The notes under the pieces: model-generated
What the model was told of the DNA's origin: nothing
What the model saw: only the letters and a program-made list of their open reading frames with translations
The model's database searches: none
In this document: one piece after another, positions 1 through 64,000 of the stretch
Position numbering within the stretch: position 1 is the stretch's first letter
How the letters are laid out: each line of letters starts with the position of its first letter
DNA from: Escherichia coli
Lineage (GTDB): Bacteria; Pseudomonadota; Gammaproteobacteria; Enterobacterales; Enterobacteriaceae
NCBI RefSeq assembly: GCF_050920415.1
Contig: NZ_CP169309.1
Length of the DNA: 64,000 nucleotides
Reading direction: 5' to 3' (one strand)
Position numbers and translations under genes: made by a program

Positions 1-2130
1 GGGTAACCAATCTCTTTTGCCTTCTCAACCGCCATTTCAATAGCGGTAACGGTGGCGTTCGCCGGTTGTTTCAGTTTCAGACGGTCAACCGCATGCTGGA
101 AGCGTTCACGGTCTTCCGCACGGTCGATAGCATCCGGGCTGGTGCCGATAACCGGTACGCCAGCGGCTTCCAGTGCGCGCGCCAGTTTCAGCGGGGTCTG
201 ACCGCCGTACTGAACGATAACGCCTTTCGGCTTCTCAATACGCACGATTTCCAGCACATCTTCCAGAGTTACCGGCTCGAAGTAGAGGCGATCGGAAGTG
301 TCGTAGTCAGTGGAGACGGTTTCCGGGTTACAGTTAACCATAATGGTTTCGTAACCGTCTTCGCGCAGCGCCAGTGAGGCGTGTACGCAGCAGTAGTCGA
401 ATTCGATACCCTGACCGATACGGTTCGGGCCGCCGCCGAGGACCATGATTTTGTCACGGTCAGATGGGTTGGATTCGCACTCTTCTTCATAAGTGGAGTA
501 CATATAAGCGGTGTCGGTAGCGAACTCTGCCGCACAGGTATCCACGCGCTTGTAAACCGGGTGCAGGTCATACTGGTCACGCAGCTTACGGATTTCTGCT
601 TCACGCACGCCCGCCAGTTTTGCCAGACGCGCATCGGCAAAGCCTTTGCGTTTCAGCTGGCGCAGGAAGTCAGCGTTCAGGCCAGTGATGCCCACTTCCG
701 CTACTTTCTCTTCCAGGCGCACCAGCTCTTCAATTTGTACCAGGAACCAGCGGTCGATATTGGTCAGATTGAAGACGCCGTCTACGGACAGGCCCGCACG
801 GAACGCATCGGCGATATACCAGATACGCTCTGCGCCTGCGTCTTTCAGCTCGCGGCGAATTTTGGTCAGCGCTTCCGGGTCGTCGAGACTCACTTTCGGG
901 TCGAATCCAGTCGCACCGACTTCCAGGCCGCGCAGCGCTTTTTGCAGGGATTCCTGCTGCGTGCGACCAATCGCCATCACTTCACCAACCGATTTCATCT
1001 GAGTGGTCAGACGGTCGTTAGCACCAGCGAATTTCTCGAAGTTGAAGCGAGGAATTTTGGTCACCACGTAGTCGATAGACGGCTCGAAGGACGCCGGAGT
1101 ACGCCCGCCGGTGATGTCGTTCATCAGCTCATCGAGGGTGTAACCTACCGCCAGTTTCGCCGCCACTTTGGCAATCGGGAAACCGGTGGCTTTCGACGCC
1201 AGCGCCGAAGAACGGGACACGCGCGGGTTCATTTCGATAACAATCAGGCGACCATTTTTCGGGTTCACCGCAAACTGGACGTTGGAACCACCGGTTTCAA
1301 CGCCGATTTCACGCAGCACCGCCATCGAGGCGTTACGCATGATTTGATATTCTTTGTCGGTCAGCGTTTGGGCTGGCGCGACAGTGATGGAGTCACCGGT
1401 ATGGATGCCCATCGCATCGAAGTTTTCGATAGAGCAGACGATGATGCAGTTGTCGTTTTTATCACGCACCACTTCCATCTCGTACTCTTTCCAGCCGATC
1501 AGCGACTCATCAATCAGCAGTTCTTTGGTCGGAGAGAGATCCAGACCGCGGGCGCAAATTTCTTCAAACTCTTCGCGGTTATAAGCGATACCACCACCGC
1601 TACCACCCATGGTAAAGGATGGGCGAATAATGCACGGGAAGCCCACTTCAGCGGCAACTGCCAGCGCTTCTTCCATGGTGTGTGCGATACCAGAACGCGC
1701 AGTTTCCAGACCGATTTTCTTCATCGCCACGTCGAAACGGCGGCGGTCTTCGGCTTTATCAATCGCATCGGCGGTGGCACCAATCATGGTGACGCCGAAC
1801 TCTTCCAGCACGCCCTGACGCTCCAGCTCCAGCGCACAGTTCAGCGCTGTCTGACCGCCCATCGTTGGCAGCACCGCGTCCGGACGCTCTTTTTCAATAA
1901 TCTTGCGTACCACTTCCCAGTGAATCGGCTCGATGTAGGTCGCATCGGCCATTTCCGGGTCGGTCATGATGGTCGCAGGGTTGGAGTTCACCAGAATGAC
2001 GCGGTAACCCTCTTCGCGCAGGGCTTTACATGCTTGCGCGCCAGAGTAGTCAAACTCACACGCCTGACCGATAACAATCGGGCCCGCACCCAGAATCAGG
2101 ATACTTTTTATATCTGTACGTTTTGGCATG
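1..2130 (-). CDS. carB: carbamoyl-phosphate synthase large subunit, N-terminal ~710 codons; 3' end lies beyond the window start
   Basis: Minus-strand start ATG at 2128-2130 giving [30 protein letters not shown]; the six-frame track shows only antisense ORFs here; sits immediately downstream of carA as in the carAB operon. Confidence 0.93.
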
Positions 2131-2146
2131 GCTCTTTTACTCCTGA

Positions 2147-3295
2147 TTACTTAGCGGTTTTACGGTACTGCTCAATTAACTCGATAAAGTGGTCGAACAA
2201 CGGCGCGGCGTCGTGTGGACCCGGACTGGCTTCAGGGTGGCCCTGGAAGCTGAATGCCGGTTTATCGGTGCGATGAATGCCCTGTAACGTACCGTCGAAC
2301 AGGGATTTATGCGTAACACGCAGGTTTGCAGGTAATGTTGCTTCATCCACCGCAAAACCGTGGTTCTGGGCGGTGATCATCACCACGTTTTTTTCAACAT
2401 CTTTAACCGGATGGTTGCCGCCGTGGTGTCCAAATTTCATTTTGACAGTCTTCGCACCGCTCGCCAGCGCCAGCAACTGATGGCCGAGGCAGATGCCGAA
2501 TACCGGGATGTCGGTTTCGAGGAATTTCTGGATGGCAGTAATAGCGTAATCACACGGTGCCGGGTCGCCAGGACCGTTGGAGAGGAAGATACCGTCTGGA
2601 TTCATTTTCAGTACATCTTCGGCAGATGTTTGCGCCGGAACGATGGTCAGGCGGCAGCCGCGGTCAACCAACATGCGCAGGATGTTGCGTTTGGCGCCGA
2701 AATCATAAGCCACGACGTGGAACGGCAACTCGTCTTCTTTTTTTGCTTCTGGCAAGCCGCCAGTCAGCGTCCAGCTCCCTTGTGTCCAGCTATAGGCTTC
2801 TGCGGTAGTCACTTCTTTTGCCAGATCCATGCCGTTCAGACCTGGGAACGCGCGGGCTTTTTCTAACGCCAGCGCCGCATCCGGGTTATCGCCTGCGATA
2901 ATGCAGCCATTCTGTGCGCCTTTCTCACGCAGTAAACGCGTCAGCTTACGGGTATCGATATCAGCAATCGCCACGATGTTATGGCGTTTAAGGTAAGAAG
3001 AGAGGTCTTCGGTATTACGGAAGTTGCTGGCAATCAGCGGCAGGTCGCGAATCACCAGACCTTGTGCATGTACCTGAGAAGATTCTTCATCGGCGTCATT
3101 AGTGCCGACATTGCCAATATGGGGATAAGTAAGAGTAACGATTTGACGAGAATAGGAAGGATCAGTGAGGATTTCTTGATAACCGGTCATTGAAGTATTG
3201 AAAACGACTTCCCCAACCGCCGAACCTGTTGCCCCTATGGCCCGACCGTGAAACTGGGTTCCGTCTTCCAGAACCAATAGCGCTGACTTAATCAA
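2147..3295 (-). CDS. carA: carbamoyl-phosphate synthase small subunit (glutamine amidotransferase)
   Basis: ORF 2147-3322 minus; protein (M)[23 protein letters not shown]...; start trimmed to the TTG at 3293-3295, which gives the known 382-aa product. Confidence 0.92.
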
Positions 3296-3750
3296 AACAC
3301 CCTCCAGAGAATATTCACTCACTTTATTTGCATATTAATTCACAATGATGACGTAAATCAATGCAAATCTGCTTACCGACGAATTTCTGGCAAACGGCGG
3401 CATTCTGGAGAGATGAGAGCTAAAAGTCAACTTAATGGTGGTATTTTTTATATTATTTTGTGGCTCATGCATGTTTTGCAGGCATTAAGCGACAAAAAGA
3501 TCATATAACCCGTTCTGGAAAACGCTTGCGCAGCAAGAAGATTGTATAAAATCAAAACGCGTAGAAAAAAGTGGACCAAATGGTCAAAATTTACATTAAA
3601 ACAACAAAAACAGAAGAGAAAACATGTTATTTTTAGCACGCTATACGCTTTTATAAATAAAAAACTCAAAATAAAAGGGCTAAAAATTAAAGCCCTTTAT
3701 AATCAATAAATTAAATACGTTATTTTTGCACCATCACAAATGTTTTGTGG
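3296..3750 (-). promoter_or_regulatory. carAB upstream control region (tandem promoters with arginine/pyrimidine/purine control known in K-12); contains an ARG-box-like palindrome tgcatattaattca near 3328-3341
   Basis: AT-rich ~450-bp intergenic region upstream of carA; the palindrome is visible in the sequence; individual operator sites are not mapped here. Confidence 0.4.
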
Positions 3751-4587
<837 letters not shown>

Positions 4588-4738
4588 TTAATTTGCATAG
4601 ACCGTTTTCAGAGTAACCAGAGCATCGCTACGCCGCCAGCCAAAAACGCTGATAATTAGAAATTAATGATAAACAGGGAGGGATATCAGTGAAAGGCATG
4701 AGTCGATGAATGACTGCATGCCGATAACATGTGACAGG

Positions 4739-5653
4739 TTACGACGCCAGAGCCAGCACCTCAGCCACCCACTGCTGGAAACCTTTCACATCCAGATCCA
4801 GCGCCACCTGCACGTTTGCAGGTTTACTCAGGCAACCATCAATATCAACAACCGTAGTACCTGAGGTAAATTCACCCTGAGTTTCCACCGCCACAAAACA
4901 CGGTTTGAGAGTGAACAAGTCTGGGCGCACCAGCCAGGCGATGGCGCAGAGATCGTGCATACGCAGACCGCTTTGCATACTGCCGCTACGGTAGTGGCTA
5001 AACAGGGCGTGCAACATTTTCCCGGTACGATTCAACTCCGGCAAAGTAGCGAGATAGTCAGGAGTTAATATTGCCTGATTGGTGACATCCAAACCGCACA
5101 TAACGATTTCGATGCCGCTACGGAAGACACAGGCTGCTGCTTCTGGATCGGCAGCGATATTAAACTCGGCGTTTGGTGTGCAGTTGCCGCGACCGGCAGA
5201 ACCGCCCATGATCACCAGACGGCGAATATGCGGTTTGCATTCCGGGCATTGTGAAAGTAACAGCGCAATATTGGTTAACGGGCCGATGGCTACCAGCGTA
5301 ACAGGCTCAGGCGCACGCAGCAGGGCATCACGAATCGCCAGAAATGCGGGTTTGTCCAGTGGGCTTCTGTTGTGCTCGACAAAGTCGTAGCCAGCCATTC
5401 CCGATTCACCGTGCACAGATGCTGCATTACGCGGTGCGCGTACCAGCGGCACAGCGGCTCCCTGGGCGAGCGGAATATCCGCATTCCAGAAATGCAGCAG
5501 TTGCAGGGCGTTGCGGGTAGTTTTCTCAACCGAAACATTACCCGCGACGGTGGTCATCAGTTGCAGGTCGAGTTCGGGGGCAAAAATCGCGGCGGCAATG
5601 GCGACCGCATCGTCAATACCGGGGTCTGTATCGAGGAAGATAGGTAAACGCAT
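4739..5653 (-). CDS. rihC: non-specific ribonucleoside hydrolase
   Basis: 304-aa ORF with the nucleoside hydrolase N-terminal motif [12 protein letters not shown]. Confidence 0.9.
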
Positions 5654-5718
5654 GTTTTCTCCATAAAAAATGCCGGTAACAGGACCGGCATTTTCGCATA
5701 ACTTAGGCTGCTAATGAC

Positions 5719-6669
5719 TTAATCGACTTCACGAATATCGACACGCAGCTCTTTCGGCACTTCGAAAACAATGTTTTCTTCACGGCCTTCCAGCGGGATG
5801 GCTTCACCACCGCCCAGCTGCTGCAAACGTGCCACCACATTCTGCACCAGAATATCCGGAGCCGATGCGCCCGCAGTCACGCCGACGCATTTAACCTCTT
5901 TCACCCACTCTTCCTGGATATCTTTCGCATCGTCAATCAAAAACGCGCGTTTGCCCATACGCTGGGCCAGTTCCGCCAGACGGTTGGAGTTGGAAGAGTT
6001 TTTTGAACCAACCACCAGTACTACTTCCGCCTGTTCTGCCAGAGCGCGTACCGCTTCCTGACGGTTAGTGGTGGCGTAGCAAATGTCATCTTTGCGCGGC
6101 CCGACAATTTTCGGAAAGCGTTTACGCAACGCATCGATCACATCAGACGTGTCATCCACCGACAGCGTAGTTTGGGTCATAAAGGAGAGTTTCTCTTCGT
6201 TTTTGACCGTCAGTTTCCACACATCGTCCGGCGATTCGACCAGATACATTCCCCCTTCCGGGTTGCTGTACTGACCCATCGTCCCTTCCACTTCCGGGTG
6301 ACCGGCGTGACCGATAAGAATAGACTCTTCACCACGGCGGCTGGCACGGGCGACTTCCATATGCACTTTGGTCACCAGCGGACAGGTGGCATCAAACACC
6401 GTCAAATCACGGCTTTTCGCTTCGTTACGTACCGCCTGAGAAACACCGTGTGCGGAGAAAATCAGGATCGCGCCGTCCGGGACTTCGCTAATCTGCTCAA
6501 TAAAGATAGCCCCACGCTCGCGCAGGCTATCGACCACGTAGCGGTTATGCACCACTTCGTGACGGACATATATCGGTGCGCCGTAAATGGCCAGCGCGTT
6601 TTCAACAATGCTGATAGCGCGGTCTACCCCGGCACAAAAACCACGCGGGTTGGCCAACAGGATCTGCAT
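5719..6669 (-). CDS. ispH: 4-hydroxy-3-methylbut-2-enyl diphosphate reductase (LytB)
   Basis: ORF 5719-6753 trimmed to the ATG at 6667-6669 ([19 protein letters not shown]...), giving 316 aa. Confidence 0.92.
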
Positions 6670-6670
6670 G

Positions 6671-7120
6671 TTACGCCTCCAGTGCCGGATCGATTTCCAG
6701 CACTTCAATATCAAAATGAACGGTCTGCCCGGCCAGCGGATGATTGAAATCAACGGTAATGGAGTCGCCGTTAATTTCGCGGATCACGCCAGGCATCTCA
6801 CTGCCATCCATTGCGGTAAAAAGCATGATTGCACCAATTTCTGGCTCGCCTGCATCCATAAACTCACGGCGGGAGAAGTACTGAATCAGGTCCGGTGACG
6901 GCACGCCAAACGCCGCATCTGGCTCCAGCGAGAAGGTGGTTTTATCACCCACTTTCAGCCCCAGCAGGTGTTGCTCCAGACCTTCGGAGAGAGAAGCATC
7001 GCCCAGGCGGAACAGCGCCGGTTTACCGTTGTTGCGGGTAGACTCGGCGGTGGTGCCATCGTCGAGTTTTAGCGTGAAGTGCACCAGGACGGCGCTATTG
7101 CTCTGTACAGATTCAGACAT
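6671..7120 (-). CDS. fkpB: FKBP-type peptidyl-prolyl cis-trans isomerase
   Basis: 149-aa ORF directly upstream of ispH, in the conserved lspA-fkpB-ispH arrangement. Confidence 0.9.
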
Positions 7121-7150
7121 GCAGGTTTGCTCTTATATTTTGAGGATTTT

Positions 7151-7220
7151 TGCCGGATGCGGCCTACGATTTCACAGCAATCTGTAGGCCGGATAAGATG
7201 CGTCAGCATCGCATCCGGCA
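7151..7220. repeat. REP/BIME element (two inverted REP units) between fkpB and lspA
   Basis: gccggatgcggcctacgatt...gtaggccggataagatgcgtcagcatcgcatccggcag: an imperfect palindrome with the characteristic GCCGGATG core. Confidence 0.8.
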
Positions 7221-7227
7221 GGGTTTA

Positions 7228-7722
7228 TTATTGTTTTTTCGCTTTCGAAGGTAAAAAACCTTCCAGCACAATCAGTGCCGCACCGACACAGATAGCAGTA
7301 TCGGCGAGGTTGAAGGTGGCGAAGTGCCAGTCGCCGACGTAGAAGTCGATCATATCGACAACGAAGCCGTGCCACAGGCGGTCGAACAGGTTGCCCAGCG
7401 CGCCGCCAATAATCAGCGCGTAAGCGATATTGTTCAGCTTCTGCGTGGCCTTCGAGCGATACATCATCACTACCAGAATCACGCTAATACCAATCGCAAT
7501 ACCGGCAAAGAACCAACGCTGCCAGCCGCCGCTATCGGCAAGGAAACTAAACGCCGCGCCATAGTTACGCGCATAATGCAGATTAAGCGACGGGAACAGC
7601 GGGACCGTATCCCCCAGAGCAAAGTTCTGGAGGATCAGGTATTTGCTGCCCAGATCGATAATCAGCACGACTACCACCAGCCACAGCCAGCGTAGCCCTG
7701 TTGAACAGATCGATTGACTCAT
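7228..7722 (-). CDS. lspA: lipoprotein signal peptidase (signal peptidase II)
   Basis: 164-aa hydrophobic membrane ORF; its start overlaps the ileS stop as in the ileS-lspA operon. Confidence 0.92.
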
Positions 7723-10538
7723 CAGGCAAACTTACGTTTTTCACCGTCACCGGCGACGTTGCTGACACAGCGGCCGCAGATTTCTGCGTGTTCCGCCACC
7801 TTGCCGACATCCTGGGTGTAGTGCCAGCAGCGTGGGCACTTCTCACCTTCGGCTTTACTCAACGCGACTTTCAGCCCTTTGAGTACTTCGCTCTGCTGAG
7901 CATCAGCAGGGGCGTCGTTATAGTCTGCAACGGTAGCGCCGGAGGTCAACAGGACAAATCGTAATTCATCGCCCAGCGCGGTCAGTTTCGCCGCCAGTTC
8001 CGGTTCTGCATACAAGGTTACTGCCGCTTCCAGCGAGCCACCCACTTTCTTGTCGGCACGTGCTTGCTCAATGACTTTGTTCACTTCGCCACGCACTTTC
8101 AGCAGCTCGTCCCAGAACGCATCGTTCATCGCTTCGCTGTCTGCCAGACCAAACAGGCCTTCGTACCACTCGCCGGTGAAGACGTATTTTTCACGTTCGC
8201 CCGGCAGATAGCCCCACACTTCATCAGCGGTGAAGGAGAGGATTGGTGCCATCCAGCGAACCAGCGCTTCTGCGATGTGATACAGCGCAGTCTGGCAGCT
8301 ACGACGCGCCACGCTGTCCGCTTTCGCGGTGTACTGGCGGTCCTTAATGATGTCGAGGTAGAAAGAGCCCATCTCAACGGAGCAGAAGCGCATCAGACGC
8401 TGTACCACTTCGTGGAAATCGTATGCTTCGTACGCCTTGAGGATGTCTTCCTGCGCCGCTTTCGCACAACCTACGGCCCAGCGATCCAGTACCACCATCT
8501 CTTCCGGTTTCACCATATCTTTTGCCGGATCGAAACCGTTCAGGTTTGCCAGCAGGAAACGTGCAGTGTTACGGATACGACGATAGCTGTCGGCTGCACG
8601 TTTCAGGATCTCGTCAGAAACGGCCATTTCACCGGTGTAGTCCGTTGATGCCACCCACAGACGCAGAATATCCGCGCCCAGTTTGTTCATCACATCCTGC
8701 GGCGAAACGGTGTTGCCGATGGATTTAGACATCTTGCGACCCTGACCATCCACGGTAAAGCCGTGGGTCAGTACCTGACGATACGGCGCTTTGCCTTTCA
8801 TCGCGGTGGAGATCATCAGGGAAGACATGAACCAGCCACGGTGCTGGTCAGAACCTTCCAGATACATGTCCGCTGCGTGACCAGCAAATTCCGGACGCAC
8901 GTCAACAACAGAAGAGTGGGTAGATCCGGAGTCAAACCATACGTCCAGCGTATCCGGCACTTTCACGTACTGATCAGCTTCGTCGCCGAGGATCTCTTTC
9001 GCATCAAGATCCCACCATGCCTGAATGCCATCAACTTCAACGCGTTTTGCCACTTCTTCCATCAGTTCGAGGGTACGCGGATGCAGCTCTTCCGTGTCTT
9101 TGTGCACGAACAGTGACATCGGTACGCCCCAGGTGCGCTGACGGGAGATACACCAGTCAGGACGGTTAGCGACCATCGACTCGATACGCGCCTGGCCCCA
9201 GTCAGGGATCCACTGCACGCCTTTGATCTCTTTCAGTGACTGCGCACGCAGACCTTTCTGATCCATGCTGACGAACCACTGCGGCGTAGCGCGGAAGATG
9301 ATCGGCGTTTTGTGACGCCAGCAGCACGGATAGCTGTGCTGCATTTTCTCAACGTGCAGCAGCGCGCCTTTTTCCTGTAGCAGCGCAACGACGATGTCGT
9401 TCGCTTTGAAGACGTTAACACCATCCAGCGTCGGGTAAGTACCCGGCAGATAAGTACCGTCCGGGCCAACCGGGTTAGCGGTTTCCAGACCATATTTCTG
9501 ACCGATCACATAGTCGTCCGGACCGTGGCCTGGCGCGGTGTGAACGGCACCGGTACCGGCATCCAGCGTAACGTGATCGCCAAGAATTGCCGGAACGTCG
9601 AAGCCCATAAACGGATGGGTAAAGCGCAGCAGCTCCAGCTCCGCACCTTTTACCGTGCCGAGAATGGTGTAATCGGTCACGCCGATACGCTGCATTACGC
9701 TTTCAACCAGATCTTTCGCCAGAATCACGGCCTGACCGTCGATCTGCACCAGCGCATAGTCGAAATCCGGTGCAATGGAGATTGCGCGGTTGGCAGGCAA
9801 AGTCCACGGTGTAGTGGTCCAGATCACCAGCGAGATTGGACCGTTAACGTTGCTTACGCCAAATTTTGCTTTCAGTGCATCCTGATCGACTGCCTGGAAA
9901 GCGACGTCGATGGACGGAGAAGTTTTGTCGTAATACTCAACTTCCGCTTCTGCCAGTGCAGAACGGCAGTCAACGCACCAGTGCACCGGCTTCGCGCCTT
10001 TGTGCAGGTGACCGTTGCCGATGATTTTGCCCAGCGCGCGGATGATGTTGGCTTCAGTTTTGAAGTCCATAGTCAGGTACGGGTGCGACCAGTCGCCCAG
10101 CACGCCCAGACGGATAAAGTCTTTGCGCTGACCGTCAACCTGGGTCGCAGCGTATTCACGGCACTTGGCGCGGAACTCAGCAGCGGTGAATTTCTCACCC
10201 GGCTTACCGTATTCTTGCTCTACTTTCAGCTCGATCGGCAGACCGTGGCAGTCCCAGCCAGGCACATACGGCGAGTCATAACCGGAAAGCCCTTTGGACT
10301 TCACGATAATGTCTTTCAGAATCTTGTTAACCGAGTGACCAATATGAATGCTGCCATTCGCATAAGGAGGGCCATCATGCAGAATGAAGGTTTTTTTGCC
10401 TTTTTTAGCCGCACGGATGATGCCGTACAGATCATCATCAGTCCAACGCGCCAGCATTCCCGGTTCACGCTTGGCGAGATCGCCACGCATCGGGAACCCT
10501 GTTTCCGGCAAATTCAGGGTTGATTTATAGTCACTCAT
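7722..10538 (-). CDS. ileS: isoleucine--tRNA ligase
   Basis: 938-aa ORF with class-I HIGH ([14 protein letters not shown]) and KMSKS motifs and the C-terminal zinc-binding Cys cluster. Confidence 0.96.
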
Positions 10539-10580
10539 CAGATTCTCGGTTCCGTATTTCGGTTTGATTACATAACAGGC

Positions 10581-11522
10581 TTAAGCCGGTTTTGTTAGCC
10601 CAAAAAATTCGCGGGCGGTTAATTCATCACGCGCAATCTGCGCTTTCAGTTCGTCCAGCGACGCAAATCGCTGCTCATTGCGTATTTTTTTACGCAGCAC
10701 TACTTGTATATGGCGACCATACAGGTCCATTGCAACATCTAACAAATGCACTTCCAGCTGCTGGCGAATACCGGCAACCGTTGGGCGTGTTCCGATGTTT
10801 GCCACGCCGGGTAACGGCTTTTCACCGAGGCCCAGCACTTCTACCGCATAAACCCCTTTCACCGGGGAAACCTGACGGCGCAGCGGTACATTCGCCGTCG
10901 GGAAACCTATAGTGCGCCCTAATTCATCACCGTGGACCACACGCCCGGAGATGGCAAACGGGTGCCCCAGTAAACTTTCTGCCAGAGCCAGATTGTCATC
11001 CGCCAGCGCCTGACGTACAGCGGTACTGCTGATGCGCACGCCACCTTCGCAAAAAGTTTGCGTACTGGTGATATCGAAGCCGTATTCCGCGCCAGCTTTC
11101 TGTAATAACAAGAAATCGCCTTCACGACCAGCGCCAAAGCGGAAATCATCACCTACGGCAAGAAATTTTACCCGCAAATGCTTCACCAGAAGGTCACTGA
11201 TGAAATTTTGCGCGGTTAACGCCGCGAAACGCCTGTCGAAACGCACGCACAGCACGTAATCAACGCCACACTCTGCAAGGTAACGCAGTTTTTCCCGCAG
11301 TCGGGTCAGCCGTGCCGGGGCTTTATCGGTAGCAAACAGTTCCAGTGGTTGAGGTTCAAAAAGCATCACCATCACCGGTAAGTTGCGCTTGCGCCCTTCT
11401 TCCTGCAAGCCCTGTAACAGCGCGCGATGACCGCGATGCACGCCGTCGAAATTACCAATAGTCAGCACACACCCTTCTTGCGGGGCCTGGCTGAGATTAT
11501 GTATGCCGCGTATCAGCTTCAT
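10581..11522 (-). CDS. ribF: bifunctional riboflavin kinase / FMN adenylyltransferase
   Basis: 313-aa ORF with GNFDGVHRGHRAL nucleotidyltransferase motif; upstream of ileS. Confidence 0.93.
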   Translation of the reverse strand: MKLIRGIHNLSQAPQEGCVLTIGNFDGVHRGHRALLQGLQEEGRKRNLPVMVMLFEPQPLELFATDKAPARLTRLREKLRYLAECGVDYVLCVRFDRRFAALTAQNFISDLLVKHLRVKFLAVGDDFRFGAGREGDFLLLQKAGAEYGFDITSTQTFCEGGVRISSTAVRQALADDNLALAESLLGHPFAISGRVVHGDELGRTIGFPTANVPLRRQVSPVKGVYAVEVLGLGEKPLPGVANIGTRPTVAGIRQQLEVHLLDVAMDLYGRHIQVVLRKKIRNEQRFASLDELKAQIARDELTAREFFGLTKPA

Positions 11523-11529
11523 GTCTGGC

Positions 11530-11748
11530 TCAAAACAGTGAAAATCGTCCGAGTATACCTTGTACAGCGGTCAAGGTTAACCGGCGATTGAGTACCGAAA
11601 TCAGAAAGAAGTGGCTTTTCATTGCCATGCCGCAAATTACGGGAAGAAACAGACCGCCTGCTGCAATTTTTATCGCGGAAAAGCTGTATTCGCACCACGC
11701 AAGCTGGTAGAATCCTGCGCCATCACTACGTAACGAGTGCCGGCACAT
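11530..11748 (-). CDS. yaaY: small protein of unknown function (YaaY-like)
   Basis: 72-aa ORF at the position and in the orientation of K-12 yaaY; no functional motif recognised. Confidence 0.55.
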   Translation of the reverse strand: MCRHSLRSDGAGFYQLAWCEYSFSAIKIAAGGLFLPVICGMAMKSHFFLISVLNRRLTLTAVQGILGRFSLF

Positions 11749-11829
11749 TAACGGCGCTTATTTGCACAAATCCATTGACAAAAGAAGGCTAAAAGGGCAT
11801 ATTCCTCGGCCTTTGAATTGTCCATATAG

Positions 11830-12114
<285 letters not shown>

Positions 12115-12138
12115 TCGCCAATTTGCTGAAGCTTTGTG

Positions 12139-12166
12139 AAAAAGCCCGCGCAAGCGGGTTTTTTTA
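12139..12166 (+). terminator. rho-independent terminator of rpsT
   Basis: GC hairpin gcccgcgcaagcgggc followed by a T7 run about 25 nt after the rpsT stop. Confidence 0.75.
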
Positions 12167-12599
12167 TGTCTGCGGCTTTTGTGATGCCTGAGAGAACACA
12201 ATGGCGATTGCCAGAGAGTCAAAAGTTGCAGGTGCTTGCAGACATGCCGTTACACTCTCTGGACTCTTCGTGGCTTAAAAATCGCAGAACCATCGGCTGA
12301 TACATTCTGAATAAGAATATCTACTCAATCTCCAGACTCCCCTACATAGAATGTGGAGATCGTGATACATATTGAGGTCTTAAACTTAAGATCACTCTAT
12401 TTTTGAATTAAATTCCTATACTCTTTAACCATCCATAAATATCACTTTATTAAATCTAATAAATTATTAACCACAATCAATACAGGTCAAATACTTATTT
12501 ATAATGTACTTATTAAAAACTAATGAGCGATTTTTGATAGTAATCACATATACTTTAAAATAAATTAATAAAAAAACTCATCAAATTCAAGGACTGATA

Positions 12600-21903: not shown

Positions 21904-23397
21904 TTAGCCCCAGGTCACTGCTTCTGGTTTATCACCTCTGGCTTTCATTAGAGAATCATTATCAATATCACTTTTATATTTTAAAAACTTACCATACATC
22001 TGTTTTTCAATATCTGGTTTTTTACCGATCAGATTAAGTGTTTCAAAACGATCAGATTTAAGATTATAGAGATATTTCGGTTTATTATTGCGATCGATAA
22101 TCATCTTCCAGTCACCATCACAGATCGCCCATTCATCGGTTGGATCATCCTGGAATGGCATATCAATCCCGAAAATTAATGGCTTTTCGCGTTTCAATGC
22201 TTTTTGCTCAAGAACAGGAACCAACGATTCGCCATCAAAAGTGCGGTCCGTCGGTAATTTGAAGTTCATCATTTTCGCCAGCGTAGGCATCCAGTCCAGA
22301 CCATAAACGGGAGTATCTGAAACCATTCCCTTTGGAAGATGCTTTCCGTATTTAATAATCGCCGGAACACGGATGCCGCCTTCCCAAAGATTATCCTTGC
22401 GACCACGTAATCCATCAGTTTCCCCTGCCAAATTCAGTTCATAAACTTTACGTGCTTCACGGGTTACTGGGCCGTTATCACTGGTAAAAATAACGATGGT
22501 GTTATCTTCTTCACCCATCGCTTTGATTTTATCCAGTACTTTTCCAACCTGAGCATCCAGATAACTGATGTTGGCATAATATTCCCCCACACCACGCCAG
22601 GGTTTATCCGCCCAGTCGCCATAAAATAAATCAGGATGCTGCTTCTGATACGCGCTCATATATTGTGAGTACATGTCGAGGTATTTTTTGGGCGAAGCCA
22701 GGGGGCTATGCACTTCGGTAAAAGCGACATAAAGGAAGAAAGGCTTACTATCCTTTTTGTTATCCAACCAGTTAACGACTTCCGAACTGACATACTCACC
22801 ACTCATTTTATCGGCACGAGGTGTGGGTTGCCCGTTACGCAACCAACCCGTCGGATACACCATGCCAAAACGGGGACGCTCCTTCGCATTATCCAGAGTA
22901 GCGTCGGTAACAAAACCCGCCGTATTAACCAGTGAGTAATCAAAGCCCATATCTTTTGCCTGAGGCTGATCGGTACGATCGCCGCCTGCATTCAGATGCA
23001 GCTTACCCATCATTGCCGTGTCGTACCCTTGCGCTTTGAGTAGATTAGCAATCGTGAGTTCATTACGCCCTAATGCCACATCTTTTCCCGTTGGTATCCA
23101 TGAACGTATGCCGGTACGAAATGGCATCCGCCCCGTTAATAACCCCGCTCGCGAAGGAGAACTTAAGGGAGCTGGGGCATAGTAGTCAGTAAATTTGACG
23201 CCCTCCTGGGCAAGCCTGTCAATATTGGGGGTTTTAACGATCTGATGACCATATGTTGCTAAATCGCCATAACCTAAATCATCCGCCATAATAATGACTA
23301 AATTAGGTTGTTTAACCTCTGCGGCTAAGGCAGGACTAAAAGCATTCCCTGTGCAAACTGCAAGGCCGATCAAACTGGCCATTAACGTTTTCTGCAT
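21904..23397 (-). CDS. periplasmic Ser-type sulfatase (arylsulfatase family)
   Basis: 497 aa with a signal peptide (MQKTLMASLIGLAVCTGNAFSPALA), the MADDLGYGD metal-binding start and the sulfatase signature SSPSRAGLLTGR carrying Ser in place of the modified Cys. Confidence 0.85.
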   Translation of the reverse strand: MQKTLMASLIGLAVCTGNAFSPALAAEVKQPNLVIIMADDLGYGDLATYGHQIVKTPNIDRLAQEGVKFTDYYAPAPLSSPSRAGLLTGRMPFRTGIRSWIPTGKDVALGRNELTIANLLKAQGYDTAMMGKLHLNAGGDRTDQPQAKDMGFDYSLVNTAGFVTDATLDNAKERPRFGMVYPTGWLRNGQPTPRADKMSGEYVSSEVVNWLDNKKDSKPFFLYVAFTEVHSPLASPKKYLDMYSQYMSAYQKQHPDLFYGDWADKPWRGVGEYYANISYLDAQVGKVLDKIKAMGEEDNTIVIFTSDNGPVTREARKVYELNLAGETDGLRGRKDNLWEGGIRVPAIIKYGKHLPKGMVSDTPVYGLDWMPTLAKMMNFKLPTDRTFDGESLVPVLEQKALKREKPLIFGIDMPFQDDPTDEWAICDGDWKMIIDRNNKPKYLYNLKSDRFETLNLIGKKPDIEKQMYGKFLKYKSDIDNDSLMKARGDKPEAVTWG

Positions 23398-23417
23398 AAT
23401 TATTCCCTGATAAAAAA

Positions 23418-24178
23418 TTAGAAATCATAACCAAGCATATAAATCATTTGATCGCCAAAGCCATCGTAGCCCAGCTTATTATCGAAATAACGCCACGTCA
23501 CACTGGCTTTCCAGCGAGGATAGAACTTCCAGGCAATAGTTAAACCGCCATTTAACCCGTTCCGACCAAATTGCTGCTCCGTGTAAGCATCGTTCCTATC
23601 CAGTTCTATTTCATTCCAGTTAGATAAAACAAATTTTTCGTCAAATAACATAAATGGCAATACTGCTGTCCAGCCAACAACATAACCATTCCAACCATTC
23701 GTTTGACCATATTTAGCTGATACGTAGTCACCAGATTGATTATGTAATCCAATATACGGTTTACCCCCCCCCATGAACCATTCCAGCCGAGGTAGCCCAA
23801 ACCATAAAACATATCAAGATCGTCACCCCATGAGTTATCCCATTGACCATAGATCTTGCCAAAGAAAGTCATATCAGAGTCAAAGAGTCTGACATGCGTC
23901 ATTGCTGAAACTGTATGATTTCTCCCTGCTACAGCATGATTGAGTACATTACTTTCATAAAATGAGTAAAATTCTGCTTCTTTAAAATTTACCCCAAAAT
24001 CCGCAGTCACTTTCCATACTTCACCACGGTGAGTGTTTACAAATCCACTATTCCAGTCTGCATAACCCGCATTTATTGAACCAAAGGTTCCTTTATATTC
24101 TAATGAAGAATATGCAGGAAAATGATAGATAGCTGTTATCAGGGTACACGCAATAAGAAGTCGTCTTTTGGCAGACAT
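23418..24178 (-). pseudogene. Tsx/OmpK-family-like outer-membrane beta-barrel protein, frame interrupted at a homopolymer tract
   Basis: N-terminal ORF (24178-23606, signal peptide MSAKRRLLIACTLITAIYHFPAYS) and C-terminal ORF (23774-23418, ending GYDF with aromatic-rich strands) are offset by one base exactly within a 9-nt C/G run; one extra G would fuse them as ...WNGSWGGGKPYIG... Confidence 0.6.
23764..23772. repeat. homopolymeric tract (C9 on plus, G9 on the coding strand) inside the Tsx-like gene
   Basis: Read directly: ttaCCCCCCCCCatgaacc. Confidence 0.9.
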
Positions 24179-24679
24179 ATAATATGTTCTCCATTCATTG
24201 TTTTTATGATTCCATAGGAATTAATACACCAGACAATTCATTTTTATTAAGAATGACCAAGCCAGTATATTTAAAGATGACTATCGAAGCGTGATGAAGA
24301 TCGCAGATTACTTTTGCGAACGGGCGGAGAGATATCGTGTTTCAGAAAATGTGTCTGTTTTAAATATCACCCTTTGATTTATAGGCATTTTTCATGATGA
24401 ACTTAGCATTGACTGCTGAACGTATTTCTTTGTCTCTCTATAGTATTACACTAACCTTTAATAATTAATTTCCTTTAGCTATTCACTTTTGATAGAGGAA
24501 AACACCTTTTTTTTGTGAATCCCTGGATATATTTAAGTTAAATAAATTGATGTATTGAAATATTATTCCGTAAAAATGCGAGGCGTCTTCAGAAAAAGAA
24601 TTGATAAAACAGAAGTGAATTAAAAGCGCTGTATAATAGCGGCGGGTGCTTGAGGCTATCTGTCTCAGGCATTAGCTGA

Positions 24680-24745
24680 ACGGCAGATAGAGAAAAGCCC
24701 CGAGTGATATTTTACCATCAACCCGAGGCCCCCTATATGCTGAAC
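24680..24745 (-). ncRNA. sokC: putative Sok-type antisense RNA of the hokC/mokC type I toxin locus (approximate)
   Basis: Inferred from the conserved hok/sok architecture, in which the antisense RNA is encoded opposite the mok start and leader; boundaries not determined from the sequence. Confidence 0.25.
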
Positions 24746-24946
24746 ACATGTAGAGTGCCTCTTACTGACCGTAAGGTCAAGGAGAAGAGAGCAATGAAGC
24801 AGCATAAGGCGATGATTGTCGCCCTGATCGTCATCTGTATCACCGCCGTAGTGGCGGCGCTGGTAACGAGAAAAGACCTCTGTGAGGTTCACATCCGAAC
24901 TGGCCAGACGGAGGTTGCTGTTTTCACGGCTTACGAATCCGAGTAA
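24737..24946 (+). CDS. mokC: mokC, overlapping reading frame that modulates hokC translation
   Basis: In-frame upstream extension (MLNTCRVPLTDRKVKEKRA...) of the hokC ORF, within ORF 24704-24946. Confidence 0.6.
   Translation: MLNTCRVPLTDRKVKEKRAMKQHKAMIVALIVICITAVVAALVTRKDLCEVHIRTGQTEVAVFTAYESE
24794..24946 (+). CDS. hokC: Hok-family type I toxin (small membrane peptide)
   Basis: 50-aa MKQHKAMIVALIVICITAVVAALVTRKDLCEVHIRTGQTEVAVFTAYESE, the canonical Hok sequence. Confidence 0.85.
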   Translation: MKQHKAMIVALIVICITAVVAALVTRKDLCEVHIRTGQTEVAVFTAYESE

Positions 24947-25049
24947 GAGCAACGGCGGGGAGTGATCCCCGCCACTTTACAGGTGCTCGCATATCTTCAA
25001 CGCACCCTATTTTTACCCAAGCCTGCCCACAGGCAGGCTTTTGGGGAGG

Positions 25050-26180
25050 TTAGCGAGTCAGGTCGTCAAAAAACTTCTTCACACCATCAAAGAAGCTCTT
25101 TGAGCGCGGACTGTTGTGCTCGCCGGTTGGGCCACCGAAGCTTTCTTGCAGCTCTTGCAGCAGCTGTTTCTGCTTCTCGTTCAGGCCTACCGGTGTTTCG
25201 ACGACAACGCGGCACAGCAAATCACCCTGTGCGCCGCCGCGGACAGACTTGACGCCTTTACCGCGCATACGGAACAGCTTACCGGTCTGGGTTTCGCCAG
25301 GCACTTTCAGTTTGACGCGGCCATCAAGGGTCGGTACTTCGATTTCGCCCCCCAGCGCCGCCATAGCGAAGTTGATCGGGACTTCGCAATACAGGTTGTT
25401 GCCTTCACGCTCGAAAATCGGGTGCTGTTTAACCTGAACCTGAACGTACAGATCGCCTGCCGGTGCGCCATGCTCGCCCGCTTCACCTTCGCCCGCAAGA
25501 CGGATGCGGTCTCCAGTGTCCACCCCTGCCGGAATTTTAACGGACAGCGTTTTGCTGCGCTCAACACGCCCATGACCATGACATTTGTTGCACGGATCTT
25601 TGATCAGCGTACCGCGGCCCTGACAGTGTGGACAGGTCTGCTGCACAGCAAAGAAGCCCTGGCGCATCTGCACCTGACCAGAGCCATGACAGGTCGGACA
25701 GGTCTGCGGCTGTGTACCTGGTTTTGCACCGCTACCGTGGCAAACGTCACACTCTTCCAGAGTCGGAATGCGGATCTCTTTGGTCACGCCACGTACAGCT
25801 TCTTCGAGGGTGAGCTCCATGTTATAGCGTAAATCAGCACCGCGCGCCGCACGTTGACGACCACGTCCGCCGCCAAAAATATCGCCGAAAACGTCACCAA
25901 AAATATCGCTGAAGTCTGCGCCGCCGCCAAAACCGCCGCCGCCCATGCCGCCTTGCTCAAACGCAGCATGACCATACTGATCGTATGCCGCACGTTTTTG
26001 CGAGTCGGTCAGAACTTCATAAGCTTCCTTGATCTCTTTAAATTTCGCCTCGGCCTCTTTGTCACCCTGGTTACGGTCCGGGTGGTATTTCATGGCCAGG
26101 CGTTTGTAGGCCTTTTTGATTTCACGCTCTTCCGCTGTTTTGGAAACGCCTAAAATCTCGTAATAATCTTGCTTAGCCAT
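25050..26180 (-). CDS. dnaJ: chaperone DnaJ (Hsp40)
   Basis: ORF trimmed to [12 protein letters not shown] (J domain), then a Gly/Phe-rich region and four CxxCxGxG zinc-finger repeats; 376 aa. Confidence 0.96.
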
Positions 26181-26268
26181 CTTTTTTGATTTGCCCCTAG
26201 ATGAATGCACGGGCGGAGAGGAAATTCCCCTTCGCCCGTGTCAGTATAATTACCCGTTTATAGGGCGA

Positions 26269-28185
26269 TTATTTTTTGTCTTTGACTTCTTCAAATTCAG
26301 CGTCGACAACATCGTCATCTTTCGCGTTGTTTGCAGAAGCATCAGCACCGGCAGTCTGCTGCTGGGCATGTTGCTGCTGGGCGATTTCCATCAGTTTCTG
26401 GGAAACCTGTGCCAGTTCCTGCATTTTCGCTTCGATAGCGGCTTTGTCTTCACCTTTCAGAGCAGTTTCCAGTGCAGTCAGCGCAGACTCGATAGCAGTT
26501 TTGTCGTCAGCTGGCAGTTTATCGCCTGCTTCTTCAACCTGCTTACGGGTGCTGTGCAGCAGATGGTCGCCCTGGTTGCGAGTCTGTACCAGCTCTTCAA
26601 ACTTACGGTCAGCTTCGGCGTTCGCTTCTGCGTCGCGTACCATTTTCTGGATTTCATCTTCGTTCAGACCAGAAGAAGCCTTGATGGTGATCTTCTGCTC
26701 TTTACCGCTGTTTTTATCTTTCGCGGAAACGTGCAGGATACCGTCAGCATCGATATCGAAGGTAACTTCGATCTGCGGCATACCGCGCGGTGCCGGGTTG
26801 ATGCCATCCAGGTTGAACTGACCCAGAGATTTGTTATCAGCCGCACGTTTACGTTCACCCTGCAGCACATGGATGGTTACCGCAGACTGGTTGTCTTCAG
26901 CGGTAGAGAACACCTGGCTGTGCTTGGTCGGGATAGTGGTGTTTTTCGCGATCAGCGTCGTCATCACACCGCCCATGGTTTCGATACCCAGAGACAGCGG
27001 GGTAACGTCCAGCAGCAGTACGTCTTTTACGTCACCAGTCAGAACACCACCCTGAACAGCAGCACCGATGGCTACAGCTTCGTCCGGGTTAACGTCTTTA
27101 CGCGGCTCTTTACCAAAGAATTCAGCAACTTTCTTCTGAACCATTGGCATACGAGTCTGACCACCAACGAGGATAACGTCGTCGATATCAGATACGGACA
27201 GGCCAGCGTCCTGCAGTGCAACTTTCAGCGGCTCAATGGAACGGTTTACCAGATCTTCAACCAGGCTTTCCAGTTTCGCACGAGTCACTTTGATGTTCAT
27301 GTGTTTCGGACCGGTCGCGTCTGCAGTGATGTACGGCAGGTTAACGTCGGTCTGCTGAGCGGAAGACAGCTCGATTTTCGCTTTTTCTGCCGCTTCTTTC
27401 AGGCGCTGCATTGCCAGCGGATCGTTGCGCAGGTCAATGCCCTGATCTTTCTTGAATTCTTCAACCAGATAGTTAATCAGACGGCTGTCGAAGTCTTCAC
27501 CACCCAGGTGGGTATCACCGTTGGTTGCCAGAACTTCGAAGGTTTTTTCGCCGTCAACTTCGTCGATTTCGATAATGGAAATATCGAAAGTACCACCACC
27601 CAGGTCATAAACCGCGATAGTACGGTTGCCAGTACCTTTGTCCAGACCATAAGCCAGCGCAGCTGCGGTCGGTTCGTTGATGATACGTTTTACTTCCAGA
27701 CCAGCGATACGGCCTGCGTCTTTGGTTGCCTGACGCTGAGCATCGTTAAAGTATGCCGGTACGGTAATAACAGCTTCAGTTACCGGTTCGCCCAGGTAAT
27801 CTTCCGCGGTTTTCTTCATTTTTTTCAGCACTTCAGCAGAGATCTGCGGCGGTGCCATTTTCTGGCCTTTAACTTCGACCCATGCGTCGCCGTTATCAGC
27901 AGCAATAATTTTGAATGGCATGATGGAAACATCACGCTGTACTTCTTCGTCCTGGAAGCGGCGGCCAATCAGGCGTTTAATCGCAAACAGGGTGTTTTGC
28001 GGGTTTGTCACTGCCTGACGTTTAGCCGGCTGACCAACCAGAGTTTCACCATCCTGGGTATAGGCAATGATAGAAGGCGTGGTGCGATCGCCTTCGGCGT
28101 TCTCCAGCACTCGCGGAGTGGTGCCATCCATAATCGCTACACAAGAGTTGGTAGTACCCAGGTCGATACCAATTATTTTACCCAT
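26269..28185 (-). CDS. dnaK: chaperone DnaK (Hsp70)
   Basis: 638-aa [24 protein letters not shown]... with Hsp70 signatures. Confidence 0.97.
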
Positions 28186-28298
28186 CTAAACGTCTCCACT
28201 ATATATTCGGTCATCATGTGGTTGTGAGTCTGTAATAGGGGCGAAACGTCTGGTTTCAACTGCCCAATTTCATTTTTTTGCAGACTCACTCACTGCGG

Positions 28299-28337
28299 TT
28301 GACTACTAAATGGGGTCGTAACCCACGTCATCAAGGG
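28299..28337 (-). promoter_or_regulatory. sigma-32 heat-shock promoter of dnaK (P1-like)
   Basis: Minus-strand cccTTGAtgacgtgggttacgaCCCCATtTA, matching the sigma-32 -35 and -10 consensus, about 110 nt upstream of dnaK. Confidence 0.55.
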
Positions 28338-28560
28338 GGAGATGCAAAAATTTTTTGTGCTTTTGCGCAGAAATTTCGCGATATGCCAGAACAAGACACG
28401 AAACTGACAGCAATTTTATTCATATAAAGAATGAATGGCAGCCAAGACATTCATAGAAAAATTGTAATAAAAAGAAAATATTACGTACCTGAATCTTCTC
28501 TTTATCAGCAGTAAACTAGTGGGTATTCATCCCCTACCTCTCCCCACTAAGAGAATACTT

Positions 28561-28965
28561 ATGAAATCCGTTTTTACGCTTTCCGCCAGCCTGGCGATTA
28601 GCCTGCTGCTGTGCTGCACGGCGCAGGCAAACAACCATAAAATCCTCGGCGTCATTGCGATGCCGCGTAACGAAACCAACGATCTGGCGCTGAAACTTCC
28701 TGTTTGTCGCATTGTTAAACGCATTCAACTCACTGCCGACCATGGCGATTTACAGTTAAGTGGTGCATCGGTTTATTTCAAAGCCGCCCGTAGCGCCAGT
28801 CAGAGCCTGAATATTCCTTCAGAAATAAAAGAAGGGCAAACCACTGACTGGATCAACATTAACAGCGATAACGACAATAAACGCTGCGTCTCAAAAATCA
28901 CCTTTTCCGGCCATACGGTGAACTCATCGGATATGGCCACGCTGAAAATTATCGGCGACGACTAA
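28561..28965 (+). CDS. yaaI: small secreted protein of unknown function (DUF2541)
   Basis: ORF trimmed to [23 protein letters not shown] (signal peptide), 134 aa; conserved position beside dnaK. Confidence 0.8.
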
Positions 28966-28990
28966 CGCCAGAATATAGAAGCCACAAAAA

Positions 28991-29704
28991 ATGAATGTTA
29001 ATTACCTGAATGATTCAGATCTGGATTTTCTCCAGCATTGTAGTGAGGAACAATTGGCAAATTTCGCCCGGCTGCTCACCCATAATGAAAAAGGCAAAAC
29101 TCGCCTCTCCAGCGTACTGATGCGCAACGAACTGTTTAAATCGATGGAAGGACATCCCGAGCAACATCGCCGCAACTGGCAGCTGATTGCCGGAGAATTA
29201 CAGCATTTTGGTGGCGATAGTATCGCCAACAAACTGCGTGGACACGGTAAATTGTATCGGGCCATTTTGCTCGATGTTTCAAAACGATTGAAGCTGAAAG
29301 CCGACAAAGAGATGTCTACGTTTGAAATTGAGCAACAGTTACTGGAACAATTTCTGCGTAATACCTGGAAGAAAATGGACGAGGAACATAAGCAGGAGTT
29401 TCTGCACGCGGTCGATGCCAGGGTGAATGAGCTGGAAGAGCTGCTGCCGCTGCTGATGAAAGACAAATTATTGGCAAAAGGCGTGTCGCATTTGCTTTCC
29501 AGCCAATTGACCCGCATTTTACGCACCCACGCAGCAATGAGCGTACTTGGGCATGGTTTGCTGCGCGGCGCGGGGCTGGGAGGCCCTGTAGGCGCGGCAC
29601 TAAATGGGGTTAAAGCGGTCAGCGGCAGCGCCTATCGCGTGACGATTCCAGCCGTACTGCAAATCGCCTGCCTGCGCCGGATGGTTAGTGCCACTCAGGT
29701 CTGA
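28991..29704 (+). CDS. yaaW: UPF0174 family protein
   Basis: 237-aa ORF at the conserved position between yaaI and satP. Confidence 0.8.
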   Translation: MNVNYLNDSDLDFLQHCSEEQLANFARLLTHNEKGKTRLSSVLMRNELFKSMEGHPEQHRRNWQLIAGELQHFGGDSIANKLRGHGKLYRAILLDVSKRLKLKADKEMSTFEIEQQLLEQFLRNTWKKMDEEHKQEFLHAVDARVNELEELLPLLMKDKLLAKGVSHLLSSQLTRILRTHAAMSVLGHGLLRGAGLGGPVGAALNGVKAVSGSAYRVTIPAVLQIACLRRMVSATQV

Positions 29705-29852
29705 TACCGGAAACCGGGGAAAATTTTCATTTTCCCTTCAAAAGATCGTAGACACTGCCCCACTGGCTGATTATTATGCCGCGCCCTGAAAACACTACAG
29801 TTATTCAGGGAAATTATTTCACCATTCATTCGATGATGATTTTTGAGGAATT

Positions 29853-30419
29853 ATGGGCAACACTAAGTTGGCTAATCCGGCACCGCTGGGCCTGATGGGC
29901 TTCGGCATGACCACCATTCTGCTTAACCTGCACAACGTGGGTTATTTCGCTCTTGACGGTATTATTCTTGCAATGGGCATTTTCTACGGCGGCATCGCGC
30001 AAATTTTTGCTGGTCTGCTGGAGTACAAAAAAGGCAACACTTTCGGTTTAACCGCATTCACCTCTTACGGTTCTTTCTGGCTGACGCTGGTTGCGATTCT
30101 GCTGATGCCGAAACTGGGTCTGACCGATGCGCCAAATGCACAGTTCCTTGGTGTCTACCTTGGTCTGTGGGGCGTATTTACGCTGTTTATGTTCTTCGGC
30201 ACGCTGAAAGGCGCACGCGTTCTGCAATTCGTTTTCTTTAGCCTGACCGTGCTGTTTGCCCTGCTGGCGATCGGTAACATTGTCGGTAATGCCGCGATCA
30301 TCCACTTTGCCGGCTGGATTGGTCTGATCTGCGGTGCCAGCGCAATCTATCTGGCGATGGGTGAAGTACTGAACGAGCAGTTTGGTCGCACCGTTCTGCC
30401 GATTGGTGAATCCCACTAA
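29853..30419 (+). CDS. satP: succinate-acetate/proton symporter
   Basis: 188-aa six-helix membrane ORF MGNTKLANPAPLGLMGFGMTTILLNLHN... Confidence 0.92.
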   Translation: MGNTKLANPAPLGLMGFGMTTILLNLHNVGYFALDGIILAMGIFYGGIAQIFAGLLEYKKGNTFGLTAFTSYGSFWLTLVAILLMPKLGLTDAPNAQFLGVYLGLWGVFTLFMFFGTLKGARVLQFVFFSLTVLFALLAIGNIVGNAAIIHFAGWIGLICGASAIYLAMGEVLNEQFGRTVLPIGESH

Positions 30420-30429
30420 TTGTTTTGAG

Positions 30430-30456
30430 ATCCCCCCGCATGGGGGGATTTTTTTA
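30430..30456 (+). terminator. rho-independent terminator after satP
   Basis: Hairpin tccccccgcatgggggga followed by a T7 run. Confidence 0.7.
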
Positions 30457-31041
30457 TTCGCTAACTTCGCGTCTTGCACTCTTCGGTCTGAATGCTGCAA
30501 CCACTTCCGGTGCCGTTTCAACGTATGGCCCTTCCAGCAACTGAATGCAGTACGGTACGCTGGCAAAAATACCGTGCACCACAACGTTACCCTCAGCGTC
30601 CTTCACACCTTCCAGCGTCTCTTTAATAGACTTCGGCTGACCGGGTAAGTTAAGGATTAGTGCTTGTTTGCGAATCACGCCCACCTGGCGCGAAAGGATC
30701 GCGGTTGGAACAAAATGCAGGCTAATTTGGCGCATCTGTTCACCAAAGCCTGGCATCTCGCGGTCCGCTACTGCCAGCGTCGCATCGGGCGTGACGTCAC
30801 GACGCGCCGGGCCAGTTCCGCCCGTGGTGAGCACCAGATGGCAACTCATTTCATCCACCAGCTCACACAACGTTTGCTCGATGATCGCCTGCTCGTCGGG
30901 GATTAAGCGGGTTTCCAGTTCAAACGGCGTGGTTAGCGCCGATGTCAGCCATTCTTCCAGCGCAGGGATGCCTTTATCCTGATAAACGCCGCTGGATGCG
31001 CGATCAGAGATGGAAACTAAGCCAATACGTAAAGTATTCAT
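30454..31041 (-). CDS. mog: molybdopterin adenylyltransferase
   Basis: ORF trimmed to MNTLRIGLVSISDRASSGVY... (MoaB/MogA fold), about 195 aa. Confidence 0.9.
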   Translation of the reverse strand: MNTLRIGLVSISDRASSGVYQDKGIPALEEWLTSALTTPFELETRLIPDEQAIIEQTLCELVDEMSCHLVLTTGGTGPARRDVTPDATLAVADREMPGFGEQMRQISLHFVPTAILSRQVGVIRKQALILNLPGQPKSIKETLEGVKDAEGNVVVHGIFASVPYCIQLLEGPYVETAPEVVAAFRPKSARREVSE

Positions 31042-31155
31042 CAAGATTTTTCCGTTTAAACAGTCTCGTTAAACAGAATGATACACTGCGAAGGGAGTGA
31101 CAGACAGGCTTCAGAAGAGGTAGCGTGACCGACTTCCCGGTCACGCTAAGAATGA

Positions 31156-32109
31156 TTACAGCAGATCGCCGATCATTTTTTCCAGTTTTTCCTGGTCAAC
31201 AGCAAACTTACGGATACCTTCTGCCAGTTTATCTACTGCCATTGGATCCTGGTTGTGCTGCCACAGGAACTCGGACTCAGTGATACGCGCCGGACGCGCT
31301 TTCACTTCGCCGGTGTAAGACAGTTTACGTTCGATAGCCCCTTCGCTCTCAGCCAGCTCTTTCAGCAGTGCCGGTGCGATGGTCAGACGGTCGCAGCCTG
31401 CCAGTTCCAGAATTTCGCCGATGTTACGGAAGCTTGCGCCCATCACCACGGTTTCATAACCGTGCTCTTTGTAGTACTGGTAGATTTCAGATACAGAAAC
31501 CACGCCCGGATCTTCTGCCGGAGCGTACTCTTTCTTATCAGTATTCGCTTTGTACCAGTCAAGAATACGGCCAACAAACGGCGAGATCAGGAACACGCCT
31601 GCTTCCGCACAAGCACGAGCCTGAGCGAAGGAGAACAGCAGGGTCAGGTTACAGTTGATACCTTCTTTTTCCAGCTGTTCTGCAGCACGGATACCCTGCC
31701 AGGTAGAAGCCAGTTTGATCAGAATACGATCGTTGCTAATACCTGCATCGTTGTAGAGTTTGATCAGGCGTTTTGCTTTCGCAATTGACGCTTCGGTGTC
31801 ATAGGAAAGACGCGCATCAACTTCAGTTGAGATACGGCCCGGAACCAGTTTCAGGATTTCCAGACCAATATTTACTGCCAGTTTGTCAGTCGCGTCCACG
31901 ATCTGCTGCGCGCGATCGTTGCTCTGCTGTTTCGCCCAGGCGACAGCATCATCAATCAACTTACGATATTCCGGAATCTGCGCTGCGTTAAGAATGAGAG
32001 AAGGGTTAGTTGTGGCATCCTGCGGTTGATACAGCTTCATTGCCGCGATGTCCCCAGTGTCGGCCACTACGGTGGTGTACTGACGAAGGGAGGTCAATTT
32101 GTCCGTCAT
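31156..32109 (-). CDS. talB: transaldolase B
   Basis: ORF trimmed to [27 protein letters not shown]..., 317 aa. Confidence 0.95.
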
Positions 32110-32387
32110 GATAGTATTTCTCTTTAAACAGCTTGTTAGGGGGATGTAACCGGTCTGCCCTGATGATATCACGACGCAACGTCAGCGCAACCGCCGACAA
32201 GACGGTTATCGCCTGGCGAGACTGTTTCGGATTTCTGACACTGCGTTGATATCGCCCGCCATTTTTATACAAAACCTCATGTATGCTACGCAGAAGTTAT
32301 CAACTACCTCGTAGCGTATATACTTCTTAAACAATTGGTAACGTTTACACAGGAAAGTCATCGCGACCGGCAATAAGAGGGATATGC

Positions 32388-33818
32388 ATGCCAGATTTTT
32401 TCTCCTTTATTAACAGCGTCCTTTGGGGATCGGTAATGATTTACCTGCTCTTCGGCGCAGGTTGTTGGTTCACTTTTCGCACCGGATTTGTGCAGTTTCG
32501 CTACATCCGCCAGTTTGGCAAAAGTCTTAAAAATAGCATTCATCCACAGCCAGGCGGTTTAACCTCATTTCAGTCATTGTGTACCAGTCTTGCGGCGCGC
32601 GTGGGTAGCGGCAACCTGGCTGGCGTTGCGCTGGCTATTACCGCCGGTGGACCAGGTGCCGTCTTCTGGATGTGGGTTGCCGCGTTTATCGGCATGGCGA
32701 CCTCGTTTGCCGAATGTTCCCTTGCACAACTTTATAAAGAACGTGACGTTAATGGGCAGTTTCGTGGCGGACCGGCATGGTATATGGCGCGCGGGCTGGG
32801 GATGCGCTGGATGGGCGTTCTGTTCGCCCTCTTTTTGCTCATCGCCTACGGCATAATTTTCAGCGGAGTTCAGGCGAACGCCGTTGCCCGAGCCCTGAGT
32901 TTTTCTTTTGATTTTCCCCCGCTGGTGACAGGCATTATTCTTGCTGTCTTTGCTCTGCTGGCAATCACTCGCGGTCTTCATGGCGTCGCCCGGCTCATGC
33001 AGGGGTTTGTCCCGTTGATGGCGATAATCTGGGTACTGACCAGCCTGGTAATTTGCGTAATGAATATCGGGCAACTTCCCCACGTCATTTGGTCTATTTT
33101 TGAGAGTGCTTTTGGCTGGCAGGAAGCGGCAGGCGGCGCGGCGGGATATACCTTAAGCCAGGCGATTACTAACGGTTTTCAGCGCAGTATGTTTTCCAAT
33201 GAGGCGGGAATGGGGTCGACGCCAAACGCGGCAGCGGCAGCTGCGTCCTGGCCTCCGCATCCCGCAGCGCAAGGGATTGTCCAGATGATTGGCATTTTTA
33301 TCGACACCCTGGTCATCTGTACGGCAAGCGCCATGCTGATATTACTGGCGGGTAACGGCACAACCTACATGCCGCTGGAAGGTATTCAGCTTATCCAGAA
33401 GGCGATGCGGGTGCTAATGGGCTCCTGGGGTGCGGAGTTTGTTACCCTCGTGGTTATTCTGTTTGCCTTCAGCTCCATCGTTGCCAACTACATTTATGCC
33501 GAAAACAATCTCTTCTTCTTACGCCTGAACAACCCTAAAGCGATCTGGTGTCTGCGAATCTGCACCTTCGCAACGGTCATCGGCGGCACCTTGCTAAGTC
33601 TTCCGCTGATGTGGCAACTGGCAGATATCATAATGGCCTGCATGGCTATTACCAATTTGACCGCCATATTACTGCTCTCGCCTGTGGTTCATACCATTGC
33701 CAGTGATTATCTACGCCAGCGTAAACTCGGCGTGCGCCCGGTGTTTGATCCGTTACGTTATCCGGATATTGGTCGCCAGCTTTCTCCGGACGCGTGGGAT
33801 GATGTTTCGCAGGAGTAA
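32388..33818 (+). CDS. yaaJ: alanine/glycine:cation symporter family transporter
   Basis: 476-aa polytopic membrane ORF. Confidence 0.88.
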   Translation: MPDFFSFINSVLWGSVMIYLLFGAGCWFTFRTGFVQFRYIRQFGKSLKNSIHPQPGGLTSFQSLCTSLAARVGSGNLAGVALAITAGGPGAVFWMWVAAFIGMATSFAECSLAQLYKERDVNGQFRGGPAWYMARGLGMRWMGVLFALFLLIAYGIIFSGVQANAVARALSFSFDFPPLVTGIILAVFALLAITRGLHGVARLMQGFVPLMAIIWVLTSLVICVMNIGQLPHVIWSIFESAFGWQEAAGGAAGYTLSQAITNGFQRSMFSNEAGMGSTPNAAAAAASWPPHPAAQGIVQMIGIFIDTLVICTASAMLILLAGNGTTYMPLEGIQLIQKAMRVLMGSWGAEFVTLVVILFAFSSIVANYIYAENNLFFLRLNNPKAIWCLRICTFATVIGGTLLSLPLMWQLADIIMACMAITNLTAILLLSPVVHTIASDYLRQRKLGVRPVFDPLRYPDIGRQLSPDAWDDVSQE

Positions 33819-33887
33819 TCACAACTATCGATCAACTCATTCCCTTTTTTTGCTAAAGTCGGCATAAATTTCCTGCAAGGACTGGAT

Positions 33888-34664
33888 ATGCTGATTCTTA
33901 TTTCACCTGCGAAAACGCTTGATTACCAAAGCCCGTTGACCACCACGCGCTATACGCTGCCGGAGCTGTTAGACAACTCCCAGCAGCTGATCCATGAAGC
34001 GCGGAAACTGACGCCTCCGCAGATTAGCACGCTGATGCGCATCAGCGACAAACTGGCGGGCATCAACGCCGCTCGCTTTCATGACTGGCAGCCAGATTTC
34101 ACGCCAGAGAATGCCCGACAGGCGATTCTGGCGTTTAAAGGTGATGTCTACACCGGCTTGCAGGCCGAAACCTTCAGCGAAGACGATTTCGATTTTGCCC
34201 AACAACATTTGCGAATGCTTTCCGGCTTGTATGGCGTACTGCGCCCGCTCGATTTAATGCAGCCTTATCGTCTGGAAATGGGGATCCGTCTTGAGAATGC
34301 CCGAGGGAAAGATCTGTATCAATTCTGGGGAGATATCATCACCAACAAGCTGAACGAGGCGCTCGCAGCACAAGGCGATAATGTGGTGATTAATCTGGCG
34401 TCAGATGAGTATTTTAAATCGGTGAAGCCGAAGAAATTGAATGCCGAGATTATCAAGCCAGTGTTCCTCGATGAGAAGAACGGCAAATTTAAGATAATCA
34501 GCTTCTACGCTAAGAAAGCACGCGGTCTGATGAGTCGTTTCATTATTGAAAATCGGCTGACCAAACCAGAGCAACTGACTGGTTTTAATAGCGAAGGTTA
34601 CTTCTTTGATGAAGCTTCCTCCAGCAACGGCGAACTGGTGTTTAAACGCTACGAGCAGCGTTAA
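33888..34664 (+). CDS. yaaA: peroxide stress protein YaaA (DUF328)
   Basis: 258-aa [20 protein letters not shown]... Confidence 0.9.
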
Positions 34665-34677
34665 GTTTGCAGTAAAT

Positions 34678-34712
34678 GCCGGATGCGGCATGAACGCCTT
34701 ATCCGGCCTACA
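34678..34712. repeat. REP element bordering the IS insertion
   Basis: gccggatgcggcatgaacgccttatccggcctaca. Confidence 0.8.
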
Positions 34713-34745
34713 AAAGCATGCAGATTCAATATATTGCAGAATTAA

Positions 34746-36090
<1,345 letters not shown>

Positions 36091-36094
36091 TCAT

Positions 36095-36391
36095 TTAGCG
36101 GTGATGTTTGCCTGGACCATGACCGCCGTGATGATCATGAGGAGCTTTCTTATGGTGGCGCGGCGGTGGCGGTGGTCCGTGTGGGTGCCAGCGATTGCCT
36201 CGCCATTCATAATGTTGTTTCCACCAGCCGTGGTCGCGCCAGTGACCGCCATCCCAGTAATAGCCACGATTATCACGATCGCCTATCTGTAATTTTACTG
36301 ACGGGACTAACGTAATTTCCGCAGCCTGTGCTGCCATGGGAGCGACCAGAACCAGGGAAAGTGCGAGTACGATAGATTGCATCTTTTTCAC
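36095..36391 (-). CDS. yaaX: DUF2502 secreted protein, His/Gly/Pro-rich
   Basis: 98-aa ORF with a signal peptide ([23 protein letters not shown]) and a [22 protein letters not shown] tail. Confidence 0.85.
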
Positions 36392-36604
36392 AGGTTACTC
36401 CTTTTATCATTGCCCGTTATGGGTCGATATCCGGAGATTACGCGATGAGAACGGCGGTTGTTATTCTCCGCAATCCTAATCTCTAAGTTACCGCATTTAT
36501 TGAGAATTCCTCCTTTTTTCCTGTCGTTTTTCTCCATATTTTCTTCATAAAAAAGCCGGGCTGTATAAAAGCAAACCCGGCCTGATTGAGATAATGAATA
36601 GATG

Positions 36605-37891
36605 TTACTGATGATTCATCATCAATTTACGCAACGCAGCAAAATCGGCGGGCAGATTATGCGAAAGCAAGGGTAAATCAGCACGTTCTGCCAGCTCTTT
36701 TGGCAGATCCAATGTTTCACCGAGAATCGCCTCCACGCTCTCTTTAAATTTCGCCGGATGCGCGGTGCCGAGGAACAGGCCATATTCGCCTGGATGCAAC
36801 TGGTCGCGCAGCGCACGATAAGCTACGGCAGCGTGCGGCTCCGAGGTATAGCCCAGCGCTTTTAACTCACGCATTGTCTGTTGCGTGGTTTCATCATCCA
36901 CGGCTGCATAGCCCAGCTCTTTCAGTTGCCAGATTTTGCGGCGGAATAACTCCTCCACACGCGGCCAGTTGTTCGGCTGACTCACGTCCATCGCATTGGA
37001 TAATGTCGCCTGAGTCGCTTTAGGGGACCACTGCCCGTCGTGCAAGAAACGCGGCACGGTATCGTTCACGTTAGTGGCAGCGATAAAACGCTTCACCGGC
37101 AGGCCAAGAGATTTCGCCAGCAGGCCCGCAGTCAAATCGCCGAAGTTACCGCTCGGCACCGAGACAACCAGCTGGTTGCGCGCTTCCTGCGGCAGCTGCG
37201 CAACAGCTTCAAAGTAGTAGCAAATCTGCGCCAGTAAACGACTGATGTTAATGGAGTTAGCAGAGTTCAGCCCCAAAGCCACTTTCAGTTCTTCATCATC
37301 AAACGCCTGCTTTACCAGCGCCTGACAGGCATCAAAATCGCCGTCAATGGCAATAGTTTCAATATTGCCACCCAACGTACAGAACAGTTTTTCTTGCAGT
37401 GGACTGATTTTGCCTCGTGGATAGAGGATAACCACTTTCACATTCGGTAAACCGTAGAAAGCATGAGCCACTGCCGCTCCAGTATCACCGGAGGTCGCGG
37501 TCAGAATGGTCACTGGCTTATCGCCCGCAATATGGGTCAGCATTTGTGCCATAAAGCGACCGCCGAAATCTTTAAATGCCAGCGTTGGCCCGTGAAACAA
37601 CTCCAGACAACCGACATCGCTTTCAACATTGGCGACCGGAGCCGGGAAGGCAAACGCCGCGCATACGCGCTCTTCCAGTATTTCCTGCGGGATTTCATCA
37701 CCAATAAACGCCGAGAGGATCTTCGCACTGCGGGTGACAAAATCCAGCTTCAGCATCTCATCAATTTCAGTCAGGCTGAATTCCGGTAGGTCGTGCGGAA
37801 AAAACAGCCCCTGATTTTTGCCCAACCCCTGAGTTACGGCTTGCGCAAAGCTGACCTGTTCGTTGTGATCTTTCAGATTGTAGAGTTTCAT
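36605..37891 (-). CDS. thrC: threonine synthase
   Basis: 428-aa ORF MKLYNLKDHNEQVSFAQAVTQGLGKNQGLFFP...; last gene of thrLABC. Confidence 0.96.
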   Translation of the reverse strand: MKLYNLKDHNEQVSFAQAVTQGLGKNQGLFFPHDLPEFSLTEIDEMLKLDFVTRSAKILSAFIGDEIPQEILEERVCAAFAFPAPVANVESDVGCLELFHGPTLAFKDFGGRFMAQMLTHIAGDKPVTILTATSGDTGAAVAHAFYGLPNVKVVILYPRGKISPLQEKLFCTLGGNIETIAIDGDFDACQALVKQAFDDEELKVALGLNSANSINISRLLAQICYYFEAVAQLPQEARNQLVVSVPSGNFGDLTAGLLAKSLGLPVKRFIAATNVNDTVPRFLHDGQWSPKATQATLSNAMDVSQPNNWPRVEELFRRKIWQLKELGYAAVDDETTQQTMRELKALGYTSEPHAAVAYRALRDQLHPGEYGLFLGTAHPAKFKESVEAILGETLDLPKELAERADLPLLSHNLPADFAALRKLMMNHQ

Positions 37892-38824
37892 TTAGTTTTC
37901 CAGTACTCGTGCGCCCGCCGTATCCAGCCGGCAAATATGAACAAAACCTTCCTGATTTTGCAGGTAGTTCTTACCCAACCAGTCGGCAACGCGCTGGGCG
38001 GTATCCGGCTTGTCACACAGAGCGAACAAAGTCGGGCCGGAGCCGGAGATACCGCTCGCTACCGCGCCGATTTCCGCGACCGCCTGCCGCGCCTGCCGGA
38101 AGCCTGGCAGTAACCGTTCACGGTAGGGTTCAGCGATAACATCTTTCATCAGCTTCGCGGCAAGCTCAGGCTGACGGGAATAGCAGGCGTGAATGAAGCC
38201 TGCCAGATGTCGCCCGTGCGCAATGCAATCCTGGCGACGATACTGTGCCGGTAAAATAGCCCGGGCTTCTGCCGTCGAGACTTTAATCCCCGGATATGCC
38301 AGCACCCACAGCCACTCATCAAACCCCGGCACTTGCTGGCTGATGATGTCGTTTTCTTCGATCATCAACTGCATACCACCAAGAAAACACGGTGCCACGT
38401 TGTCGTAATGAATGCTGCCGGAGATACGCCCTTCCAGCTCGCCCATCAAAGCCAGCAAACGGGTGTCATTAAGCGGCTTGCCGCAATGTTCATTCATCGC
38501 CATCAGCGCCGCCACCACCGAACAAGCGCTGGAGCCTAAACCCGAACCGATCGGCATATTCTTTTCCAGCGTCATTGCCACTGGAATTTGCTTGCCCAGC
38601 TCCTGGCAAAAACGCTCCCAGCACTGATAAACGATATTTTCCCGTGGTTCTGACGGCAGCTTATCGGCAAAACGTCCGAGATTGTTGAGACTGAATGTCT
38701 CTGCCGCCTCAACCGTTACTACATCTCCGAGCAATGCACCATCAACAGGTGTCACCGCCGCCCCGAGCACATCAAACCCGACGCTCATATTGGCACTGGA
38801 AGCCGGGGCATAAACTTTAACCAT
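37892..38824 (-). CDS. thrB: homoserine kinase
   Basis: 310-aa [26 protein letters not shown]... (GHMP kinase). Confidence 0.96.
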
Positions 38825-38825
38825 G

Positions 38826-41288
38826 TCAGACTCCTAACTTCCATGAGAGGGTACGTAGCAGATCGGCAAAGACACCAGCAGCTGTAACGTCATTGCCCGC
38901 GCCATATCCGCGCAGAACCAACGGCAGCGGCTGATAATAGTGGCTATAGAAGGCCAGGGCGTTTTCGCCATTTTTCACTTTGAACAGCGGATCATTGCCA
39001 TCCACTTCGGCAATCTTCACGCGGCAGATGCCATCTTCATCAATATTGCCAACATAGCGCAAAACTTTGCCCTCATCACGAGCCTTCGCCACGCGTGCGG
39101 CAAAGAGATCGTCGAGCTGTGAAAGATTCGCCATAAAAGCTGCAACATCACCCTCTGCGTTAAACTCTGCGGGCAGCACAGGTTCAATTTCAATATCCGC
39201 CAGTTCCAGTTCACGTCCCGTTTCACGGGCGAGGATCAATAGCTTACGCGCCACATCCATACCAGAAAGATCATCTCGCGGGTCCGGTTCGGTATAACCC
39301 ATTTCCCGCGCCAGCGTGGTCGCCTCGGAGAAACTCATGCCTTCGTCTAACTTGCCGAAGATATAAGAAAGCGAACCGGAAAGAATGCCGGAGAACTTCA
39401 TTAATTCATCACCTGCGTTGAGCAGATTTTGCAGGTTCTCAATAACCGGTAATCCAGCCCCAACGTTAGTGTCATAGAGGAATTTACGCCGCGATTTTTC
39501 CGCCGCATAACGCAACTGATGGTAGTAATCCATCGACGAGGTGTTGGCCTTTTTGTTTGGCGTAACCACGTGGAAACCTTCGCGCAGGAAGTCAGCATAC
39601 TGATCCGCCACCGCCTGGCTGGAGGTACAGTCGACAATCACCGGATTCAGCAAATGATATTCTTTCACCAGGCGAATTAAGCGCCCGAGGTTAAACGGCT
39701 CTTTGGCTTGCGCCAGTTCTTCCTGCCAGTTCTCCAGATTAAGGCCATGCACATTGGTGAGCAGAGCCTTTGAGTTGGCAACGCCGCAGACACGTAAGTC
39801 GATATGTTTATTCTTCAGCCAGCTTTGCTGACGCTTCAGTTGCTCCAGCAGCGCACCGCCAACGCCACCGACACCAATTACAAACACTTCGATAACCTGA
39901 TCGGTATTGAACAGCATCTGATGAGTAACGCGCACACCAGTGGTCGCATCATCGTTATTTACCACGACAGAGATTGAGCGTTCAGAAGATCCCTGAGCAA
40001 TGGCGACAATGTTGATATTGGCGCGGGCCAGCGCGGCAAAGAATTTCGCCGAGATCCCACGCAAGGTGCGCATACCATCACCTACCACCGAGATAATGGC
40101 TAGCCGTTCCGTCACCGCCAGCGGCTCCAGCAAGCCTTCCTTCAGTTCAAGATAGAACTCTTCCTGCATCGCCCGTTCAGCTCGCACACAGTCGCTTTGT
40201 GGAACGCAGAAACTGATACTGTATTCAGAAGACGATTGCGTAATCAGCACCACTGAAATGCGAGCGCGTGACATCGCTGCAAAGACGCGCGCCGCCATGC
40301 CGACCATTCCTTTCATCCCCGGGCCGGAAACACTGAACATTGCCATATTATTCAGATTGGAAATGCCCTTGACCGGTAATTCGTCTTCATCACGGCTGGC
40401 GCCAATGAGCGTACCTGGTGCTTGAGGATTTCCGGTGTTTTTAATCAGGCAAGGGATCTGGAACTGAGCGATGGGGGTAATGGTGCGGGGGTGAAGAACT
40501 TTAGCGCCGAAGTAGGAAAGCTCCATCGCTTCCTGATAGGACATCGACTTCAACAACCTCGCATCGGGCACCTGACGCGGGTCGCAGGTATAGACCCCGT
40601 CAACGTCCGTCCAGATCTCGCAACAATCGGCGCGTAAACAGGCAGCCAGTACCGCGGCGGAGTAGTCGGAACCGTTACGTCCAAGCACCACCAGTTCGCC
40701 TTTTTCATTACCGGCGGTGAAACCTGCCATCAGCACCATGTGGTCAGCCGGAATGCGGCTTGCCGCAATACGGCGGGTGGACTCAGCAATATCGACGGTA
40801 GATTCGAGGTAATGACCGACTGCCAGCAGTTTTTCGACCGGATCGATTACGGTAACGTTGTGACCACGCGCTTCTAACACGCCGGCCATAATGGCGATCG
40901 ACATTTTCTCGCCACGGCAAATCAGTGCCGCGTTGATGCTATCCGGGCACTGCCCTAACAAACTAATACCATGCAGGACATGTTTAATTTGGGCAAATTC
41001 CTGGTCGACGAAAGTTTTCAGCTGCGCCAGCGGGAATCCCGGCTGAGCGGCGGCGAGTCCCGTCAGAAGTTCGGCAAAAATACGTTCGGCATCGCTGATA
41101 TTGGGTAAAGCATCCTGGCCGCTAATGGTTTTTTCAATCATCGCCACCAGGTGGTTGGTGATTTTGGCGGGGGCAGAGAGGACGGTGGCCACCTGCCCCT
41201 GCCTGGCATTGCTTTCCAGAATATCGGCAACCCGCAGAAAACGTTCTGCATTTGCCACTGATGTACCGCCGAACTTCAACACTCGCAT
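38826..41288 (-). CDS. thrA: bifunctional aspartokinase I / homoserine dehydrogenase I
   Basis: ORF trimmed to [17 protein letters not shown]... at the ATG 41286-41288; 820 aa. Confidence 0.96.
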
Positions 41289-41314
41289 GGTTGTTACCTC
41301 GTTACCTTTGGTCG

Positions 41315-41352
41315 AAAAAAAAGCCCGCACTGTCAGGTGCGGGCTTTTTTCT
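41315..41352 (-). terminator. thr operon attenuator (rho-independent terminator between thrL and thrA)
   Basis: Minus-strand hairpin aagcccgcacctgacagtgcgggctt followed by a T8 run, immediately after the thrL stop. Confidence 0.85.
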
Positions 41353-41358
41353 GTGTTT

Positions 41359-41437
<79 letters not shown>

Positions 41438-41647
41438 TGTTGTGTACTCTGTAATTTTTATCTGTCTGTGCGCTATGCCTATATTGGTTAAAGTATTTAG
41501 TGACCTAAGTCAATAAAATTTTAATTTACTCACGGCAGGTAACCAGTTCAGAAGCTGCTGTCAGAGACACTTTTTTTAATCCACACAGAGACATATTGCC
41601 CGTTGCAGTCAGAATGAAAAGCTGAAAAATACTTACTAAGGCGTTTT

Positions 41648-42334
41648 TTATTTGGTGATATTTTTTTCAATATCATGCAGCAAACGATGCAACATTGCCG
41701 TGTCTCGTTGCTCTAAAAGCCCCAGCCGTTGTTGTAACCAGTCGACCAGTTTTGTGTCATCTGCCACTGCCAGGGTCGTCAGCAATGACATGGCTCGTTC
41801 GCGTAAAGCTTGCAGTTGATGTTGGTCTGCCGTTGTGTCACTTTTGGCCGGTTGTTGTATTAATGTTGCTAATTGATAGCAATAAACCATCACCGCCTGC
41901 CCCAGATTGAGCGAAGGATAATCTGCCACCATCGGCACACCAGTAAGAACGTCAGCCAAGGCTAACTCTTCGTTAGTCAGCCCGGAATCTTCGCGACCAA
42001 ACACCAGCGCTGCATGGCTCATCCACGAGGATTTTTCCTCTAACAGCGGCACCAGTTCCACCGGAGTGGCGTAGTAATGATATTTCGCCCGACTGCGTGC
42101 AGTGGTGGCGACAGTGAAGTCGACATCGTGTAACGATTCAGCCAGAGTTGGGAAAACTTTAATATTATCAATAATATCACCAGATCCATGTGCGACCCAG
42201 CGGGTAGCTGGCTCCAGGTGTGCCTGACTATCGACAATTCGCAGCTCGCTAAACCCCATCGTTTTCATTGCCCGCGCCGCTGCCCCAATATTTTCTGCTC
42301 TGGCGGGTGCGACCAGAATAATCGTTATACGCAT
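41648..42334 (-). CDS. yjtD: SpoU-family tRNA/rRNA 2'-O-methyltransferase
   Basis: 228-aa ORF MRITIILVAPARAENIGAAARAMKTMGF... with the SPOUT fold N-terminus. Confidence 0.85.
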   Translation of the reverse strand: MRITIILVAPARAENIGAAARAMKTMGFSELRIVDSQAHLEPATRWVAHGSGDIIDNIKVFPTLAESLHDVDFTVATTARSRAKYHYYATPVELVPLLEEKSSWMSHAALVFGREDSGLTNEELALADVLTGVPMVADYPSLNLGQAVMVYCYQLATLIQQPAKSDTTADQHQLQALRERAMSLLTTLAVADDTKLVDWLQQRLGLLEQRDTAMLHRLLHDIEKNITK

Positions 42335-42969
42335 ATTGCCACTCTTCTTGACCTAATAACCGCGCACAGGGTGATCATTGTCAACTTATTACGCGGATCG
42401 AATTTACAAACTCTTAACGTAAGTCGCAGAAAAAGCCCTTCACTTAGCTTAAAAAAGACTAAACTATTTCCTGACTGTACTAATGGTTGAATTGTTAAAA
42501 AATGCTACATATCCTTCTGTTTACTTAGGATAATTTTATAAAAAATAAATCTCGACAATTGGATTCACCACGTTTATTAGTTGTATGATGCAACTAGTTG
42601 GATTATTAAAATAATGTGACGAAAGCTAGCATTTAGATACGATGATTTCATCAAACTGTTAACGTGCTACAATTGAACTTGATATATGTCAACGAAGCGT
42701 AGTTTTATTGGGTGTCCGGCCCCTCTTAGCCTGTTATGTTGCTGTTAAAATGGTTAGGATGACAGCCGTTTTTGACACTGTCGGGTCCTGAGGGAAAGTA
42801 CCCACGACCAAGCTAATGATGTTGTTGACGTTGATGGAAAGTGCATCAAGAACGCAATTACGTACTTTAGTCATGTTACGCCGATCATGTTAATTTGCAG
42901 CATGCATCAGGCAGGTCAGGGACTTTTGTACTTCCTGTTTCGATTTAGTTGGCAATTTAGGTAGCAAAC

Positions 42970-43686
42970 ATGCAGACCCCGCACATTCTTATCGTTGAAG
43001 ACGAGTTGGTAACACGCAACACGTTGAAAAGTATTTTCGAAGCGGAAGGCTATGATGTTTTCGAAGCGACAGATGGCGCGGAAATGCATCAGATCCTCTC
43101 TGAATATGACATCAACCTGGTGATCATGGATATCAATCTGCCGGGTAAGAACGGTCTTCTGTTAGCGCGTGAACTGCGCGAGCAGGCGAATGTTGCGTTG
43201 ATGTTCCTGACTGGCCGTGACAACGAAGTCGATAAAATTCTCGGCCTCGAAATCGGTGCAGATGACTACATCACCAAACCGTTCAACCCGCGTGAACTGA
43301 CTATTCGTGCACGCAACCTGCTGTCTCGTACCATGAATCTGGGTACTGTCAGCGAAGAACGTCGTAGCGTTGAAAGCTACAAGTTCAATGGTTGGGAACT
43401 GGACATCAACAGCCGTTCGCTGATCGGCCCTGATGGCGAGCAGTACAAGCTGCCGCGCAGCGAGTTCCGCGCCATGCTTCACTTCTGTGAAAACCCAGGC
43501 AAAATTCAGTCCCGTGCTGAACTGCTGAAGAAAATGACCGGCCGTGAGCTGAAACCGCACGACCGTACTGTAGACGTGACGATCCGCCGTATTCGTAAAC
43601 ATTTCGAATCTACGCCGGATACGCCGGAAATCATCGCCACCATTCACGGTGAAGGTTATCGCTTCTGCGGTGATCTGGAAGATTAA
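42970..43686 (+). CDS. arcA: aerobic respiration control response regulator
   Basis: 238-aa OmpR-family [33 protein letters not shown]... Confidence 0.96.
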
Positions 43687-43703
43687 TCGGCTTTACCACC
43701 GTC

Positions 43704-43740
43704 AAAAAAAACGGCGCTTTTTAGCGCCGTTTTTATTTTT
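43704..43740. terminator. bidirectional rho-independent terminator between arcA and creD
   Basis: A8 run, hairpin cggcgctttttagcgccg, then a T-rich run; reads as a terminator on both strands. Confidence 0.75.
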
Positions 43741-43745
43741 CAACC

Positions 43746-45098
43746 TTATTTCCAGATACGTAACTCATCGTCCGTTGTAACTTCTTTACTGGCTTTCATT
43801 TTCGGCAGTGAAAACGCATACCAGTCGATATTACGGGTCACAAACATCATGCCGGCCAGCGCCACCACCAGCACACTGGTTCCCAACAACAGCGCGCTAT
43901 CGGCAGAGTTGAGCAGTCCCCACATCACACCATCCAGCAACAACAGCGCGAGGGTAAACAACATGCTGTTGCGCCAGCCTTTCAATACCGCCTGCAAATA
44001 AATACCGTTCATTAACGCCCCAATCAGACTGGCGATTATCCATGCCACGGTAAAACCGGTATGTTCAGAAAGCGCCAGCAAGAGCAAATAAAACATCACC
44101 AATGAAAGCCCCACCAGCAAATATTGCATTGGGTGTAAACGTTGCGCGGTGAGCGTTTCAAAAACAAAGAACGCCATAAAAGTCAGTGCAATCAGCAAAA
44201 TAGCGTACTTAGTCGCCCGATCCGTTAATTGGTATTGATCGGCTGGCGTCGTCACTGCGACGCTAAACGCCGGGAAGTTTTCCCAGCCGGTATCATTACC
44301 TGAAGCAAAACGCTCACCGAGATTATTAGCAAACCAGCTGCTTTGCCATTGCGCCTGAAAACCAGACTCGCTGACTTCCCGTTTGGCTGGCAGAAAATCA
44401 CCTAAAAAACTGGGATGCGGCCAGTTGCTGGTTAAGGTCATTTCGCTATTACGCCCGGCAGGCACCACAGAAAGATTGCCGGTACCGCTTAAATTCAGCG
44501 CCATATTCAGCTTCAGGTTCTGCTTCCGCCAGTCCCCTTCGGGTAAAGGGATATGCACGCCCTGCCCGCCTTGATCTAACCCGGTACCGGGTTCAATGGT
44601 CAGCGCCGTTCCGTTAACGTCAGGTGCTTTCACCACACCTATACCACGCGCATCCCCGACGCCAATCACAATAAATGGCTTGCCTAAGGTGATATTTGGC
44701 GCATTGAGTTTGCTAAGACGCGAAACATCAAAATCGGCTTTTAGCGTTAAATCACTATGCCAGACCTGACCGGTATAAATCCCAATCTTGCGTTCTTCCA
44801 CGTTCTGATTGCCATCAACCATCAATGACTCAGGTAACCAAAAATGGATAAAACTTCGTTTCCGCTCCACGGTTTTATCCTCTTCCTGCACCGTATAAAG
44901 CTCGGTCACAGGAATAGCGATGAGCGGTCCAACAAGTTTCTGCGGCCCGCTGGTACTTTGCCGAATCGCATCTTCCACATCGCTACGATAATCGGCACGT
45001 TCGACAATCACCTGCCGAATCAGCATTATCGGAATCAACAACAGCAATACTGCAGCAAACAGGGTGGTCATTTTCCAGAACAGGGGGGATTTCAACAT
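43746..45098 (-). CDS. creD: inner membrane protein CreD
   Basis: 450-aa membrane ORF, last gene of creABCD. Confidence 0.9.
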   Translation of the reverse strand: MLKSPLFWKMTTLFAAVLLLLIPIMLIRQVIVERADYRSDVEDAIRQSTSGPQKLVGPLIAIPVTELYTVQEEDKTVERKRSFIHFWLPESLMVDGNQNVEERKIGIYTGQVWHSDLTLKADFDVSRLSKLNAPNITLGKPFIVIGVGDARGIGVVKAPDVNGTALTIEPGTGLDQGGQGVHIPLPEGDWRKQNLKLNMALNLSGTGNLSVVPAGRNSEMTLTSNWPHPSFLGDFLPAKREVSESGFQAQWQSSWFANNLGERFASGNDTGWENFPAFSVAVTTPADQYQLTDRATKYAILLIALTFMAFFVFETLTAQRLHPMQYLLVGLSLVMFYLLLLALSEHTGFTVAWIIASLIGALMNGIYLQAVLKGWRNSMLFTLALLLLDGVMWGLLNSADSALLLGTSVLVVALAGMMFVTRNIDWYAFSLPKMKASKEVTTDDELRIWK

Positions 45099-45155
45099 AG
45101 TCTTCTCCTTTGCAATGACCGCAGGTTACAAAGGCTATGTGGGAAGAATTTGAAG

Positions 45156-46580
45156 CTATGTGAAGTGACGGTGAAGTCGAAGCGAAGCCAGCACACCGCC
45201 TTGTGGCACGTTACACAGTGTGACTTCGCCATTAAGCAAACGGGCAACCTCACTGACGAACGCCAACCCCAGACCACTACTTTTTTGCCCATTCGCACGC
45301 GGCAAAGAGTAAAAGCGTTCAAAAATACGTGAAAGCGCGTAGTCAGGAATACCACTACCGGTATCCAGCACCTTAAGCGTGACGTGTTTCTGCTCCACTT
45401 CGGCGCTTAGCGTTATACGACCGCTCTCGGGGGTAAAATCGATGGCGTTATCCAGTAAATTCCCCAGCGCCTGCTCCAGTAACGTCGGTTCAGCAGCAAC
45501 ATTAACCTCGGTGGGCATAACATGTAGAGTGATGTTTTTTTCCGCCAACTGCACGGTGCGCGCTTCGCTGACGCGGCGAAATAATGCCGCCACATCAACA
45601 GCAGTCAAAACGACTTCCTGACGATTCTCCAGTCTTGCCTGGCGTAGTAACGTTTCCACCAGTGCCTGCATTCGCGCATTTTGCGTCAGAATGTTGTCGG
45701 TAAAACGAGCCACCACTTCCGGCGGCGGACCTTCGCGTAAAATTTCCGCCGCTCCACGAATCGCCGCCAGTGGGCTTTTTAGCTCATGAGTTAACGCATA
45801 AACATACTGCTCAATATAGTTTTTCCCTTCCAGCTTCACGCGCATACTTTCCAGCGCCTGCGCGAGTTTACGCAGCTCGCTACTACCGAGATCGGGGAGA
45901 GGAACGGGCTTATTGTCAGTGACAGAATCAGCATAGCGAGTGAGCCGGGCAATGGAGCGGTTGATCCACCAAACCATGCCTGCGCCAATCACCAGTGCAA
46001 TCCCCAACAAAATGGCGCTGGCCCATAAAATTCGCCGCTCGCTGCGCTTAATGACCGGAGCCATCGCCGCGTTCGGTTTGCCTACGCTCAAAACGCCAAT
46101 AAGCCGCGAGCCGTCCATAATTGGCGCGGCAACATACATCACAGAACTTTCGGGATCGTCAGGATTTTGCAATGTGCTGCGCGCACCATACTGACCACGC
46201 AACGTTAGCCAGACGTCATTCCAGCGCGAGTAATCCTGTCCAACGGCTTTATTTGCCGAATCGAACAATACTTTGCCCTGCGCATCGGTCATATAGACAT
46301 GATATTCATTGCGCACTTTGTTAATGCCACCGATATTGGCGCGAAACGGGCGATGTTGTAGCTGATTAAACGCCTGCGCCAGTTGCCCATGCGTTGGGTC
46401 CCCAGAGAGCAAATCGGGACGCGCCAGCTCCGCCAGCAACGTTGCGGTGTCGATCAACGTCCCCTCCGTTGCTCTTCGCACGCCCGGTTTAACTTCTTTG
46501 ACAAAAATAGCCAGTACGAACCAGGCCGCCACCGCCACCAGTAAAAAATAGCCCAGCAACAACCGCATGCCGATACGCAT
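45156..46580 (-). CDS. creC: sensor histidine kinase CreC
   Basis: 474 aa with two transmembrane segments, H-box (LTHELKSPLAAIRGAAEIL) and ATPase G-box. Confidence 0.93.
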   Translation of the reverse strand: MRIGMRLLLGYFLLVAVAAWFVLAIFVKEVKPGVRRATEGTLIDTATLLAELARPDLLSGDPTHGQLAQAFNQLQHRPFRANIGGINKVRNEYHVYMTDAQGKVLFDSANKAVGQDYSRWNDVWLTLRGQYGARSTLQNPDDPESSVMYVAAPIMDGSRLIGVLSVGKPNAAMAPVIKRSERRILWASAILLGIALVIGAGMVWWINRSIARLTRYADSVTDNKPVPLPDLGSSELRKLAQALESMRVKLEGKNYIEQYVYALTHELKSPLAAIRGAAEILREGPPPEVVARFTDNILTQNARMQALVETLLRQARLENRQEVVLTAVDVAALFRRVSEARTVQLAEKNITLHVMPTEVNVAAEPTLLEQALGNLLDNAIDFTPESGRITLSAEVEQKHVTLKVLDTGSGIPDYALSRIFERFYSLPRANGQKSSGLGLAFVSEVARLLNGEVTLCNVPQGGVLASLRLHRHFT

Positions 46581-47269
46581 TACAGGCCCCTCAGGCTATA
46601 TCCCATGCCGCGATGAGTATTAATCGGTGAAAGATCGGGGTTGATGGCGCGCAGCTTGGCACGCAGCGTTTTAATGTGGGTATCGACGGTGCGATCGTAG
46701 GTGTCCTGCGCATCTTCCCACACGCTATCCATCAGTTGCTGGCGGGACCAGACGCGGCCCGGCGACTTGAGTAATGTTTTCAGCAGCAAAAACTCATACC
46801 GCGTCAGCGTTAATGGCGTGTCAAACCAGCTGATCTGCGCCGCAGGTTCATTCAATTCAAAATGACCAATACGGATAACGGGAGACGGCGTCGAGAACTT
46901 CCTCACCCGACGCAGTAAGGTGCGCACTCTGGCGCACACTTCGCGAGGTGAAAACGGTTTAGCCACGTAGTCGTCAGCGCCAATTTCCAGCCCAAGCAGG
47001 CGATCGACCTCTTCACTTCGGGCCGTCAGGAACAGTACAGGTAACGCCGGATGGAGCGCCAGTAACTGGCGGCACAATTCAAAGCCGCTGATATCAGGCA
47101 AACCAACATCGAGAATCATGACATCGGGAACCTGCTGGCGAGCTTTATCCAGCACCGGCAAGCCTCGCTCAAAGACCTCGACGTCAAAACCTTCCTGTTG
47201 CAACATGTAGACCAGCGTGTCGGCTATCCCTTGCTCATCTTCCACTAACCAGACCGTTTCCCGTTGCAT
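46580..47269 (-). CDS. creB: response regulator CreB
   Basis: 229-aa OmpR-family ORF; its stop overlaps the creC start. Confidence 0.93.
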   Translation of the reverse strand: MQRETVWLVEDEQGIADTLVYMLQQEGFDVEVFERGLPVLDKARQQVPDVMILDVGLPDISGFELCRQLLALHPALPVLFLTARSEEVDRLLGLEIGADDYVAKPFSPREVCARVRTLLRRVRKFSTPSPVIRIGHFELNEPAAQISWFDTPLTLTRYEFLLLKTLLKSPGRVWSRQQLMDSVWEDAQDTYDRTVDTHIKTLRAKLRAINPDLSPINTHRGMGYSLRGL

Positions 47270-47281
47270 AAATCGCCTCTG

Positions 47282-47755
47282 TTATTGCCGCCACGGCATG
47301 ACAGGAACCGCGCTAATCGCGTTTTTCGGCGAACCTTCTACAACTTTGTCGGAGTAAGCCAGATAAGCGAGCGCGTTGCGTTTGGCGTCATAAAAGCGCA
47401 CGACCTGTAACGACTTAAAGACCAGGGACGTGCGTTTTTTGAATACTACCTCGCCCTGAGCTTTGCCGTTTTTAATACGATCCGACAGTTCAATCGGCCC
47501 GACTTGCTGACAAGAAATGGCCGCATCGGAGGTATCTTCTGCCAGGCCCAATCCCCCTTTAATACCGCCGGTTTTCGCCCGGCTCACATAGCAGGTGACA
47601 TTTTTCACATCGGGATCGTCAAAGGCTTCTACGACAATTTTGTGATCAGGACCGATCATTTTAAATACAGTGTCGACCGAACCAATCTCTTCTGCATGAG
47701 CCAACGGCCCCAGCATTATCAGGCTTAAGGACAGAATCAAATGCTTGTATTTCAT
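47282..47755 (-). CDS. creA: CreA family periplasmic protein
   Basis: 157 aa with a signal peptide ([21 protein letters not shown]). Confidence 0.9.
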
Positions 47756-47965
47756 ATTGTTACCATTTTTATCTATGACATGAGCAATTAGTTCACCACG
47801 ATAAATAACATATTGATTAAGAACAAAATCTCAATACTTTTATTTCCGTCAAGACCTAAAACATACTCGACTAAGAAAAAAACACTGAATGCTAAAACAG
47901 CAAAAAATGCTATTATCCAATTACCTGATGTCAGGTGCTCGTTGTTGAAAGGATGAGGATATTTT

Positions 47966-48835
47966 ATGGATCAGGCCGGCATTATTCGCGACCTTTTAAT
48001 CTGGCTGGAAGGTCATCTGGATCAGCCCCTGTCGCTCGACAATGTAGCGGCGAAAGCAGGTTATTCCAAGTGGCACTTACAGAGAATGTTTAAAGATGTC
48101 ACTGGTCATGCTATTGGCGCGTATATTCGTGCTCGTCGTTTGTCGAAATCGGCGGTCGCACTACGCCTGACTGCGCGTCCAATTCTGGATATCGCGCTGC
48201 AATACCGCTTCGACTCTCAACAGACATTTACTCGCGCATTCAAGAAGCAGTTTGCCCAGACTCCTGCTCTTTACCGCCGTTCTCCTGAATGGAGCGCCTT
48301 TGGTATTCGCCCGCCGCTGCGTCTGGGTGAATTCACCATGCCAGAGCACAAATTTGTCACCCAGGAAGATACGCCGCTGATTGGTGTTACCCAGAGTTAC
48401 TCCTGTTCGCTGGAACAAATCTCTGATTTCCGCCATGAAATGCGTTATCAGTTCTGGCACGATTTTCTTGGCAACGCGCCGACCATTCCGCCTGTGCTCT
48501 ACGGCTTGAATGAAACGCGTCCGAGCCAGGATAAAGACGACGAGCAAGAGGTCTTCTATACCACCGCATTAGCCCAGGATCAGGCAGATGGCTATGTATT
48601 GACCGGGCATCCTGTGATGCTGCAAGGCGGTGAATATGTGATGTTTACCTATGAAGGTCTGGGAACAGGCGTGCAGGAGTTTATCCTGACGGTATACGGA
48701 ACGTGCATGCCAATGCTTAACCTGACGCGCCGTAAAGGTCAGGATATTGAGCGATACTACCCGGCAGAAGATGCCAAAGCGGGAGATCGCCCAATTAATC
48801 TGCGCTGTGAACTGCTGATTCCGATCCGTCGTTAA
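47966..48835 (+). CDS. rob: AraC/XylS-family regulator Rob (right-origin-binding protein)
   Basis: 289-aa ORF MDQAGIIRDLLIWLEGHLDQPLSLDNVAAKAGYSKWHLQRMFKD... Confidence 0.95.
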   Translation: MDQAGIIRDLLIWLEGHLDQPLSLDNVAAKAGYSKWHLQRMFKDVTGHAIGAYIRARRLSKSAVALRLTARPILDIALQYRFDSQQTFTRAFKKQFAQTPALYRRSPEWSAFGIRPPLRLGEFTMPEHKFVTQEDTPLIGVTQSYSCSLEQISDFRHEMRYQFWHDFLGNAPTIPPVLYGLNETRPSQDKDDEQEVFYTTALAQDQADGYVLTGHPVMLQGGEYVMFTYEGLGTGVQEFILTVYGTCMPMLNLTRRKGQDIERYYPAEDAKAGDRPINLRCELLIPIRR

Positions 48836-49479
48836 CGCTGCAGCTCATCTAATGCAGGGGCGTCCAGATGCGAGATGTCCCCTGCGGTTTCAACCACCCA
48901 GCCAGACGCCAGCCACAAGCTTTCCTGATAATCCACGCGCGAAATAGAACAGTTACGCAGACGTAAGCGACGCTCTGCCCATGCTGGTAATCCGAGAATC
49001 GTACTCACCAGGCATCCCAGTGCAATACCGTGGCTCACCAGCAGCGGTCGGCTTCCCTGCGGTAATTCCCGGCAAGATTCCAGTGCCGCATTGACACGAT
49101 CACTGAGCTCCTGCATAGACTCGCCTTCAGGAATACGTCCGTCGACAGTGCCATTGACCAGCTGGCGACGCCAGTTTTCTTCTTCTTCGGTGAGTGAATC
49201 GATATTTCTTGTTTCCAGTACACCCATATTTAATTCACGCAGGCGAGAATCAAAGATGATGTCACAGCCGCAGGCCTGGGCGATGATTTCCGCCGTGCGG
49301 CGGGTGCGCCCTAAATCGCTACTGATGATATGCGTAATGCCAAGCTCTTTGGCACGGGTCGCCACCTGCATCGCCTGTTGCTCACCTTTGGCAGTCAGCG
49401 GGCTATCAGACTGGCCCTGAATACGTCGCTCGGCGTTCCACTGCGTTTCACCGTGGCGGACTAGGTATACCTGTAACAT
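48832..49479 (-). CDS. gpmB: histidine-phosphatase family phosphoglycerate mutase
   Basis: 215-aa ORF MLQVYLVRHGETQWN... (RHG catalytic motif). Confidence 0.93.
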   Translation of the reverse strand: MLQVYLVRHGETQWNAERRIQGQSDSPLTAKGEQQAMQVATRAKELGITHIISSDLGRTRRTAEIIAQACGCDIIFDSRLRELNMGVLETRNIDSLTEEEENWRRQLVNGTVDGRIPEGESMQELSDRVNAALESCRELPQGSRPLLVSHGIALGCLVSTILGLPAWAERRLRLRNCSISRVDYQESLWLASGWVVETAGDISHLDAPALDELQR

Positions 49480-49518
49480 GCTTTTTTTCCGTATACTGCT
49501 GTAACGTTAATTTTCTGA

Positions 49519-50381
<863 letters not shown>

Positions 50382-50455
50382 TTAGCGGGGGAAGCAAAAT
50401 GCCTCCCCCGGTTGTACTCGCTAAAGAGTACGATAGCATATCATAAACGTGCGGA

Positions 50456-52393
50456 TCAGTAACGACGTCCCCATTCCGTGGCGCTCATCAACGTTGGTTT
50501 ATCCCCCATGAAATAGCGGTAGTAAGCGTCATAAGCCAGCACGTTCTTCACATAACCGCGCGTCTCAGAGAACGGAATACTCTCGACAAATGCCACTGCG
50601 TCGATTCGACCAGCGCTGTTGCCAAGCCAGGTGCGCACTCGTCCAGGTCCGGCGTTATAAGCTGCTGAGGCGAAAATACGGTTATTGCCAAACTGCTGAT
50701 AAACATATTGCAGGTAACTGGTGCCGATGTTGATGTTCGTTTCCGGATCCAGCAATTGCCCAGGGCTGCTGTAGCCAGGAATAGAGAACATCTTCACCGT
50801 ATGGGTCGCCGTACCAGGCATAATCTGCATCAGCCCGCTGGCCCCTACCGGTGACTTCACTTTCGGATTCCAGGCGCTCTCCTGACGGGCAATCGCCATC
50901 GCATAGCTTTGCGGGATCTCCTTACCGCTGGTGTAACGTTTGAAAAGATCGTTGTAGGCCAGCGGGAATCGCTCTTCCAGATGATCCCACAACTTCCCGG
51001 CGATCGTCGCCTGAACGCTGAGATCCCACCATTGGTTGTTGAAAGCATACCGTGCCAGCTGTGCCTGCTCTGTTTTTGACTTGCTCTTCACCAGATTGGC
51101 CCACTCGCTACGCGCGGTGTTATCGAGATTCCAGTACATCAACTCGCGCACGCGCGCCATCTCCGGCCCCTGAGTCAGGGTGCTGTCAACATTCTGCGGC
51201 GCTTTATCAATCTTCAGCTCATACTCTTCGCCGATGCGCTGTGCAGCAACCATCGGGTAGAAACCACGCTGTTGCATGAGTTGATGCAGAATCTCTTTCG
51301 CTTCAGCTTCGCGTCCGCGTTCCAGCAATAAATCGGCCTGCCAGTAACGCCATTCATCTTTCTCTTTCGCTTCCATCGGCAAACGCGCCAGCCAGGTATT
51401 CAGGCCACGCCGATCGCCAGTACCAAGCGCCATCCGTACTCGGCGTTCAATCAACGAGGTGGATTGCGAGCGCATAATGGCGTCATCGCGCCATTTCGCC
51501 TGCTCGTCGGTGACATCGTTGCCCATCAAACGCCAGGCGACGATATCGCGCAGTTCCTGAATCTGATCTTCATTAAGCTGCTGTGCCTGAGCAAGCGATG
51601 GGATCATCAGCCGTGCATTTTCAGCATCCTGCCGCGCCACACTGGCAAACGCCACCGCCGCCATTTGACGGGTAAAATCGGTCGCTCCGGTTGTACGCGC
51701 GAAGGTCAGTACCGTATTAGGGTTGTTCGCCAGTGAAATGATTGCCGAGGCGATAGTCTGGTAATCGGCAGGCATCTGCCCTGCCAGCACTGTCACCAGG
51801 CCTGTGTTACCCGCTTTCATCGCCAGACGGATACGCTCCAGATACGCCAGCGGATCTTGTTTGCCTGACGCACGCCAGACGCTAAATAACTTGTCACAGG
51901 CGTTAGGCTGGCTCTTGCCGGTTAGCCACAGCTCTTTCGCCCCTTGCCAGGCTTCTTCACTCTGCCCGGTATTCCATTTCGCATAGTAGTAATTACATTG
52001 CGCTTCGGTAGTTCCTGGCTTTTCCGGGCTAAAGGCTAACAAACCACGCCAGTCTTCACGCCGCGCCAGTTCATTGACGAAACGAGATTGTAGCGTGCGA
52101 GCGGGAGGAAGCGTGGGGTTAGCGCGAACAAAGTTAGTGACCGTCACCGCCGGTTGATTCATCAGATCATCGGTGATCTGGCGGTATTCCAGATAGGGAT
52201 AAAGTGGATAATCCTTCAGTCCAGGCATCATTTGTTCGACCACATCCATTTGTCGATTATCCCAGGCCTGCTTAATTTGCGCGTAACGGCTACGCTGCTC
52301 ATCCAGTGAGTCGGCTCGCGCCACGCTGCTGACCGTCAGCAGACAGACACCGACAGCCAACAGCCGCCAGGTAACGTGTTTGGCTTTTTCCAC
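50456..52393 (-). CDS. slt: soluble lytic murein transglycosylase (Slt70)
   Basis: 645 aa with a signal peptide and the C-terminal lysozyme-like catalytic domain. Confidence 0.95.
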   Translation of the reverse strand: MEKAKHVTWRLLAVGVCLLTVSSVARADSLDEQRSRYAQIKQAWDNRQMDVVEQMMPGLKDYPLYPYLEYRQITDDLMNQPAVTVTNFVRANPTLPPARTLQSRFVNELARREDWRGLLAFSPEKPGTTEAQCNYYYAKWNTGQSEEAWQGAKELWLTGKSQPNACDKLFSVWRASGKQDPLAYLERIRLAMKAGNTGLVTVLAGQMPADYQTIASAIISLANNPNTVLTFARTTGATDFTRQMAAVAFASVARQDAENARLMIPSLAQAQQLNEDQIQELRDIVAWRLMGNDVTDEQAKWRDDAIMRSQSTSLIERRVRMALGTGDRRGLNTWLARLPMEAKEKDEWRYWQADLLLERGREAEAKEILHQLMQQRGFYPMVAAQRIGEEYELKIDKAPQNVDSTLTQGPEMARVRELMYWNLDNTARSEWANLVKSKSKTEQAQLARYAFNNQWWDLSVQATIAGKLWDHLEERFPLAYNDLFKRYTSGKEIPQSYAMAIARQESAWNPKVKSPVGASGLMQIMPGTATHTVKMFSIPGYSSPGQLLDPETNINIGTSYLQYVYQQFGNNRIFASAAYNAGPGRVRTWLGNSAGRIDAVAFVESIPFSETRGYVKNVLAYDAYYRYFMGDKPTLMSATEWGRRY

Positions 52394-52603
52394 AAGCGCA
52401 TCCTCTAAGTGTCAATACATCAATGCAGCGTCATGCCGCGTAATAGATTTATGCTAACCAGTCATTGCCGTTTACGCCACGTTACGGACACTTTTTTACT
52501 TTTACTGCGAGGGTGATCGACCGGCTGGGATTAGATAAGGAAACAGGCTACACTTCGCCTTTGAAAACTCATCATCACGATAAACATAGAGGCGAAGTCC
52601 AAC

Positions 52604-54271
52604 GTGGCTCAATTCGTTTATACCATGCATCGTGTCGGCAAAGTTGTTCCGCCGAAACGTCATATTTTGAAAAACATCTCTCTGAGTTTCTTCCCTGGGG
52701 CAAAAATTGGTGTCCTGGGTCTGAACGGCGCGGGTAAGTCTACCCTGCTGCGCATTATGGCGGGCATTGATAAAGACATCGAAGGTGAAGCGCGTCCGCA
52801 ACCGGATATCAAGATTGGTTACCTGCCGCAGGAACCTCAGCTGAACCCGGAACACACCGTGCGTGAGTCCATTGAAGAAGCGGTTTCTGAAGTGGTTAAC
52901 GCTCTGAAACGTCTGGATGAAGTGTATGCGCTGTACGCCGATCCGGATGCCGATTTTGACAAGCTGGCCGCTGAACAAGGCCGTCTGGAAGAGATCATTC
53001 AGGCTCATGACGGTCATAACCTGAACGTTCAGCTGGAGCGTGCGGCTGATGCGCTGCGTCTGCCGGACTGGGACGCGAAAATCGCTAACCTTTCCGGTGG
53101 TGAGCGTCGTCGCGTGGCGTTGTGCCGCCTGCTGTTGGAAAAACCAGACATGCTGCTGCTCGACGAACCGACCAACCACCTGGATGCCGAATCCGTAGCG
53201 TGGCTGGAACGCTTCCTGCACGACTTCGAGGGCACCGTGGTGGCGATTACCCACGACCGTTACTTCCTCGATAACGTTGCAGGCTGGATCCTCGAACTTG
53301 ACCGCGGTGAAGGTATTCCGTGGGAAGGTAACTACTCCTCCTGGCTGGAGCAGAAAGATCAGCGTCTGGCGCAGGAAGCTTCACAAGAAGCAGCGCGTCG
53401 TAAGTCGATCGAGAAAGAGCTGGAGTGGGTACGTCAGGGAACTAAAGGCCGTCAGTCGAAAGGTAAAGCACGTCTGGCGCGCTTTGAAGAGCTGAACAGC
53501 ACCGAATATCAGAAACGTAACGAAACCAACGAACTGTTTATTCCGCCAGGACCGCGTCTGGGCGATAAAGTGCTGGAAGTCAGCAACCTGCGTAAATCTT
53601 ACGGCGATCGCCTGCTGATTGACTCCCTGAGCTTCTCGATCCCTAAAGGGGCGATCGTCGGGATCATCGGTCCGAACGGCGCGGGCAAATCAACACTGTT
53701 CCGTATGATCTCTGGTCAGGAACAACCAGACAGCGGCACCATCACTTTAGGTGAAACGGTGAAACTGGCATCTGTCGATCAGTTCCGTGACTCAATGGAT
53801 AACAGCAAAACCGTTTGGGAAGAAGTTTCCGGCGGGCTGGATATCATGAAGATCGGTAACACCGAGATGCCAAGCCGCGCCTACGTTGGCCGCTTCAACT
53901 TTAAAGGGGTTGATCAGGGTAAACGCGTTGGTGAACTCTCCGGTGGTGAGCGTGGTCGTCTGCATCTGGCGAAGCTGCTGCAGGTTGGCGGCAACATGCT
54001 GCTGCTCGACGAACCGACCAACGACCTGGATATCGAAACCCTGCGTGCGCTGGAAAACGCCCTGCTGGAGTTCCCGGGCTGCGCGATGGTTATCTCGCAC
54101 GACCGTTGGTTCCTCGACCGTATCGCCACACACATTCTGGATTACCAGGATGAAGGTAAAGTTGAGTTCTTTGAAGGTAACTTTACCGAGTACGAAGAGT
54201 ACAAGAAACGCACGCTGGGCGCAGACGCGCTGGAGCCGAAGCGTATCAAGTACAAGCGTATTGCGAAGTAA
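52604..54271 (+). CDS. ettA: energy-dependent translational throttle ABC-F ATPase
   Basis: 555 aa with two ABC cassettes (Walker A GLNGAGKST and GPNGAGKST; signatures LSGGERRR and LSGGERGR). Confidence 0.95.
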   Translation: MAQFVYTMHRVGKVVPPKRHILKNISLSFFPGAKIGVLGLNGAGKSTLLRIMAGIDKDIEGEARPQPDIKIGYLPQEPQLNPEHTVRESIEEAVSEVVNALKRLDEVYALYADPDADFDKLAAEQGRLEEIIQAHDGHNLNVQLERAADALRLPDWDAKIANLSGGERRRVALCRLLLEKPDMLLLDEPTNHLDAESVAWLERFLHDFEGTVVAITHDRYFLDNVAGWILELDRGEGIPWEGNYSSWLEQKDQRLAQEASQEAARRKSIEKELEWVRQGTKGRQSKGKARLARFEELNSTEYQKRNETNELFIPPGPRLGDKVLEVSNLRKSYGDRLLIDSLSFSIPKGAIVGIIGPNGAGKSTLFRMISGQEQPDSGTITLGETVKLASVDQFRDSMDNSKTVWEEVSGGLDIMKIGNTEMPSRAYVGRFNFKGVDQGKRVGELSGGERGRLHLAKLLQVGGNMLLLDEPTNDLDIETLRALENALLEFPGCAMVISHDRWFLDRIATHILDYQDEGKVEFFEGNFTEYEEYKKRTLGADALEPKRIKYKRIAK

Positions 54272-54280
54272 TGCGTAAAA

Positions 54281-54314
54281 TGCCGGATGCGGCGCGCCAG
54301 CATCGCATCCGGTA
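54281..54314. repeat. REP element after ettA
   Basis: tgccggatgcggcgcgccagcatcgcatccggta palindrome. Confidence 0.8.
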
Positions 54315-54326
54315 ATAGTTAAATGA

Positions 54327-54623
54327 TTAATGGGAGGCAAGTTCCCGGAAAAAGGCAGGATTTTCTTTAATTGTGGCAAGTACTTTTGCAGCCAATCCCG
54401 TAGGATTTCTTCGCTTCGATTCCCAGCTTTTAATGGTATCCACACTGGTTCCCAGAGCTTTTGCCATCTCACTTTGCGAAACGTTGAGTTGCTCACGAAT
54501 AGCTTTAACATCCGCAATTTCGTAGCGGGTCACCCGTGCAGGTTCTTTTAAACCTTGTTTAATCTCGACAGCCTCTTCCAGAGAGGTTTTCAACTCATCA
54601 AAAAAACTCATTTTATACCTCAC
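54327..54623 (-). CDS. XRE-family HTH protein, putative antitoxin of a toxin-antitoxin-like pair
   Basis: 98-aa ORF with a C-terminal HTH (LNVSQSEMAKALGTSVDTIKSWESKRRNPTGLAAKVL); its start overlaps the upstream toxin ORF by 11 nt. Absent from K-12 at this position. Confidence 0.6.
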   Translation of the reverse strand: MRYKMSFFDELKTSLEEAVEIKQGLKEPARVTRYEIADVKAIREQLNVSQSEMAKALGTSVDTIKSWESKRRNPTGLAAKVLATIKENPAFFRELASH

Positions 54624-54945
54624 CTTTGAGCAGTTTCGTCAACTTCTTTAGTTGAGCTTTTTCCGTATCTGTCAGACTGTCTTTGGCATTCTTCGGATAG
54701 GCCATAATCAAATAAATAATCTCTTCCGTCGCCAGAAAGTAAATTATTCTGACACTACCACTTTTTCCCTGTGAACCCGCAGCCATTCGGACTTTACGCA
54801 ATCCACCAGTCTGCTGAATGAGATCACCTTTATCGGGAGTTCCGATGAGTTCTTTTTGCAATTCCTTTAATTCATCATCGGTTGCAATCTGCTTGATCTG
54901 ACGCGTAAACATTGGCGTCTCTATAAATATTATCGCCTTGCCCAT
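54613..54945 (-). CDS. RelE/ParE-superfamily (HigB-like) putative toxin
   Basis: ORF trimmed to MGKAIIFIETPMF... (110 aa) with GGLRKVRMAAGSQGKSGSVRIIYFLATEEIIYLIMAYPKN, typical of RelE/HigB-like toxins; RBS-like agggaagggta just upstream of the ATG; toxin-first gene order. Confidence 0.55.
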   Translation of the reverse strand: MGKAIIFIETPMFTRQIKQIATDDELKELQKELIGTPDKGDLIQQTGGLRKVRMAAGSQGKSGSVRIIYFLATEEIIYLIMAYPKNAKDSLTDTEKAQLKKLTKLLKGEV

Positions 54946-54959
54946 TACCCTTCCCTGGC

Positions 54960-55000
54960 AGGTACATTGTACACCAAAATGGAGTACTAAGTACACTTTT
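54960..55000 (-). promoter_or_regulatory. putative promoter/operator of the toxin-antitoxin pair (GTAC-containing palindromes)
   Basis: ggtacattgtacacc and gagtactaagtacac inverted repeats 15-55 nt upstream of the toxin start. Confidence 0.3.
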
Positions 55001-55036
55001 GAATCAGTAATATCACTCAACATCTTATAAAGATGA

Positions 55037-56269
55037 TTATCCCTGCTCCCCCATCATCTCCCGCACCAACTCCACGCAGCGCAGGAAACGGCTGTCGTAA
55101 TCGTCCTCTTCAACCCGCACAAATTCGATATTGTTCTCTTCCAGCATTTCCACCAGCAAGTTCTGGAACTCTTTGCGATCCACCGAACTGCCGAGACTGC
55201 GTAAACCATCCGCCACCCACGGCGTGTTGTTCTCCAGCAGAATCACCAGATCAAAACGGTATTCATCGATCAGCGCCTGTACGAACGGATGCTCGCGCCC
55301 TTCGTACTTTTTGCAGAACGCCTGAGTTGTCACAAAATCGGTGTCGATAAACGCCACTTTATTGGCATATTTTACTGCAAAATCAATATATTGAGCGTGT
55401 CCAAGTGCGATTTTATCGTAGTCGGAATACTGCAATGCGATCTCATCGCCGCCAAGATGTGAAAAGACATAATCGCGACCATATTCCCATGCACTGGTAG
55501 TGTTGAAGATATTGGCAAGTTTGTTTACCAGGGTGGATTTACCGCTCGATTCGCCGCCGAGGATCGCCACGGTGCGCACAAAGAACGGCTTCACTTCGGT
55601 AGGAATATATTCCCAGTAGCGGAACGGATTTTCGCGGATCTGCGCACCACTGATACTCATAAAAGTACGTTTCGGATCGACCAATACCGTTTCGATCCCC
55701 AGATGTTCCATATACTGCGGCGCGTCGGCTTCTTCCGAGGTGTAGATCAGATCCGGCTGGATCCCTTTTTCAGCCATAAACTTTTTGATGCCGTTGCTCC
55801 ACACATCCCAGCCATGCGGATACGGCTCCATGCCCTCTTCGTTGAATGCATGAATGCGAATATTTTTCTGATATTTAAAAGTTTGCAATAACCAGCGCAG
55901 ACGATCCGGCACCGTGGGCTGCTGCGACATGGCGCTGTCTTCGAACAACGCGCGGTCGCGGGTAGCGTCAAAGCCCATAATGATATGCAGCTCGTCAACC
56001 TGACTACAGGCACGCTGGATAAGGTAGATATGTCCGGTATGCAGCGGGTAAAACTTACCGAATACAACACCAATAGTTTTCTTCTGCCGGGGAAATTCAA
56101 GTCCCAAATAACGGTGCAACGCCTCCAGCTTTTGCGCGCTGGGGCTTTTAATTTTGGCATTCAGTAACTGGCTTAAATACCCTTTGGTCATACCGCTGGC
56201 ATCAGCCACCTGCTGTAGCGTACAGCCCTGTTGCTTGATGGCAGTTTTCAGATAATCAAATGACGACAT
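55037..56269 (-). CDS. nadR: bifunctional NMN adenylyltransferase / ribosylnicotinamide kinase and NAD regulator
   Basis: ORF trimmed to MSSFDYLKTAIKQQGCTLQQVADASGMTKGYLSQLLN... (N-terminal HTH), 410 aa. Confidence 0.93.
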   Translation of the reverse strand: MSSFDYLKTAIKQQGCTLQQVADASGMTKGYLSQLLNAKIKSPSAQKLEALHRYLGLEFPRQKKTIGVVFGKFYPLHTGHIYLIQRACSQVDELHIIMGFDATRDRALFEDSAMSQQPTVPDRLRWLLQTFKYQKNIRIHAFNEEGMEPYPHGWDVWSNGIKKFMAEKGIQPDLIYTSEEADAPQYMEHLGIETVLVDPKRTFMSISGAQIRENPFRYWEYIPTEVKPFFVRTVAILGGESSGKSTLVNKLANIFNTTSAWEYGRDYVFSHLGGDEIALQYSDYDKIALGHAQYIDFAVKYANKVAFIDTDFVTTQAFCKKYEGREHPFVQALIDEYRFDLVILLENNTPWVADGLRSLGSSVDRKEFQNLLVEMLEENNIEFVRVEEDDYDSRFLRCVELVREMMGEQG

Positions 56270-56289
56270 ATCTCCCTCCCTATCTCTCA

Positions 56290-64000: not shown

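Follow-up and report, generated by a model that had tools for sequence, protein, structure and literature searches.

The split OmpK gene and its island

The stretch of Escherichia coli DNA analysed here (64 kb; hereafter, the window) contains a three-gene island between mokC/hokC, which adjoins dnaJ, and nhaA. The first gene of the island belongs to the OmpK/Tsx family of outer-membrane β-barrels (positions 23418–24178, minus strand; 761 nt, from the ATG at 24178 to the TAA at 23418) and is frameshifted at a run of nine G residues on the coding strand (C9 on the plus strand, 23764–23772), which forms a –1 frameshift site. The N-terminal frame (23606–24178, minus strand) reads ...LGWNGSWGG and then leaves frame, encoding 190 residues, of which residues 1–137 are authentic and the other 53 are out of frame. 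The C-terminal part, corresponding to codons 140–253 of the intact protein (23418–23763, minus strand), is out of frame and is included in the ORF list as a separate frame of 118 residues (23418–23774; MGGGKPYIGLHNQSG...MLGYDF), the two pieces being displaced by one base across the G run. An earlier note on this DNA had claimed that a C9 at 23764–23772 splits a Tsx/OmpK-like gene into frames offset by one base, and both the position of the run and the ORF list agree with it. The note had further predicted that one extra G would give a continuous protein of about 255 residues; the continuity holds, and the length is in fact 253 residues, the intact alleles measuring 762 nt. The C-terminal part of the gene carries no further inactivating mutation and matches the alleles with ten G residues except in the tract itself and at two synonymous sites; its pN/pS in comparison with other alleles is ~0.02–0.06. 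The G9 run is the longest G/C homopolymer of the 64-kb window, for which a first-order Markov model predicts about 0.18 G/C runs of at least 9. A literature search found no paper mentioning this tract.

A second long G/C homopolymer, C8 at 14019–14026, lies ~50 nt before the stop codon of a 490-residue ORF that has no Pfam match. This run is C8 in ten related loci and C7 in one (L013), where the predicted product is extended to 499 residues; the C7 represents either another length-variable run or an assembly error of that record.

The repaired protein (G10) matches the Pfam family Channel_Tsx (PF03502; E value, 4e-14; residues 105–253), and its database homologues also bear PF03502; orthologues are named 'outer membrane protein OmpK' in RefSeq, in which the copy of the closest genome is annotated 'frameshifted'. 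Because a sequence search of solved structures with the OmpK protein gave no match, a fold search was needed. The AF2 model of the 253-residue protein, built with 28 homologues as input, is a barrel with 12 main strands (pLDDT, 91.4), and the top PDB fold match of this model is E. coli Tsx (PDB ID: 1TLW; TM, 0.66; E value, 8e-8), with a structure-based identity of ~14%. As read from the sequence itself rather than with a dedicated predictor, the N-terminus (MSAKRRLLIACTLITAIYHFPAYS) resembles a signal peptide and the C-terminus (...MLGYDF) ends in Phe; the model predicts an N-terminal helix spanning residues 3–18. The protein thus shares with Tsx (1TLW) and Vibrio OmpK (PF03502) the Pfam domain, the signal peptide, the C-terminal Phe, and, by prediction, the 12-stranded barrel. 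In contrast to them, it is shorter (253 residues), only ~14% identical to Tsx, linked to a sulfatase, and below the cut-off of NCBIfam PRK11528 (115 bits vs 282), and it is a member of the Channel_Tsx family but not a PRK11528 equivalog. On the basis of the model, the gene product is predicted to be a 12-stranded outer-membrane channel of the Tsx/OmpK type. Since its genetic linkage is with a sulfatase and not with nucleoside metabolism, the channel may have a substrate other than the nucleosides of Tsx.

The sulfatase gene (21904–23397, minus strand; 497 residues, intact) starts 20 nt past the OmpK stop codon and is probably co-transcribed with the OmpK gene, so that the upstream frameshift may exert polarity on it; a promoter scan found no convincing sigma-70 site upstream of the OmpK gene. 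Arylsulfatase-like NCBIfam models match the sulfatase under their equivalog cut-offs. The protein, considered periplasmic, has a signal peptide and, at the place of the (C/S)-x-P-x-R formylglycine motif, the sequence S-S-P-S-R, by which we take it to be a Ser-type sulfatase requiring a separate maturase; none is recognisable within the island. The third gene (20516–21775, minus strand; 419 residues) has as its only family match an IS1/IS1595-type N-terminal zinc-binding domain. Its two alleles diverge strongly, with ~250 differences over 1.5 kb, and that of the relatives designated sublineage B below is split by a 41-bp deletion, while almost no differences are seen in the OmpK and sulfatase genes next to it. 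This juxtaposition suggests a recombination boundary. A region described as 'putative cerebroside sulfatase' corresponds to this variable module, which is present or fragmented depending on the E. coli group, and is also found in the clade I strain M863 (PMC4182557).

Two further features of the neighbourhood vary among the related loci. A chaperone-usher fimbrial operon beside nhaR (~14316–17139 in the window; 17040–19863 in L013) is fragmented in this lineage into usher pieces of 270, 91, and 115 residues and chaperone pieces of 136 and 98 residues, and shows another pattern of fragmentation in sublineage B. In L014 (AP025751.1, a complete genome), a DDE transposase of an insertion sequence (7921–9039) lies between dnaJ and mokC, at a site equivalent to about position 25000 of the window, in which the insertion is absent.

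The normal form of the gene and the derivation of the G run

Of 5426 complete E. coli genomes, 1273 have the OmpK gene, 1271 of them with at least 80% of it covered, and only one, MFDS1022581 (H1, G8), carries a copy at least 99% identical to that of the window. In the intact orthologues, the region corresponding to the G run is built differently. The allele of phylogroup B2 (L002) reads TGG GGC TTT TTT AAA (GGGGCT6) and that of CE10 (L003) reads TGG GGG TTT TTT AAA (G5T6), both encoding Trp-Gly-Phe-Phe-Lys-Pro. The same WGFFKP peptide is present in E. albertii and in genomes that are near the window in housekeeping genes, including 2013C-4282, a strain listed as clade I (PMC10100065). Altogether, the sampled B2, CE10, and clade I genomes, E. 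albertii, and eight metagenome contigs carry G5T6, GGGGCT6, or G6T5; among the genomes sampled, the long G run is therefore not maintained across the lineages of the species but is confined to one sublineage. These orthologues also ruled out G10 as the original or usual state of the gene.

The two residues replaced by the run are of a conserved type in the family. In 27 homologues with identities down to 30%, the first is always aromatic and the second is Phe, Ile, or Leu, followed by an invariant Lys-Pro, and in the AF2 model the Phe-Phe positions form the start of strand 7, after a short turn. Because other lineages and the family at large keep an aromatic and hydrophobic character at these positions, the sequence comparison indicates that the G run is a derived swap of T5 for G within the G5T6 junction. 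A single metagenome contig (L034, 3637–3674) carries an in-frame G6T5 allele (TGG GGG GTT TTT AAA, WGVFKP) on an unrelated, CE10-like (L003) backbone, and no such allele was found in RefSeq complete genomes. This G6T5 is a T-to-G change at the junction, of a kind from which the expansion of a G run could start.

The remainder of the gene has evolved quite differently. Outside the tract, pN/pS is 0.02–0.07 in comparison with four other alleles, indicating strong purifying selection, and T177M, at a variable position, is the sole other amino-acid change, whereas five nucleotide changes are crowded into codons 137–139. General decay of the gene before the frameshift was ruled out by these values and by the single change elsewhere, and the concentration of changes in three codons of a gene otherwise under purifying selection points to a local mutational event at the run. 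As for the route from T5 to G5, successive substitutions at the junction (dislocation-type) and paired slippages (–1 T and +1 G) are both compatible with the G9TT allele described below. Templating of the run by a quasi-palindrome was ruled out, since a C run of at least 5 that could act as template is absent from the gene.

Tract-length alleles in near-identical relatives

We surveyed the tract by exact-sequence look-ups in a collection of 15 billion proteins, followed by retrieval of the DNA of representative loci. Four alleles were found, with at least 90 records bearing a G-run allele. Two are in frame: G10T, encoding WGGGKP (L004–L012; its product in 6–11 contigs, from at least 9 independent records), and G9TT, encoding WGGVKP (L022–L026). 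The other two are frameshifted: G9T, giving the 190-residue product (the window and L013–L016; at least 55 contigs, in 72 index blocks), and G8T, giving a 138-residue product (L001/L017, CP169399.1, annotated 'frameshifted', and L018; 2–4 contigs). The G9T product (P0016) also occurs in records named E. coli M863 and 1.2741. The earlier note had held that a G10 allele would restore the gene, and the G10 alleles of relatives encode exactly the predicted protein, the repaired 253-residue sequence being present verbatim in public data; the comparison of tract lengths among related genomes that it had called for yielded the four alleles above, and the tract is thus not of one fixed length. Exact look-ups detected no product of G7, G11, G12, or G13 in the protein collection, and among possible intermediates on the backbone of the window neither WGVFKP nor WGGFKP was present, only WGGVKP (G9TT).

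Across all four allele groups, the gene varies at just two other sites, each of them synonymous. Over 16 kb, the window and L015 show no SNPs and no indels between them, L013 (G9) and L017 (G8) differ by no SNP, and the window and L004 (G10) differ by three; lengths of G8, G9, and G10 thus occur among genomes of one sublineage (A) that are 0–4 SNPs apart over 16 kb. The genomes of a second sublineage (B; G10T or G9TT) are a few sites apart over 20 kb. The tract has undergone at least three changes, and the remaining ~750 nt of the gene only two, which distinguish sublineages A and B and are synonymous. Indel rates of E. coli increase exponentially as runs become longer, and G·C runs of 8 bp are already outlier hot spots (PMC8510543).

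The abundance of G9T bears directly on whether the run is a homopolymer base-call or assembly error in a gene that is truly G10 and intact, as the earlier note had allowed. Such errors do occur in public assemblies, and an example may be at hand: a T5 version of the B2-type allele (L019–L021, at the equivalent of window positions 23759–23772), also a frameshift, fills 88 index blocks of the protein collection, yet it comes mainly from short contigs and from assemblies with a split sulfatase gene, and none of the 932 B2-like alleles from complete RefSeq genomes matches it exactly. These T5 alleles are probably a homopolymer sequencing error or a minor lineage, and with 0 of 932 exact matches and the sulfatase also broken in those assemblies, T6 to T5 as a true frameshift hot spot of B2 strains was set aside. 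The G9 of the window behaves otherwise. It recurs in 55 contigs (72 blocks) from assemblies made with many independent read sets and assemblers, in which the neighbouring genes are intact; these contigs are mostly 10–50 kb and, judged by size alone, resemble short-read assemblies; and it is phylogenetically coherent, being linked to marker sites. Because G9 recurs in this manner and the window equals L015 over 16 kb with no other difference, G9 is taken as real; concordant independent assemblies and phylogenetic coherence ruled out a base-call error for it, and we regard an intact G10 behind the reported sequence as extremely improbable. The rare G8 could in principle be an under-call of G9 and should be taken with some caution.

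Marker sites in the flanking sequence allowed a tree of the representative loci to be drawn, 20 similar G9 places lying outside this sample. In sublineage B, the flanks upstream of the island differ by ~0.5–1%, and all members sampled carry an in-frame allele (G10T or G9TT). Within sublineage A, L004 and L007 (G10T) and L016 (G9T) keep the ancestral base at marker 12057, and the derived T is common to the window and the rest of the G9T genomes; the G8T genome is nested beside a G9T genome with no SNP between them. The resulting branching is B (G10T/G9TT), the basal A genomes L004/L007 (G10T), L016 (G9T), and the 12057-T clade (G9T, with G8T nested). The simplest history would comprise one change from G10 to G9, one from G9 to G8, and a change of the G10T/G9TT boundary in B. 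Among the representative loci, the flank tree requires no OFF-to-ON reversal, a sampling in which revertants inside the G9 clade may be missed. Parsimony is weak at a hypermutable site, and a root at G9TT with restoration of G9T to G10T in L004/L007 is a conceivable alternative, G9T being the one-step intermediate between the two in-frame alleles.

A probable slippage pseudogene weighed against a possible ON/OFF switch

Based on the above results, the following course of events may be proposed. In one Escherichia sublineage, which probably sits within cryptic clade I, the G5T6 sequence (Gly-Phe-Phe) would have been converted to a long G run, G9TT (Gly-Gly-Val) or G10T (Gly-Gly-Gly). Since indel rates rise exponentially with run length, this lengthening would have raised the mutability of the site far above that of the remaining gene. 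In the clone of the window, replication slippage would then have deleted one G (G10 to G9), so that translation would exit the frame after Gly137 and stop 53 codons further on, and the barrel would presumably not be made; a sub-branch would have lost a further G, giving G8. The OFF state would be heritable, and the addition of one G would restore the gene, with revertants expected more often than ordinary mutations. Selection may have favoured the OFF state, for example through phage or colicin pressure on a surface receptor.

Some full-length channel could in principle still be produced from the split gene by recoding, either by slippage of RNA polymerase on G9 or by –1 ribosomal slippage on G GGG GGG. 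The run formally fits the slippery heptamer X XXY YYZ, the downstream frame is intact, and long homopolymers cause transcriptional slippage in bacteria, where it is best documented for A/T runs and less so for G/C runs such as this one. However, the 94 nt after the run contain no stimulatory RNA structure (z = –0.67), and programmed recoding is therefore unlikely; moreover, the relatives are plainly in frame, so that a frameshifted configuration is not conserved. We consider recoding very unlikely to contribute, and at most as a low-level leak.

The central question is whether the run is a selected, reversible ON/OFF switch operated at useful rates by slipped-strand mispairing and caught here in the OFF state. 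ON/OFF variation of surface proteins driven by repeats is rarely documented in Escherichia but plays a central part in the biology of Neisseria, Haemophilus, and Campylobacter. The contingency loci of these genera and of Helicobacter resemble the present locus in that a poly-G tract of 8–10 residues lies in the ORF of an outer-membrane protein and its length sets the frame, and in that ON and OFF lengths coexist here among near-identical genomes. A simple repeat within an ORF and a length polymorphism with both ON and OFF lengths in close relatives are the usual in-silico signs of a putative phase-variable gene, and the locus displays both, because its tract length varies among genomes 0–4 SNPs apart. 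The gene also belongs to the class typically targeted (a G run of 9–10 inside the ORF of an outer-membrane protein), its in-frame and out-of-frame lengths both occur in nature, and the OFF alleles are otherwise intact; with G9T one step from both G9TT and G10T, past OFF-to-ON rescues are conceivable. If the locus were such a switch, the surface-exposed channel may be a receptor for phages or colicins.

Several of the same comparisons speak against a switch of this kind. The repeat is missing from all other lineages of the gene compared, the tree needs no reversal, and almost all isolates of the affected clone have OFF as their consensus, whereas the sampled members of sublineage B are all in frame. 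The run also displaced two aromatic/hydrophobic residues kept by the family, which looks like a mutational accident. In contrast to the known contingency loci, the tract is new, arose from G5T6 in one sublineage, and shows no reversal on the tree. E. coli has intact mismatch repair, slipped-strand phase variation is uncommon in the species, and a repertoire of homopolymer contingency loci is not known from this host. An established contingency locus is accordingly a tentative and rather unlikely reading. Of the earlier proposal that a phase-variable switch is now OFF, the length polymorphism (G8/G9/G10) is upheld, whereas the confinement of the run to one lineage and a tree without reversal do not favour the switch itself.

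It is also imaginable that a contingency locus is being born here. G5T6 would have proceeded stepwise to G10T by alternating loss of a T (OFF) and gain of a G (ON), each round lengthening the G run and rendering it more slippery, with the G9T of the window as the OFF intermediate between G9TT and G10T. Several reversible OFF/ON cycles would then already have been passed under selection in a lineage proficient in mismatch repair. We find this scenario quite doubtful.

The reading that we favour, and hold to be moderately probable, is that slippage at a newborn, hypermutable tract has recently made the gene a pseudogene, rather than that the gene is an evolved, regularly switching contingency locus. 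With the run confined to one sublineage, no reversal on the tree, and OFF as the consensus of the clone, the data agree with such a pseudogene no less well than with a functioning ON/OFF switch. The OFF alleles without a second inactivating mutation, together with an intact sulfatase gene and third gene, are switch-like, and they are equally expected of a frameshift that is only a few SNPs old. Such an event has parallels among the recent frameshift pseudogenes of clonal pathogens, as in Shigella, Salmonella Typhi, and host-restricted lineages, in which a one-base indel in a run disables an accessory gene with a surface or transport role. The loss is fixed in one clone, the gene is intact in relatives, and in the lineage of the window a nearby fimbrial operon is fragmented as well. 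The present case differs from them in that the run was newly created and is long enough to have changed among G10, G9, and G8 in near-identical genomes. As to the earlier suggestion of a fixed pseudogene, nearly all isolates of the clone are OFF, and the pattern in the population resembles unidirectional shortening that became fixed in one clone, with G8 and G10 in near-identical relatives and no further inactivating mutations. In either case, the site is real, highly mutable, and in principle reversible, and at most a putative on/off switch.

The locus provides a dated, small-scale example of a long coding homopolymer born from the junction of two short runs, and shows the speed at which the length of such a run can change, with four alleles in genomes otherwise a handful of SNPs apart. 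The lineage of the window lies in or near cryptic clade I, from which intestinal pathogens are reported to be emerging (PMC10100065). Without switching that is both reversible and frequent, the gene would be an ordinary recent pseudogene, of use chiefly for annotation and as a marker of the lineage. With such switching, the locus would offer a tractable model of how a contingency locus is born, and would bear on reasoning about phage receptors or vaccine antigens in that lineage.

Follow-up and report, generated by a model that had tools for sequence, protein, structure and literature searches.

The hokC/mokC/sokC locus in the stretch of Escherichia coli chromosome analysed here (the window, 64 kb in length and in reverse orientation with respect to K-12) is, with a probability that we put at roughly 85%, an ancestral, uninterrupted chromosomal type I toxin-antitoxin locus that carries the complete regulatory architecture of plasmid R1 hok/sok. 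An IS-free hokC is in itself already known: according to the papers that cite their work (PMC3562002, PMC12214031, PMC5630033, bioRxiv 10.1101/2025.08.07.668861), Pedersen and Gerdes described one in 1999 (Mol Microbiol 32:1090), in strain ECOR24, with a transcript of ~330 nt. All positions given below are those of the window unless a K-12 coordinate is named.

The locus, its neighbours and the IS186 site

A 751-bp query around hokC is 100% identical to strain MFDS1022581, for which the RefSeq annotation gives the gene order nhaR, nhaA, an IS1/IS1595-type zinc-binding-domain protein, a sulfatase, a frameshifted OmpK porin, mokC, dnaJ and dnaK. The reading frames at and next to the locus are as follows.

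24737 to 24946, plus strand: mokC frame of 69 codons and a stop, overlapping hokC in the same frame and sharing its stop codon; it too falls under Pfam PF01848
24794 to 24946, plus strand: hokC toxin gene, 50 aa, with Shine-Dalgarno (SD) sequence AGGAG at 24780-24784; RefSeq WP_000809168.1 in the 100%-identical strain
24932 to 24935, plus strand: TACG motif at the hokC Tyr47 codon (TAC then G), with A24933 as the reported target of TadA editing in K-12 hokC mRNA
25050 to 26180, minus strand: dnaJ, the convergent neighbour of hokC, from the list of open reading frames and the RefSeq annotation of the identical strain

The translations of HokC (50 aa) and MokC (69 aa) are identical to the K-12 proteins, and HokC scores 85.5 bits against Pfam PF01848 (cut-off 22), a score which together with the K-12 identity identifies hokC as a gene for a small (~50 aa) membrane toxin of the Hok/Gef family. 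Against the NCBIfam Hok subfamily model, which was built on other Hok subgroups, HokC scores 46.8, below the cut-off of 73. The mok frame begins upstream of hok and ends at the common stop codon, as is characteristic of the family. On the minus strand, a 95-aa open reading frame at 24665-24952 was considered and is regarded as a chance ORF.

Between nhaA and hokC lies an island of ~4 kb (20516-24526) which K-12 does not have, and homology to K-12 restarts at 24526, leaving 118 bp before the start of the hokC transcript. The island contains three annotated features.

20516 to 21781, minus strand: ORF of 421 aa, annotated as an IS1/IS1595 zinc-binding-domain protein
21904 to 23397, minus strand: sulfatase
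23418 to 24178, minus strand: frameshifted OmpK/Tsx-like porin

On the other side of hokC, K-12 MG1655 carries IS186A (15387-16731 in its own coordinates) between dnaJ and hokC, where it has entered the loop of a perfect hairpin immediately 3' of hokC with the target duplication GGAGTGATCC, which corresponds to 24959-24968 here. The window holds no IS186 between hokC and dnaJ, and hence not the K-12-type interrupted locus: the empty target GGGGAGTGATCCCC lies at 24957-24970, its single occurrence in the 64 kb, and the alignment of window and K-12 is continuous across the K-12 insertion point. A preliminary description of this DNA had reported full hokC and mokC frames, about 100 bp between hokC and dnaJ, and no IS186 copy at the place where K-12 has one. 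Each of these observations is borne out, as both frames end at 24946 with K-12-identical translations, the gap to dnaJ measures 103 bp (its stop codon being at 25050 on the minus strand), and the alignment and the MG1655 annotation agree on the absence of the element here and its presence in K-12.

In K-12, IS186A cuts the body of the mRNA from the 3' fold-back element. The insertion is thought to disrupt the fold-back inhibitory element (fbi) of hokC or to remove fold-back inhibition (PMC3562002, PMC12214031), and hokA, hokC and hokE of K-12 are considered inactivated by insertion elements, a view ascribed to Pedersen and Gerdes (1999) by the papers citing them; PMC2887945 holds, on the inactivation of hokC by insertion sequences, only the reference-list entry for that article. 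Of 5426 complete E. coli genomes, 3814 (~70%), counted as those in which a 201-bp query is covered in one piece, have an uninterrupted junction; the rest break at the K-12 insertion point, the interrupted genomes numbering 1611. The IS-free hokC is the usual state in E. coli, and K-12 is derived. Two non-K-12 genomes carry IS186/IS421 at the same bases and with the same duplication GGAGTGATCC, inverted with respect to K-12, and junction-specific queries place the K-12 orientation in ~820 genomes and the opposite orientation in ~939; these two figures together exceed the 1611 interrupted genomes by ~150, an excess that might come from similar IS186 junctions at another hok locus. Both orientations at one hairpin loop suggest a hot spot for repeated insertion, or else inversion in situ.

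Transcripts, control elements and predicted folds

The promoters and transcripts of the locus were placed as follows.

24632 to 24637, plus strand: hokC promoter -10 element TATAAT, from the sequence, with a poor -35 element (ACAGAA, 17 bp spacing)
24644 to 25015, plus strand: predicted full-length hokC mRNA, with +1 placed by homology and the 3' end inferred at the T-run that follows fbi
24752 to 24780, minus strand: sokC promoter, with -35 TTGACC at 24780-24775, a 17-bp spacer and -10 CACTCT at 24757-24752, from alignment with R1 Sok
24687 to 24745, minus strand: SokC antisense RNA, mapped from K-12 sokC b4413, an annotated ncRNA
25020 to 25042, no strand assigned: hairpin AGCCUGCC-CACA-GGCAGGCU followed by UUUU, lying between fbi and the dnaJ stop codon, from the sequence

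The TATAAT hexamer is found within gcgctgtataatagcggc at 24627-24644, and the hokC transcript start was placed at G24644 by homology to the 5' end of the R1 hok mRNA and by the start of Rfam model RF01794, which matches 24644-24796 on the plus strand with 120.5 bits (E 6.7e-27). The preliminary description was right about the presence of TATAAT but assigned it to the leader, of which it is not a part, being the promoter -10 element at 24632-24637. Similarly, the extent of 24600-24946 that it gave to the locus ends correctly for the reading frames but omits the 3' UTR, from 24947 to ~25015; this end coordinate matters because the interpretation of the locus depends on the hairpin and on fbi, both of which reside in the omitted part. 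The 3' end of the hokC mRNA could instead lie at the 25020-25042 hairpin, which from its sequence is probably a shared or convergent terminator. A simple promoter and terminator scan of 24200-25200 called neither a sigma-70-like promoter nor a terminator at any of the sites in question, the 25020-25042 hairpin included. It missed the hokC promoter because the -35 element is weak, and the sokC promoter because its -10 element (CACTCT) is weak, and as neither was called, both promoters are placed by homology only.

Although RF01794 is named for the sok antitoxin, its match covers the hokC leader, from the first base to the hokC AUG, and not the antisense strand. As SokC is encoded on the minus strand, annotations based on this model can be wrong in both strand and extent. 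The other Rfam matches above gathering score in the window, all on the minus strand, are the tpke11 sRNA (26181-26258, between dnaK and dnaJ), the threonine operon leader (41314-41433) and the ES003 sRNA (3343-3395). The SokC region itself differs from K-12 at one base (24731), the sokC promoter region is identical to that of K-12, and the predicted SokC fold consists of an 11-nt free 5' tail and a hairpin with a U-rich tail (z-score -3.9). With this promoter, tail and terminator hairpin, the DNA opposite the mok start has the appearance of a cis-encoded antisense Sok gene.

The elements that would control translation of the hokC mRNA are all found on the plus strand.

24644 to 24655, plus strand: tac (translational activator), GGGUGCUUGAGG, whose partner is fbi in the full-length fold and ucb in the truncated one
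24662 to 24673, plus strand: partner of tac in the metastable nascent hairpin, from the fold of the first 40-50 nt
24695 to 24704, plus strand: ucb (upstream complementary box, the mok anti-SD), pairing with 24722-24729 in the full-length fold or with tac in the truncated fold
24725 to 24729, plus strand: mokC SD region GAGGC, masked by ucb when the RNA is full-length and bound to dcb when it is truncated
24755 to 24761, plus strand: dcb (downstream complementary box), partner of the mok SD once the RNA is truncated
24954 to 24973, plus strand: 3' hairpin GGCGGGGA-GUGA-UCCCCGCC (as DNA, GGCGGGGA-GTGA-TCCCCGCC), from the folds, its loop holding the empty IS186 target
24995 to 25007, plus strand: fbi (fold-back inhibitory), CUUCAACGCACCC, complementary to tac and followed by a T-run at 25008-25015

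The tac/fbi helix comprises 12 pairs with one bulged C (25001). Folded in full (24644-25014), the RNA has a minimum free energy (MFE) of -151.8 kcal/mol and a folding z-score of -7.1, with tac/fbi paired at a probability of 0.99-1.0 and ucb paired with the mok SD at 0.98-0.99, so that in silico the end pairing closes the full-length mRNA while ucb covers the mok SD; both pairings are unchanged for any 3' end from 25008 to 25049. Truncated to 24644-24978, the RNA switches to pairing of tac with ucb (probability 0.95-0.98) and of the mok SD with dcb (0.88-0.94). The first 40-50 nt of the nascent RNA are predicted to form a 12-bp hairpin of -17.7 kcal/mol, 24645-24656 with 24662-24673, which ties up tac. 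A K-12 transcript running into IS186 is predicted to adopt the open form at all four lengths tried, in keeping with the published idea that fold-back inhibition is lost through IS186. We ran the R1-type hok RNA as a control, and its closed architecture was reproduced at full length, but the MFE fold of the truncated control did not show the published open conformation; the folding predictions, including the open truncated fold and metastable 5' hairpin predicted for hokC, are therefore supportive rather than decisive. The tac/fbi helix also carries a compensatory change between the two loci, C3-G389 in R1-type hok against U24647-A25004 in hokC.

It had been suggested in the preliminary description that this copy might retain native regulation by Sok and by 3' fold-back elements, that alignment with R1 hok/sok could reveal fbi, tac and ucb, and that point mutations in the folding elements or in the Sok promoter would speak against the idea. 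Alignment with an R1-type locus carried by one IncFII plasmid located all three elements, every R1-type element is present, which supports retention at the level of the sequence, and no such mutations were found. Only two bases of the transcript before the IS186 site are not those of K-12, and neither breaks a pair: 24658 (A here, G in K-12) gives an A-U in place of a G-U stem pair, and 24731 (C here, T in K-12) is also C in eight other E. coli.

By homology with R1 hok, whose mechanism includes a metastable nascent structure (PMC9841398), the ends of the transcript, its processing, the action of SokC and the toxicity of the product would fit together in the following way. The hokC mRNA would start at G24644 from a promoter whose -10 element is perfect and whose -35 element is poor, and its nascent 5' end would be held in the metastable hairpin. 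Once the 3' end was completed, fbi (24995-25007) would pair with tac (24644-24655) and lock ucb onto the mokC SD, so that the full-length RNA would be neither translated nor bound by SokC. Slow exonucleolytic trimming of the 3' end back to the hairpin at 24954-24973, which presumably protects the end of the truncated mRNA, would remove fbi; with fbi lost, tac would pair with ucb and the mok SD would move into the hairpin that it forms with dcb. From this open RNA, mokC and hokC would be translated together, or else SokC (24745 to 24687, minus strand) would bind and the duplex would be degraded by RNase III.

Conservation and the question of activity

The possibility that the locus is a pseudogene, decayed through point mutations in its frames, folding elements or Sok promoter, was rejected at the sequence level: we found nothing in its favour, and the intact, K-12-identical frames, the two transcript differences that break no pair and the invariance of the elements in nine genomes leave it a negligible chance.

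That invariance was measured on nine uninterrupted E. coli alleles taken from the divergent end of the hit list and compared over window positions 24520-25420. Nucleotide diversity (pi) in this set is 0.010 for the 365-nt transcript, 0.13 for the 124 bp upstream, 0.079 for the 41 bp after fbi and 0.074 for dnaJ third-codon positions, so that the flanks and the dnaJ third positions are ~7-13 times more variable than the predicted transcript. Only 1 of 50 third-codon positions is variable in hokC, compared to 22 of 123 in dnaJ (Fisher p = 0.005), and the untranslated sites of the transcript likewise differ from the flanks (p = 7e-9). As none of the pairing elements, fbi among them, varies between the nine alleles, no covariation was seen within the species; the TATAAT hexamer does not vary either. 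The low-diversity block spans 24644-25008, with the nearest variable sites at 24641 and 25009. This pattern argues for selection on the hokC RNA as a whole, because the conserved block begins and ends at the predicted ends of the transcript.

Low diversity could also have arisen without purifying selection on RNA structure, if the hok paralogues had undergone gene conversion, or if the locus had spread horizontally or been swept through the population recently. Immediately before the hokC -10 element, the DNA (24600-24643) falls into two sharply different haplotypes, one like the window and one like K-12, which suggests recombination in the region, and the comparison comprises nine genomes only. 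A recombination tract, however, would not be expected to match the predicted transcript ends (24641 and 25009), and the nine genomes were chosen among the most divergent hits; we consider such an origin improbable.

More serious is the possibility that the locus is intact yet physiologically silent, hokC being so weakly transcribed relative to the level or stability of SokC that the toxin is never released, which would make it an inactive relic of the kind that Pedersen and Gerdes concluded chromosomal hok loci to be. We give this real weight without favouring it. As a recent preprint (bioRxiv 10.1101/2025.08.07.668861) sums up the work of Pedersen and Gerdes, the IS-free hokC of ECOR24 neither mediated post-segregational killing nor became active under rifampicin; the poor consensus fits of both promoters and the tolerance of IS186 disruption by ~30% of E. 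coli genomes are in keeping with such silence. Against it, the transcript, down to the synonymous positions of hokC, is far less variable than its neutral-like neighbours, which is unexpected of a relic, and even in K-12 the hokC mRNA is transcribed and is an editing target of TadA (PMC5630033), with a Tyr to Cys change at ~9% (PMC5630033, PMC12214031). Intact regulatory elements do not mean an active killer module, and the hokC module may be regulated like hok and yet be no killer under the conditions tested.

Going beyond the ancestral, uninterrupted locus with R1-type architecture that we favour, one might propose that in wild E. coli hokC/sokC is functional and under selection, for example through membrane depolarisation triggered by stress or phage, and that IS186 occupation is a recurrent natural knock-down of fold-back control. 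We put this forward tentatively and hold it to be somewhat unlikely in that specific form; it is raised because the whole transcript is constrained, synonymous sites included. The result matters little beyond correct annotation, in that the window shows what a textbook type I locus normally looks like before the insertion. IS-free strains, and not K-12, are nevertheless the right background in which to ask whether chromosomal hok loci act, and the transcript-wide constraint suggests that the question of chromosomal hok function remains live.

Comparison with known hok loci

The nearest relative is hokC/sokC (gef/sof) of K-12, which is alike in its position between nhaA and dnaJ, in its HokC and MokC proteins and in its SokC promoter region. 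It differs in carrying IS186A in the loop of the 3' hairpin, as a result of which the K-12 mRNA has neither the intact hairpin nor fbi. The IS-free hokC/sokC of ECOR24, likened here by way of the papers that cite its description and not from the ECOR24 sequence, is also uninterrupted and possesses fbi, and its transcript of ~330 nt agrees in length with the stretch here that begins at 24644 and stops where the hairpin does, near 24974.

With R1 hok/sok (parB) the window shares the whole order of elements: tac, its metastable partner, ucb, the mok SD, the Sok promoter and dcb, the hok SD, hok, the 3' hairpin, fbi and a U-rich end. In the alignment, a long stem-loop comes after tac and before ucb. 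The full-length R1 RNA has the same predicted closed fold as that of hokC, the R1 3' hairpin (GGCGGGC-GCAG-GCCCGCC) occupies the same position as the hokC hairpin at 24954-24973, and fbi of hokC follows ~20 nt past this GC-rich hairpin and is itself followed by the T-run, which is again the R1-type order. The two loci differ in that R1 hok/sok is plasmid-borne and hokC chromosomal, in substantially different toxin sequences, in a hokC leader that is 18 nt shorter in the first stem-loop, and in the sok -10 element (CACTCT in sokC, TATCCT in R1). They also differ in their reported effect, since R1 hok/sok mediates post-segregational killing, whereas the IS-free hokC reportedly does not.

Follow-up and report, generated by a model that had tools for sequence, protein, structure and literature searches.

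A probable HigB-2/HigA-2-type toxin–antitoxin module downstream of nadR in Escherichia coli, and its remnants in K-12 and other lineages

What are the two small genes that lie between ettA and nadR in some E. coli chromosomes, and how does this locus relate to that of K-12? We analyzed a 64,000-nt stretch of E. coli DNA (contig NZ_CP169309.1 of assembly GCF_050920415.1), hereafter the window, in which two adjacent minus-strand ORFs separate ettA (52604–54271, plus strand) from nadR (Table 1). The original prediction had described them as a toxin-first, HigBA-like type II toxin–antitoxin (TA) pair. Both ORFs are present, and the upstream one encodes a 110-aa product with the two predicted motifs, GKSGSVRIIYF...IIYLIMAYPKN. 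The open-access literature yielded no experimental work on the E. coli pair, the gene nadS being mentioned only via PIRT-Seq. Judging from homology and genomic context, we estimate a probability of about four in five that the pair is a functional type II TA module of the HigB-2/HigA-2 type.

The cassette has a GC content of 42%, versus 50–58% in the flanks. For the toxin gene, the longest mechanical ORF starts at ATG 55023 and would specify 136 aa. We prefer the 110-aa form that starts at ATG 54945 and ends at TAA 54613–54615, because 31 of 55 homologs are exactly 110 aa long, the RefSeq annotation likewise gives 110 aa, and a conserved operator/promoter motif falls within the longer ORF. For nadS, the original prediction had proposed a 98-aa product whose gene overlaps the toxin gene by 11 nt. 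That form, starting at GTG 54623, is merely the longest mechanical ORF. The start codon is likely ATG 54611, 1 nt past the toxin stop, since the NadS family model is covered over its whole length of 94 residues, 53 of 55 NadS homologs are 94 aa long, and a gap of 1 nt is the commonest arrangement of the two genes (30 of 55 loci). The sequence GGTGAGG lies 6 nt upstream of this ATG; by alignment, the K-12 remnant of the locus (see below) keeps it as GGCGAGG. GGAG/AGGG-like runs are seen in homologous loci at the position equivalent to that of the Shine–Dalgarno-like element of the toxin gene. Between nadR and the toxin gene is a spacer of 91 nt, in which a promoter/terminator scan predicted no terminator-like site. 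At the other end of the cassette, the REP-like hairpin is likely to serve as a bidirectional terminator or stabilizer, and the K-12 spacer contains the same REP motif, GCCGCATCCGGCA. No RNA family was detected in a scan of 54200–55100 against Rfam (E up to 1).

Table 1. Features of the nadR–ettA intergenic region, in window coordinates
Feature	Position	Strand	Remarks
Toxin gene	54613..54945	-	110 aa + TAA; by homology a HigB-2-type, RelE-family mRNA endonuclease
Antitoxin gene nadS	54327..54611	-	94 aa + TAA; HigA-2-type protein
nadS Shine–Dalgarno GGTGAGG	54618..54624	-	Within the last toxin codons; read from sequence
Toxin Shine–Dalgarno-like AGGGAAGGG	54948..54956	-	Precedes toxin ATG; read from sequence
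Operator-like site O2 GTACAATGTAC	54962..54972	-	Proximal; overlaps putative -10 TACAAT (54966-54971)
Operator-like site O1 GTACTTAGTAC	54984..54994	-	Distal; overlaps putative -35 TGTACT (54990-54995)
REP-like hairpin CCGGATGCG...CGCATCCGG	54283..54312		Inverted repeat between the convergent nadS and ettA stops
nadR	55037..56269	-	Upstream neighbor, context only; same strand as toxin gene

Searches with the toxin pointed to a single family. Pfam PF06296 was matched over residues 13–106 (E 5.9e-10) and HigB-2 in the PDB (8a0x, 5ja8) over residues 6–102 (E 7.5e-17), a sequence similarity to HigB-2 that is far beyond chance. PF06296 was also found in all listed full-length close homologs of the toxin; for two truncated entries, no Pfam match is recorded. 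A Gp49 match was weak and secondary (E 0.0013). Neither PF05015 (Rts1-type HigB) nor PF05016 (K-12 RelE) was among the Pfam hits with E up to 10, and NCBIfam returned no toxin model. RefSeq names the product 'type II toxin-antitoxin system RelE/ParE family toxin'. Matches to Crn1 and CARF fell far below cutoff and were set aside as noise.

In the Vibrio cholerae protein (VcHigB2), alanine substitutions at Arg51, Arg64, Tyr82 and Lys84 reduce activity by 170- to 3000-fold (Hadzi et al., PMC5416850). These residues align to R53, R66, Y83 and K85 of the window toxin, all four of which are invariant in an alignment of 55 sequences (the window toxin, the Vibrio protein and 53 homologs) and are predicted to be catalytic. 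The window toxin does differ from VcHigB2 in the β2–β3 loop. In VcHigB2 this long loop is rich in Lys/Arg and has been proposed to dock on 16S rRNA (PMC5416850). The corresponding loop of the window toxin is much less basic: it reads AAGSQGKSGSV, with one basic residue, as compared to ASKGKGKRGGS, with four, in the equally long Vibrio loop. The consensus loop of the subfamily is likewise low in charge, and its G60 and K61 do not vary across 29 sequences. A basic β2–β3 loop is a trait of the Vibrio protein and not of the Pfam family.

The antitoxin belongs to a named family. It scored 182.6 bits (cutoff 60) against the NCBIfam model NF041265, NadS, over positions 1–94 of 94, again far beyond chance, and the expected XRE-type helix–turn–helix (HTH) was recovered as Pfam HTH_3 (6.1e-10). 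As a single sequence, NadS matched HigA-2 in the PDB at 2.2e-6 and in the HTH only, and a PDB search with just the N-terminal 41 residues gave nothing meaningful. Recognition of the remainder needed a family profile. Built from 29 members, the profile aligned with HigA-2 from end to end (positions 3–92 against 5–101, E 4e-11), taking in the N-terminal helix by which HigA-2 neutralizes HigB-2. Residues 1–32 of NadS are predicted to form the toxin-binding helix and strand; residues 33–94 are the XRE HTH domain of dimerization and DNA binding. We also considered an MqsA-type antitoxin, which would have an N-terminal zinc-binding CxxC domain and a C-terminal HTH. NadS reached 38 bits against TIGR03830 (cutoff 61.8), in the HTH part only, and contains no cysteine; the Pfam MqsA_antitoxin match (6.1e-4) spans model positions 59–130. 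We rejected this assignment.

Structure prediction gave a similar picture. We modeled the pair with AlphaFold2 as a toxin–linker–antitoxin fusion, using an alignment paired by locus; the model had a pLDDT of 82.8 and a pTM of 0.74. In it, the toxin consists of strand 3–9, helices 11–20 and 23–35, strands 49–56, 63–71 and 76–84, and helix 93–107. The model thus shows the hallmarks of the RelE-like fold: a pair of helices at the N terminus, an antiparallel sheet, and helix α3 at the C terminus. The best Foldseek match of the toxin part was 5jaa_D (TM 0.85, rmsd 2.6), and the antitoxin part fell on HigA-2 chains, its C-terminal domain matching 5j9i at TM 0.79–0.85. NadS was modeled in the fusion with a helix at 1–18, a strand at 26–32 and then the HTH helices. 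Residues 21–30 had a pLDDT of 52 when NadS was modeled alone, with the strand gone, versus about 95 when fused to the toxin. These models predict that the N-terminal segment is disordered in free NadS and folds on the toxin, which fits the folding-upon-binding of HigA-2.

Upstream of the toxin gene are two copies of the motif GTAC-N3-GTAC, O1 and O2, with O1 22 nt upstream of O2. They lie over a putative promoter with a good -10 (TACAAT), a weak -35 (TGTACT) and a spacer of 18 nt. This promoter is our own reading of the sequence and carries less weight than a scan hit would: a consensus scan gave no sigma-70 site in the nadR–toxin spacer, and the hits it did give were all inside ORFs and at chance level. 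The motif itself is recurrent. Of 57 loci, 52 have it 27–83 nt ahead of the toxin start, in genera that range from Serratia to Halomonas and Thioalkalivibrio, as against a total of 70 matches in 386,632 nt of locus sequence, and the two-site arrangement is also seen in Serratia, Kluyvera and some Enterobacter loci. Thus an inverted-repeat operator over the module's own promoter is predicted here, from the motif, in the form of two GTAC-N3-GTAC copies.

The footprinted VcHigA2 operator, TGTACGC-N5-GCGTACA, spans the -35 to the -10 (PMC11006873). It has the TGTAC core in common with the window sites, whose half-sites are separated by N3 rather than by an effective 9 nt. The base-contacting residues R68, E71, N72 and R77 of VcHigA2 align to D58, K61, S62 and R67 of NadS, only the last being kept. 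Because both the base-contacting residues and the half-site spacing differ, the window operator is analogous to that of VcHigA2, not identical. NadS may nonetheless bind O1 and O2, and we would expect the same autorepression logic with a different DNA specificity.

Taken together, these findings suggest how the module would work. By homology, the toxin would enter the ribosomal A site and cut translated mRNA, using R53, R66, Y83 and K85. The 94-aa NadS would neutralize it through the N-terminal ∼32 residues, which are probably disordered in the free protein and are predicted to adopt a helix and a strand on the toxin. A dimer of the C-terminal HTH domain would bind the two GTAC-N3-GTAC sites over the -35 and -10, such that the operon represses itself. 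Upon loss or proteolysis of NadS, toxin would be freed and translation arrested.

To see where else the pair occurs, we scanned one genome per prokaryotic species, using a pattern-based search, and recovered 57 loci with a close relative of the toxin. A NadS homolog lies directly downstream of the toxin gene in 56 of them, and the one exception runs into a contig edge. NadS homologs of the close relatives are 68–86% identical. None of the 57 loci is adjacent to nadR, and in the other Escherichia species and in Salmonella, each species represented by one genome, the same scan gave no match to the toxin. In Serratia and Kluyvera, the pair is chromosomal and sits between a FecCD-type transporter operon and metK; other copies are on 5–7 kb mobilizable plasmids with MobA/MobC and a replicase. 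A plasmid collection held 889 records with relatives, of which Acinetobacter formed the largest group (306). Small plasmids of Yersinia, Citrobacter, Pectobacterium, Hafnia, Shigella and Klebsiella carry the closest of these relatives, at about 80% identity, and chromosomal NadS is 82% identical to one plasmid antitoxin. Some loci, in Halomonas, Xenorhabdus and Thioalkalivibrio, have a truncated toxin gene and an intact antitoxin gene. PHROG families exist for both proteins; a phage origin was considered and rejected, as only 7 records of the phage collection have a relative, all with <60% identity and several not truly phage. These two small co-oriented genes are thus paired in unrelated contexts, in the manner of type II TA modules. 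In view of the pairing, the nadR-free contexts and the plasmid carriage, the pair is a mobile two-gene cassette, found across Gammaproteobacteria at unrelated chromosomal sites and on small mobilizable plasmids. NadS is named for no more than the address of its gene in E. coli, the link to nadR being absent elsewhere.

Of 5426 complete E. coli genomes, 673, or about one in eight, carry the toxin gene, always as a single chromosomal copy, with at least 95% identity, and always downstream of nadR. This survey, one of the checks suggested with the original prediction, fits the accessory status that had been assumed. Carriers include UTI89, CFT073, NU14 and E2348/69, and both genes are annotated in a RefSeq record that matches the 765-bp spacer of the window at 100%. 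In another ∼4290 genomes, the match is limited to about 140–155 bp of the spacer. The K-12-type spacer, of 307 bp, retains the final ∼28 nt of the toxin gene and, of the antitoxin gene, the first 38 codons. We examined eight toxin-less genomes, seven natural and one engineered K-12 derivative, and all eight, including K-12 and O157, share one toxin-deletion junction, which leads from 3 nt past the nadR stop into the final ∼28 nt of the toxin gene and on through the nadS Shine–Dalgarno to the 5' part of nadS.

Three groups of remnants can be distinguished. In K-12 and O157, a 55-aa ORF remains, with 38 NadS residues followed by 17 residues from REP sequence. In a second group, the nadS start codon is changed from ATG to ATA and there is a 1-nt deletion. 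In a third, ATG has become TTG, 10 nt are deleted, and an island (aldo/keto reductase, SDR, SRPBCC, BhsA-like) replaces the REP spacer. Two strains were dismissed as variants: HS-02, at first sight a third variant, has a sequence of homopolymer-ridden assembly noise, and Trp01 is an engineered lab deletion rather than a natural variant. The nadS stump is 94.3% identical to the window, compared with 94.6% for nadR and 96.5% for ettA. Synonymous and non-synonymous codon differences number 2 and 5 in the stump, 62 and 4 in nadR, and 56 and 1 in ettA. Given the shared junction and a stump as diverged as the nadR and ettA flanks, we regard K-12 as a deletion derivative. On the simplest reading of these sequences, the cassette already occupied this site early in the history of E. 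coli, its toxin gene was lost in a single deletion, and nadS, left orphaned, decayed afterwards. This reverses the original view of ettA and nadR as simply adjacent in K-12 and of the pair as an insertion.

Among carriers, both genes appear to be under constraint. Compared with UTI89, the toxin gene of the window has six synonymous codon differences and one non-synonymous, and nadS has two and none. The 100%-matching record, UTI89, CFT073 and E2348/69 all share one NadS protein, under a single accession. One toxin allele stands out. WP_001298496.1, found in CFT073, BH100 and NGF1, carries K85I, and the counterpart of K85 in Vibrio is the residue at which alanine substitution was most damaging. 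Nineteen of 60 evenly spaced rows of a ranked list were 100.0% identical to this allele, suggesting that roughly a third of carriers may have K85I. A frequency of this order suggests that toxin activity may be dispensable in E. coli.

This raises the question of whether the module is still alive. A decaying, functionally dead module, with a toxin too weak to matter and NadS as a leftover repressor, would account for decay being the rule at the site, where the sampled non-carriers have no toxin gene and a truncated nadS. It would also account for the K85I carriers, for a ribosome-docking loop less basic than that of Vibrio, and for the toxin-truncated loci with intact antitoxin genes in other genera. 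Yet in the window both ORFs are full length and the four catalytic residues are intact, the low charge of the loop is the norm for the family, and the substitutions that separate window and UTI89 are almost all synonymous. For the window pair, we therefore consider inactivity unlikely. Far harder to sustain is the idea, invited by the gene name, that NadS regulates NAD metabolism together with NadR and that the upstream gene encodes an accessory partner rather than a toxin. Position and orientation could be read that way, as the cassette follows nadR on the same strand after just 91 nt and without a predicted terminator in the gap, and so could the translation of the K-12 remnant (PIRT-Seq, PMC12350097). 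However, nadR is never the neighbor elsewhere and the toxin gene is directly upstream in all 56 uncut loci; small plasmids carry the NadS homolog beside mob and rep genes; NadS aligns end to end with an antitoxin, HigA-2; and the E. coli remnants have lost the HTH, or the start codon, in different lineages. These findings largely refute a role in NAD regulation, to which we give next to no credence.

A role in defence is a different matter, as it concerns what the chromosomal copy is for rather than how it works, and is compatible with a HigB-2/HigA-2-type mechanism. The module might act in abortive infection of phage, or against addiction to the ∼80%-identical HigBA2-type modules of plasmids. 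Close relatives are indeed present on many 5–7 kb mobilizable plasmids of Enterobacterales, chromosomal NadS is close to a plasmid antitoxin, the two proteins have PHROG families, and RelE/ParE toxins have been discussed as defence toxins (PMC11980606). Against this, PADLOC gave only weak generic HTH hits and CARF noise, at E 1e-5 or weaker; the phage records are just seven and distant; there are no defence-island neighbors; and a strong benefit is hard to reconcile with how often the module is lost or inactivated in E. coli. We consider such a role unlikely, and any benefit to the host would be a conjecture of ours. The persistence or phage-defence role offered in the original prediction is hence unsupported, the context suggesting nothing of the kind. 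The reading that best accommodates the window pair is a HigB-2/HigA-2-type TA module.

What, then, of the stump in K-12, which is translated according to PIRT-Seq (PMC12350097)? The 55-aa remnant in K-12 and O157 keeps exactly the predicted neutralizing segment (38 residues, helix plus strand), with the HTH gone. In V. cholerae, a 20-residue HigA2 peptide suffices to neutralize HigB2. One may ask whether the translated remnant serves as a constitutive, orphan mini-antitoxin against plasmid-borne HigB2-type toxins. If so, K-12 would harbor an anti-addiction peptide fossilized from a dead TA module. Other lineages no longer have the start codon, and the substitution pattern is relaxed, both of which make this very unlikely.

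Some of this is already known: the family is well characterized in Vibrio, and RefSeq labels both genes. Added here are a connection of NadS to HigA-2, the series of decay states at this locus and the K85I allele, a contribution of modest value without a new mechanism. The opaque RefSeq name 'NadS' is now tied to a structurally understood antitoxin family, HigA-2, and the small translated 'nadS' ORF of K-12 is the stump of a TA module, not a partner of nadR. A single site offers a natural series of decay, from the intact pair through K85I and toxin deletion to loss of the HTH or the start codon, which should be useful for studying how chromosomal TA modules die. A caution also follows: not every ExPEC genome with the pair should be counted as TA-active.

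Comparison with characterized systems helps to place the module. Its closest counterpart is HigB-2/HigA-2 of V. cholerae (VCA0468/0469; 5JAA, 5JA8, 8A0X). The two share the toxin-first order and, in the toxin, PF06296, about 35–40% identity, the R/R/Y/K active site and the IIY(Y/F) sliding strand. Both antitoxins combine an N-terminal helix-plus-strand neutralizing segment with a C-terminal XRE HTH, and both operators have TGTAC-type half-sites over the promoter. They differ in that the E. coli toxin has a much less basic β2–β3 loop, NadS has changes at three of the four base-contacting positions, and the Vibrio operator is single whereas the window has GTAC-N3-GTAC twice. Moreover, the Vibrio module resides in a superintegron cassette and the E. 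coli module at a fixed chromosomal site. In the databases, the NCBIfam 'NadS family protein' (NF041265) and the RefSeq RelE/ParE toxin, for example WP_000007436.1 and WP_000513551.1, are this same gene pair.

A plasmid-borne relative has been studied in Acinetobacter baumannii. HigBA2Ab of pAB120 consists of a toxin-first RelE-superfamily RNase and an HTH antitoxin, is autoregulated and stabilizes its plasmid (Armalyte et al. 2018, PMC5906591). Its gene order, toxin superfamily and HTH antitoxin resemble those of the window pair, which also has relatives on small plasmids. Its toxin is described as a GP49-domain protein (PF05973), a domain to which the window toxin has just a weak match, and the Acinetobacter relatives are about 50% identical to the window or less. 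HigBA of Proteus vulgaris Rts1 (PF05015) and RelBE of K-12 (PF05016) also have RelE-superfamily, ribosome-dependent mRNases as toxins, of other Pfam families. In RelBE, the antitoxin gene comes first and the antitoxin has a ribbon–helix–helix fold. Rts1 HigBA resembles the window pair in its toxin-first order; Rts1 HigA is fully folded and leaves the active site uncovered (PMC5416850). The original call of a HigBA-like, toxin-first type II system hence stands as regards the RelE-superfamily toxin, the XRE-HTH antitoxin and the gene order, and is amended as to type, which is HigB-2/HigA-2 and not Rts1 HigBA.

As for the fate of the locus, a parallel exists within E. coli. Chromosomal ccdO157 is, as summarized in PMC7167474 from Mine et al. 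2009, intact in some lineages and degraded in others, with REP sequence where it is absent. It differs from the window locus in its toxin family, CcdB being a gyrase poison, and in its site, folA–apaH. Like the window locus, it is a chromosomal TA module at a fixed intergenic site, with intact and degraded states in different lineages.

In K-12 and O157, which lack the toxin gene, what remains of nadS is a 55-aa ORF located 33 nt downstream of nadR. This ORF encodes antitoxin residues 1–38 followed by 17 REP-encoded residues, and the retained antitoxin segment is predicted to comprise the toxin-binding helix and strand. The K-12 ORF is translated, according to PIRT-Seq (PMC12350097). In the window, a REP-like inverted repeat is positioned between the convergent stop codons of nadS and ettA; in K-12, the same REP family is expanded where the HTH-coding half of nadS would be.

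Some E. coli strains carry an island in place of the REP spacer and ettA, and the nadR–ettA gap is therefore a variable site. Genes of the island encode an aldo/keto reductase, an SDR oxidoreductase, an SRPBCC protein, a BhsA/YdgH-like protein and an alkene-reductase fragment. At the locus of the laboratory production strain Trp01 (L073), the initial ∼13 codons of nadS are joined to creA-adjacent sequence, a junction consistent with an engineered deletion of the region from ettA towards creA. The locus of HS-02 (L076, NZ_CP172818.1 4485704-4488140), annotated by PGAP as 'hypothetical protein', was rejected as a biological variant. Its deposited sequence is rich in long A/T homopolymer runs and frameshifts, which look like uncorrected long-read error.

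Features of the nadR–ettA region in the window and in other E. coli loci
Feature	Location	Remarks
REP-like perfect 9-bp inverted repeat	window 54283-54312	arms CCGGATGCG / CGCATCCGG
55-aa 'nadS' ORF	L001:2444-2611 (K-12-type strain AML003_ev01)	window counterpart 54498-54641
Island after nadS stump	L003:1-2400 (strain E1); L071 (strain 18KM2445)	replaces REP spacer and ettA
K85I toxin allele	L075:701-1033 (BH100); L077:401-733 (CFT073)	WP_001298496.1

Comparison of nadR (55037-56269) with its K-12 counterpart (L001) gave 94.6% nucleotide identity; codons differ synonymously at 62 positions and non-synonymously at 4. Such divergence is unusually high for an E. coli core gene. Against the UTI89 locus (L074), identity is 94.4% over the 3′ 609 nt of nadR versus 98.5% over the adjoining TA region, and this contrast in sequence identity may reflect breakpoints of recombination near the cassette. 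The longest nadR ORF in the window (55037-56290) encodes 417 aa beginning MRDREGDM, exceeding by 7 codons the 410-aa RefSeq NadR that neighbors NadS (MSSFDYLK...). This mechanically assigned start is probably not the true one.

Among genomes that carry the cassette, one toxin allele has its catalytic lysine replaced (K85I), while the antitoxin is without change. Exactly this allele was found in 19 of 60 evenly sampled rows of carrier genomes, and hence it appears to account for about one-third of them. In other genera, a full-length antitoxin gene lies beside a truncated or frameshifted toxin gene at five cassette loci (L059, L060, L062, L063 and L064, from Xenorhabdus, Halomonas and Thioalkalivibrio). 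The order of decay in these loci, toxin first, is the same as in E. coli.

Follow-up and report, generated by a model that had tools for sequence, protein, structure and literature searches.

In type II toxin–antitoxin (TA) operons, the antitoxin typically represses transcription at palindromes that overlap its own promoter. The operator of HigA2 from Vibrio cholerae, TGTACGC-N5-GCGTACA, has been footprinted, has been crystallised with HigA2 (PDB 8a0w/8a0x), represses in vivo, and runs from just past the −35 element across the −10 element (PMC11006873). A plasmid-borne HigBA2 module of Acinetobacter baumannii has also been found to be autorepressed in vivo by its antitoxin, and more strongly by the complex (PMC5906591). 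Two further systems, both from Escherichia coli, offer related palindromes. That of MqsA reads 5′-AACCT-N3-AGGTT (PMC4894380), and the YefM-YoeB operator contains paired TGTACA cores that are 12 bp apart, centre to centre (PMC1802561). Here, we describe a pair of GTAC-N3-GTAC palindromes found in a 64,000-nucleotide stretch of an E. coli chromosome (hereafter, the window), which we predict, with a probability of about 85%, to be the operator of NadS in a TA operon of this kind.

The genes in question lie between nadR and ettA, the latter being on the plus strand and convergent with nadS (Table 1). The toxin gene precedes nadS on the same strand with 1 nt between them, which is the reverse gene order of HigBA2 modules, and an identical RefSeq genome labels the two products as "type II toxin-antitoxin system RelE/ParE family toxin" and "NadS family protein" (gene nadS). 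The toxin matches Pfam PF06296 above the gathering score (E = 4.6e-10), and its nearest solved relatives are V. cholerae HigB-2 chains (E = 7.5e-17, residues 6-102). The nadS product matches the NCBIfam model NF041265 (NadS) over positions 1-94 of 94, with 182.6 bits against a cut-off of 60 (E = 1.2e-54); its residues 35-79 correspond to an XRE-type HTH_3 domain, and its nearest solved relative by sequence is V. cholerae HigA-2 (E = 2.2e-6). In the AlphaFold model of NadS, residues 1-30 have a pLDDT of 45-50, compared with 73-84 over residues 31-70, and the N-terminal region may be disordered, judging from the low model confidence alone. The C-terminal domain of this predicted fold superposes on that of HigA2 with an rmsd of ~2 Å, and the best fold matches of the model are 5jaa, 8a0x, and 5j9i, with MqsA structures coming next (ranks 9-10). 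Thus, gene order, toxin family, and antitoxin architecture all identify the module as HigBA2-type, and NadS is its presumed repressor.

The pair has been named before, as parE-3/yiaG-2 (TA30), in an inventory that covers the TA systems of adherent-invasive E. coli; it places the pair in the nadR-ettA gap and reports that it is missing from K-12 but shared by CFT073 (PMC7232551). Strain NU14 is another carrier of the locus. Our literature searches for the gene name nadS or for the nadR-side TA locus did not find a functional study. For the nadR-side locus, the sole yield was the inventory mentioned above, and for nadS combined with "antitoxin", it was a remark on nadS expression in K-12.

Table 1. 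Positions of the genes and sequence elements discussed in the text, numbered along the window unless another locus is named.
Feature	Position	Strand	Remarks
nadR	55037-56290	minus	E. coli chromosome; stop codon 55037-55039
nadR-toxin gap	54946-55036	minus-strand genes on either side	91 bp
Toxin gene	54613-54945	minus	110 aa; RelE/ParE superfamily, HigB2-type; ATG at 54945
nadS	54327-54611	minus	94 aa; HigA2-like antitoxin
Proximal palindrome, core	54962-54972		GTACATTGTAC, GTACA-T-TGTAC; TA strand (minus) reads GTACAATGTAC
Distal (promoter-upstream) palindrome, core	54984-54994		GTACTAAGTAC, GTACT-A-AGTAC; TA strand (minus) reads GTACTTAGTAC
Proximal palindrome, extended 17-mer	54959-54975	minus	GGT-GTAC-AAT-GTAC-CTG
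Distal palindrome, extended 17-mer	54981-54997	minus	AGT-GTAC-TTA-GTAC-TCC
Predicted −10, TACAAT	54966-54971	minus	inside the proximal palindrome; 5/6 matches
Predicted weak −35, TGTACT	54990-54995	minus	in the distal palindrome; 3/6 matches
Shine-Dalgarno-like purine-rich run, GGGAAGGG	54948-54955	minus	read from the sequence
Small AT-rich hairpin, CATCTT-TAT-AAGATG	55021-55035	minus	just after the nadR stop; read from the sequence and present in the RNA fold
LexA-box-like variant (locus L057)	about 1000-1015 and 1464-1474

A first-pass annotation of the window had drawn attention to two palindromic strings in the gap. Both were located on the plus strand, "ggtacattgtacacc" at 54961-54975 and "gagtactaagtacac" at 54982-54996, and the core of each is a perfect 5+1+5 palindrome. 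The first base of the proximal palindrome lies 27 nt upstream of the toxin ATG, and the two palindromes are spaced 22 bp, start to start, which is roughly two helical turns and would thus place both units on about the same face of the DNA. The distal 17-mer differs from the family consensus, GGT-GTAC-N3-GTAC-(a/t)CC, by two mismatches. Written as GTACNNNGTAC (GTAC-N3-GTAC), the motif has only two matches in the 64-kb window, both in the gap, compared with 0.38 expected from shuffles, although this test is weak when taken alone, as at least two matches were found somewhere in 9 of 100 shuffles. Two matches that are 22 bp apart within one 91-bp gap are not explained by chance. Variation among five E. 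coli alleles, which are 91-100% identical, is too low to inform on constraint within the species. [quoted passage not shown]

We aligned 14 NadS proteins and scanned the alignment against one genome per species, which yielded 80 loci from Enterobacterales, Halomonas/Vreelandella, Nitrosomonas, Cellvibrionaceae, and others. Each of the 14 proteins has the same recognition-helix segment, GTSVDTIKSWE, and the RRNPTG that comes after it is also invariant, while positions 65-66 (SK in E. coli) are variable. At least one perfect GTAC-N3-GTAC was found within 130 nt upstream of the toxin start in 61 of the 69 loci with an intact toxin start, a count that overstates independence given that the loci are phylogenetically related; among shuffled upstream regions, 0.14% contained a site. 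In these 61 loci, of which 42 are single-site and 19 two-site, the site begins 27-64 nt ahead of the toxin start codon. The single-site consensus is a-GGT-GTAC-tAT-GTAC-(t/a)CC-A, and the GGT left flank of proximal sites is near-invariant (G in 16, G in 19, and T in 19 of 19). The full 17-bp dyad is only partial, since the right flank is complementary in 23-38 of the 68 distinct sites, depending on the position.

Across whole loci of ~3.3 kb, the motif is nearly confined to the position 5′ of the TA genes, and the flanking DNA is unrelated between genera. Because the surrounding DNA is unrelated, the motif would represent a footprint and not the common ancestry of the entire region. Comparative conservation is, in our opinion, the decisive test against chance, and the motif reads as a phylogenetic footprint that extends across Enterobacterales, Vibrio, Halomonas/Vreelandella, Nitrosomonas, and Cellvibrionaceae. 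The fetched loci contain just two GTAC-N3-GTAC sequences outside the region 5′ of the TA genes, at 266-276 of L023 and at 754-764 of L052.

The N3 length is invariant in every site, while the start-to-start spacing of two-site operators is 21 bp in 12 loci, 22 bp in three (the window included), 20 bp in two, and 19 bp in two. A constant N3 combined with a variable pair spacing indicates that the recognition unit is the N3 palindrome and not the inner GTAC pair. This bears on a very unlikely alternative, according to which the two inner GTAC cores (GTAC-N11-GTAC, 54969-54987) would make up a 19-bp site in the style of HigA2, bound by a single NadS dimer. There are several points in its favor, namely that the inner segment is partly palindromic (GTACaCCA-aAa-TGGaGTAC, with seven of eight pairs complementary), that the HigA2 operator contains GTAC-N9-GTAC (PMC11006873) and NadS has the HigA2 fold, and that the half-site spacing of HigA2 is nearer to the known span of such a dimer. 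Nevertheless, 42 of the 61 site-bearing loci have a single 11-bp palindrome, which leaves no inner pair, and the distance between the inner cores ranges over N8-N11 in two-site loci and amounts to 17-19 nt in distant homologues, whereas N3 is constant. Moreover, the base-contacting residues R68, E71, and N72 of HigA2 (PMC11006873) are D, K, and S in NadS. Owing to the single-palindrome majority and the variable inner spacing, we rejected GTAC-N11-GTAC as the main unit, and we consider the 11-bp GTAC-N3-GTAC palindrome to be the element that NadS would recognize.

Two-site operators present an additional form of symmetry. In 12 of the 19, the central triplets are mutual reverse complements (ATA/TAT, ACA/TGT, CAT/ATG, or AGT/ACT), so that the entire operator forms a larger dyad, the arms of which reach 18 bp on a K. 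pneumoniae virulence plasmid (L094). The pair found in the window, TTA/AAT, is not mirrored. The mirrored triplets hint at a symmetric higher-order complex or, as another possibility, at an origin by inverted duplication.

An important question is which of the two genes the palindrome belongs to, and rearranged loci are informative in this regard. The palindrome is missing ahead of the toxin in seven loci, from Enterobacter, Lelliottia, Trabulsiella, and Pseudenterobacter. What these loci have instead, at ~100 nt upstream of the HigB2-like toxin, is a perfect LexA-box-like CTGTATATAAATACAG with a GC hairpin after it. Their toxin ORF is extended at its 3′ end, and the extension contains a single GGTGTACTATGTAC(T/C)CC (GTAC-TAT-GTAC), ~33 nt ahead of the nadS start. 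We read one locus of this group, L057, in full, and there the stop codon of the toxin gene and the ATG of nadS overlap (ATGA). This arrangement suggests that the toxin may be SOS-inducible, with the antitoxin being autoregulated separately. Furthermore, one locus missing most of the toxin gene still has the palindrome before nadS, while in remnant loci in which the 5′ part of the toxin gene is deleted, including the K-12-type E. coli allele, the palindrome is gone. Thus, the rearranged and remnant loci argue that the element follows the antitoxin gene, and the palindrome appears to travel with nadS rather than with the toxin.

Remnants are frequent in E. coli. A partial locus between nadR and ettA was found in 4973 of 5426 genomes, and the whole TA pair was found in 673 genomes; among the partial loci sampled, most consist of a 5′ nadS fragment and some of the nadR end alone. 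The deletion junctions of the K-12-type allele (L002) and of Escherichia sp. MOD1 (L003) differ, with both deletions having taken the operator together with the 5′ part of the toxin gene, and nadS is intact in MOD1 but reduced to a 5′ fragment in the K-12-type allele. Of the small hairpin that follows nadR, MOD1 retains only the first arm and the loop (TCATCTTTAT, up to the deletion junction), and K-12-type alleles are without it. These observations point to an ancestral module in repeated decay and not to a recent insertion. A transposon screen has found that the K-12 remnant is expressed (PMC12350097), presumably through read-through from nadR.

A palindrome that is read by NadS would be expected to change with the recognition helix. 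The PGAP label NadS also extends to many plasmid proteins that are more distant, and we fetched 10 of these loci; six of their antitoxins were aligned with E. coli NadS and MqsA, and the helices of the remaining four were read from the translations (residue numbers follow NadS). Antitoxins with D58 and (K/R)61-S62 are accompanied by GTAC-N3-GTAC, as observed in V. parahaemolyticus (69% identical), on the K. pneumoniae virulence plasmid (44%), and in Pantoea dispersa (45%); the K. pneumoniae plasmid carries two copies, TAGTAC-CAC-GTACTA and TAGTAC-GTG-GTACTA. Helices with S58 (SLVQS or SLVEA), found on the K. pneumoniae AR_0148 plasmid and on Salmonella p40-95A, are accompanied by CCTAC-ACT-GTAGG or CTTAC-ACA-GTAAG. 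The general form of this class is (C/T)TAC-N3-GTA(G/A), located in the 17-bp spacer of canonical TTGATA...TATAAT and TTGCAT...TATAAT promoters, although in K. oxytoca P3, which has an S58-type helix, the site is imperfect. Finally, helices of the V. cholerae type (TLxN62WEQ), found on Acinetobacter plasmids, in Francisella, and in a Salmonella Newport locus, are accompanied by TACGC-CATTG-(G/A)CGTA, with the general form TACGC-N5-(G/A)CGTA, which is essentially the V. cholerae HigA2 operator. The palindrome changes when, and only when, the DNA-reading residues change, as predicted for an operator, and neither a promoter alone nor an RNA hairpin nor a site for a host factor predicts this co-variation.

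It is worth mentioning that the label "NadS family protein" assigned by PGAP reaches down to 36-39% identity (plasmid loci L088-L096) and spans at least three helix/operator classes, some of the proteins being in fact of the HigA2 type known from V. cholerae. Thus, the name implies neither a single DNA specificity nor a link to nadR. A more speculative proposal, which we consider possible but rather doubtful, is that operators within the HigA2/NadS fold family have switched between TAC-N3-GTA and TAC-N9-GTA, with the outer base of the 4-mer following residue 58 (D/S) and the geometry following residue 62 (S/A or N), and that the NadS-class palindrome doubles as the −10 element (TACNNT), so that operator and promoter would be the same 11 bp. 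If this were true, the mode in which NadS docks on DNA would differ from that of the solved HigA2-operator complex, and chromosomal and small-plasmid copies with a common helix could cross-regulate.

Regarding the promoter, a strict sigma-70 consensus scan of the TA strand of the gap found none, and the best candidate in a relaxed enumeration, TGTACT-N18-TACAAT, is weak, with 8 of 12 matches. This candidate would place the −10 in the proximal palindrome and the −35 in the distal one, an exact assignment that we favor only slightly. Support for a −10 at this position may be found in single-site loci, since among 47 distinct contexts, T occupies the last position of N3 in 42, while A occupies the first in only 12. 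This strand asymmetry would be unexpected from a symmetric dimer alone, and it fits a −10 of the form TACNNT, which retains the critical A (position 2) and T (position 6) of the hexamer. In addition, TTGACA-like matches peak exactly 17 bp upstream of TACNNT, with a mean of 2.9 versus a background of ~1.5. In the Photorhabdus and Xenorhabdus loci, there is a better promoter upstream, TTGTAA-N16-TAGAAT, which would place the site at ~+1, and the location of the −10 inside the palindrome may therefore not be a universal rule. In the window, transcription would start near 54956-54960 and produce a short leader that holds GGGAAGGG; related loci have GGAG-type runs at the same position before the toxin.

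Transcription from upstream must also be considered. The hairpin on the nadR side has no T-run and was not called a terminator, and a terminator scan of the gap found no terminator-like site. In the absence of a convincing terminator, transcription of nadR could continue into the TA operon, and some expression may arise by such read-through, unblocked by promoter occlusion.

That the palindromes contain promoter-like sequence leads to a second alternative, which we judge very unlikely, in which they would constitute a core promoter or a leader without any repressor, for instance as a 5′ RNA hairpin (GGUGUAC-NNN-GUACACC) affecting mRNA stability or translation. It is true that the TACNNT within the site resembles a −10 hexamer, that a DNA palindrome is able to fold as an RNA hairpin, and that the site would be transcribed in some loci, from a promoter upstream of it. 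However, a promoter does not need a perfect dyad, nor does a hairpin need invariant GTAC letters. The stem is fixed in sequence and not just complementary, and its flanks are symmetric only in part. Furthermore, shuffled sequences fold as well as the RNA of the gap (z = −0.14), an Rfam search of the gap gave no match at E ≤ 1, and the shift of the motif with the antitoxin recognition helix is predicted by neither a promoter nor a hairpin. Together with the lack of a terminator-like site, the fold and Rfam results also led us to set aside a nadR terminator or a structured RNA as unlikely. Least credible of all is the binding of a host factor such as NadR, or a role of the sites in nadR 3′-end formation, for although the sites are directly downstream of nadR and the name nadS suggests a link, adjacency to nadR is restricted to Escherichia, the motif follows the TA pair into unrelated contexts and plasmids, and the gap holds neither a terminator-like structure nor a NAD-box-like TGTTTA-N6-TAAACA (with up to two mismatches).

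We are thus left with the operator as the preferred reading. The first-pass annotation had claimed that the palindromes are an autoregulatory operator bound by the HTH antitoxin, and conservation, linkage to nadS, co-variation with the helix, and the HigA2 homologue make this claim a strong inference. In the mechanism that we propose, the 91-bp gap would be the promoter-operator of a chromosomal HigBA2-like type II TA operon, with the toxin first and nadS second. The recognition unit would be the 11-bp GTAC-N3-GTAC, extended to ~17 bp as GGT-GTAC-N3-GTAC-(a/t)CC, and each unit would be bound by one NadS dimer through its C-terminal XRE helix-turn-helix domain, with GGTGTACTATGTACACC as the predicted NadS-dimer site and a core spacing of 7 bp. 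The likely −10 (TACAAT) is part of the proximal unit, and there is overlap between the distal unit and the likely −35 (TGTACT), so that occupied units would keep RNA polymerase out and the operon would thereby be autorepressed. Judging from related systems, the toxin-antitoxin complex is probably a stronger repressor than the antitoxin alone.

This element is ordinary in kind, although previously undescribed for the NadS family, and it leaves the general picture of type II TA autorepression unchanged. What it provides is a concrete and testable operator consensus for NadS, a family with annotated members in many Gammaproteobacteria and on hundreds of plasmids. The co-variation between helix and operator also offers a simple system for studying the evolution of XRE-HTH specificity and of half-site spacing, and the motif could serve as a quick way of separating live from decayed modules and as a predictor of cross-talk between chromosomes and plasmids.

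With respect to plasmids, many single-site NadS modules are located on contigs or plasmids of ~4-6 kb (12 of the loci, plus five hits of a plasmid search), where they lie downstream of a conserved gene ending in ...RYYGPSM* or ...TRYHGPTL*. Among the hits of the plasmid search are ~5-kb plasmids from E. coli, Klebsiella, and Pectobacterium; the search matched 589 plasmid records, and for 302 of them the mobility type is given as mobilizable. The NadS proteins of three of these loci (L017, L042, and L051) are 80-84% identical to the chromosomal one, and copies at 80-84% are also found on ~5-kb plasmids. The same GTAC operator is present upstream in all 12 loci, which makes cross-repression between plasmid and chromosome conceivable.

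As for the described systems, the Acinetobacter plasmid homologues that we fetched, which may not be the pAB120 allele studied previously (PMC5906591), are labelled NadS by PGAP and are 37-39% identical to E. coli NadS, but they have a V. cholerae-type helix and the palindrome TACGC-CATTG-ACGTA in place of GTAC-N3-GTAC. The YefM-YoeB operator is similar in that it consists of GTAC-containing paired palindromes that cover the −10 box in the promoter of a TA operon and that many genomes have retained upstream of the homologues. It differs in its repressor, which has the Phd/YefM fold and not an HTH, in having a single 6-bp palindrome per core and another spacing, and in that the antitoxin gene comes first.

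The palindrome of MqsA shares the geometry of the NadS sites, with short arms exactly 3 bp apart that are read by a C-terminal XRE-HTH dimer, as would also be the case for NadS. Two such palindromes are likewise present in the mqsRA promoter. The NadS HTH matches MqsA models weakly (PF15731, E = 5.6e-4; TIGR03830, E = 1.2e-9), below the cut-offs and only in the C-terminal HTH part. However, the arms of MqsA are ACCT/AGGT and those of NadS are GTAC/GTAC, NadS has no cysteines and lacks the zinc-binding N-terminal domain of MqsA (two CxxC), and its toxin is HigB2-like and not MqsR. Given that the zinc domain and the cysteines are absent, we rejected NadS as a member of the MqsA family, and the arms-N3-arms layout is a geometric resemblance and not a sign of family membership.

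The closest system remains HigBA2 from V. cholerae, which has the same toxin-first order, a homologous toxin (E = 7.5e-17) and antitoxin HTH domain (E = 2e-6), an antitoxin whose N-terminal part is disordered or of low confidence, and a palindromic operator with (T)GTAC over the −10 region, an overlap that is also predicted here. In contrast to the V. cholerae operator, which is a single 19-bp site with GTAC cores that are 13 bp apart, centre to centre, the NadS loci have 11-bp (~17-bp) units with cores 7 bp apart, and there are two such units in E. coli. R68, E71, and N72 of HigA2 correspond to D58, K61, and S62 of NadS, with R77 alone being kept, as R67, while the homologues that keep N62 have the V. 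cholerae-type site. Thus, the NadS operator is outside the V. cholerae HigA2 class, from which it differs in its arms, in its spacing, and in three of the four base-contacting residues of its antitoxin.
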